DNA of 41,728 bases from a virus (taxonomy: Duplodnaviria > Caudoviricetes): IMG/VR virus record IMGVR_UViG_3300015050_001115, positions 1 to 41,728 of that record; one strand, 5' to 3'. Position numbers and translations under genes: made by a program. Positions 1-41,728 of the stretch are shown here, one piece after another. Below the pieces are notes generated by a model. The model saw only the letters and a program-made list of their open reading frames with translations, was not told where the DNA came from and ran no database searches. The stretch's first letter is position 1, and each line of letters opens with the position of its first letter.

Positions 1-123
1 CTCCACTATGAACCGTCTCGCCGCTGCGTTTGCAGCCATTGCTCTCACCACGGCCGCCGTGGGCTGCGCCATCGCCCCGACAGGCCAGCCGGCCGCCGTC
101 TCGACCATCGCCGGCAAGAAGGC
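1..123. repeat. Terminal direct repeat, left copy (circular assembly overlap)
   Basis: ctccactatg...gcaagaaggc (123 nt) is identical to 41606-41728. Confidence 0.97.
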
Positions 124-373
124 GCTCTACGTCGCCGAATCCGCCTTCGTCGGCGCGAGCCTCGCCGCCGAGAGCGCCGTGGACAATGGCCTGTTGCGGG
201 GCGAGGCCGCCGGCCGCGTCGATGTCGGCTTGGTTAAGGCGCACCAGGCGCTGGTCGCCGCTCGCGCAGCTGAGAAGATCGGCGACGCCACCAGCTACGC
301 CGAACAGGTCGCGCTCGCCCAGGATCTGGTCGCCACGGTCTGGCCCATGATTCCCGCGAAGAAAGGCCTGTAA
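8..373 (+). CDS. Lipoprotein in lysis module (possible spanin-like / outer-membrane lysis accessory)
   Basis: N-terminal MNR + hydrophobic stretch + lipobox AVG-C20; follows the endolysin directly across the circular junction, with AAGGA upstream. Confidence 0.65.
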   Translation: MNRLAAAFAAIALTTAAVGCAIAPTGQPAAVSTIAGKKALYVAESAFVGASLAAESAVDNGLLRGEAAGRVDVGLVKAHQALVAARAAEKIGDATSYAEQVALAQDLVATVWPMIPAKKGL

Positions 374-376
374 GCC

Positions 377-580
377 ATGACCCCGATGGAAGCCATCGCC
401 CTGCTCAACGCCGTCATGCAGACGGTTGCCGCTGTGGTCCCGGTCGCGCAGAAGGCCATGGAAGTCGCCGACAGCGATGACCAGATCAAGATCTCGGCCG
501 CACTGCGCGAGATTGCCGACCTGGCCGACGAGACGCACCACCGAGTGCACGCCAAGCTGCAGGCCGCCTCTAAGACCTAG
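377..580 (+). CDS. Small helical hypothetical protein (lysis module)
   Basis: 67-aa ORF 3 nt after the lipoprotein, with typical high-GC codon usage. Confidence 0.65.
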   Translation: MTPMEAIALLNAVMQTVAAVVPVAQKAMEVADSDDQIKISAALREIADLADETHHRVHAKLQAASKT

Positions 581-585
581 CCGCC

Positions 586-614
586 TAGCGCCTGCGCGGC
601 GTTGAAGGTAGGGT
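586..614 (+). promoter_or_regulatory. Possible sigma70-type promoter for tail genes
   Basis: TAGCGC-N17-TAGGGT in the intergenic gap upstream of the gp4-like gene. Confidence 0.3.
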
Positions 615-636
615 CCCGCTTAGACGGAGACCCATC

Positions 637-1389
637 ATGACCGCGCAGGCGCCCAAGCCCCCCGCCGATATCGTCGCCTACTATGTCGACGTTTCTCACC
701 AGCTGCTCGGCGACGAGATCCGCACGGCCACGCCCACGGTGGACGTCGGGACCGTCGTCATCGAGAAGCACGAACACGACGGCCAAGCGGTGCGCCTGCT
801 GCTCAGCGGCGGCGCGGACCTCGAAGACGCCCTGATCACGATTGCCCTGGTGACGCGCCGCGGCCAGGAATTCAGCGTTACGACCGAAATTCCAGTGCGC
901 GACGACGTCGTTGCGGTGCTGCCGGCCACGGTCACCAAGCGCTTCGTCATCAACCAGGCTTTCACCGAAATGGGGCTGGCCGGGTACGAGTTCGACGCCA
1001 CGCCGGAAGAGCAGGCGCAACTGCTTCTGCGGCTCGATGCCATGATGGCGCAGTTCCTCACTCAAGGCATCGACCTGGGATACAACCAGCCCATCGTGAT
1101 GGGCCAGGGCGACCTCGACGACCCCATCGGCATCCCAGACGACACGCTGAACGCCATCTGGCTCAAGCTCGCTGAACGGGCCATGCCGGCGATCGGCAAG
1201 GCAATGTCGGCCGAGACGCGACGCGCGATGAACGAGGCGTGGAACCTGCTCACGGGCCGGTACATGAAGATCCCCGAGCGCGCCCTCGGCCGCAACACGC
1301 CGATCGGCGCCGGGAACAAGCCTTGGTCTGTGTTGCAGCCCTTCGCGCGCCGCCGCAATCTCGGCGTCCGCGATAACGAGGTGAGCTGA
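637..1389 (+). CDS. P22 gp4-like head-to-tail adaptor with an extra N-terminal beta-rich domain
   Basis: C-terminal part TKRFVINQAF..G..(L)DAMMAQF..GIDLGY...LAER...TPIGAGN resembles P22 gp4; lies directly before the gp10-like gene. Confidence 0.85.
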   Translation: MTAQAPKPPADIVAYYVDVSHQLLGDEIRTATPTVDVGTVVIEKHEHDGQAVRLLLSGGADLEDALITIALVTRRGQEFSVTTEIPVRDDVVAVLPATVTKRFVINQAFTEMGLAGYEFDATPEEQAQLLLRLDAMMAQFLTQGIDLGYNQPIVMGQGDLDDPIGIPDDTLNAIWLKLAERAMPAIGKAMSAETRRAMNEAWNLLTGRYMKIPERALGRNTPIGAGNKPWSVLQPFARRRNLGVRDNEVS

Positions 1390-2786
1390 TGACGCAGATC
1401 AGCATCCTCAAGGGGATCTATGTCGGCGGCTTCGCCAACATCCGCGCCACCTATCCCCGCAACCTAGAGCCCATCGTCGGCGAAAATGGAATTTCGCGGG
1501 GCTATCTGCGCGCAGCGCCGGGCGTGAGCTACATCACCACAGGTCCAGGAGAAGATCGCGGGGCGATCAATTGGAACGGCTCGGGCTACCGGGTCATGGG
1601 AACCAAGCTAGTGGCCTTCGACGGCGGCGCGGCGTTTGAGCTCGGCGATGTCGGCGCCGGCCCGGCGGTCGCGCTGGACTATTCCTTTGACCGCCTGGCG
1701 ATCAATTCAGGGACTCGGCTCTACTACTATTTCGGTGGCGTCGTGACCCAGGTCATGGATCCAGACTTGGGTCCAATCATCGACATGATCTGGATCGACG
1801 GCTATTTCATGTGCACCGACGGCACCTACGTGATCGTCACAGAGCTTTCAGATCCGTTCGCCGTCGACCCGAACAAATACGGGTCGGCGGAGGAGGATCC
1901 AGACCCCATTCTCGCCCTGCGCAAGGTCCGCGGCGAAGCCTACGTGCTGGGCCGCTACACCGTCCAGAACCTGACAAACGTCGGCGGATCGGGCTTCCCG
2001 TTCGCAGCAAATGATGGCGGCACGATCCCGAAGGGTGTCGTCGGGAGCCGCGCGCGGTGTGATTTCCTTCAGAGCTTCGCGTTCGTCGGCGGCGGCCGGA
2101 ATGAAGCGATCAGCGTCTACCTTGCGGGCCCCGGCGAGGCCATCTCGCTATCGACCCCTGAAATCGATCGCCTGCTGAGCGTTGTATCGACGGCCGACCA
2201 AGCCTTCATCGAAATGGAAAGCCGAGTCCTGCAGAACGAGCAGAAGCTCTACATCCACCTGCCCGACAAAACGCTCGTCTATTCGCACCAAGCCTCGCTG
2301 GTGAATGAAAGCCCGGTCTGGCACATCCTGGCCGGCGGCAGCGCGGCGGATCAGCAGTATCCGGCTCGCCACTTTGCCCTGGTGAACAGCGCATGGCTCT
2401 GCGGCTCGCCCGCCGGAAAGCTCGGGTTTCTGAATGAGCGCGTCGAGACGCAGTTCGATGATGTCGCCGGCTGGGAATTCGAGACGACCTTCAATTACAA
2501 CGGGGGAAAGGGCGCGATCATCAAAGTCCTAGAGCTCGTCGCGGCCACAGGCTCAGCGCCGCTCGGCGCTAATCCCACGCTCTTCCTGTCGATCAGCCAA
2601 GACGGCCGAACTTATGGGCAAGAGCGGGCGATCGGCCAAGGCGCGTTTGGCCAGACCATGAAGCGCCTACAGTTCCGGCCCAAGACCAAGTTCAACAATT
2701 ACGCGACCTTCAAATTTCGTGGCGCAAACACCGCCATCGCCTCGTTCATGCGCCTTGAGGCTGAATTTGAGGGGTTGAACAGCTGA
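1389..2786 (+). CDS. P22 gp10-like tail hub / packaged DNA stabilization protein
   Basis: 465 aa; MTQISILKG, GYLRAAPG, YRVMGTKL, IDGYF, AEEDPDPI motifs; synteny gp4-gp10. Confidence 0.9.
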   Translation: MTQISILKGIYVGGFANIRATYPRNLEPIVGENGISRGYLRAAPGVSYITTGPGEDRGAINWNGSGYRVMGTKLVAFDGGAAFELGDVGAGPAVALDYSFDRLAINSGTRLYYYFGGVVTQVMDPDLGPIIDMIWIDGYFMCTDGTYVIVTELSDPFAVDPNKYGSAEEDPDPILALRKVRGEAYVLGRYTVQNLTNVGGSGFPFAANDGGTIPKGVVGSRARCDFLQSFAFVGGGRNEAISVYLAGPGEAISLSTPEIDRLLSVVSTADQAFIEMESRVLQNEQKLYIHLPDKTLVYSHQASLVNESPVWHILAGGSAADQQYPARHFALVNSAWLCGSPAGKLGFLNERVETQFDDVAGWEFETTFNYNGGKGAIIKVLELVAATGSAPLGANPTLFLSISQDGRTYGQERAIGQGAFGQTMKRLQFRPKTKFNNYATFKFRGANTAIASFMRLEAEFEGLNS

Positions 2787-3415
2787 TGCCCCTCGACGCT
2801 CAGAAAATCGCCGTTGATCGGTCGGTGCTGCGGAAAATCTTCCCAGATCCGAAATCGCTGCGGGCCTTCGAGCAGCTGCTCGAGCAAGTGTTCGACGCAA
2901 TCCCGACCCAGGTGAACGACAACACCGCTGAGCTCGCGGGGATTGTCGGATTGGTCGACGCGCTTCGCACCGCGCCCTTTGTAACCACCACGCCAACGAC
3001 GGAACTCGCCAACGAAAGGGTCCTGACCAGCAGCGCCGGCGCCGCCGTCGACTTGTCGGTTGCGGGCTTGGTTTCGATCATCGTCAACGTCGTGGCCGCG
3101 CTCGGATACACTCCCGCCAATCGCGCCGGCGACACGTTCACCGGCCCTGTAGATTTTGCCGCTGCCGTCCATGCCTTGGGCGCCCTGACGGTCGATGGTT
3201 ATTTGCTGGTTAACGACGACCTGGGCGTAACTGGCGATATCATCGTCAACGGCAGCGTCGCGATCGGCGCAGGCTTGGACGTGACCGGTCAAGCCGAGTG
3301 CGACAGCCTCCGCGTCAACCAGGCGCCAACCGCCACGGCCACTCTTTCGACCCACTCTATCCCCGTCTCGATCAGCGGGACGACCTACTACATGCGGCTT
3401 TCTGCGACGCCATAG
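2786..3415 (+). CDS. Probable tail needle (gp26 position)
   Basis: Coupled to gp10; N-terminal helical segment followed by a repetitive beta/Gly region; assigned mainly by position. Confidence 0.55.
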   Translation: MPLDAQKIAVDRSVLRKIFPDPKSLRAFEQLLEQVFDAIPTQVNDNTAELAGIVGLVDALRTAPFVTTTPTTELANERVLTSSAGAAVDLSVAGLVSIIVNVVAALGYTPANRAGDTFTGPVDFAAAVHALGALTVDGYLLVNDDLGVTGDIIVNGSVAIGAGLDVTGQAECDSLRVNQAPTATATLSTHSIPVSISGTTYYMRLSATP

Positions 3416-3441
3416 ACCAACGGCCCCGCTCGCGGTATGTC
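3413..3441 (+). promoter_or_regulatory. Possible sigma70-type promoter for ejection-protein genes
   Basis: TAGACC-N17-TATGTC upstream of ATG 3467. Confidence 0.4.
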
Positions 3442-3466
3442 GGAGAGAGCAAAAACGGGGTTTCCC

Positions 3467-4180
3467 ATGGGCCTTTTCTCCTCCATCGCCAAGATCTTCG
3501 GGGCCGCGAAACAGAAAAAGGCCGTCGGGCAGGCCTCCGCCGCGCAGCAGGCTGCGGCTCAAGCGGGGATCGATCTCACGCAAGGCCAGCTGGATCAGAA
3601 CCAGGGCAATCTCGACAAGACCCTGGCGACCCTCCTGCCGTTCCTCAGTCAGGGCCAGCAGGCAGTCACGGCGCAGGGCGATCTTCTCGGCCTTCAGGGC
3701 GATGAAGAGCAGGCGGCAGCCATCGCTTCACTGAAGGACTCCCCGCTCTTCAAGTCCCTGTTTCGCACCGGCGAAGAGACCATCCTGCAGAACGCCAGCG
3801 CGACCGGCGGCCTGCGGGGCGGCAACCTAACGGGGTCCCTCGCCAACTTCGGGTCGGACACGCTCGCCAAGGTCATTCAGCAACAGCTTGGAAATCTGGG
3901 CGGCCTCACGGCGACAGGCCTTGGCGCCGCGGGTACTGGAGCGGCAGCGACGACAGCCGCAGGCGGTATCAGCGCCGATTTGGCGCAGCAGATATCCGCA
4001 CTGCTCAATGGCCAAGGCGCTGCCAAAGCCGGCGGTATCCTCGGCAAAGCGAACGCCAACCAACAGATTTACAGCGGAATCGCGGACGCGGCCGGCGACA
4101 TCGTGGGTGCGCTAGCTGGCGGTGCAGGCGGCGGCGGAAGCACTCAAGCAATCGCGAAGGCGATAGGGGCGTTCATCTGA
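3467..4180 (+). CDS. P22 gp7-like DNA ejection (transfer) protein
   Basis: Gly/Ala/Gln-rich; GEETILQNASATGGLRGGN motif typical of gp7-like proteins; ATG 3467 chosen over 3437. Confidence 0.85.
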   Translation: MGLFSSIAKIFGAAKQKKAVGQASAAQQAAAQAGIDLTQGQLDQNQGNLDKTLATLLPFLSQGQQAVTAQGDLLGLQGDEEQAAAIASLKDSPLFKSLFRTGEETILQNASATGGLRGGNLTGSLANFGSDTLAKVIQQQLGNLGGLTATGLGAAGTGAAATTAAGGISADLAQQISALLNGQGAAKAGGILGKANANQQIYSGIADAAGDIVGALAGGAGGGGSTQAIAKAIGAFI

Positions 4181-5505
4181 TGGATCCGATCAACTATTTC
4201 GGCCAACTCGCGCCCAACGATCTGGGCGAAGCGCTGATGGGCGGCTTTCAACAGCGCCAGGCCCTGCAGCTCGCCCAACAGCAGCAGGCTCGCGCTTTGG
4301 CGCAACAAGCCCAGCTGGACGCCGCGCGCGACGCTGCGATCAAGAACCCGACGGCCGCCAACTACAACGCGCTGTTCCTGCTCGACCCCAAGAGCCAGGA
4401 GGCCATCAAGGCCGCTCAGTCTGGGGTGAATAAGGCCGATCAGGACAATGACCTGAAGGAATACACGGCCCTGTTCGGCTTGGCCCGCGCCGGGCGCCAG
4501 CAAGATGTCCGCGCCCGGGTGCAGGCCCGCATCGACGCCGACAAGAAGGCGGGGCTGGACACCGCCGACGATGAGGCCTTCCTCGAGGTTCCCGACGACG
4601 AGTTGGCGGGCTACATCGGCCTGCAGCTGGCTGGCGTGCTGGGCCCTGAGAAATTCGACCAAGCTTTCAAGACCCAGACCGAAGGCGAGCGCGCCGACGC
4701 CAAACTGCCCGGTGAGATCGCACTCACCGACGCCCAGGCGCAGGCGGCCGAGGCCGACGCGGTCAAGACGAACGTCGAGGCCCGCGAGCTGCCGCGCACC
4801 AACACAGCCGACATTGAGTTCAAGCGCGCCCAGAGCCAGCGCTTCCGCGATCAAACGGCCAACGAGGCCCGCCGACTGGATCTCGACGAGAACGCCCTGC
4901 TCACGAACACGCAGCTCGAGCTGGACAAGCTGCTGTCGAAAGGCACGGAGTTGACGCCTGGCGCCGAGGGTCGCCTCTCCACCGCCGTGACCAACGCCGA
5001 GGCCTCGCGCCAGCTGGCCACCAGGGCGACGAGCCTCGCTGACCGCATCGCCACCGCGCCGATCAAGGCCGGCGGCGTGTTCGCCTCCCTGAAAGAGCTC
5101 AGCGCCGACGCCTTCGGCACGCAAGACCCGGTCTCGGCGATCCGCAAGGAATACACGGCGCTGATCTCGTCTCAGGCCGTCTCGAACCTGCCGCCTGGCC
5201 CCGCGTCCGACAAGGACATCCAGCTGGCCCTGAAGGGCTTCCCCAAGAACAGCTCGAACGCCGACACGATGGCCAGCTTCCTGCGGGGGATGGCCAAGCT
5301 GCAGAACATCAAGGCCAGCCGCGAGCAGGCCAGGGCGGACTGGATCAGCGAGAACGGCAACGAGGGCCGCGCCCGGCGCGACATCACCGTCAATGGCGTT
5401 CGCGTCCCCAAGGGCTCGACGTTCGGCGACTTCTCCACCAGCGCCGCTGCGATTGAGCGCCGCGAGTCTGTCGGCGAGCGCAGCTATCTCCGTTACGGAA
5501 AGTAG
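4180..5505 (+). CDS. P22 gp20-like DNA ejection protein
   Basis: Helical Gln/Ala-rich protein between the gp7- and gp16-like genes; LPPGPASDKDI...LRGMAKL motif. Confidence 0.75.
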   Translation: MDPINYFGQLAPNDLGEALMGGFQQRQALQLAQQQQARALAQQAQLDAARDAAIKNPTAANYNALFLLDPKSQEAIKAAQSGVNKADQDNDLKEYTALFGLARAGRQQDVRARVQARIDADKKAGLDTADDEAFLEVPDDELAGYIGLQLAGVLGPEKFDQAFKTQTEGERADAKLPGEIALTDAQAQAAEADAVKTNVEARELPRTNTADIEFKRAQSQRFRDQTANEARRLDLDENALLTNTQLELDKLLSKGTELTPGAEGRLSTAVTNAEASRQLATRATSLADRIATAPIKAGGVFASLKELSADAFGTQDPVSAIRKEYTALISSQAVSNLPPGPASDKDIQLALKGFPKNSSNADTMASFLRGMAKLQNIKASREQARADWISENGNEGRARRDITVNGVRVPKGSTFGDFSTSAAAIERRESVGERSYLRYGK

Positions 5506-5508
5506 GCC

Positions 5509-8500
5509 ATGAAGGGTCATCCCAAGAGCTACCTCGACCCGGCTTACGACAGCATCGAAGCGACCGTGACGGCGCAACTTGGCCTCCCTGAAGGGCTTTT
5601 GGGCGCGATCCGCACCAAGGGGGAGAAATCCAACGCCGATCAGGTTTCGTCCGCTGGTGCTCGTTCGGTCTACCAGGTGACGCCCGCCACGCGCCGCGCG
5701 GCCCTGAAGAAGTTCGGCGTGGACGCCTATCTGTCCGCCGAGAACGCCGCCGAGGTCGCTGGGCGAATCCTGAAGGACAGCCTGAACGCCACCAAGGGGG
5801 ACGTCACCGAAGCTGTTGCCCGCTATCATGCCGGCACGCAAGGCGCCCGGGGCCCGGTCAATCGCGCCTATGTCGCCCGCGTGACGGGGCAAGCGCCTGC
5901 CGCTGGCGGCGCTCGCCCGGCGACCGCCTACGACCAGGCCCGCGCCGCCCGGCAGGTCGACGAGACCCCTTCCATCGCCAAGGTGGTGGACGCCTACAAC
6001 GCCGGGACGCTCGACGCGCAGGCCGCAGCGGAATTCGAGGCCGATGTGGCGGCCGCCGCCGTGCTGCTGCCGCGAGGCGCCAAACTGAAGACGCAGGCCA
6101 AGCCCCAAGCCGAAGGCGCTCCGCTCGTACTCCCCGCGGGCGTCATCCAGGCATACAACAGCCTGTCGGACATGACCGACGGCGAGCGCCAGCAGCTCGA
6201 CGCCGACGTCAAGGCCGGGCTGGTCGCTCTTCCGGCCGGCGCTCAGCTCAAGCGCCCGGGTCCGCGCACCAACATGGAAAGCCTGGGGCTGGGCCTTCGC
6301 ACCGATGCCCGCGCCCTGGCCGGTCTGGTCGACATTCCCGCCGGCGGCCTGAACGCGGTCATCAACATGGGCGCTCTCGCCCTTGGCGCCGACAAAGCGC
6401 CGATGTCCCTTTCCCCCTTCACCGATATCGCCGACCAGCTTCTGGACAAGGCCGGCGCGCCTCGCCCGACCCAGCCCGGCGAAAAGATGATCGACGCCAT
6501 CGGGCAGGGAGCCATCCAAGGCATCGCGACGGCGGGCTTGGCGACGCCGCTAGCCGCCGCACGGGGCACGACGGGCGCCGTGGCCAAGGCGCTGTCGTCT
6601 GCGCCCGTCCTGGACACGGCAGCGGGCGCTGCGGCGGGCGGCGCGGCCGAAGCGGTCGATCAGGGCGGCGGGGGCCCGGTTGCACAGCTCGCCGCCGCCT
6701 TGGCTGCTGGTGGCGGGACAGCCGTCGGCGGTCGACGTGTCGCCCAGGTCGCCGAACGGCTGGGCCCGAAGGCCGCCAAGGTCATCGAGGAAACCCCGGC
6801 AGAGGTTCTGCTGGACGAGGCCGGAGAGCTCACCGACGAAGGCCGCGAAGCCGCGGTGCGCGCGGCGGCCAAGCCCGATGATTTCAAGGCGGCTGTCGCC
6901 GAGGTCCGCGACGCGCCGGCCGAACCCGCCACGCAGACGGTGCGCCGGTATGAGGGCGAGGACGTCCCGGTCGAAGTAATCGGTGAAACGGTCGCCGATG
7001 CGCAGGGCGTCCCGCATGTGAAGGTGCGCGCCCAGGACGGCGCAGAAGGCTTCGTGCCTGTCGCCGAGGTGGTTGAGGTCCCGGTGGCCGCTGCTGCCGC
7101 TCCTGACACGCCCCTGCCGGCCAGCGCGGCCGCTCGGGTGGCGCAGGCAGCCTCGGAAGACATCCCTCTGACCCGTGGGCAGGCAACGCAGGACTTTGCC
7201 ACGCAGGACGCCGAACAGAGCCTGGGCGCAGCGGCGTCCGGGGAGGGCGAGAAGGCCCGGCAGTTTCGCGAACTGCAGCAGACCAAGATCCAGGACGCCC
7301 TTGAGCGCTACAAGGCGGCGCTGGGCGATGCAGGTTCCAGCCCCGCCCAGCGCGGCGCCGTGGTCAAGGAAGCCCTGGGCGAGCTGCGCGACCAAGGCCG
7401 CGCCGGGGTTGCCGCGCTCTACAAGCAGGCCGAGGACATGGGCGGCGCGGCCATCGAACTGGACACTGCGCCGCTGCTAACGGCTGCGCGCGAACTGTTC
7501 ATCGACGAAGCGGTCCCCGACCAGGTCCGCAAAGCCATCAAGCAGCAGATGGCAAAGTACGGCCTTATCGGCAAGAACGCCAAGATGATCGAAGGGGAGA
7601 CGCGGGTTCAGCTGCTCGACGACGAAGGCAAGGTCGCCGACACGATCCGGTTCACCGGCCCGCAGGAACGCCTCACGGTCGCCAACGCCGAGGCGCTGCG
7701 CAAGAAGATCAACGGCCTCTATGACGCCGACACCTCCAAGCTTTCGCAGGGCCTTAAGGGTGTGATCGACGACGCGGTGGAAGACGCCGTGACCAAGGCC
7801 GCCACGGCCGCGCCTGGCGGCGTAGGAGATGCCCTGAAGGCCGCCCGTGGGGCGTACATGCAGCAGCGCGCCACCTTCCAGGCCAAGGACGTCGTTCAGA
7901 GCCTTCTCGACTGGAAGAAGGGCACGAAAACTGATGTCGTGCTGCCGGAGGACGCCATCAAGAAGATCTTCGCCGGCGGCCCGGAGGCGATCACGAACCT
8001 GAAGAAGGTGAAGGCGATCCTGCTGACCAAGCCAACGGAGAAATCGCGGGCGGCTTGGTCGGCCATCCAGGGCCATGCTGTAGGCGAGATCTTCCAGCAG
8101 GCGCTCAGCCCACGCGGCGAGGTCTCAGGCGCCCGGCTCAACACCGCCATCAAGAAGTTCGGCGCCGACAAGTTGAAGGTCATCTTGTCGGCCGAGGATT
8201 TCAACCGGCTGATGAAACTGCGACGGATCATCGCAGACGCGACCATCCCGCTGGCCAACACCACCAACACGTCGGGCTCCGGCTACAAGGTTATTCAGTT
8301 CCTGGCGTCTCAGGGCAAGTCGCTGCTGGGCGTCTCCAAGCTCGTCCCGGGCGTAGGCCCGACGATCGACGCCGTGACTGGCCTGGTCAAGCAGGGCGCC
8401 GAGGCCGCGCGGGCCAAGCAAACCCTCGAAGGCGTCACCGGCTTCACCCCCGAAGCTGCGGCCGCGGCTGACACCCCTAGCAAGCCGTCGATCGACGCAG

Positions 8501-8604
8501 GGAAGACGGTGATGGAGTTCGTCGAACTGCTGGCCTCCGAGCGCCTTATCTCCCCGCTCCTGGCGTCCAGCGCCGCCACTGACCAGAAAGAACCGACGCC
8601 ATGA
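5509..8604 (+). CDS. gp16-like large ejection protein with N-terminal lytic transglycosylase (SLT) domain
   Basis: N-terminus GEKS..SSAGARSVYQVTPAT...AVARYHAG is SLT-like; 1031 aa, Ala-rich; third ejection-gene position. Confidence 0.8.
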   Translation: MKGHPKSYLDPAYDSIEATVTAQLGLPEGLLGAIRTKGEKSNADQVSSAGARSVYQVTPATRRAALKKFGVDAYLSAENAAEVAGRILKDSLNATKGDVTEAVARYHAGTQGARGPVNRAYVARVTGQAPAAGGARPATAYDQARAARQVDETPSIAKVVDAYNAGTLDAQAAAEFEADVAAAAVLLPRGAKLKTQAKPQAEGAPLVLPAGVIQAYNSLSDMTDGERQQLDADVKAGLVALPAGAQLKRPGPRTNMESLGLGLRTDARALAGLVDIPAGGLNAVINMGALALGADKAPMSLSPFTDIADQLLDKAGAPRPTQPGEKMIDAIGQGAIQGIATAGLATPLAAARGTTGAVAKALSSAPVLDTAAGAAAGGAAEAVDQGGGGPVAQLAAALAAGGGTAVGGRRVAQVAERLGPKAAKVIEETPAEVLLDEAGELTDEGREAAVRAAAKPDDFKAAVAEVRDAPAEPATQTVRRYEGEDVPVEVIGETVADAQGVPHVKVRAQDGAEGFVPVAEVVEVPVAAAAAPDTPLPASAAARVAQAASEDIPLTRGQATQDFATQDAEQSLGAAASGEGEKARQFRELQQTKIQDALERYKAALGDAGSSPAQRGAVVKEALGELRDQGRAGVAALYKQAEDMGGAAIELDTAPLLTAARELFIDEAVPDQVRKAIKQQMAKYGLIGKNAKMIEGETRVQLLDDEGKVADTIRFTGPQERLTVANAEALRKKINGLYDADTSKLSQGLKGVIDDAVEDAVTKAATAAPGGVGDALKAARGAYMQQRATFQAKDVVQSLLDWKKGTKTDVVLPEDAIKKIFAGGPEAITNLKKVKAILLTKPTEKSRAAWSAIQGHAVGEIFQQALSPRGEVSGARLNTAIKKFGADKLKVILSAEDFNRLMKLRRIIADATIPLANTTNTSGSGYKVIQFLASQGKSLLGVSKLVPGVGPTIDAVTGLVKQGAEAARAKQTLEGVTGFTPEAAAAADTPSKPSIDAGKTVMEFVELLASERLISPLLASSAATDQKEPTP

Positions 8605-11036
8605 CCGTTGTCGTAGAGAACCCATTCAGCATCTTCCTGGACCTAAAGGGTGCGGGGATTAACGCCGGAACGCTTTATATCGGCGTCGAAAACCAGGATC
8701 CGCAGACCAATCCGCAAGCGGTCTATTGGAATGAAGAACTGACCGTCCCAGCGTCTCAGCCGCTAGATGTGCTGGGCGGTTATATCATGCGGCTGGGCAC
8801 GCCCGCGCGGGCGTATGTCGCCAACAACTACTCCATGCGGCTGCGTAATCGCCAAGGGGATCAAGTCTTTTACGTGCCAACGGTCGGGGTGCTGGGAACG
8901 GTCTTGCTGTCGATTGTCAGCTTGGCAGATGCCGAAGCCACCACCGTCGCACCTGACGTCCAAGCCATTCAGCTTCTTGGCTACTATGCAGCCGGTGACG
9001 GCGGCGGCGCACTCTATGTCCGCTCAAACTCACCGCCGGCGCAGGGCGGCTTTGTTTCAGCCGATGGCGCAAATTGGGCCATAGCCGAAGAAGAGCCGAT
9101 CGTTCAGATGTTCGGCGCGGTCGGCGACGGCGCGTCGGACGACACGGTCGCGATCCAGGACACAATTGATTATGTGTTTGCCCGAGGCGGCGGCAAGGTC
9201 ACATTTCCGGCCGGCCGCTATCGGATCGCCACGGCTCAGGGCAGCGTCACACTGCCCTACGACAACGGATCCCTGACGGCAGCCGCAGCGCCCTATGGCC
9301 CGGCACTGGCCTCTGAAGTGCCTGACGTGATGCCTTATGCTTTGAATCTCCGTCAGGGCGTTCGCCTGGTCGGAGACAATCGTCTGGGGTCGACGCTGGT
9401 CGGGGCTTGGGTGTTCGGCGTGAGCCCGATCAGCCTTGCTCAGGTCATCGGCATAGTGTCCGGCGCCGCCCAAGATGAGAACACGGTTGACGTGTCCCTA
9501 GAATTCTTGAGGTTTGAGAATTTCCTTATCCCCTGGCTCGTAAAAGGGGTCCTTGTCCAGAGCTTCCTCTCCCACGTGAACTTCCAAAATTGCGGGTTCG
9601 CGACGATGATCCAGACGGCAGAACGAGTAACTTACGATTCAGTTCGGATCGTCGACTGCGGCGCTGGGCCCGTTCACGGCGGTTGGTGGAATTGGCGCGA
9701 AAACACCTATACGGCTGCCAACATTCCCAACGCCTTCGGCCACGGCTGGACCGACAAGACCCGTACAAAAGACATCGACTTTAGCAACTCAAGGACCCGA
9801 TCGGCCGTCGATGACAATCTCGACGCCTTCCTTGATCAGTATTTCTTCAAGACTGCTAACAGCACCACTGGGACCGGCTACACTTCTGCCCCCGCTGTGG
9901 GCTTTTCCGGCGGCGGCGGTGCTGGGGCCGCTGCTACCACCGTGGTCGACTTGGGGACCGGCCGCGTTGTCGGGGTCACGATTACCAGCCCAGGAGCCGG
10001 CTATACCACGGCGCCGCTCGTTGCCTTCACGGGCGGCGGCGGATCTGGCGCGGTCGGTGTTGCGATCATCAGCGGCGGGGCTGTTGTAGGGGTCGCGCTG
10101 AGCCGCGCGACCTGCCCAATCCCCGGCGATGCTCAAAGCGGGTTCATCAATCGCGCAATGTATCGAGGCGTAACTGGCGTCGCCGTCACCTTCCACGCGC
10201 GCTATGGGCGCCCGAACTTTACAAACTCCCATCGCGATTGGTTCGTCTTCGGCGCATACCGTATGGCCTATAACGGTGGTTCTCCGTACTATAATCTCTG
10301 CGAAGAATTTTACGTCGAGCGCGTCGGGTTCTTCGATCCCATGAACTTTGGTCCCACCAAGATAATGGGGGTCGACTATGTTGATCCTTACCTCAAGACC
10401 CGGCCGCCCGCGGCGATCTTCGGAGTGGCGGGGAACTTCAATAAAAACGTTTGTACCTATTTCGATCCGTGCGCCTTTTTGACCCCGATTAACACCGGCG
10501 GCCAAAGCTGGGAGCAGCTGCAATACAACGCGGCCTATGTTACCTCGGCCCAGGTTTCGAACTCGTTCATGCGTGCAGACTACAGACTGTCGAATGTTGA
10601 TAATGCAGATCCATCGACGTTTGACCACTACCTGGAAAGCGCCAACCTTCTCGATGCGAGCACTAACCTGACTGTAGAAGGAACATCGAGCCCCGGCGCT
10701 TGCACCTATACCCTGCGCCGTCTCCAATCGACCCGGTTTGGCAACCTCGTCCACTTCAACGCCCGCATCGCGTATACGGGCCACACGGGCGTCGGAGGGA
10801 TCAAGATTCGGGGCTTGCCGTTCTCCCTCAGTCCAGGCGGCGGGGGGAGCCAACAGCTTCAATTCTATGGCGGTTCGGGGGTTGTCAGTACTGGGGTTAT
10901 CATAGCTATCGCGGATAATGCGGACGACGCGGTCGTTGTCCGTCAATATGACCCTGCTGGCGCCGTATCAAACGTTGCGCTCCCCGCGGATGCCGAGCTG
11001 TATCTGAGCGGAACCTACATCACGGATGCGCCCTAG
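8601..11036 (+). CDS. Tailspike: P22-type head-binding domain, pectate-lyase-like beta-helix and C-terminal domain
   Basis: N-terminal NPFSIF..G.LYIG..NQDPQTNP..VYW (P22 gp9 head-binding-like); FGAVGDGASDDTVAIQ..GGGKVTFPAGRY beta-helix cap; more AT-rich codons. Confidence 0.88.
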   Translation: MTVVVENPFSIFLDLKGAGINAGTLYIGVENQDPQTNPQAVYWNEELTVPASQPLDVLGGYIMRLGTPARAYVANNYSMRLRNRQGDQVFYVPTVGVLGTVLLSIVSLADAEATTVAPDVQAIQLLGYYAAGDGGGALYVRSNSPPAQGGFVSADGANWAIAEEEPIVQMFGAVGDGASDDTVAIQDTIDYVFARGGGKVTFPAGRYRIATAQGSVTLPYDNGSLTAAAAPYGPALASEVPDVMPYALNLRQGVRLVGDNRLGSTLVGAWVFGVSPISLAQVIGIVSGAAQDENTVDVSLEFLRFENFLIPWLVKGVLVQSFLSHVNFQNCGFATMIQTAERVTYDSVRIVDCGAGPVHGGWWNWRENTYTAANIPNAFGHGWTDKTRTKDIDFSNSRTRSAVDDNLDAFLDQYFFKTANSTTGTGYTSAPAVGFSGGGGAGAAATTVVDLGTGRVVGVTITSPGAGYTTAPLVAFTGGGGSGAVGVAIISGGAVVGVALSRATCPIPGDAQSGFINRAMYRGVTGVAVTFHARYGRPNFTNSHRDWFVFGAYRMAYNGGSPYYNLCEEFYVERVGFFDPMNFGPTKIMGVDYVDPYLKTRPPAAIFGVAGNFNKNVCTYFDPCAFLTPINTGGQSWEQLQYNAAYVTSAQVSNSFMRADYRLSNVDNADPSTFDHYLESANLLDASTNLTVEGTSSPGACTYTLRRLQSTRFGNLVHFNARIAYTGHTGVGGIKIRGLPFSLSPGGGGSQQLQFYGGSGVVSTGVIIAIADNADDAVVVRQYDPAGAVSNVALPADAELYLSGTYITDAP

Positions 11037-11063
11037 ACGGCTCGCCGGGGTAGCGTCTATAGT
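11034..11063 (+). promoter_or_regulatory. Possible sigma70-type promoter ahead of a short non-coding transcript
   Basis: TAGACG-N18-TATAGT overlapping the tailspike stop codon. Confidence 0.4.
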
Positions 11064-11108
11064 CACCTGGCCAGGCGACATAAATCCCCGCCGGCGAGAT
11101 CCTGCGGG

Positions 11109-11144
11109 ACGGCCCAGAGCTTCGGTTCTGGGCCGTTTCGCGTT
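11109..11144. terminator. Intrinsic terminator between convergent late and early operons
   Basis: ACGGCCCAGAGC-TTCG-GTTCTGGGCCGT hairpin with a cUUCGg loop, followed by TTCGCGTT. Confidence 0.8.
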
Positions 11145-11585
11145 CTAGGGCCTGGCGCGAGACTTGAGCGGGCGGCTCGGGATCTTCTGCGGCGTGTCGC
11201 GCTTCTCGAAGCCCCGGCCCTTCAGCGGCCGGCCGTTCTTGACCTTGGCCTTCGCTTTCGGCTTGGGCTCCGGTAGCCGCGCCAGCACGTCAGGTGCGAT
11301 CACGAGGTGTCCGCTCTCGATCAGCCATCGCATCGTTGCGCGGTGCGCGGCTTCCCACATGGCCGTTCGGATCTCGATGGGCGCGGACCCTTGGTCGACG
11401 TGCATGTGACAGTCGTGGCAGATGAAGGCGATAGCGGCGTCGCTAGCCTTCAGGCTCATGCCCTTGCCGTCCCGGCCTTGGTTGCTGTGAGCGCTGACCA
11501 CCTGGCCGACGTTGGGCGCACGACAGCCCATGCAGCACGGCGCGAGCTGCGCCAGAGACAGCAGCGCGGGGAAGCGGAAGGTCAT
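11145..11585 (-). CDS. DUF1364/YbcO-like zinc-binding putative nuclease
   Basis: CxxC...VVSAHSNQ..GKGMSLKASD...CHDCH..VDQG pattern. Confidence 0.75.
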   Translation of the reverse strand: MTFRFPALLSLAQLAPCCMGCRAPNVGQVVSAHSNQGRDGKGMSLKASDAAIAFICHDCHMHVDQGSAPIEIRTAMWEAAHRATMRWLIESGHLVIAPDVLARLPEPKPKAKAKVKNGRPLKGRGFEKRDTPQKIPSRPLKSRARP

Positions 11586-11613
11586 CGCGCCACCACTTCA
11601 CGGGGGTTTGTGC

Positions 11614-11826
11614 TCATGGCTGATTTCCAGCAAGAAGGGCGCGGCCTGCGGGGGTCTGCCGATAGGTGTTGTTGGCGGGGCCATACTCTGCGAGACCAGC
11701 GGTCACCAAGCCGCCTAAGTGGCCCAGCAGCATCGTCACGCCCGTCCGATCCCGCACCTCGTATGGGGCTGACCAGTCTGGGATAGCCGCGAGGATTGTC
11801 GCTTCCGCTTCGGTCAGCTTGGTCAT
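11614..11826 (-). CDS. Small winged-helix-like hypothetical protein
   Basis: 70 aa; KLTEAEATIL...LVTAGLAE...YRQTPAGRALL; GGAGAG RBS. Confidence 0.65.
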   Translation of the reverse strand: MTKLTEAEATILAAIPDWSAPYEVRDRTGVTMLLGHLGGLVTAGLAEYGPANNTYRQTPAGRALLAGNQP

Positions 11827-12065
11827 GACTTCTCTCCGGGGTGGGGAAGGGCGGCTCTTGCCGCATCAATGCGCTTGATCAGCTTGGCCAGCCGAGGCAC
11901 GAGCTTCCGCGTCTTGCGGCGGATGCGCTGGTGGAGGCTTTTGAACCTGATCAAGCGGACGCGGATCGTCGCTTCGTCGGTAGGAACCCACCGCGAAATC
12001 TCTTCCTCGCGGGCGCGGACGCGCTCTCCCGCACTAGAAGTCGTGTCTATCCGGGCGCCGCTCAA
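11823..12065 (-). CDS. Basic hypothetical protein
   Basis: TTG start overlaps the tnpB stop and its stop overlaps the next ATG; start uncertain. Confidence 0.45.
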   Translation of the reverse strand: MSGARIDTTSSAGERVRAREEEISRWVPTDEATIRVRLIRFKSLHQRIRRKTRKLVPRLAKLIKRIDAARAALPHPGEKS

Positions 12066-13138
12066 GCTGCGGCCCTCCGGCTTCCCTCAACAGGAGCCGC
12101 GACACTGCGGCCGATCCTGAGAATGTTCCGGGCCGCGTTCACGTCGCGGTCGTGGCTTTCGCCACAGGCGGAGCATTCCCAGGTCCTTATTCCAAGCCCT
12201 GCGATACCTCTCGGCCGCTCCGGCGGCAGCGAGCCGCACGAAGAACAGGTTTGGGTCGTGAATCTCTCGTCAACCAGCACATAGAACGCCGCCTTATAAG
12301 CGAGCATCGCGCGCAAGGTTGACCACCCGGCGTCGAGGACGGATTTCGCCATCCTCGTCTTGGCCAGGCCCTTGGGTTTCACGTTCCCGACCGCGATGAA
12401 CGCGTGTTCGCGGGCGAGACGTGTAGAAAGCTTGTGGTGGAAGTCGCGGCGGACGTTGCCGATCTTGGCATGGATCGCGCGGACGCGGCGCTTGTTGCCA
12501 GCGCGCTGGGCGACGGCCAAGCGCTCGGCGTACTGCCGAAGATGGCGCGGGTTCTCGACCACATCACCGTTACTAAGCGTGGCGAGCGCCTTCAGGCCGA
12601 GGTCAATGCCGATATCGCTGGATGCGGCTTGGCCGGATTGTTCGACCTCGACATTGAAGACCACCCACCAACGGCCGCGCGCGTCTTCCACGAACGCGCC
12701 AGCCTTGGTGATTTCGGGCAAGGGGCGGCGCTTCGTGCCGAAGAAGCGGAAGGTCTGGCCGCGATAGGTGATGCTGTTGCCGTCGATGCGTCGCGACGTC
12801 CGCTTGAACGGAATCCAGCCAAGGGATCGCTTTTGGCCGTAGCTGGCGCGAAACCTCGGACAGCGCTTGTATTGGTCACGAGACCGGACGAACTGGTCGC
12901 ACACCCCGGCAGCGGTGTCTTGAAGGATGCCCAGCATGGCTCCGACCCCATTACACTCCTTGCCGAGGTCATAGTTGGTCGGCCACTTGCGACGCCGCGC
13001 GCCGCCCTTGAACCGGGCTTCGGCGTCGCGGTGCTGCGCCACGCACCAATTCCAGACCGCGTTGCACGCCTTGGCCTGAGCGGCCAGGTGCTTGGCGGCG
13101 CGTCGGTCCTTGATCCGGTATTTGTAGGTCTTGTTCAT
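12062..13138 (-). CDS. tnpB: TnpB RNA-guided endonuclease (IS200/IS605 family, stand-alone, rearranged RuvC-II)
   Basis: N-terminal TYKYRIKD..L...A..CNAVWN; RuvC-I GIDLGLK; RuvC-II position IAVGNV; VDERFTTQTCSSCG..WECSACG zinc finger; RuvC-III DRDVNAARNI. Confidence 0.95.
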   Translation of the reverse strand: MNKTYKYRIKDRRAAKHLAAQAKACNAVWNWCVAQHRDAEARFKGGARRRKWPTNYDLGKECNGVGAMLGILQDTAAGVCDQFVRSRDQYKRCPRFRASYGQKRSLGWIPFKRTSRRIDGNSITYRGQTFRFFGTKRRPLPEITKAGAFVEDARGRWWVVFNVEVEQSGQAASSDIGIDLGLKALATLSNGDVVENPRHLRQYAERLAVAQRAGNKRRVRAIHAKIGNVRRDFHHKLSTRLAREHAFIAVGNVKPKGLAKTRMAKSVLDAGWSTLRAMLAYKAAFYVLVDERFTTQTCSSCGSLPPERPRGIAGLGIRTWECSACGESHDRDVNAARNILRIGRSVAAPVEGSRRAAA

Positions 13139-13968
13139 GACCCCACCCCCTCGCTCGCCCCTTGAGCCGACCGACCTTTGGAAAGCTCATAGGCCTGTCG
13201 CGCGGGGTTGCTCGACAGGTGCGCGGCTTTGAACATTCCGCGCGTGAGGTAAAGCGGCTTATGGAGGCCAGTGACCTCGACCATTACGGTGTCGTCGGGC
13301 AGGTCTCGGGCGAACAGCCATTCGCCAATGCTCGCAAACGGACCGAGGGCGGCCAGCATCGCATCGTCGGGCAACGGCGGATAGGCTTCCGCAGGTGGCG
13401 CGGACGCGGGCCGATTGGCTGGGTCGGCTGCATAGGCCTTCATGCGCTCGGCCGTCGCTAGGCCCATCTGGCAGTGTTCGGGGTCGCCGCCAGCGGCTAG
13501 GCGGCGCTCGCCCCAAGCCCGCGTCAGGTTGTGCGCGTCCGGGTCCCGGCCCAACAGAATGAACCACGGCTCGCCCGGCCGACGCTTGGCCAGACAGTCG
13601 TGGTTGCCTGCATCTTCCCCCTCAGAGACGACAGCCTCTTGGGAGGGTGGACCAAGGAACAGCGGGACGACGCGGGGCTTTGGGTCCGCGCATTGGCTTC
13701 GATAATTCTCGACCATTGCGAGCGTCTTGAAGGTCGTGGACGCATTGACGCCCAACGCTTCGGAAAACACCAAGGTCCACGCCACCGGAGCCTCTTCCCC
13801 CGCCTTCTCGGGTTGAGGGGCGGCGGCGATCATGGCGCGGTAGACGTTCAGGGCCTCAAGGTGCGTCCCGTCCGCGAACGACGCTTGTCCGGCGCGAAGC
13901 ATCGCCTCGTCTGGCTTGGCGGGAACCAGCACCCAAGCGGTATCGGTGGAGGCGTGATGGGTGGTCAT
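13135..13968 (-). CDS. Mosaic early protein (Ea22/Eaa-like)
   Basis: WVLVPAKPDEAML..YRAMIAAAP and EAPVAW motifs typical of lambdoid Ea-type proteins; HDCLAK..PGEPWFILLGRDP module; start at MTTHH. Confidence 0.65.
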   Translation of the reverse strand: MTTHHASTDTAWVLVPAKPDEAMLRAGQASFADGTHLEALNVYRAMIAAAPQPEKAGEEAPVAWTLVFSEALGVNASTTFKTLAMVENYRSQCADPKPRVVPLFLGPPSQEAVVSEGEDAGNHDCLAKRRPGEPWFILLGRDPDAHNLTRAWGERRLAAGGDPEHCQMGLATAERMKAYAADPANRPASAPPAEAYPPLPDDAMLAALGPFASIGEWLFARDLPDDTVMVEVTGLHKPLYLTRGMFKAAHLSSNPARQAYELSKGRSAQGASEGVGS

Positions 13969-14333
13969 TGGATCTTCCCCGCCTTGATGTTGGCAACGAG
14001 GGCCTCGGCCGTAACCAGCGCAGCCTGCGGACCAACCACGTTGTGAAGCATCTTGAGCGCCCGGCCCGCGACGCGACCCAGGTTGACCCCCGCCGCCACG
14101 CCGCCGGGACCGCTGACTATGAGGGCGGTGATTGCTTCGTCGATCTGATCGACGGTTAGGTCTCGCGTCTCCCCGGCGGTGTTGGTGGGGCCTTCTGCGC
14201 GGCAAAGGTCCATGATTTGGTTCAGCACACCCAGCGGGTTCGCGAAGTGGCGGAAGGCGGGCAACACGTCGGTAATCCCGACCTTCGCCTTAAGGAAGAT
14301 CGCCCGGTTCGCCTCTGACAGTTGCTCACCCAT
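13965..14333 (-). CDS. Hypothetical protein
   Basis: AGGAAGGGAG RBS before MGEQLSE; stop overlaps the next start. Confidence 0.6.
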   Translation of the reverse strand: MGEQLSEANRAIFLKAKVGITDVLPAFRHFANPLGVLNQIMDLCRAEGPTNTAGETRDLTVDQIDEAITALIVSGPGGVAAGVNLGRVAGRALKMLHNVVGPQAALVTAEALVANIKAGKIQ

Positions 14334-15192
14334 GGTCGGGGCTCCCTTCCTGGTGGGGTGTGGCGCCGATAGGGATCGGCCGGGCGTCGTGGAACCGGCC
14401 GTCGAGGTCCCGCGTGCCGCCGCCCTTGTTCTGCTTGTGCTGATAGGGCACGCCAGCCGCCGCGCACTGGTCACGGACAGCCTGAAACGCACCATCGGGA
14501 GTGTCGCGGGCCTTGTGTGCGCCCTGGTCTGTCTCGCCGCCCGTAATGGCCCAGAAGCGCGGGCCCAAGGCCAGCAGGTCTGCGGGGACCACGACGCGCT
14601 CGAGCAGGGGCTCGCCCGACCAGAACAGGAACGCTGGGTTCAGCGCGTGATAGGCCGCGAGCGCGTGCCGACCATCGCGGTCCATTTCCGCTTGCGTCAC
14701 CGCGGTGAAGCCGATGGCGGCGTTCGCCGGCCAGCAGTACGAAAGAGACCCGTGCTCGTCGCTGGTCATCCGTAGCACCTCGGCAAACGCCTTGACGATC
14801 ATCCCCGGCCGCTTGGTCAGCATCAGGAAGGTCAGGCTCTCGCACTCGCGGATCAGGTCGAAGAGATCGCACCGCCATTGCGGATCAACCTGATTGTCAA
14901 ACACGTCCGCGAGTGACGCGCAGAAGACGAAGCGCGCGGGCGCAGCTGGATTGATCGCCAAGGCGACTCGTTGCTCGCGGTTCCACTTGCGGACCTTCGA
15001 CCAGTTGCCCGGCGCGGTGCGGACGCGGGTTCCCTTCTCGCCGGGCTGGCCCCAGACGACACGGGCAAAGCGCCCCTTCTCGCCCATGAGCGCTTCGGCA
15101 TAGCAGCCGTCGCAGGCGGGGCTGACCTTCGTGCAACCGATCCACGGATTGAACGTGTCGTTGGCCCAGGTGATGTTCGTGTTCTCCGCCAT
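14326..15192 (-). CDS. DUF5131 / phage Gp37-Gp68 family protein (radical-SAM-like)
   Basis: MAENTNITW..TFNPWIGCTKVSPACDGCYAE; VFCASLADVFD; LTKRP; SGEPLL; ITGGE. Confidence 0.92.
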   Translation of the reverse strand: MAENTNITWANDTFNPWIGCTKVSPACDGCYAEALMGEKGRFARVVWGQPGEKGTRVRTAPGNWSKVRKWNREQRVALAINPAAPARFVFCASLADVFDNQVDPQWRCDLFDLIRECESLTFLMLTKRPGMIVKAFAEVLRMTSDEHGSLSYCWPANAAIGFTAVTQAEMDRDGRHALAAYHALNPAFLFWSGEPLLERVVVPADLLALGPRFWAITGGETDQGAHKARDTPDGAFQAVRDQCAAAGVPYQHKQNKGGGTRDLDGRFHDARPIPIGATPHQEGSPDHG

Positions 15193-16040
15193 CAGGCGTA
15201 TCCCTTTTCTCTGAGCCACTCGACCATAGCCGGGTCTTGCGGCGAAATGCTGCGGCCAGAGCCGGCTGGCGTCCGGCGCTTCATGCCGTGGCGTAGGAAG
15301 CCGATGGTCTTGTCTCGCGCGGCTGGCGCCCAGCAGAGACCGCAGCTCGCGCAGGCTTCCGGCGCCAGCTTCTGGGCGGGGCACATGATCACGGCCGGGT
15401 CGTCGCTGTCGGCGTCCAGGACGATCGAGCTTTGCGGCGCAGTATCTGGCCGGCTGAACCGGATCGCGAACTGGTCCCATGCTTGGCCGGTCAGCCAGCG
15501 AATGCCCTTGGCGATGCGCCGGGACTCGGCGTCGTCGGCATCTTCGCGCCTGGCCGTGAAGCCGAACACATGCAGCGCCGGCAGCTGGTCCAGCATGTCG
15601 GCCCAGAACTGCAGATATGCGACGCTGTAGAAGTCGCCCAGGGTGTGCAGGCGGACCATGAAGCCACGCGGGTTCTCAGCGGCCAGGGCCGTCAATTCCG
15701 CCTTCAGGAGCGCGAGGAACGGCGCGTCATGCCGATGCCGGCGGGCCATGTGCATCGCGTTTCCGTAACACCCTGACCACTGCGCGCAGGATCGCGGACA
15801 CGTCGCGCGTTCCTCGAGCGTCAGGTGGAAGATCGGCCAGCCGCGGCGCTCGCCCTTCGTGACGGCCTTCCCGAGCTTGGGGTTGTTGTGGCCGGAGACC
15901 AAGAGGCGCGGGCTGGCGAAACTGCCCACCACGGTCGACGGGAAGATCGTTCGACCCTCCCGAAGCGCCGGATTGTCGGGAGACAGCTGCTGCAGCGCGG
16001 ATGGGTCCACGGCCTTGTTCTTGAACCGGGCGAGGCTCAC
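15192..16040 (-). CDS. GP88-like Cys-motif protein (radical-SAM-related)
   Basis: NPKLGK...LTLEERATCPRSC....GCY; VRLHTLGDFY; C-terminal CPAQ...CASCGLCW. Confidence 0.7.
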   Translation of the reverse strand: MSLARFKNKAVDPSALQQLSPDNPALREGRTIFPSTVVGSFASPRLLVSGHNNPKLGKAVTKGERRGWPIFHLTLEERATCPRSCAQWSGCYGNAMHMARRHRHDAPFLALLKAELTALAAENPRGFMVRLHTLGDFYSVAYLQFWADMLDQLPALHVFGFTARREDADDAESRRIAKGIRWLTGQAWDQFAIRFSRPDTAPQSSIVLDADSDDPAVIMCPAQKLAPEACASCGLCWAPAARDKTIGFLRHGMKRRTPAGSGRSISPQDPAMVEWLREKGYA

Positions 16041-16222
16041 GGAGCCAGAACCCGGAAATCGCCTTCGATCAGCGGAGCGACAAGCCGAAAGCAGATCGTC
16101 CCGTCTGGCCGGTTCTCGGCGGTGACGTCGGCCTTGGCCACGTCGATCACGTCTTGTCCGGTCACGCGGATCTCGCCACCGGCCTTGGCGATGGCGACAC
16201 GCAGGAGGGCGTCGGTATTCAC
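16037..16222 (-). CDS. Hypothetical protein
   Basis: GTG start overlapping the upstream stop; GAGG RBS. Confidence 0.55.
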   Translation of the reverse strand: MNTDALLRVAIAKAGGEIRVTGQDVIDVAKADVTAENRPDGTICFRLVAPLIEGDFRVLAP

Positions 16223-16515
16223 GACAGCACCTCGGGCAGGATCACGAAGGCCGCGAGCAGCAGGGCGGTCAGGATGCCGGTAGGGATGGCGCAGCGCACC
16301 AGCGTGGCAATCCGCCGCCTCTGGGCGATCTTGGCCGCCCTGGCGCGCTCCCAGGCGCTGTTGAGCCGGTTTTGGTGGTGGTCGGGCATCTTGGCTCCCC
16401 ACTGGTCATGGCCTTCGACGGCCATAGGATAAGCCGGTTCACCGGGTCCGCGCCGAGGCGTGTTCAGCGCCGCCCAGAATTCGGGATCCGGGCGCGGCTT
16501 GGTCATGTCGATCAT
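16219..16515 (-). CDS. Hypothetical membrane protein
   Basis: GGAGG RBS; C-terminal hydrophobic helix. Confidence 0.65.
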   Translation of the reverse strand: MIDMTKPRPDPEFWAALNTPRRGPGEPAYPMAVEGHDQWGAKMPDHHQNRLNSAWERARAAKIAQRRRIATLVRCAIPTGILTALLLAAFVILPEVLS

Positions 16516-16548
16516 GGTGGTCCTCCGGGCGTCATTGCCCTGGTGTGG

Positions 16549-16830
16549 TCAGACTATGCGGTCGCCATCACCGGGCGTCAAGTCCTGTTCGGATCGCCGG
16601 CTGAAGTTGTCGCAGGGCTCGCTCCACGGGAATTCCCATGTGCAGCGCCGGCGGCAGTAGGCGAGCTGAGAGCGCATAGGCGCGTCGATGTCCCAACTGG
16701 CGCACAAGCCGCAGGCTTCCTTGCCCGCTGCATCCCACCGCGCCAAAATAGCGAGCTCGTCCTCTGTCAGGGGATGCGGCGCAGGCGTCGGCGCGGTGAG
16801 GAAGGGCTCAGGCTTCTTGGGCTTGGCCAC
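16549..16830 (-). CDS. Cys-rich hypothetical protein
   Basis: GTG start after GGAGG; CGLCASW..CRRRC..PCDNF. Confidence 0.55.
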   Translation of the reverse strand: MAKPKKPEPFLTAPTPAPHPLTEDELAILARWDAAGKEACGLCASWDIDAPMRSQLAYCRRRCTWEFPWSEPCDNFSRRSEQDLTPGDGDRIV

Positions 16831-17098
16831 TCGCCGCCCTCCCCTGAATAGCCGTGATCCCGTCGATGCAGGCCATCGCCAGGCGGTGCTGGTGCTCGGC
16901 CTTCTCCAGGAGCTTGGCGACCCGGGCGTCACGGAAAGCCCGCACGACGACCACCTTCGGCGGAGGGGCTGCGCCGCCCGGCTCCGGGTAGCTGACGGCC
17001 TCGCTGATGAAGTTGAGGCGCACGGCCTCTTTCAGCATGGCGCGGCCGTCGGCCAGGTAGCCCAGCGCCATCTGCAGGAGCAGTTCTTCGGAGGTCAT
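16808..17098 (-). CDS. Hypothetical protein
   Basis: GGAGG RBS before MTSEELLL; ATGA overlap with the upstream gene. Confidence 0.6.
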   Translation of the reverse strand: MTSEELLLQMALGYLADGRAMLKEAVRLNFISEAVSYPEPGGAAPPPKVVVVRAFRDARVAKLLEKAEHQHRLAMACIDGITAIQGRAASGQAQEA

Positions 17099-17475
17099 GA
17101 CGCACCTCCCGTCTTGGGGCCGACCATGTAATCGGGCGGCCTGGGAATGACAGCGTCCAGCGGCCGCCAGATGTGCAGCCAGTGCGGATGGAAACTGATG
17201 TGATCCGACGGCGGGACATGCAGTTGCATCGCCACCTCGTCGTCGCGGAAGAACAGGCGCTTGACCTGCTCCATCTCTGGCCAGTTGGGACAGCGGTTCG
17301 CCCGGCTGACGCTGACATGGTCCCAGCCGTCGCCGACGCCAGCGATGATGCGAAGGTCGCCACCGTCGATCTGCGACTTGACCCGGAAGGCCCCGCCGAA
17401 GTCGTCGCCGGGGCATCCGAGCTGCGCCTCCCAAGCGCTGTCGCGGAAGACATTCAAAAGGGTTAGAAGCCGCAT
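17095..17475 (-). CDS. Conserved phage protein (WxHVSVS..RCPxWxEM..LHxWRP family)
   Basis: WDHVSVSRANRCPNWPEMEQVKRLFF...HPHWLHIWRP, a recurrent phage family of unknown function. Confidence 0.75.
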   Translation of the reverse strand: MRLLTLLNVFRDSAWEAQLGCPGDDFGGAFRVKSQIDGGDLRIIAGVGDGWDHVSVSRANRCPNWPEMEQVKRLFFRDDEVAMQLHVPPSDHISFHPHWLHIWRPLDAVIPRPPDYMVGPKTGGAS

Positions 17476-17720
17476 CAGAGCAACCCTCCCGACCGCCCGA
17501 AGGCGCGCAGTTCTTCGTCGATCTCCGCCATGCGCATCATGTCCTGTTCGGTAGGCTCTTCGGGCCCTTCCTCGAGCAGCGGCCCCATGAACGCGTTCAG
17601 CAGCGCCAGAGCGCCAGAGAAGAAGGCGCGCTTGGTCTCCAGCACCTGGGTGAAGTCGGCGTCTGGCGGCACCACTTCTTCGCGGTAGGACAGCCAAAGT
17701 TTGTCGATATGGCCCGTCAT
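17475..17720 (-). CDS. Hypothetical phage protein
   Basis: W.SY...VVP.DA...Q..ETKRAFFSGA motif common in phage early regions; coupled start and stop. Confidence 0.7.
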   Translation of the reverse strand: MTGHIDKLWLSYREEVVPPDADFTQVLETKRAFFSGALALLNAFMGPLLEEGPEEPTEQDMMRMAEIDEELRAFGRSGGLL

Positions 17721-19411
17721 CACGCCCTCCCTTCTCGGATGTCGTTCATGCGGGCCTTGATGGAGTTGGTGAAGCCGTTCCGCTGCGCCTCGTTCAGGCC
17801 CTGATAGAGCGGAGTCGGGACCAGGGAATTGAAGTTGCCCTGGATGGCGTCGGCGTCTTCGGTGATCTCGACCCAGCAGCGGAACGCGGTCAGATCGTCC
17901 AGAACGTCGATCCAAGGCTTGCCCTTGGCCTTGAGCTCTTCGCCTCGCAGGGCCAGCGACATGCGCGCCTGGCGCACTCGGTGGCCGTCCACGCCCTTCA
18001 TGGCTTCTGCCCAGGCGTCGGTCTTGCTGAGCGCGTTCAGGGCGGCCTTGCCTTCCGCCCAGGTCTCCACCTTGGAAAGCCCCATGGTGTAGGCGTCAAA
18101 GGCGTCGAACGGCGGGTCGCCTGGGTCGGCGGGCCCATCGGAGTTCTCAACTTCGGCAGGCTTCGTCAATTCCGCTGCCGTTTGGCCGCCCGGCCCCTCA
18201 GGCTTGTGGTCCTCATAGACCCTGTGCGCGGCGCGCCTGGTGGCCGACGAGAAGGGCTTGCCGTTCTTGTATGTCTCGCGCCGGCCCGCGCTGCCCCAGG
18301 CGTCGCCGGTGAGGTGATAGACCTCGTCCTCATCCGGGTAGCCCTCGGCGATGACCTCCGGCTCTTCCTCGGGGTCCAGCGCTTCGTCAGATTGGGACGC
18401 AGGCGCGGCAGACGAAGGTTCCGAGGGGAGCGACTCGGAGGGCGTAGAAACCGGATCCGCAGGGACATCTTGCGCCGGCTGCTCCTGTTCGGTTTCGGCC
18501 TCCTGTTCGGACTCCCCCGCGATCACAACGCCTTCGCCGCCATCGGCCAAGTCGGCGCCGTCGTCTTTCACTACGCCGTCGGCGTCGTGCTTCATCTCCT
18601 GATCAACAGTCTCGACCACTTCATCGACGGCTACCTGGGCGGCCAGCGCGGTCTCGGCCGGCTTGGTGAAGCCCGTCGAGATCCTGGGCTGCTCGACGGG
18701 CTGCAGGGTTTCGGTGGGCCTGCGGTCGTCGCGCGCCGCGTCGATCTCGTCGTCCGTCATGATGCCCAGCAGAAGGCCGGGGCTATGGGCGCGGGCCCAC
18801 TCGCGGGCTCCCATGTAACGCAGCTGGCGCGGCCAGGCCGTTGGTGCGCTCCAGGGACTCAGAGAGCCCTTGTGCCACATGCCGACGCTGCCGACGATCT
18901 CGCGGTCGAAGTCCTCGTCTGGGAAGCGGCCAGTGACCAGCACGCCCAGGCCCTGATCGTCGGCGCCCGGCATCGTGTCGAGGTCGATTGAGCGCGTGGC
19001 CGAGACGTAGGCGCCGAACTGGTATCGCAGCTTGATGCCAAGGCGGGTCTCGATCAGACCATGGACGAGCTTGCCCTCGAACATCAGCTTGCCATGGACC
19101 AGAGAGCAGCACTGCGCCACCGCGTTGGGGTCCGCCTTCCAAAGGTCGGCCTGGTTGGCGATCAGGAAGGCGCGGGCCTGGACGGTTTCGAAGTCGAGCG
19201 GAATGAACACCGCGTTTTTGCCCTCGCCTTCCTTGTAGTGCGTCAGGGACATCGGCATCAGGCCGGCGCGGGCCATGACGGTGGCGACGCGGCCCAGGTG
19301 CTCAAATCGCGCGGTGTCCATGATCGGCGAGACGGATTCGACGACGCGGATTTCGCGGGCGGGGCGCTCGGGACGTGAGACGACGGCGGTGGATTCGGTG
19401 GTATCGGTCAT
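17720..19411 (-). CDS. recT: RecT-like single-strand annealing protein with long acidic C-terminal extension
   Basis: IANQA..WKADPNAVAQ...VHGKLMFEGKLV...RQLRYMGAREWAR..SPGLLLGIMTDDEI; next to the RecE-like gene. Confidence 0.78.
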   Translation of the reverse strand: MTDTTESTAVVSRPERPAREIRVVESVSPIMDTARFEHLGRVATVMARAGLMPMSLTHYKEGEGKNAVFIPLDFETVQARAFLIANQADLWKADPNAVAQCCSLVHGKLMFEGKLVHGLIETRLGIKLRYQFGAYVSATRSIDLDTMPGADDQGLGVLVTGRFPDEDFDREIVGSVGMWHKGSLSPWSAPTAWPRQLRYMGAREWARAHSPGLLLGIMTDDEIDAARDDRRPTETLQPVEQPRISTGFTKPAETALAAQVAVDEVVETVDQEMKHDADGVVKDDGADLADGGEGVVIAGESEQEAETEQEQPAQDVPADPVSTPSESLPSEPSSAAPASQSDEALDPEEEPEVIAEGYPDEDEVYHLTGDAWGSAGRRETYKNGKPFSSATRRAAHRVYEDHKPEGPGGQTAAELTKPAEVENSDGPADPGDPPFDAFDAYTMGLSKVETWAEGKAALNALSKTDAWAEAMKGVDGHRVRQARMSLALRGEELKAKGKPWIDVLDDLTAFRCWVEITEDADAIQGNFNSLVPTPLYQGLNEAQRNGFTNSIKARMNDIREGRA

Positions 19412-19432
19412 GATCATCCTGCAGGGTGAGAA

Positions 19433-20698
19433 CTAGGAAAGCTGGGGGGCCGGGTCGCGCCAGTTCATGGCGGCTTCCGAGCCGGGAACATGGATAGGCC
19501 GTTCGATCCACGAAGGGGACTCGATCCGCTGCTTGGCGGCTCCCCCGTCATAGAAGTGGCTGGTCTCGACCTTGGTCCAGGGCTTGGTCAGCCCCTTGGC
19601 CGCGACGGTCTCTCGATAGAAGCGCAGGGCGGTCAGGGCCTTGTCCCAGCCGTCCTTGTGCTCAGTGCTCCCGAAGCGCATCCAGACGGGGAAGACGACG
19701 GGCGCGTGGCCCTCGGCGTCGGGCTTCTGATAGAACATCCAGAGCCAGCGCCAGTTGGGCTGGCCATCCTTATCAATCGGCGCGCCTTCGGGGTAGCACA
19801 TAATCTCCGTTCTTTGGCGTTTTGTCCCACCATGGAGCGCACCACCCTGTTTTAGGTACGAATAGAGAACCCTTCGCGCCTCAAATGACATTGCGGCCTG
19901 AACATCCAAGGCGCTCTGGCCGATGCGCTTACCCACGCCGACGCCCAGATCGCGGTCGCGCACATTGCCGATGGTCTTGAGGTCGACGTTGATATTGGGC
20001 AGCAGGCGGTCGACCCTGAAGCGCAGGCGCGTGCCGTCGGACAGCGTCCAGAAGACCGACACTTCGGCCAGGGGCACGCAGTCTTCGGTCGACAGCACCA
20101 CGCCGATCTGGTCGTCGTTCAACACCGCCTCGCGCATGACGTCCAACACCCACTTGTCCTCGGCGGAGATCTTGTCCTTGTCGCGCACCGTGCGCTCGAA
20201 GCGCTCGAGGATCAGCGGCCAGATGTGGCGCTCCGGCAGGTAGACGCCGCCCAGGTCGAAGAGGTCCTTGTTGCGCAGGGTCGGCCGAAGGCCCGGCGCG
20301 CCGATGGCGTCCAGCGCCGAATAGACCTCGTCCCGGGTGGTGAGCAGCTCAGGGAAGGCCAGTGGGTCGGGCTCGACCGCCCAGCGCTCGTTGAAGGCCG
20401 GCAGGCCCTCGAGCAGCATGGTATGGGCCGCTGACCCGAACAGCTTCGCCTTGCTGCTGTCGTCGCGCTTGCGGCGCGGGTTGTGGCGACTCTTCCACCA
20501 CCAGCCCTCACGATAGAGCCAGAGGTCGGCCAGATCGGTGGACCCAAGCGCGTCCTGCCCGAAGTAGAGCTCCTCGGGGAGGTTCAGATAGACCCCGTCG
20601 GCCAGCACCGGCATGAACTCGTCGTCCCCGGGCTGGTCCAGGCGCAGGCCCAGCTGGTCGCGGAGATAGTCCATCGACCGCTTTTGCAGGCGGATCAT
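19433..20698 (-). CDS. RecE/exonuclease VIII-like PD-(D/E)XK nuclease (DUF3799-like)
   Basis: GVYLNLPEELYF..ALGST; FGSAAHTMLLEG; EVSVFW..RFRVDRL...VDLKT. Confidence 0.8.
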   Translation of the reverse strand: MIRLQKRSMDYLRDQLGLRLDQPGDDEFMPVLADGVYLNLPEELYFGQDALGSTDLADLWLYREGWWWKSRHNPRRKRDDSSKAKLFGSAAHTMLLEGLPAFNERWAVEPDPLAFPELLTTRDEVYSALDAIGAPGLRPTLRNKDLFDLGGVYLPERHIWPLILERFERTVRDKDKISAEDKWVLDVMREAVLNDDQIGVVLSTEDCVPLAEVSVFWTLSDGTRLRFRVDRLLPNINVDLKTIGNVRDRDLGVGVGKRIGQSALDVQAAMSFEARRVLYSYLKQGGALHGGTKRQRTEIMCYPEGAPIDKDGQPNWRWLWMFYQKPDAEGHAPVVFPVWMRFGSTEHKDGWDKALTALRFYRETVAAKGLTKPWTKVETSHFYDGGAAKQRIESPSWIERPIHVPGSEAAMNWRDPAPQLS

Positions 20699-20943
20699 CC
20701 GAAGAACAGCCGATAGAGCTTCCAGCCACCGAAGAGGCCCAGGGCCCAGAGGATGGCGGCTATCGGCGCTAGGCGCCTGATGATGGTCCAGGTCAGACCG
20801 CCATCCGCCGGCGCGACCCCGCTGCCCAAGCAGACGGGACACCATCCGGTACGGGCGTCGCCCAGGTCAAGACCCAGGTTCCCGGCCTGCATCTCGTCGA
20901 TGAGGCCTTCCCCACCGCAGGCGGGGCACAATTGCTCTGTCAT
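20695..20943 (-). CDS. Small zinc-finger membrane protein
   Basis: CPACGGEG...CPVCLGSG (DnaJ-type CxxCxGxG pair) plus a C-terminal TM helix; first gene of the leftward operon. Confidence 0.65.
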   Translation of the reverse strand: MTEQLCPACGGEGLIDEMQAGNLGLDLGDARTGWCPVCLGSGVAPADGGLTWTIIRRLAPIAAILWALGLFGGWKLYRLFFG

Positions 20944-20995
20944 GGTGCAAATCCCTGTTGAGCGCTTCGGACCTGCGAGCCGTCGGCGCCCGATC

Positions 20996-21024
20996 ACAAT
21001 CCGCGTTTCGGAGGGGGGAGTCAA
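20996..21024 (-). promoter_or_regulatory. Leftward early promoter (pL-like)
   Basis: Minus strand TTGACT-N17-GATTGT. Confidence 0.6.
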
Positions 21025-21029
21025 TATTG

Positions 21030-21058
21030 TTGCGCGCCGCGCCGTCACGGGCGATAGT
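21030..21058 (+). promoter_or_regulatory. Rightward early promoter (pR-like)
   Basis: TTGCGC-N17-GATAGT, 9 nt before the Cro-like ATG; palindrome CAATATTG (21022-21029) lies between the two -35 boxes. Confidence 0.55.
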
Positions 21059-21067
21059 CGAGACGCG

Positions 21068-21307
21068 ATGCAGGACAAACTCCCCAACACGTTCCAAGGC
21101 CTGATCGGCCTGTGGCCTTCCACGCGGGCTTTCGGGCGCGAGCTGGTCGGGGATCCCGAGAGGGGCCGCATCTTCCATCGCCGAAACCGCGTTCCGAAGC
21201 GCTATTGGTCCACCATGGAGCAAATCGCCTCGAAACGCGGTCTCGTTGGTGTTGATTTCGAATATCTCGCTCGGCTCTACAAGGCCGGCAAGAACCACGG
21301 CCGATAG
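21068..21307 (+). CDS. Cro-like HTH regulator
   Basis: 79 aa; TF..LIGLWPS.RAF..EL......RRNRVP.RYW..M..IA..RG..GV..EYLA, alphaproteobacterial Cro-like pattern; first rightward gene. Confidence 0.7.
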   Translation: MQDKLPNTFQGLIGLWPSTRAFGRELVGDPERGRIFHRRNRVPKRYWSTMEQIASKRGLVGVDFEYLARLYKAGKNHGR

Positions 21308-21350
21308 GCGCGCGGCCCTCTTCGCGCCCAATCCCCAGGAGATCGCCACC

Positions 21351-22442
21351 ATGGCGAAACGTATCGGATCAGACGACGCGCCGAAGGTGGGCGCCAAGGG
21401 TGCAGGCGCTCCGGCGCCGGCCACCAACCAAGTCGTCACGCAGGAAAGCTACCTGGCCGCCGTGAAGGCCATCACGCAGGCCCGCAGCAAGTGCGCGGCA
21501 GCGAACGACGAGCTGAAGACCATCCGCAAGACCTGGAAGGCGTCGGGCATCGAACTTGGCGTTCTCGACTCGATGGTGAAGATGGCCGAATGGAGCCGCG
21601 GCGAGATCCGCGACCACTTCGACACCGCAGCGCGCTATGCCGCTTGGCTGGGCCTGCCGGTCGCGCCCGGCGCCATCAAGCAGTCGGCGATCAGCACTGA
21701 AGACGACGACGCCATCCAGCGCCGGGAATGGTTCGCCCTGGGCCGCACCTATTCGCGCACCGGCAAGCCCGGCCGGCCGCCCGAAGAATGCCCCGACGAA
21801 TTCCACCAGGCCTTCATGTCGGGCTTCAACGAGGAAGATGAGGCGGCTTGGGCAGACGCCGAGGGCGCGCAGCAGCAAGAAGCTCCGGTGGTGGTGCAGA
21901 ACCCTGTCGAGCCCACGCTCGCCGAAGCTGCCGTGGAAGCCATGGTCGGCAACGCCGAAGCCTCCGCCAGCGCCGCCGACGTAGCGCCGTCCGCTGAACC
22001 TGTCGCCGAGTACGCCCAGCCGTCTTGGAAGGGCTACAGCGACGACCCGGAAGACTGGTTTGCCGCTCAATGGCGCGACTTCGACGCCTGGTATGAGGCG
22101 ATCCCCGAAGGCGCCAACGTCCGCATGACGCACAAGGGCGTCCTGGCGGCGTTCCGCGCCAAGGCGAAGGCCGAAGCCGAAGCCATCGCGGCTGAGGACG
22201 GTGATGACGCCGCCCTGGGCGAGCCTGAGCAGGCCCAGCACGAGCCCGACGCCTACGGCCTGGGCTTCGCCGCCTGCAAGGCCAACGAGCCCCGCACGGC
22301 GATTCCTGATGACCTGGACGAGGCCGGCGTGGCCAAGTGGCTGGTCGGCTGGGACGCCCGCGCTGCTCAGGAGGTCGACAAGACCCCCGCGCCGCCTCCG
22401 CCCGCCAAGGCCAAGGCTCGCCCGTCGAAGGCCGTTCACTGA
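21351..22442 (+). CDS. Multidomain protein: GapR/DUF2312-like N-terminus plus two RMF-like motifs
   Basis: AGGAG RBS; ELKTIRKTWKASGIELGVLDSMVKM...YAAWLGL; WFALGRT..RTGK..PPEECP...AFMSGF; AYGLGFAAC...KWLVGWD. Confidence 0.55.
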   Translation: MAKRIGSDDAPKVGAKGAGAPAPATNQVVTQESYLAAVKAITQARSKCAAANDELKTIRKTWKASGIELGVLDSMVKMAEWSRGEIRDHFDTAARYAAWLGLPVAPGAIKQSAISTEDDDAIQRREWFALGRTYSRTGKPGRPPEECPDEFHQAFMSGFNEEDEAAWADAEGAQQQEAPVVVQNPVEPTLAEAAVEAMVGNAEASASAADVAPSAEPVAEYAQPSWKGYSDDPEDWFAAQWRDFDAWYEAIPEGANVRMTHKGVLAAFRAKAKAEAEAIAAEDGDDAALGEPEQAQHEPDAYGLGFAACKANEPRTAIPDDLDEAGVAKWLVGWDARAAQEVDKTPAPPPPAKAKARPSKAVH

Positions 22443-22941
22443 TGAACCTCACGGCCTTCAGTCGTCGGTTCTGGGCCAAGGTCGATATTCGCGGCCCCGA
22501 CGACTGTTGGCCGTGGAAGGGCGCTAAGACGCGCGGCGGCTACGGCAATTTTGGCCTTGGTCGTCACGCTGGAAAGAAGCGACATGGGCGCGCTCACCGC
22601 GTCGCCTTTGCGCTGACGAATGGCGGCTTAACCGAAGGCCTCTTCGTCTGCCATTCGTGCGACAATCCACCTTGCTGCAACCCGCTCACCTGTCGGAAAA
22701 GACCCCCCTTGGGAATATTCTCGACATGGATGCCAAGGGGCGCCGGGTGCGCGGGACCGCCCGGGGAATGAAAAGCCCGAATGCTAAGGTCACAGATGTA
22801 CAGGTTCGTGAAATCGCAAGACTGAAGCAGGAGGGCTTAACCGCAAAAATAATTGCCAAGAAATTTGGGATAGGAAAATCCCAAGTCTACCGTATCCACC
22901 GTCGACAAAGCAGGGTCGAAGCACATGTTATTCTCACTTGA
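22442..22941 (+). pseudogene. HNH homing-type endonuclease with C-terminal HTH, split by a 1-nt frameshift
   Basis: RFWAKVD...DDCWPWKG..GYG..AHRVA...VCHSCDNPPCCNP in one frame continues as AHL..T..NILDMDAKGR..NAKVTD.QVREI in another; break near 22680-22684. Confidence 0.85.
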
Positions 22942-23476
22942 TTTAGCCACCTCTACAGGGTGGTGCGCGGGATCCGGCGGGGAGACACCCGATCTCGGCT
23001 CCATCCGCATGCCCGACACGAAAGAAGAGGTCGGGCCCTTCCTCGACTTCTTCTACAAATGGTTCGCGACCAAGCTGGACGAATACCAGCCCAAGGTCGT
23101 CACCTTCGAGGCGCCGTTCCTTCCCAAGGCCAGGATCGACGAGCACGGGCACCTGAAGCAGGCGCCGACGTCCATGGCCGTCACGCGCAAGCTGCAGGGC
23201 CTGGCCGGCGTCTGTGAGATGGTCTGTTTCCAGAAGGGAATCGACGTCTATGAAGTGAACCTGGGCAGCGTGAAGTCGGCCATGGGCGGCCAGCGCGGCG
23301 CCGGCAAGCCTGACATCATGGCCGCGGCGAAACGCTGCGGCATGGATCCGAAGAACTTCGACGAGGCGGACGCCTTCGGGGTCTGGATCGTCACGGTGCG
23401 CCACTACGCCAAGCAGTACCAGCACATCTGGGATCAACGGCTCTATGGCGGCCGCCCGGGGAACCTGGCGCTATGA
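22925..23476 (+). CDS. RuvC-like Holliday junction resolvase
   Basis: LDLATSTGWC; VVTFEAP; VKSAMGG...K.DI; DEADAFGV. Confidence 0.8.
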   Translation: MLFSLDLATSTGWCAGSGGETPDLGSIRMPDTKEEVGPFLDFFYKWFATKLDEYQPKVVTFEAPFLPKARIDEHGHLKQAPTSMAVTRKLQGLAGVCEMVCFQKGIDVYEVNLGSVKSAMGGQRGAGKPDIMAAAKRCGMDPKNFDEADAFGVWIVTVRHYAKQYQHIWDQRLYGGRPGNLAL

Positions 23477-24954
23477 AGGCGGTTCACATCCACCACGGCG
23501 ACAGCAGGGAGGTCCTTCGGGGCCTCCCTGACAACTCAATCGACAGCGTCGTGACCGATCCACCCTACGCGCTCGTCTCCATTGTGAAGCGGTTCGGCGG
23601 GGCCAACGCTGCCGAAGCCAAGAGCGAAGGCGCGAGCGGCGTCTACAAGCGCGCCTCCGCAGGGTTCATGGGCAAGACCTGGGACACCGGCGAAACCGCC
23701 TTTGCTCCGGAGTTCTGGGCTGAGGTCATGCGGGTCTTGAAGCCGGGCGGGCATGTCGTCGCGGCCAGCGGAACGCGGACCTATCACCGCCTTGCCTGCG
23801 CCATTGAGGACGCGGGCTTTGAAGTCCGCGACATGATCTCCTGGCTGTATGGCAGTGGCTTTCCCAAGTCGCACGACGTCAGCAAAGGGATCGACAAGGC
23901 CCGGAACGACAAGCCCGAAATCCTCGCGATCACGTCCGCCATGCGTGACGCGGCAGAAGCGGCCGGGATCTCTCGATCGATGGTCGATGCCTTCATGGGC
24001 ACGGCCGACATGGGCGGCTGGTGGCTTTCGCGCTTGCTGCACCGCTGCGCTTGCCCGACTTGGGACCAGTGGCTGAAGCTGAAAAGCTACCTGACCATGG
24101 GCGACGCTCTCGACGCCGAGGTTTGGCGTCTGAACGGCCGCAAGGGCACGCCCGGCGAGGCATGGCTCGATCGAGAAGTCACTGGCGCGGTCGAGGAATG
24201 GGCCGACAGGGCGAATTACGCGCTGACGTCAGCCGACGGGCTGCGCCGCGACAAGCCTGCGAGCGAAGCCGCCATCGCCTGGGCTGGATGGGGCACCGCC
24301 CTTAAGCCCGCCTGCGAGCCCTGGGTCCTCGCCCGCAAACCGCTGAACGGCACGGTCGCAAGCAATGTGCTGGCGCATGGCACGGGCGCGCTCAACATCG
24401 CTGCATGTAGGATTTCTACTGACGAAAGTGTCAATGCTCAGGGCCGCTGGCCCGCCAACGTCATCCATGATGGCAGCGATGAGGTGGTCGAGGCGTTTCC
24501 GGCTGAAGCTGGCGCAGCGGCGCCAGTGCGCGGAACTGAAGCCAGCCGCGCCAGCAATGGCAACGTCACCGGAGAGCGCAACCGTGTTCCCGGCACCTTC
24601 CATGCCGACAAGGGCTCGGCCGCACGGTTCTTCTACAGCGCCAAGGCCGACGCAGACGACCGCATGGGGTCAAAGCATCCGACCGTGAAGCCCATCGACC
24701 TGATGCGCTATCTGGTGCGGCTGATAACCCCGCCCGGCGGCGTCGTCCTAGACCCGTTCGCCGGAAGTGGCTCGACCGGCGTCGCCGCGATGCTGGAGGG
24801 GTTCGAGTCCATCCTGATTGAGCGGGAGGCCGAGTATGTGGCCGACATCAACCGCAAGGTCGCCTTCTACCGGGGCGAGGGCCGTCTGGCGTCGCAGGAG
24901 AAGCTGAAGGCCAAGCAGGACGACCACAGCGACCTTCCCCTGTTCGGGAAGTAA
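23473..24954 (+). CDS. DNA N6-adenine/N4-cytosine methyltransferase (beta class)
   Basis: VVTDPPY catalytic motif; GSGFPKS; HPTVKP; VLDPFAGSGSTG SAM-binding motif. Confidence 0.93.
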   Translation: MKAVHIHHGDSREVLRGLPDNSIDSVVTDPPYALVSIVKRFGGANAAEAKSEGASGVYKRASAGFMGKTWDTGETAFAPEFWAEVMRVLKPGGHVVAASGTRTYHRLACAIEDAGFEVRDMISWLYGSGFPKSHDVSKGIDKARNDKPEILAITSAMRDAAEAAGISRSMVDAFMGTADMGGWWLSRLLHRCACPTWDQWLKLKSYLTMGDALDAEVWRLNGRKGTPGEAWLDREVTGAVEEWADRANYALTSADGLRRDKPASEAAIAWAGWGTALKPACEPWVLARKPLNGTVASNVLAHGTGALNIAACRISTDESVNAQGRWPANVIHDGSDEVVEAFPAEAGAAAPVRGTEASRASNGNVTGERNRVPGTFHADKGSAARFFYSAKADADDRMGSKHPTVKPIDLMRYLVRLITPPGGVVLDPFAGSGSTGVAAMLEGFESILIEREAEYVADINRKVAFYRGEGRLASQEKLKAKQDDHSDLPLFGK

Positions 24955-25050
24955 TTCGCGATTCGTTCCCGTTGCGCTCGCGCGGGATCGGCACATGCTA
25001 GAGCGGTCGCTTCGCCACGCAGGGGGAGGCGACCGCAGACAGGGATTTAT

Positions 25051-26517
25051 ATGACCACTCACCCGAACGAACCGGGGCACGTCGTTGACGCGCTGCCCTA
25101 CAATCTTGAGGCGGAGCAGGCGCTGCTCGGCGTGCTGCTCTATGAGAATTCGACCTTCCTGGAAGTCGACGGCAATGTCAGCGCCAAGGACTTTCACGAA
25201 CCCTTCCACGGCCGGCTCTACAAGACGCTCGGCGACCTGATCAAGGTCGGACGGCCGGCGGACCCCATCATCTTGGGGCCGTACTTCGCCATCGACCCGG
25301 CCTATGACGATCTTGGCGGCCTGCGCTACTTGGCCGACCTGGTCGACCGCGCCCCGCCAGCCCGCAGCGTGGCCGAATACGCCCGTCAAGTGCGGTCGAT
25401 GGCCCTGCGGCGCGATGTCATCCGCATCTGCCGGGACACGGCCGCCAAGGCGATGGCTGAGCACGCTACCGAAGGCGCCGACCTGATGGCGCACCTCGAA
25501 AAGGAAGTGCTCGGCGTCCGCGCGTCCAAGGCCGACCTGAGCCTGCGCGACTTTGACGACGTCGCCGACGAGGTGATCAGCGGCATGGATGGCGGAGACG
25601 ACCGCCGTCTGGTCAAGATCGGCCACGATAAGATCGACAACGCCGTGGGGGGATTCGAGTTTGGCGATCTTGTCGTCCTCGGCGGCCGCCCAGGGATGGG
25701 CAAGAGCGCGCTGGCCAGCTGCTGGGCCCTGAACGTCGCCTTGGCTCACCAGCGCGGCCTCTCGCCGGTTCCGCTGGGCGTCGTGATCCTGAACGGGGAA
25801 ATGACCACGGTTCAGATGGTCCGCCGCCACCTCACCGACTACGCCTTCACCCGCTTCGGGGAGAAGGGGCCCTATTATCGCGACATCCGCCGCGGGACCC
25901 TGACCGACGACCAGAAGGCCGTCCTGCACCAGTGCCGCAACGAGCTGCGCGGGCTGCCCATCAGGATGCTCAAGCGCACGGGCCTCACGCCTGGCCGCAT
26001 GCGCTCGCTCCTGCGCCGCCAGAAGATGCTCTGGGCCGCTCAGGGCATCAAGCTGGCCATGGTGGTGGTCGACCACGTCGGCCTGATGGGTCCAGACGAG
26101 GACACCCGCAGCCGCGGCCGCACCGAAGACCAGACGATGATCTCCGGCGCCCTCAAGGGCATGGCCGGCGATGACGAGCTCGACGTGGTCATGGTCGCCC
26201 TGGCCCAGCTGTCGCGCAAGCTCGAGGAACGCGACGACAAACGCCCGACCATGTCTGACCTGCGCGACAGCGGATCCTGGGAGCAGGACGCTGACATCGT
26301 CTGCGGGGTCTATCGCGACGCCTATTACGCCCGCCGTGAGCGCGAGCCCAAGGGCGAGATCAAGACTGCCGAATGGATGGCGCGCTGCGCCTCGCGCGAG
26401 GTGGAAGCGATTTTCATGAAGGTTCGAGAGGGAGAGGTTGCCACCGCCCGGCTATGGGCGGACATTGGACGAAACGCCATCAGGGACTTCGATCCCACCG
26501 ATCAGCTCGCATTTTAG
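25051..26517 (+). CDS. dnaB: DnaB-like replicative helicase
   Basis: PYNLEAEQALLG; GGRPGMGKS Walker A; VVVDHVGL; LAQLSR; DKRPTMSDLRDSGSWEQDAD. Confidence 0.95.
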   Translation: MTTHPNEPGHVVDALPYNLEAEQALLGVLLYENSTFLEVDGNVSAKDFHEPFHGRLYKTLGDLIKVGRPADPIILGPYFAIDPAYDDLGGLRYLADLVDRAPPARSVAEYARQVRSMALRRDVIRICRDTAAKAMAEHATEGADLMAHLEKEVLGVRASKADLSLRDFDDVADEVISGMDGGDDRRLVKIGHDKIDNAVGGFEFGDLVVLGGRPGMGKSALASCWALNVALAHQRGLSPVPLGVVILNGEMTTVQMVRRHLTDYAFTRFGEKGPYYRDIRRGTLTDDQKAVLHQCRNELRGLPIRMLKRTGLTPGRMRSLLRRQKMLWAAQGIKLAMVVVDHVGLMGPDEDTRSRGRTEDQTMISGALKGMAGDDELDVVMVALAQLSRKLEERDDKRPTMSDLRDSGSWEQDADIVCGVYRDAYYARREREPKGEIKTAEWMARCASREVEAIFMKVREGEVATARLWADIGRNAIRDFDPTDQLAF

Positions 26518-26533
26518 CAGGAAGCGAACCACC

Positions 26534-26857
26534 ATGACACGAGCGTCATTTATGGACGTCATCAACCGAGTTGAGGGATGGCATAACTTCGAGTCCGCCC
26601 TTCGGCACGCAACCTATTGGCCCGACATCAAGCCGGAGGCCCGCCTGATCGGTCTGGCGGCCATCGTCATTGCCTATGATATGCGCCGCGCTGGGGCTCC
26701 GGTGACGGAGGTGGAGAAGGCCACAGGCCTGACCGCCGAACAGATCCGCAAGGCCCTCTCCGGCAAGACTCGGGCCTTCACGGTCATGCGCTGGCAGGAC
26801 GACGATTTCGACGTCGTCATGCCGACCCAGGAATTCAGCTATGGGGCCGACCGATGA
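26534..26857 (+). CDS. Hypothetical protein, possible winged HTH
   Basis: AGGAAG RBS; VTEVEKATGLTAEQIRKAL HTH-like segment; between helicase and initiator. Confidence 0.55.
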   Translation: MTRASFMDVINRVEGWHNFESALRHATYWPDIKPEARLIGLAAIVIAYDMRRAGAPVTEVEKATGLTAEQIRKALSGKTRAFTVMRWQDDDFDVVMPTQEFSYGADR

Positions 26858-27840
26858 GCTCACAAGCCCTGATCGCCGTCGCCAACATGGCCGACTTCCC
26901 GCTTGAGAACACCACCCGCCTAGTGCTCTACGCCCTCGCCCACCGCCACAACTGGTTCACCGGCGACTGCTATCCGTCGTTCACGCGCCTGGCCCGTGAC
27001 GCGGGCGTCTCGAAGAACAGCGTGGCGCGGGCTATCGATTCCCTCACCGCGAACGGTTACCTCAAGGTCGTGCCGAACGATGGCCAGTCCAGCGGCGGCC
27101 GGAAGAGCGACCGCTACGTGTTCCTCTTCCCCGTTCCCGACCTGACGCCGGGACCGAAAAAGTCCACCATGGAAACTGCCCGCGATGGCTTTGTACCCAT
27201 TTCGACCGACTTTGTACCCACCACGGGAAACTTTGGCGCCACCATGGGTACAGAACAGGACTCTAACAGATCTAAGAACATAGACTCGGTCGGCGAAAAC
27301 GCCTCCGACACCGTGGTGGACATTTCGGCTGCGGTGGACCTGCTGTGGAAGTCGGCGTCAGACGCAGGCCGGCAGAGGTCATCCAAGGGCGACATCGAGA
27401 CCGCGCTGAAGGCCGCCGTGAAGCGCGGACCAGGAACGCCGCCCGAGCGGATGGAGCGGATCATGCGAGGGATGGGCGCCTGGTTCCGCAGCGCGGAAGC
27501 GACGAAGGACGACGGATCGTTTCAGGCCGGCATCCATCGCAAGATCGTCAAAGACCGCTGGGCCGGCTACCTCGACGACGAAGAGGCGCGGGTCTCTGCC
27601 GGCGGCAACGTGTCGCCAGCCGCCCAGCAGGCCGCCCAGACCATGGGGACCATCGACGCGCCCTCTGAGGCCCGGCAGAAGCTCTGGATGGAACTGTTCA
27701 GCCAAGGGATGCCCTGGGACAGCGAGCGAGGTCCCCAGCCCGGCCGCCTGGGCTGTCGCGTCGCGCCTGAGATCCAGCGCGCCTTCGGGACAGAGCCCTA
27801 CGCCCCGCCAGTCGACGAGGACGCCGCCGCTTTCAACTGA
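26854..27840 (+). CDS. Replication initiator (lambda O-like, N-terminal winged HTH)
   Basis: RLVLYALAHRHN..TGDCYPSFTRLARDAGVSKNSVARAIDSL..GYL; internal DNA repeats. Confidence 0.82.
   Translation: MSSQALIAVANMADFPLENTTRLVLYALAHRHNWFTGDCYPSFTRLARDAGVSKNSVARAIDSLTANGYLKVVPNDGQSSGGRKSDRYVFLFPVPDLTPGPKKSTMETARDGFVPISTDFVPTTGNFGATMGTEQDSNRSKNIDSVGENASDTVVDISAAVDLLWKSASDAGRQRSSKGDIETALKAAVKRGPGTPPERMERIMRGMGAWFRSAEATKDDGSFQAGIHRKIVKDRWAGYLDDEEARVSAGGNVSPAAQQAAQTMGTIDAPSEARQKLWMELFSQGMPWDSERGPQPGRLGCRVAPEIQRAFGTEPYAPPVDEDAAAFN
27189..27252. repeat. Probable replication-origin iterons (three 21-bp units)
   Basis: CTTTGTACCCA at 27189 and 27210, CTTTGGCGCCA at 27231; inverted TGGGTACA at 27245; A-rich tract follows. 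Confidence 0.7.
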
Positions 27841-27856
27841 TCTGCGAAGATAGGAC

Positions 27857-27886
27857 TTGACGCCCGGCCGGTGATCAGGCCATGGT
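27857..27886 (+). promoter_or_regulatory. Possible sigma70-type promoter
   Basis: (C)TTGACG-N18-CATGGT in the gap after the initiator gene. Confidence 0.45.
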
Positions 27887-27926
27887 CGGGCGTCACCAGG
27901 GCAACAGGCGCCCGGAGGAAAACACG

Positions 27927-28178
27927 ATGTTGAAGAAGTTGTTCAGGCAGACGAAATCGTCGCGGTGGACGATCAGCGGCAACGGCTCTCGAGACGAGAA
28001 GCGCATTCTCGGCGTCTGGTTTTATCGCCGCCAAAGGGTCCAGAAGTGGGCGCCGCTGATGCACGAAGTCGAGGAAGAGCGTGGCGTTCGAATCGGGCAC
28101 GTTCGCATCTCGATCTCGTTCACGAACAAATTGTTCTTTGACGGCAAAGAGCCGCGCAAAGTCGCGGGTGATTACTGA
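27927..28178 (+). CDS. Basic hypothetical protein
   Basis: GGAGG RBS before MLKKLF. Confidence 0.6.
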   Translation: MLKKLFRQTKSSRWTISGNGSRDEKRILGVWFYRRQRVQKWAPLMHEVEEERGVRIGHVRISISFTNKLFFDGKEPRKVAGDY

Positions 28179-28546
28179 TGCAGCCCTATCGCTGGTATGA
28201 CCCCGCCGAAGTGGTCGAAGACGCCGAAGCCTACGTCCGCGATATCGAGGACCGCCACCACGGCGAGAAATCGCGGATGTACTCGGCCATGGCAGACGAG
28301 AACCACCGGCTGCGGCTGATGGCCGAACAGGCGCTGCGGCCGGCGATGGAATTGGCCGCCCGCACCCCGGCGCCGGCTATGGTCTTCGTCAACACGCCGT
28401 CGCCTGACGCCATCAAGACCGTGCGCCTGGGCGCTGAGAACGCCCTGTTCAACCTGAGCCAAACCGGGAAGCCGTTGCCCAACGACGAAGCCCTGCAGAT
28501 CTTCCAGCGGTTCGTCGAGCTGCTCACGCCTGCGAAGGTGGTGTGA
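28178..28546 (+). CDS. Hypothetical protein
   Basis: TGATG coupling; host-like codon usage. Confidence 0.65.
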   Translation: MQPYRWYDPAEVVEDAEAYVRDIEDRHHGEKSRMYSAMADENHRLRLMAEQALRPAMELAARTPAPAMVFVNTPSPDAIKTVRLGAENALFNLSQTGKPLPNDEALQIFQRFVELLTPAKVV

Positions 28547-28812
28547 TGGACATCCCAGGCTGGTTTGTTGTCGACGAAGCGACGCCCATTGAGGAAATCC
28601 TTGAAGTGGTCCAGCAGGTGTTCGTCGACATTCCCTCCCAACCGATGCTCATGTCGCTGCGCGATGGCCCATGGCCGCAAGGCGTTTGGCATTGGGAGCC
28701 AGAGGGCTATCCGTCGTCCACTGAGCCCACGCATTACCGAAAGATGACCGGCGCGACGGCTGCAAACGCGGCCGTGGCGACGCGGTCGATTGTTGAACCG
28801 GAGACCGCATGA
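28546..28812 (+). CDS. Hypothetical protein
   Basis: TGATG coupling; W....EPTHY motif of small phage DUF551-like proteins. Confidence 0.55.
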   Translation: MDIPGWFVVDEATPIEEILEVVQQVFVDIPSQPMLMSLRDGPWPQGVWHWEPEGYPSSTEPTHYRKMTGATAANAAVATRSIVEPETA

Positions 28813-29027
28813 CAGCCCGCCCCCACGCGCCCAAGAAGGCCTGGATGACCGAAGACCAGTTCAGCCGGTCGATTGAGGCCCTGGGCCTGTCGAGCCGCGC
28901 CGCTGCGAAGGAACTGGACATCGACGAGCGCACGGTGCGCCGCTACGTGTCCGGCGAGCTGCCGGTTACGAAGGTGGTGCAGCTCGCGCTGATCGGTTTG
29001 CGGGCTCAGGGCGTGGTGACGCGATGA
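28809..29027 (+). CDS. XRE-family HTH protein
   Basis: MTEDQF...EALGLSSRAAAKELDIDERTVRRYVSGELPV. Confidence 0.8.
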   Translation: MTARPHAPKKAWMTEDQFSRSIEALGLSSRAAAKELDIDERTVRRYVSGELPVTKVVQLALIGLRAQGVVTR

Positions 29028-29164
29028 GTGATCGTTGCAGAGTCTGCGGCGGAAGCCTCCATGAACATGCGAAGGATAGGACCCGCGCCAGGTTTGCCGA
29101 GCGAGCGCTGGTTTTCACCGTCCTCGCGTGCATCGTCCTGGTGCTGATAGCGGTGCTCACGTGA
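29024..29164 (+). CDS. Small membrane protein (46 aa, not in the ORF track)
   Basis: MSDRCRVCGGSLHEH...ALVFTVLACIVLVLIAVLT; ATGA and GTGA overlaps at both ends. Confidence 0.55.
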   Translation: MSDRCRVCGGSLHEHAKDRTRARFAERALVFTVLACIVLVLIAVLT

Positions 29165-29343
29165 AAATCCCCGACATCCTGAAAGGCTCAACCTACGCCG
29201 GGGAGCCGTTCGAGACGATGTCTCACGAGCGTGTTCTCGAGGTGCTCGCCCATGTGCTCGAGCAGCAGCGCCGCGAGCGCGAAGAGACTCAGCGCCAATA
29301 TGGCGTACTGGCCAGCATGCGCAGCGCGCGGGTAGGCGCATGA
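29161..29343 (+). CDS. Hypothetical protein
   Basis: GTG start coupled to the upstream stop. Confidence 0.5.
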   Translation: MKIPDILKGSTYAGEPFETMSHERVLEVLAHVLEQQRREREETQRQYGVLASMRSARVGA

Positions 29344-29636
29344 AGTTCGGATTGATCTCCCCCCGCGGCAAGCCGCTGGCCGAAGGCGAGACGCGCGACG
29401 CCTTCGCAGGCGGGCCCCAGGTGCTGACTTGGCGCGGCCTGACCTATCTGCGCGAGCCTGAGCCTGCGCCAGATGGCCGCATCCTGTTCCGCGAGGTGCT
29501 GGGCCAGGCGCTGGAATACTACGAAGCCACGCCGACCGAGTCCGCCGCGCAGCTGTGGACTACGCCGACGGCCATATCCCGTCGGATCGGCGTCGAGCCC
29601 CGCCCTGGCGGCGACACATGGCCGCTCCCCAAATGA
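29340..29636 (+). CDS. Hypothetical protein
   Basis: ATGA coupling at both ends. Confidence 0.55.
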   Translation: MKFGLISPRGKPLAEGETRDAFAGGPQVLTWRGLTYLREPEPAPDGRILFREVLGQALEYYEATPTESAAQLWTTPTAISRRIGVEPRPGGDTWPLPK

Positions 29637-29827
29637 GCGAGGGCCACAAGACGCGCGAGGAAGCGATAGAGCAGGCCCTGCGCGATGCCTTGGCGCTGGG
29701 CGAGGCCTGCTCTATCATCGCCTGCGTGGGGCCCCCGGCGTGCCTCCGCATAGAACCATCAAACGCTGAGAGTGAGGCCTGTACTATGTGCGAACGCACG
29801 ACGATCCACGCCCGAGGTGCGGCGTGA
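29633..29827 (+). CDS. Small Cys-containing hypothetical protein
   Basis: MSEGHKTREE..., C..C/CxxC; coupled. Confidence 0.5.
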   Translation: MSEGHKTREEAIEQALRDALALGEACSIIACVGPPACLRIEPSNAESEACTMCERTTIHARGAA

Positions 29828-30033
29828 TGGAAGATCCGCGCATCGTCGTGGTCTCGACGCCGAAGCCCGCAGAGCCCACCCGCAAGGACATCAAGGTCGG
29901 AACGCGGTTTCGCGATGCCTCTGGCCGCCGGATGATCGTCGAGAAGGTGAACGACGACGAGACGGTCCAGGCGCGCTGCTTGGACAACCGCAAGCAGCGG
30001 CGAGCGCGGGCGGCCAAGAAGCGGAAGGGCTGA
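29827..30033 (+). CDS. Small beta-rich hypothetical protein
   Basis: IKVGTRFRDASGRRMIVEKV...VQARC (DUF2158-like small barrel); GAGG RBS. Confidence 0.55.
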   Translation: MEDPRIVVVSTPKPAEPTRKDIKVGTRFRDASGRRMIVEKVNDDETVQARCLDNRKQRRARAAKKRKG

Positions 30034-30035
30034 GC

Positions 30036-30458
30036 ATGACGACAATCGCTTATCGCGATGGCGTCTTGGCGGCAGACACGCTGACGACCAACAACGGCGG
30101 CGCAGTCGGCTATGGCGGCTGGAAGATCGGCGGCAAGAACGGCGTCTTGTGGTCAACCGCAGGCGACTCGGCCTGGGGGAAGATCTTTCGCGACTGGATG
30201 TCCACCGGACAGCGCGGCGACATCGATAAGCCGGACGAAGTGACCGCCGGTCTCGTTTACACGCCCTGCGGCCTGATCTTGGTCTATCACTCGAGCGGCA
30301 TCGAGGTCCGCCGCGGATTGCCTTTCTGGGCGGACGGCAGCGGCCAGGATTACGCCCTTGGCGCCATGCAGGTAGGAGCATCGCCCGAGCAGGCTGTTCG
30401 CGCCGCGATGGTCTGGGATCTCCACACCGGCGGTGATGTCGTCACGGTGCGCCGCTGA
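30036..30458 (+). CDS. Ntn-hydrolase, proteasome beta/HslV-like peptidase
   Basis: M-TTIAYRDGVLAAD; K; AGD; WADGSGQDYALGAM..GASPEQAV..A..D.HTGG. Confidence 0.78.
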   Translation: MTTIAYRDGVLAADTLTTNNGGAVGYGGWKIGGKNGVLWSTAGDSAWGKIFRDWMSTGQRGDIDKPDEVTAGLVYTPCGLILVYHSSGIEVRRGLPFWADGSGQDYALGAMQVGASPEQAVRAAMVWDLHTGGDVVTVRR

Positions 30459-30877
30459 TGGCCCAAGATCCAGACAAGAAACTGGTCCACAAAGAGTTGA
30501 TGTTCGTCGAGGAATACATCGTCGACGGCAACGCCACGCGCGCCGCCATTGCCGCCGGCTACTCGGAAAAGTCGGCCGCGAATCTCGGCGCGCGGCTGAT
30601 TAAAAAGGTCCATATCCAGAAGGCCATCATGGCCAGGCGCGAAAAGCGCGTAGCAGCGATTGAAGTGACAGAGCAGTGGGTCATCGACCGGCTGGCCTTT
30701 GTCGCCGCTGAGTGCAGCACGATTGGCCCTCGCTGGAACCCCGCCGGCGCCGCGCGGTGCGCGGAGCTGATCGGCCGGCACAAGCAGATGTTCACCGACA
30801 AGATCATCCATGGCGGCCACGTCCAGGTAGACGGTGAATTCCGCCTGACCATGCAGCCGGGCGACGACAAGCTCTGA
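30458..30877 (+). CDS. terS: Terminase small subunit
   Basis: FVEEYIVDGNATRAAIAAGYSEKSA...GARL; ELIGRH..MFTDK. Confidence 0.93.
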   Translation: MAQDPDKKLVHKELMFVEEYIVDGNATRAAIAAGYSEKSAANLGARLIKKVHIQKAIMARREKRVAAIEVTEQWVIDRLAFVAAECSTIGPRWNPAGAARCAELIGRHKQMFTDKIIHGGHVQVDGEFRLTMQPGDDKL

Positions 30878-32241
30878 TGTTCGCCCTCACCGCCAAGCAG
30901 CTGGGCGCGCAGGCGATCCTCGCGGGTCTGGCGCTGCACATCATGCTGTTCGGCGGCTCGCGGTCGGGTAAGACGTTCCTGCTTGTGCGCGCCGTGGTGC
31001 TGCGGGCTCTGAAGGCCCCGAACAGTCGGCACGCCATCTTCCGCTTCCGCCAGAACAGCATCATCAGCTCCATCGTGGGGGACACGTTCCCGAAGGTGAT
31101 GCGGCTCTGCTTCGCCGGGGTCGAGTGGAAGCTGTCGAAGACGTTCTGGTATGTCGTGCTGCCCAATGGCGCCGAGATATGGTTCTCAGGACTCGACGAC
31201 GAAAAGCGGGTCGAGAAGATCCTGGGGATGGAGTTCGTCACCCTGTACTTCAACGAGTGCAGCCAAATCCCCTACGAGTCGCGCAACATTGCGCTGACCC
31301 GCCTGGCGCAGAAGGTCGACCAGATCGTCAACGGCCAGAACCTGGGCCCGCTGCAGCCCCGCGCCTACTATGACGAGAACCCACCATCGAAGGCGCACTG
31401 GACCTATAAGCTGTTCGTCCAGAAGCTGGACCCCGAGACCAAGATGCCGGTCGCGGATCCGCGCGCCTACGCCGCCTATCAGATCAACCCGACCGACAAC
31501 GCCGAGAACATCGACGCCGGCTACCTGGTCACGCTGAACGCCATGTCGGCCAGGATGCGCAAGCGCTTCCGCGATGGTGAGTTCGGGGCCGCGACGCCGG
31601 GCGCGCTGTTCACGGACGAGATCATCGAGAAGTGGCGCGTCGGCGTCACGGAGCCCGGCGCCGAGCCGTGGGAGCCGCCGCAGTTCGTCCGCGTCGTGGT
31701 GGCGGTCGACCCATCTGGCTCCGGCGACGTCGACAACGCCGACAATGACGAAATCGGGATCACGGTCGTGGGCCTGGGCGTCGATGGCGTGGCCTATCTG
31801 CTCGAGGACTGCACCATCAAGGCAGGGCCCGGGACCTGGGGCCGCGTCGTGACGACCGCCTATGACCGCCACGAAGCGGACTGCGTCGTCGGCGAAATCA
31901 ACTACGGCGGCGCCATGGTGGGTCACACCATCCAGACGGCCCGGCCGCGCACGCCCTTCAAGATGGTCACGGCCACCCGCGGCAAGCACGTCCGCGCCGA
32001 GCCCTTCTCGTCCCTCTATGAGCAGGGCAAGGTTCGCCACGTGGGCAACTTCCCGGAGCTTGAGACGGAGCTGACCGGCTTCAACACGAACGGCTATGTG
32101 GGAACCGGCTCGCCGAACCGCGCCGACGCCCTGATCTGGGCCCTCACTGAGCTGTTCCCGGGGATGGTCAAGCCCCGCACCCCACCGCGCCCGGTAATTC
32201 CACCGCCGCGCATGACGACCGCCTTCAACCGGAACCGGTGA
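30877..32241 (+). CDS. terL: Terminase large subunit
   Basis: Walker A FGGSRSGKT; YFNECSQ; nuclease VAVDPSG, SPNRADAL. Confidence 0.93.
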   Translation: MFALTAKQLGAQAILAGLALHIMLFGGSRSGKTFLLVRAVVLRALKAPNSRHAIFRFRQNSIISSIVGDTFPKVMRLCFAGVEWKLSKTFWYVVLPNGAEIWFSGLDDEKRVEKILGMEFVTLYFNECSQIPYESRNIALTRLAQKVDQIVNGQNLGPLQPRAYYDENPPSKAHWTYKLFVQKLDPETKMPVADPRAYAAYQINPTDNAENIDAGYLVTLNAMSARMRKRFRDGEFGAATPGALFTDEIIEKWRVGVTEPGAEPWEPPQFVRVVVAVDPSGSGDVDNADNDEIGITVVGLGVDGVAYLLEDCTIKAGPGTWGRVVTTAYDRHEADCVVGEINYGGAMVGHTIQTARPRTPFKMVTATRGKHVRAEPFSSLYEQGKVRHVGNFPELETELTGFNTNGYVGTGSPNRADALIWALTELFPGMVKPRTPPRPVIPPPRMTTAFNRNR

Positions 32242-32462
32242 TGCGCTCGCTGGTGTTCGAAGGCATCGAGTTGACCGATGATCGCCTCGCGGCCCTGATT
32301 GGCCTCGCGCGTTGCCCCAACGGTTCGGCGGGGGTCGTCGACGTCTTGCCCGGCGCGCTGCTCGCCACACTGGTGCAGATGGGCCTCGCCGACCGCGCCC
32401 CGCCGTTGGATAGCCACGGCGGGGCGTCGGTGGTAGGCGTGAAGCTCCAGATAGAGGGCTGA
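32241..32462 (+). CDS. Hypothetical protein between terL and portal
   Basis: Coupled to the terL stop; fills the gap to the portal gene. Confidence 0.5.
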   Translation: MRSLVFEGIELTDDRLAALIGLARCPNGSAGVVDVLPGALLATLVQMGLADRAPPLDSHGGASVVGVKLQIEG

Positions 32463-32471
32463 GATCACGCC

Positions 32472-34565
32472 ATGGCTGAAGACCTTCCCGCCACCACCAC
32501 GAATTCGGCAGGCCAGAGCGACGATGACGTCCATGGCGTCGCAGTTCGCCAATTCGACTCCATCATCGTCGCGGTCCAGGAAGAGCGGCAGCTGGCCCTG
32601 CAGGATCGGCGCTTCTGCTCCATCGCCGGCGCGATGTGGGAGGACCAGTGGGGCGATCTGTTCGACAACTCGATCAAGGTCGAGGTGAACAAGACCGCCC
32701 AGGGCGTCGAGAAGATCCTCGAGCACTACCGGTCCAACCGCGTGACGGTGGAATTCCGAGCCGTCGGCGACGCGTCCAGCGCCCAGACCGCGTCGACCCT
32801 CAACGGCATGTTCCGCGCCGACGTCTACAACTCCAAGGGCCAGCAGGCCTTCGATAACGGGTTCGAAGAGGGCGTGATGGGCGGCATCGGGGCCTGGCGC
32901 CTGATCAATCGCCGCGAAGACCCCTACGATCCCGACAACCTGGCCCAGCGGATCTTCTTCGAGGCCATCGTGGACGCCGACCAGAGCGTGTTCTGGGACC
33001 CCAACAGCAAGCTCTATGACAAGAGCGACGCCCAATATTGCTTCGTTCTGACGGCGATGGCCCGGGCGGCCTATGTGGCCGAGTACGGCGAGGAAGGCGC
33101 GGACTGGTCGCCGGGGATCTGGAAGGCGCACTACGACTGGTACACTCCCGACGTCATCTATGTGGCCGAATACTACCGGGTCGAGCACGTCAGCGACCGC
33201 ATCATCGTCCTGCGCCACAAGGTGACGGGTGAGCAGCGCCGGGAGTACGCCTCGCGCACGCCGGCCGAGCAGATCGCCGACCTTGAGATCCAGGGATGGC
33301 AGGTGCTGCGCCGCACTCAGGCCCGCCGTCGGATCGTGCGCAAGTGGACCATGAGCGGCCAGAAGATGCTGTCGAAGGGCAAGACCATCGCCGGGTCGCT
33401 GATCCCCGTGGTGCCCTTCTACGGCAAGCGCTGGTTCATCGACAACATGGAGCGCAGCCGCGGCCATGTGCGCCTCGCGAAGGACCCGAACCGGATTTAC
33501 AACAGCCAGGTGGCCAAGCTGGTCGAGACCTCGGCACTGGCCCCGCTCGAGCGCCCCATCGTCACCACCACGCAGATCGCCGGCCATGAGCAGTCTTGGG
33601 CCGATGCGAACATCAATCGGGCCGCTTACGCGCTGATTAACCCCACCATGGACGCCAACGGCAACGAGCTGCCGTCTGGCCCGGTCGGGAAGATCGAACC
33701 GCCGACCCTCGCGCCCGTCACGGCCGCCCTGATCCAGCTGGTGGGCTCTGACCTGGCGGAGATCACCAACAGCCAGGACGGCGCGGACACGGCCACCGCC
33801 AACATCTCCGCCGACGCCATGGACATCGCCGCCACGCGCACAGACGCGAAGGCCGGCATCTACATGGACAACATGCGCCAGAGCATGCAGCGGTGCGGCG
33901 AGATTTACGCCTCGATGGCCCCTGACGTCTATGTCGAGGAAGGCCGCGAAGTCGAGACCATGGACGCTGACGGCGGGGAAGGAACCGCCATCCTAGCCGA
34001 GCCCTTCACCGATCCGAACGGGCGCTTCCAGATTCGCAACGACCTGGCCGCCGGCAAGTACCGAGTGATCTCCGATGTGACGGAAGCGACCGCCACCCGC
34101 CGCGACAAGACCGTGAAAACCCTGGTCAACGCCGCTGGCGTGATTGCTTCGGTCGATCCCGAGGCGGCGGCGGCCATGCTGAACACCGCCCTGCTGAACA
34201 TGGACGGCGAGGGCATGACGGATCTGCAAGACTGGATCCGCTCGCGCCTGGTGACGCAGGGGATCGTCAAGCCCACGCCGGAGGAACAGGCGCAGATGGA
34301 GCAGGCGGCCCAGCAACAGCAGCCAGACCCGCAGGCGCAAGCCTTGGCGGCCGTGGCGGACAAGGAAGGCGCAGCGGCCGACAAATACCGCGCCGACACG
34401 ATCCTATCGGAGGCCAAGACCGAACAGACCATCGCCGAGACGGAGAAAATACGGGTCGAGACGGAGGACAAGCGGCAGGAGCACCGCGTCGGCCTGGTCG
34501 AGCGCGTCACCGGCATGTTCAAGCCCAAGCCGAAGGCTGGACAGCCTGCAAAACCGGCGCCATAG
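32472..34565 (+). CDS. P22-like portal protein
   Basis: 697 aa; DRRF..IAGAMWE; EVNK; GGIGAWRL; IPVVPFYGKRWFIDNMER..GHVRLAKDP.R.YN. Confidence 0.93.
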   Translation: MAEDLPATTTNSAGQSDDDVHGVAVRQFDSIIVAVQEERQLALQDRRFCSIAGAMWEDQWGDLFDNSIKVEVNKTAQGVEKILEHYRSNRVTVEFRAVGDASSAQTASTLNGMFRADVYNSKGQQAFDNGFEEGVMGGIGAWRLINRREDPYDPDNLAQRIFFEAIVDADQSVFWDPNSKLYDKSDAQYCFVLTAMARAAYVAEYGEEGADWSPGIWKAHYDWYTPDVIYVAEYYRVEHVSDRIIVLRHKVTGEQRREYASRTPAEQIADLEIQGWQVLRRTQARRRIVRKWTMSGQKMLSKGKTIAGSLIPVVPFYGKRWFIDNMERSRGHVRLAKDPNRIYNSQVAKLVETSALAPLERPIVTTTQIAGHEQSWADANINRAAYALINPTMDANGNELPSGPVGKIEPPTLAPVTAALIQLVGSDLAEITNSQDGADTATANISADAMDIAATRTDAKAGIYMDNMRQSMQRCGEIYASMAPDVYVEEGREVETMDADGGEGTAILAEPFTDPNGRFQIRNDLAAGKYRVISDVTEATATRRDKTVKTLVNAAGVIASVDPEAAAAMLNTALLNMDGEGMTDLQDWIRSRLVTQGIVKPTPEEQAQMEQAAQQQQPDPQAQALAAVADKEGAAADKYRADTILSEAKTEQTIAETEKIRVETEDKRQEHRVGLVERVTGMFKPKPKAGQPAKPAP

Positions 34566-34624
34566 TCTGGCCAAGCACGAGCACCCCCGCCCGCTCTTGC
34601 GAGTAGCCTCCTGATCGCGTTCGG

Positions 34625-34663
34625 ACCCCATCAGCCCCGCCCGGCTGGTGGGGTTTCGCGTTT
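34625..34663 (+). terminator. Terminator-like hairpin after the portal gene
   Basis: ACCCCATCAGCC-loop-GGCTGGTGGGGT followed by TTCGCGTTT. Confidence 0.5.
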
Positions 34664-34754
34664 AGTGAGGCTATACGTGAATGGTGGTCTCAAACACTGG
34701 CCCCGGGCGGTATCGGAACTGCCGCTCCGGGGCTGGTGGCCAAAACCCCCGAAA

Positions 34755-34783
34755 TTGACCAAACCCCCGCTGGCGCGTATCTC
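34755..34783 (+). promoter_or_regulatory. Probable sigma70-type promoter for scaffold/coat
   Basis: TTGACC-N17-TATCTC. Confidence 0.55.
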
Positions 34784-34835
34784 TGGCGCATCGGTAACCG
34801 GCCGCCGTGAAGGGCTGAGCGCATGGGGTTTGAAA

Positions 34836-35708
34836 TTGGCTGAACAGGCAGACGCTCCCGAGAGCGAACTCGACGAGGACATCCTCGATCTGAATGACGA
34901 TCTGGGCGACCAGGACGGCGCGGACGATCAGGACACCTTAGACCCGGATGATCCTGGCGATGACGACCAGGACGACGAAGACGGGGTCGAAATCACGCTC
35001 GGGGACGAAGAGGCGGCGCCGGCCTCAACCGAGAAGCAAGGTTCGGAGCTCGTTAAGCACCTCCGCGCCGAGATCCGCAAGCGAGACGCCCTCTTGGCCG
35101 GCAATGCAAAGCCGGAAGTGGTCGCGCCCATCGTGGTCGGCGAAAAGCCCACCATGGAGTCGTGCGACTACGATGAGGCCAAGTTCGAAACGGAGCTCGA
35201 CGCTTGGAAAGAACGGGACAAGGCGGCCAAGGCGCAAGTCTCAGCCGCTGCCGAGAAGGCCAAGGCCGGTCAAGCCGCCTGGCTGCAGGAGCTGAAGGGA
35301 CACGAGGACAAGAAAAAGGCCCTCAACATCCCCGGGTTCGACATCGTGGAAGAAGCCGCGATCCAGGGCCTGAGCCAACTGCAACAGGCTATCGTCGTGA
35401 AAGCGGCGGACGACAGCGCCAAGGTCATCTATGCCTTGGGCCGCTTCCCCAAGAAGCTGGCCGAACTCGGAGCCATCGAGGACCCCATCAAGTTCGCGAA
35501 GGCCATCATCAACCTGGAAAAGGATCTGAAAGTGACCCCGCGACGCCAAGCCGCCGAACCCGATGAACCCGTCCGCGGCTCCGCGCCGCTGTCGAAGTCC
35601 TCCGGGGATAAGCACCTCGCCAAGCTCGAGGAGCGCGCTGCCAAGAGTGGAGATCGCACTGAGGTGATCGCCTACAAAAAGCAGCTGCGTGAGAAGAGCT
35701 CCAAGTAG
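34836..35708 (+). CDS. Scaffolding protein
   Basis: Acidic N-terminus; KPTMESCDYDE.KFE..L..W; coiled coil; C-terminal SGDRTEVIAYKKQL; between portal and coat; TTG start inferred. Confidence 0.85.
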   Translation: MAEQADAPESELDEDILDLNDDLGDQDGADDQDTLDPDDPGDDDQDDEDGVEITLGDEEAAPASTEKQGSELVKHLRAEIRKRDALLAGNAKPEVVAPIVVGEKPTMESCDYDEAKFETELDAWKERDKAAKAQVSAAAEKAKAGQAAWLQELKGHEDKKKALNIPGFDIVEEAAIQGLSQLQQAIVVKAADDSAKVIYALGRFPKKLAELGAIEDPIKFAKAIINLEKDLKVTPRRQAAEPDEPVRGSAPLSKSSGDKHLAKLEERAAKSGDRTEVIAYKKQLREKSSK

Positions 35709-35733
35709 CAAGCCAGCTTAAGAGGTCCACACC

Positions 35734-37020
35734 GTGGCCAACGATTTCACCAAACAAGAAACCGTCATGTTCGACGAAGTCCTGGAAGGCTTCGACGATA
35801 TGCTGGTGATCGCCAAGGCGGTCGAGAAGTATACGCCGACCACTCCCCAGGAGATGGAACGCTCGAGCGACCGCATCTGGCGCCCGAATCCCTACATCGC
35901 CGTTTCGTACAACGGCTTCGACCAGTCGGCCAACTTCGGCGACATCACGCAGCTGGCCGTCCCGGTCGGCCTGGGCTACCACAAGTCGGTTCCCGGCAAG
36001 ATGTCGTCCAAGGACATGCGCGACCCTTCGCAGCTGACCCGCTACGGGAAGGCCGCCAAGCAGAAGCTCTCGTCGGACGTCAACACGGCCATCTTCCAGA
36101 CCGTCTGCCTTCAAGGCTCGATCTTCAGCAAGCGCACCGCCGCCGCCACCGGCTTCGATGATGTCTCGCAGCTCGACGCCCTGATGACCGAAATCGGCGT
36201 GGACACCGCCGAGCGCCGCGCCTTCTACAGCGCCCGCGACTACAACAACATGGCCGGCAACCTGGCCAGCCGCGCCCTCTATCCGAACTCCAAGCCGGTC
36301 AACGCCTATGAGAAGGCGTATGTCGGCGAGGTCTCCGGCATTGAGACGTACAAGAACGACCAGACCTATCGTCTGGCCGCTGCCGTGCCCGGCGCCGGCG
36401 TCACCATCAACGGCGCCAACCAGTACTACACGCCCGTGGGTCACACGACCGACGCCAGCGGCAACACCACCAACGTCGACAACCGCTACCAGAACCTGAA
36501 CGTGACGGTGGGCGCTGGCGGCGCGCTGAAGGCTGGGGACGCGTTCACGCTGCCCCTGGTCGACAGCGTTCACATGATCTCGAAGCAGGACACCGGCCAG
36601 CTCAAGACCTTCCGCATCGTGTCCATCGTCTCGGGCGGCGGCACGGCCGGCGCGAACGTTATCCAGATCACGCCGCCGATCATCTCCGCCCAGGGCGCCA
36701 CCAAGGCCGAGCTGGAATATCAGAACGTCTCGGCCACCCCGGCCAACGGCGCCACCCTGACCTTCCTGAACACGACCACGGCCGCGGTGAACCCGTTCTT
36801 CATCAAGCCGGCGGTCGAGATCATCCCCGGCAGCTTCGCCGTCGATCCGCAGGACGGCTGGGCAGTGATGCGGGCCACCACCGACTTCGGCGTCGGGATC
36901 ACGTACACCCGTCAGGGCAACATCAACGACCTGACCCTGAAATATCGCTGGGACATCGATTTCGGCACTGCGGTGCTGAACACCGAAATGGCCGGCGTGC
37001 AGATGTTCGGCCAGGCCTAA
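35734..37020 (+). CDS. P22-like major capsid protein
   Basis: GTG start after GAGG; ANDFTKQE.VMF; MERS.D.IWRP.PY; KAGD.FT..V..VH.I.KQDTGQLKTFR; YRWD..FG. Confidence 0.93.
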   Translation: MANDFTKQETVMFDEVLEGFDDMLVIAKAVEKYTPTTPQEMERSSDRIWRPNPYIAVSYNGFDQSANFGDITQLAVPVGLGYHKSVPGKMSSKDMRDPSQLTRYGKAAKQKLSSDVNTAIFQTVCLQGSIFSKRTAAATGFDDVSQLDALMTEIGVDTAERRAFYSARDYNNMAGNLASRALYPNSKPVNAYEKAYVGEVSGIETYKNDQTYRLAAAVPGAGVTINGANQYYTPVGHTTDASGNTTNVDNRYQNLNVTVGAGGALKAGDAFTLPLVDSVHMISKQDTGQLKTFRIVSIVSGGGTAGANVIQITPPIISAQGATKAELEYQNVSATPANGATLTFLNTTTAAVNPFFIKPAVEIIPGSFAVDPQDGWAVMRATTDFGVGITYTRQGNINDLTLKYRWDIDFGTAVLNTEMAGVQMFGQA

Positions 37021-37040
37021 CAGCCAGGTCAGACGCGACG

Positions 37041-37072
37041 GAAAGGGCGGGGCTTCGGCTCCGCCCTTTTTT
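37041..37072 (+). terminator. Rho-independent terminator after the coat gene
   Basis: AAAGGGCGGGGC-TTCG-GCTCCGCCC-TTTTTT. Confidence 0.9.
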
Positions 37073-37119
37073 CGTCTACAACGAGGCTCCCAGGCCGCTG
37101 GCCACCAGGAGAACCTCTC

Positions 37120-37476
37120 ATGTCCTACCAAGAATTCCCGCGCATGATGTACCGCGCGCCCGCCGACCCGGCGAACACGCAGGAAGCCGGCGGCGTCGCC
37201 TGCGACATCATGACCGTCGAGAACGACGAAGAGCTTGAAGCCGCCGAGGACGACGGCTGGGTCAAGACCATCGGTGACCTGAAGGGCGACCCGAAGCTGC
37301 GCAAGCTGCTCGACCGATCGGCCAAGGACGTCATGGCCGACCTGCCGCTGATGACCCTCGACGAGCTGCAGATGCTCAAGAACGCCGAGTCCATCGGCAA
37401 GAACCGCACGGGCCTGCTGTCGGCCATCGACGACGCGGTGAAGGCCGCTGAACAGGCCGCCGAGACCAAGCTCTAA
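37120..37476 (+). CDS. Hypothetical virion-region protein (P22 orf186-like position)
   Basis: AGGAG RBS; FPRMMY...V.NDEE...A..DGW; C-terminal E..GKNR.GLL motif. Confidence 0.7.
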   Translation: MSYQEFPRMMYRAPADPANTQEAGGVACDIMTVENDEELEAAEDDGWVKTIGDLKGDPKLRKLLDRSAKDVMADLPLMTLDELQMLKNAESIGKNRTGLLSAIDDAVKAAEQAAETKL

Positions 37477-37533
37477 CCATACCACCCAGCGCCGGCCGCT
37501 GTGGCCCGCGCCAGCACCAGGAAAGCCGCCGCG

Positions 37534-38601
37534 ATGAACCTCCGGTCCCTAACTCGATCTTTGGCCGTCGTGGCGGCCTTCTCGCTCGCCCTTCAGCCCG
37601 CCTTTGCCCAGACCCTTCGAACGGGCGGGGCTGGGCAACCGCCTATCGGCGTGCGCATCACCGGCGTGATCGACGCCAACGGCAACGTCAACCCGGCCGT
37701 GGTCCCCGCATCGATCGCCCTAGCCGGCGACGGCACCGCCCTGGCTGCCTCCGGCTCGACGGGCTCCAACGTCAACATCGCCAGCGTCGGCGGGAACGCG
37801 GTCACCACGACGGTGCCGGTTTCTGATGGCGGCGGCTCTCTGACGGTCGATAGCCTGCAGCTGCCGGCCTCACTGGGCATCAAGACCGCAGCGGCATCCA
37901 TCAGCGTGGCCCCGGCCTCGGACGCCCTTTACACGGTTGTCGGCAGTGTCGCGTCTGGTTCGGCTGACAGCGGCAACCCGGTCAAAATCGGTGGGGTCTA
38001 CAACGTCACCGTGCCGACCCTAGCCGATGGCCAGCGCGGAAATCTGATGCTTGGGCAGCGCGGCTCCGCGCATGTGACCCTGTTTTCCCAGAACGGCACA
38101 GCCTCACCCACCATGTCTTCGGCGCTCGACGCCCTGGCCGCAAACACGGGCCTGTTCACCACCTCGTTCGGAGAACTTTTCAACGGATCGACCTGGGACC
38201 GTCAGCGCTCGATCGGCGGAGCGGTGGCGGCAGGAACCGGGACGGCGGCCTTTGCCCTCGCTCCGAGCAGCGCATCGGCAGCCGCCATCGCGCCAGCCGT
38301 GTCAACGGCAGTTGAAGGGAGCCGGGTTTTCAAGGCCAGCGCCGGTAATCTTTATCGGATCGCGCTGACCACCGGAGCCAGCGCCGGCTTCTTGATGGTG
38401 TTCGACGCCACCTCGGCCCCGGCGGACGGGGCTGTCACACCCACCCTTTGCCGCGCTATCGCAGCCAATACCAGCCTAGAGGTTGACCACGCTGTGGCCC
38501 CGGACCGCTACGCCACCGGCATCACAGCCGTTTTCAGCACCACCGGATGCTTCACCAAGACCGTCTCTGCGACGGCGATGTTTGAGGGGTCGGTGCTGTG
38601 A
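37534..38601 (+). CDS. Signal-peptide-bearing fibre/decoration-like protein
   Basis: MNLRSLTR + hydrophobic core + AFA|Q cleavage motif; Gly/Ser/Thr/Ala-rich; C-terminal KASAGNLY...FLMVFDATSAPADG..P...GIT...STTGCFT. Confidence 0.65.
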   Translation: MNLRSLTRSLAVVAAFSLALQPAFAQTLRTGGAGQPPIGVRITGVIDANGNVNPAVVPASIALAGDGTALAASGSTGSNVNIASVGGNAVTTTVPVSDGGGSLTVDSLQLPASLGIKTAAASISVAPASDALYTVVGSVASGSADSGNPVKIGGVYNVTVPTLADGQRGNLMLGQRGSAHVTLFSQNGTASPTMSSALDALAANTGLFTTSFGELFNGSTWDRQRSIGGAVAAGTGTAAFALAPSSASAAAIAPAVSTAVEGSRVFKASAGNLYRIALTTGASAGFLMVFDATSAPADGAVTPTLCRAIAANTSLEVDHAVAPDRYATGITAVFSTTGCFTKTVSATAMFEGSVL

Positions 38602-38858
38602 GGCGCGGCCTGATCGCCGGCCTGCTCGCCGCGCTCCTCGCCGCAGGCATTGCCACAGCGACAACAAGCGTAACTCCGGTCGGCGCCGTAATGCCGGCCA
38701 CTACGGTCGGCGATCTTCCGACCTGCTCATCGACCACGCGGGGCCAGATGTTCCTGGTCACCGACGCGTTGCTGCCGGCAGCCTTGGTGGTGGTCTCGGC
38801 CGGCGGAGCCGTGGTAGTCCCGGTGACCTGCAACGGCACGAACTGGATCGTGTTCTGA
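38598..38858 (+). CDS. Small signal-peptide-bearing protein with fibre-tip-like domain
   Basis: MRR + hydrophobic core + ATA; TVGDLPTC...VTDA...GG.VVVPVTCNGTNW. Confidence 0.6.
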   Translation: MRRGLIAGLLAALLAAGIATATTSVTPVGAVMPATTVGDLPTCSSTTRGQMFLVTDALLPAALVVVSAGGAVVVPVTCNGTNWIVF

Positions 38859-38876
38859 CCACGAGAGGAAATCACG

Positions 38877-39104
38877 ATGGATCTCACCACCCTGACGCAC
38901 GACGAGCTGCAGGCGCACATCAAGGCAGGCTTCGACGAAGCCCACCGCCGCGTCGATGCCGACGAAAACGTGCCCCCGCTCGTTGTCTGGCTGCTGAAGA
39001 AGGCACACCAGCTGATCAGCCAGGCCGAGCGCCTGCTGCACGCTGCTGGCTTCCTCGAAGACACGACCGCCCAGCGCTCTGGCGGCGTTGGCGAAAAGGA
39101 CTAG
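38877..39104 (+). CDS. Hypothetical protein
   Basis: GAGGA RBS; 75 aa. Confidence 0.65.
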   Translation: MDLTTLTHDELQAHIKAGFDEAHRRVDADENVPPLVVWLLKKAHQLISQAERLLHAAGFLEDTTAQRSGGVGEKD

Positions 39105-39107
39105 GCC

Positions 39108-39596
39108 TTGAACCTGCTCACCTTGGCTTTCATGGTGGGCACTGGCGCGGCTGTGGCGGTTTGCTTCGCCGCGCGCCGCGCTGAGCCCCGGCGGCTGCGG
39201 ATGGCGCTGGCCATCGCCGCCAGCTGGGCGCTCGGCATATGGCTGCACCATCAGGTCGGGCCGCCCTTTCGCAAGATCTACCCCATGCTCGACTTTGCGC
39301 TGGCTCTCTATTGTTGCCTGCTGATTGTCGAAGAACACGGGCCCCAGGGCCTTAGACGCTGCTACGGGTGGAAGGCGATCGTGCTCTGCGCCTTGATGAC
39401 GCAGATGGGGCTTCATGTGCTTTACCCCACACACCTGAGCCTGTCGGTTCGCTATCCTTACCTCGTGGCGTTGAATGTGCTCTATGCAATCATCCTGGTT
39501 GCATTGGCCTGGATCGGGGTGGGGTATGTTCGAAACCTTGTCGGCCGGCTTCTGGTTCCTGGCCCTGCTGCTCGTTCTTCTGGATATCCGCAATGA
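39108..39596 (+). CDS. Polytopic membrane protein (about 4-5 TM)
   Basis: TTG start after AGGA; several hydrophobic segments. Confidence 0.6.
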   Translation: MNLLTLAFMVGTGAAVAVCFAARRAEPRRLRMALAIAASWALGIWLHHQVGPPFRKIYPMLDFALALYCCLLIVEEHGPQGLRRCYGWKAIVLCALMTQMGLHVLYPTHLSLSVRYPYLVALNVLYAIILVALAWIGVGYVRNLVGRLLVPGPAARSSGYPQ

Positions 39597-39667
39597 AGGC
39601 GCGGACGAAGATCAGGACGGCGAACTGGACGAAACGGGCCGCCGCCCGCCAACGGAGGCCTCTACCC

Positions 39668-40150
39668 ATGGTGCGCAACAGGACTGGCGCGAGAACCCCG
39701 GTCCCCGGCGCCCTGGACCGCCTCGCGGACCAGATCGCAGGCTTCCGAGACGAGATGCGCGCCGACCTGGGCCGCCTTCATGATCGTGTTGACCAGGTAG
39801 ACGCCCGGGTCGATCAGACCTCCCGCGCCGCATCAGAGGATCTCCTGCGTGAGGTCTCTCACCTCAATGCCCGCGTTGAACGCTTCTCCGAAGCCGCAGC
39901 GCGCGGGATGGAGCAGGTTCGCCAAGAGCTGAAGGATCACGAGAAAGCGACGACCGCCGACGTGACGCGAGCAGCGGTTCAAGGGGTCCTTTCGTCCAAG
40001 GCGGTGCTATTCCGGCCAAATCGTTTGCAATTCGCGACGCTTTTGACCATGGTGGCAATATTCCTGATGACGTTCATCGAAAAGGCCCCGCCGATTTTCC
40101 GCGCAGTGGGCATGTTTTTCGAGGGGGTCAAAAAACTGGACGCTGACTGA
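39668..40150 (+). CDS. Coiled-coil protein with C-terminal TM helix
   Basis: GGAGG RBS before ATG 39668 (alternative start 39593); heptad-like region followed by FATLLTMVAIFLMTFI. Confidence 0.6.
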   Translation: MVRNRTGARTPVPGALDRLADQIAGFRDEMRADLGRLHDRVDQVDARVDQTSRAASEDLLREVSHLNARVERFSEAAARGMEQVRQELKDHEKATTADVTRAAVQGVLSSKAVLFRPNRLQFATLLTMVAIFLMTFIEKAPPIFRAVGMFFEGVKKLDAD

Positions 40151-40704
40151 TGCGACTTTTCGCTCTAGTGGCTTTCCTGATTTTTCCGGCCATCGCCGCG
40201 GCGCAGCCCGCAGCTCGAATGATGCCGGATGGCCTGCGCACCATGGCGCCGGCCGGGTGGTCATCCTATTGCGCAAGCGATCCCGACGCCTGCGCCCCGG
40301 TCTCCACTGACCGTTGGCGCCCAGACGCTGCCATGAAGCGCCTCAACGCCGTCCAGACCTCCGTCAACGCCCGGGTTAGCGCGGCGAGCGACCTGGACAA
40401 CTACGCCGTACCCGAACTCTGGATTCTTCCCGACCGATCGGGCGACTGCGAGGATTATGCCCTCGCCAAGCGCAAGGCCCTGCTGGACGCTGGATGGCCG
40501 CCGGAGGATGTCCGCCTGGCCGTGGCGACCACGGAGCAAGGCGAGCGCCACGCAGTGCTCACTGTCGACACCGACGGCGGAACCTACGTTCTGGACAACC
40601 GCCACCCGTTTGTTGAGCCATGGCAGGCGCTGCCCTATCGCTGGGAGAAGCGCCAAGCGCGCGACGGCTCGGGCTGGGTTGAGGTCTCGCCCCCCGCGCA
40701 ATAG
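40150..40704 (+). CDS. Periplasmic transglutaminase-like cysteine peptidase (BTLCP/LapG family)
   Basis: Signal peptide ending AAA|Q; VN......SD...Y...ELW..P...GDCEDYALAKR; HAVLTV; VLDNR. Confidence 0.92.
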   Translation: MRLFALVAFLIFPAIAAAQPAARMMPDGLRTMAPAGWSSYCASDPDACAPVSTDRWRPDAAMKRLNAVQTSVNARVSAASDLDNYAVPELWILPDRSGDCEDYALAKRKALLDAGWPPEDVRLAVATTEQGERHAVLTVDTDGGTYVLDNRHPFVEPWQALPYRWEKRQARDGSGWVEVSPPAQ

Positions 40705-40730
40705 GGTGCGCCAAGCCCGGAGCACCCGAC

Positions 40731-41081
40731 ATGCCGCACGAACAACGCCATTCCGACCATGGCCCAGGGGGCTGGTCGATCCCCGCCGTGGTCACCTTCT
40801 GGCTGCTGGGCATCTGGACGCTGATGATCGGTCTCGTCTTCGGCCTGGCCTTCACTCGGATTCCGATCGAAGGCGTCCTGCTGGGCGTGCTGTCGGGCAT
40901 CATCTCGACCCAAACGACGGCGCTGATTGCATCGATCAGCTATTGGGTCGGAACCACTTCCGGCGCCAAGGGGACGGCCGACCAAGCCAACGCCGCCGGC
41001 GGAGTCGCGACTGCCGCTCTAGCGCAGCTGGCCGGTGCTGGCCCGCAGCCCCCCGCCACGCCGATGGAGCCCAAGCCATGA
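40731..41081 (+). CDS. Probable holin
   Basis: Two TM helices; LLGVL..I......ISYWVGTTSGAK motif; coupled to the endolysin. Confidence 0.65.
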   Translation: MPHEQRHSDHGPGGWSIPAVVTFWLLGIWTLMIGLVFGLAFTRIPIEGVLLGVLSGIISTQTTALIASISYWVGTTSGAKGTADQANAAGGVATAALAQLAGAGPQPPATPMEPKP

Positions 41082-41593
41082 CAAACACCTTCAGCGCCAC
41101 CAGCCTGCACCGCGCCCGCTTCGTCGATCCGCGCCTGCTGAGCGTTGCAATCCCGGCCCTGGCGCGCTGCGCCGTCGACTTCGGAATCACGGAGGACCAG
41201 AGTCGCACCGCTGCCGAGCAGCAGGCCAAGTTCGACGCCGGCGTCTCGAAGGTGAAGCCCGGGCCCAAGGCCACGCACATGATCCAGCCCGATGGGACGA
41301 GCAAGGGTCTCGACCTCGTCCCCTGGATCGACGGGCGCTTTCAATGGGGCGACAAGGACTGGAAGGTCGTCACCAAGGATGGACGCGTCCTGTTGCCCTT
41401 TCATGAGATCGCGGTGGCCATGCGGCATGAAGCCATTGTCCAGGCCGTTCCGATCCGCTGGGGCGCTGTCTGGGATCGTCGTCTGAACGACCTTCCGGCC
41501 GACGTTCAGGGGATGGTCAAAGCCATCGAGGCGTATAAGGTGCGCAAGGGCGGCAAGGCGTTCCTTGATGGCCCTCACTTTGAGACCATTTGA
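41078..41593 (+). CDS. Endolysin, M15 family L-Ala-D-Glu peptidase
   Basis: FS..S......VDPRL...DFGITE..RT..EQ; ATH...GLDLVP; IRWG..W; DGPHFE. Confidence 0.9.
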   Translation: MTNTFSATSLHRARFVDPRLLSVAIPALARCAVDFGITEDQSRTAAEQQAKFDAGVSKVKPGPKATHMIQPDGTSKGLDLVPWIDGRFQWGDKDWKVVTKDGRVLLPFHEIAVAMRHEAIVQAVPIRWGAVWDRRLNDLPADVQGMVKAIEAYKVRKGGKAFLDGPHFETI

Positions 41594-41605
41594 CCCCGCA
41601 AGGAT

Positions 41606-41728
41606 CTCCACTATGAACCGTCTCGCCGCTGCGTTTGCAGCCATTGCTCTCACCACGGCCGCCGTGGGCTGCGCCATCGCCCCGACAGGCCAGCCGGCCG
41701 CCGTCTCGACCATCGCCGGCAAGAAGGC
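41606..41728. repeat. Terminal direct repeat, right copy
   Basis: Identical to 1-123. Confidence 0.97.

Follow-up and report, generated by a model that had tools for sequence, protein, structure and literature searches.

The 41,728-nucleotide stretch analysed here (the window) is the complete record of a P22-like podophage with direct terminal repeats. At 12062 to 13138 on its minus strand it carries a tnpB gene of 358 codons that is packed tightly into a putative operon, and the question is how this gene came to be there and what its product does. The original prediction described it as a stand-alone, pro-Fanzor-type TnpB coupled to the phage early genes, possibly domesticated, with no room for a left IS end, and acting either in homing or against host or competitor DNA. 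The two overlaps on which the idea of coupling was based, ATGA at 13135-13138 and TTGA at 12062-12065, are both in the sequence, and genes for a RecT-like protein and exonuclease VIII lie 5' of tnpB on the same strand, so that coupling to early genes remains the probable arrangement.

The catalytic site and family of the phage TnpB

The reading frame and its RuvC motifs are present as first described: the protein has a rearranged RuvC domain and a C4 zinc finger, matches two TnpB Pfam families, and its translation reads GIDLG (D179), IAVGNV (G251), VDERFTTQTC (E291), and DRDVNAA (D332). The canonical RuvC-II glutamate of ISDra2 TnpB aligned in sequence with G251, and D179, G251, E291, and D332 were invariant in 108 of 108 aligned close homologues, bearing out the proposed swap of Gly for Glu with a relocated Glu; Gly replaced the RuvC-II Glu in all 185 sequences used to build a protein tree as well. 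The predicted structure (pLDDT 86.6) placed E291 in the loop following strand 285-289, and its fold matched Fanzor2 9b0l (Z 24.1, rmsd 3.4, 334 residues aligned) and ISDra2 TnpB 8h1j (Z 24.0, rmsd 3.4, 318 aligned) in a tie. Rearrangement of RuvC-II arose in several clades (PMC10691335; PMC10530073), and TvTnpB, a rearranged-site TnpB, cleaves DNA (Jiang 2023, PMC10530073). We concluded that the TnpB of this phage is a real rearranged-site protein that is probably active as a nuclease, and the activity originally supposed for such enzymes is, by analogy with TvTnpB, probable here too.

Pro-Fanzors are defined by a DPG motif and an alternative Glu in company with an IS607 TnpA (Yoon 2023, PMC10711439), and a pro-Fanzor standing close to the ancestor of the eukaryotic Fanzors would share with the window TnpB the alternative Glu, which lies before the zinc finger at the spacing of that criterion (about six residues from E291 to the first Cys, C298); Fanzor2 9b0l, moreover, was the tied best structural match. 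However, the RuvC-I motif is DLG rather than DPG, here and in 184 of 185 relatives in the tree set, an IS607 serine-recombinase TnpA was found neither in the genome nor among 94 of the 127 neighbouring ORFs of 22 close loci, and by sequence ISDra2 TnpB (E 2.5e-28) far outscored Fanzor2 (E 1.3e-11). We give this ancestry almost no credence, and with DLG in place of DPG and no IS607 TnpA the pro-Fanzor label has to be withdrawn. On its sequence the protein is probably a member of a very large rearranged-site group, RIIr-5/TnpB2-like, that published descriptions match: RIIr-5 (Altae-Tran 2023, PMC10691335), TnpB2/TvTnpB (Jiang 2023, PMC10530073), and the separate clade with alternative Glu and D-hydrophobic-G that was set apart from pro-Fanzors (Yoon 2023, PMC10711439) resemble it in Gly at RuvC-II, a Glu shortly before the zinc finger, DRDxN, a length of about 350 residues, and a right-end omegaRNA with a pseudoknot. 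Unlike theirs, its element has IS1595-type inverted repeats as ends, not IS605 hairpins or IS607 ends, and unlike TvTnpB (PMC10530073) it is not accompanied by an IS605 TnpA.

The family is common, 6434 of 7999 scored candidates passing E 1e-40, and the window TnpB is a singleton at 90% identity. Among named homologues the nearest, at 74% identity, belongs to Caulobacter sp. BE264 and not to a cyanobacterium, and the phage host is probably an alphaproteobacterium. A cyanophage is reported to carry tnpB (bioRxiv 10.64898/2026.02.14.705889), and in Thermus phages tnpB genes have been described next to CRISPR-like arrays (PMC11437467). In two related Ralstonia phages, Hyacinthe and Raharianne (L014, L017), tnpB genes that are apparently different occupy one and the same place in the gene order, one adjoining a Y1 transposase gene and the other without it.

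The right end, the guide-RNA scaffold, and the IS1595-type element

The gene is not stand-alone: a transposon right end with a guide-RNA scaffold, missed in the original reading, lies at about 12112-12042 on the minus strand. Among 19 aligned sequences conservation stopped at the base equal to 12042, and the guide therefore begins at 12041. The scaffold has four helices, including one pseudoknot: a hairpin at 12095 to 12112 (helices 1 and 2), whose loop at 12105-12101 makes the pseudoknot with the strand 12047-12043; a short hairpin at 12085 to 12094 (helix 3); and a terminal stem at 12051 to 12080 (helix 4), in which 12080-12077 pair with 12054-12051 across the tnpB stop codon. All 342 of 342 cells were paired in the 19 sequences and 57 had changed on both sides, a score that 0 of 500 shuffles equalled, slid controls giving 35-42%, with the proviso that the pairing scheme was derived from the same sequences, which favours it. 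Helices 1 and 2 were paired in 19 of 19 sequences, with two-sided changes in 7 of 11 pairs, and all 18 scaffold pairs are kept in the window copy. At the locus Rfam gave no match, and single-strand folding did not exceed shuffles (z −0.72). A right-end scaffold with a pseudoknot and a variable guide, as in TnpB/omegaRNA systems, is present.

The tip of this end (12042 to 12054, minus strand) was identified as an IS1595-type terminal repeat by the limit of conservation and by its match, at 10 of the first 13 bases, to the ends of four IS1595 transposase elements; it deviates from the family at the two bases following CCGG. The 3' end common to the closest relatives is unlike the canonical IS605 hairpin, and in several relatives it recurs as an inverted repeat some 35 bases ahead of the start codon. 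When viral contigs were scanned for the repeat, the matches listed (at least 150 loci, with flanks for 80) included at least 46 two-ended phage elements, at least 35 of them flanked by a perfect 8-bp duplication. Of 47 ORFs scanned in these listed elements, three were IS1595 transposases (PF12762 plus PF12760), and others encoded methyltransferases, Mom, NADAR, and MazG-like proteins. Loci L225-L353 make up a large phage family of IS1595-type cassettes with single passengers, namely DNA methyltransferases, Mom, NADAR, MazG-like proteins, and many unknown small ORFs.

Two-ended copies with tnpB were found as well (L019, with an 8-bp duplication, and L187, L207, L190, L224, L195, and L448), and one complete phage, G006, has an IS1595 transposase element with a duplication, three tnpB matches, and eight two-ended, guide-only mini-elements with ends of this kind. 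These mini-elements, of 235-256 bases (G006:C1:13769-32252 and 95814-102258; L503-L505, L397, L460, L466-L468, and L481-L483), have an omegaRNA-like scaffold and a TTGACA hexamer without tnpB, and each would supply the TnpB of that phage with a different guide in trans. Four same-orientation right ends without left ends lie within a 3-kb span of the same genome (G006:C1:16846, 18707, 19208, and 19672), 3' of a tnpB, and might serve as a guide array of irregular spacing.

In a tree of 185 proteins every one of the 21 with an IS1595-type end fell in a clade of 61 tips (support low for the whole clade, 0.25, and 0.98 for its core), and none of 101 canonical-end proteins did; rearranged-site nucleases that are compact and have a short predicted TAM are thus available from this clade in large number. 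One-ended copies were interspersed with two-ended ones (L211 next to L203, for instance), and G006 has eight ends without a partner, all with the right-end tip and one of them at the end of the record. Left-end loss therefore recurs. In a census of 95 two-ended elements, full-length tnpB copies kept the duplication in 1 of 8 cases versus 67 of 87 for other elements (p 5e-4). Flank swapping between copies was considered as a cause of missing duplications and was set aside, as the fetched parts of G006, G007, G008, and G012 held no partner flanks. One further one-ended tnpB copy, L046, is flanked by a 9-base repeat (657-665 and 1770-1778) that looks like a kept target duplication, with about 5 bases remaining between the repeat and the tnpB start codon.

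In the window itself no left end was found anywhere, as expected from the lack of room noted originally, the 8-bp target duplication is absent at the locus, and no DDE (IS1595) transposase gene is present; in G006 this transposase is supplied in trans. The statement that the complete genome lacks TnpA and serine recombinase also held, Y1 TnpA, serine recombinase, and IS1595 transposase all being absent. The copy resembles IS1595-family ISs and their passenger-only derivatives in the terminal repeat that it has in common with PF12762 plus PF12760 elements and in the 8-bp duplications of its relatives; it differs from them in having one end, no duplication, and no transposase, and in an end that doubles as guide scaffold and has a CG-type tip. 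An IS607-like dinucleotide crossover had also been entertained and was dropped after the 8-bp duplications and IS1595 transposases appeared.

An ordinary non-autonomous insertion of the IS200/IS605 (IS1341) type, mobilised by Y1 TnpA, would have been the conventional explanation; distant rearranged-site relatives do have canonical hairpin ends (101 in the tree), and a relative at 44% identity adjoins a Y1 transposase gene in a phage. Against this stand the IS1595-type right end and the inverted repeats of close relatives, one with an 8-bp duplication, and the IS200/IS605 signature of subterminal hairpins without inverted repeats or duplication is seen neither in the window element nor in these relatives. 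The end sequence largely refutes an origin by Y1 TnpA, and we consider it very improbable. Solo tnpB genes between inverted repeats are already known: in DDE-1 to DDE-6 (Altae-Tran 2023, PMC10691335) tnpB likewise lies inside inverted repeats and solo tnpB is mobilised in trans, and the main text of that paper names IS630, unlike the IS1595-type ends here. IS1595 is named once in its supplement, in a profile list, and its Additional Files 10-11 may include IS1595 cases. A 2026 review (PMC13565253) lists ISL2, IS630, and IS1031 as TnpB partners, with IS1595 not mentioned in the part of its text available to us, and describes the TnpB-DDE partnership as poorly explained. A search of titles and the openings of abstracts, in a literature set made up of non-subscription papers, gave no paper on an IS1595-TnpB element or on insertion behind start codons. 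The locus is a clean case of a TnpB that changes its transposase partner and then drops transposition altogether.

Probable insertion behind a phage start codon

The overlap on the downstream side had been taken as a sign of domestication, and this interpretation fails, since the TTG and the first eight codons of the 80-residue downstream ORF are element right end. The remaining 72 codons (11823 to 12041, minus strand) are the native body of an interrupted small phage gene. When 1.84 billion representatives were searched exhaustively with HMMER, these residues had two free homologues, P0127 of 74 aa (E 1.1e-10) and P0128 of 77 aa (E 6.4e-9), and the other two non-self matches to the ORF were weak, multi-stretch alignments in long proteins; two word-index searches found no homologues of the downstream ORF, exhaustive HMMER alone retrieving them. 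Met1 of P0127 maps to codon 8 of the 80-residue ORF and that of P0128 to codon 7, and the native start was therefore at the junction, within one codon, in a reconstruction of the empty site that draws on these two homologues, one codon apart and with starts predicted by a gene caller.

On the other side of the element the upstream phage gene (13135 to 13968, minus strand; 277 aa) ends in an SD-like sequence and a stop codon overlapping the tnpB start, and two of four homologues, read by eye, end in a similar SD-like sequence and overlapped start. The ATG that now starts tnpB (13136 to 13138, minus strand) would originally have started the interrupted gene and, at an element-free site, would serve as the predicted TAM. 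Joining this ATG to base 12041 restores the gene and, because base 12041 is an A, keeps the upstream stop codon. We infer from the sequence that the element inserted right behind the phage ATG and that its duplication and left end were lost via deletion between two ATGA stretches.

Alignment of related phages had been expected to give both element boundaries and an empty site; it gave the right boundary, at 12042, and not the empty site. Database searches found no element-free sibling phage, the 16-mer of the guide had no match in 510 fetched loci, cultured-phage searches with P0127 and with the downstream frame of L018 gave no matches, and single-protein searches with the tnpB locus gave no match in viral contigs and distant matches only in genome contigs.

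The interrupted gene has a likely replacement start in an outward TTG (12063 to 12065, minus strand), which lies 24 bases inside the right end, in frame, immediately preceded by a purine-rich SD-like stretch; relatives have ATG at this place. Among 24 distinct guide-bearing right ends, 21 had a start-like triplet at −24 or −45, 18 of these being ATG; in the control, a start-like triplet was present at −24 in 117 of 158 ordinary ends too, with ATG in only 16. Six of 30 downstream frames matched PHROGs, three in frame with the right end and three not, and rescue of the start is therefore not general; it fits, as judged from sequence, the window copy and some others. The tight operon packing of a phage tnpB can be an inbuilt property of the element and is no proof of domestication. 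At L021:4892-5308 a right end directly precedes a collagen-like tail gene, in frame.

The predicted target and a likely role in homing

The predicted guide (12022 to 12041, minus strand), set by the scaffold boundary, consists of the interrupted phage gene from codon 2 onward; known TnpB guides suggest a length of 16-20 nt, which was assumed here. For its first 12 nt the next best matches in the window carry two mismatches. A guide that corresponds to codons 2-7 of a phage gene speaks against host or competitor DNA as the target, as had been considered originally.

A census of 95 two-ended elements suggested the TAM. In guide-bearing elements the base two positions beyond the duplication position, on the left side, was a T in 15 of 15 cases, as compared with 91 of 158 ordinary ends (p 5e-4), with the near-duplicate L445 dropped, 8 of the 15 elements coming from one genome, and two-ended copies L098, L100, L203, and L215 left out by the filters (on inspection by eye L098 carries the T, unlike L100). 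An A stood one base further out in 11 of the 15, and the mirror base on the right side was found in 6 of 15 (p 0.28). These frequencies suggest a TAM of (A)TN, which ATG satisfies. All 24 guide-bearing right ends had C at −2, a base that the right-end search patterns demanded and that the pseudoknot also constrains, and 115 of 158 other ends finished in ATG and would therefore offer such a TAM to their own guide. Sparing of the occupied site by C at −2 is suggestive only. The losses of duplication and left end could be due to selection against seed matches at the left junction; L019, however, has persisted despite a self-match of 14 bases there, so this is no firm explanation.

Homing against siblings that lack tnpB, one of the roles proposed originally, is the role best supported. 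We consider it likely, though well short of certain, that this tnpB-only, IS1595-type right-end element, lacking a left end and placed behind an inferred phage start codon, encodes an RNA-guided nuclease that homes into element-free siblings. In the sequence of events that we propose, an IS1595 transposase acting in trans would have inserted a two-ended element of 1.1 kb, as relatives suggest. A short deletion from the phage ATG to the tnpB ATG would then have taken away the duplication together with the left end, some 35 bases long, giving tnpB the phage ribosome-binding site at the cost of transposition. The in-frame TTG of the right end, coupled to the tnpB stop, would let the interrupted gene be translated with 7-8 extra residues, and the right end, if expressed, would fold as omegaRNA, as its covariation indicates, with the start of the interrupted gene as guide. 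TnpB is predicted to need (A)TN 5' of its target, so that the element-free allele, which has ATG, would be cut and the occupied copy, in which the right-end tip with C at −2 takes the place of the TAM, would escape; donor-templated repair by the RecET-like proteins of the phage would copy the element. T4 SegB and SegF (PMC13565253) are likewise lone nuclease genes in a phage operon, and the window TnpB is predicted to spread like them by recombination in mixed infection; unlike these free-standing homing endonucleases it would be RNA-guided, transposon-derived, and directed by its right flank. The proposal makes sharp predictions on the TAM, on there being a single target, and on the immunity of a site once occupied, and the element family makes non-restorative phage homing testable.

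With the same origin, the element might now be a passive relic that is retained because it does no harm in the operon and provides the next gene with its start, and that homes rarely or never. Its lost left end, the two bases after CCGG at which its repeat differs from the family, the TTG start where relatives have ATG, and its singleton protein would fit decay; the intact ORF and catalytic set and the 18 kept scaffold pairs do not, and neither does a dN/dS of 0.17, even if this long-branch average may predate left-end loss. We think this unlikely, yet a possibility to be taken seriously.

Domestication as a nuclease that the phage turns to its own benefit against host or competitor DNA would agree with tight coupling on both sides, purifying selection, a genome free of transposases, and the lack of a left end in five of the six context-known copies in the subclade of the window tnpB. 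The dN/dS that was to indicate selection was indeed purifying, 0.17 to the nearest copy (an average over a long branch, possibly predating left-end loss); two-ended pairs, however, gave a similar range, 0.09-0.41. The phage with the nearest tnpB copy (78%) has only 2 of 50 other window ORFs in common and carries tnpB at a different position, on the opposite side of a shared HNH-like gene. This gene (window 11145-11585 versus L018:3174-3584, 61%) is 3' of tnpB here and 5' there. Neighbours differed among 22 close loci, guides were not conserved among relatives, the guide here corresponds to a downstream gene of the phage itself, and some relatives have two ends and occur in several copies; conserved neighbours with a conserved guide or target across orthologues, which would mark domestication, were thus not observed. 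The possible domestication first suggested is accordingly improbable, and we favour the homing nuclease: judging by its sequence, tnpB is immobilised and probably expressed with the early genes, and nothing points to a conserved target.

More tentatively, and as something we would not expect to hold in full, a whole phage lineage may be shifting from cut-and-paste passengers to RNA-guided homing endonucleases: with a TAM that a start codon satisfies, insertions after an ATG would home, tnpB would capture a ribosome-binding site by shedding the left end, the right end would give back a start, and the CG tip would protect the occupied site. If true, the strategy would amount to insertion that heals itself at the level of DNA, a counterpart of introns and inteins.

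The minus strand of 10900-14300 showed no sigma-70 promoter-like site, and none of 55 window ORFs scanned matched an integrase. Elsewhere the window encodes a transglutaminase-like cysteine protease (BTLCP) and an HslV-family peptidase (40150-40704 and 29772-30458), and, at 14326-16040 and 23473-24954, DUF5131, Gp88-like, and N6/N4 DNA methyltransferase genes.
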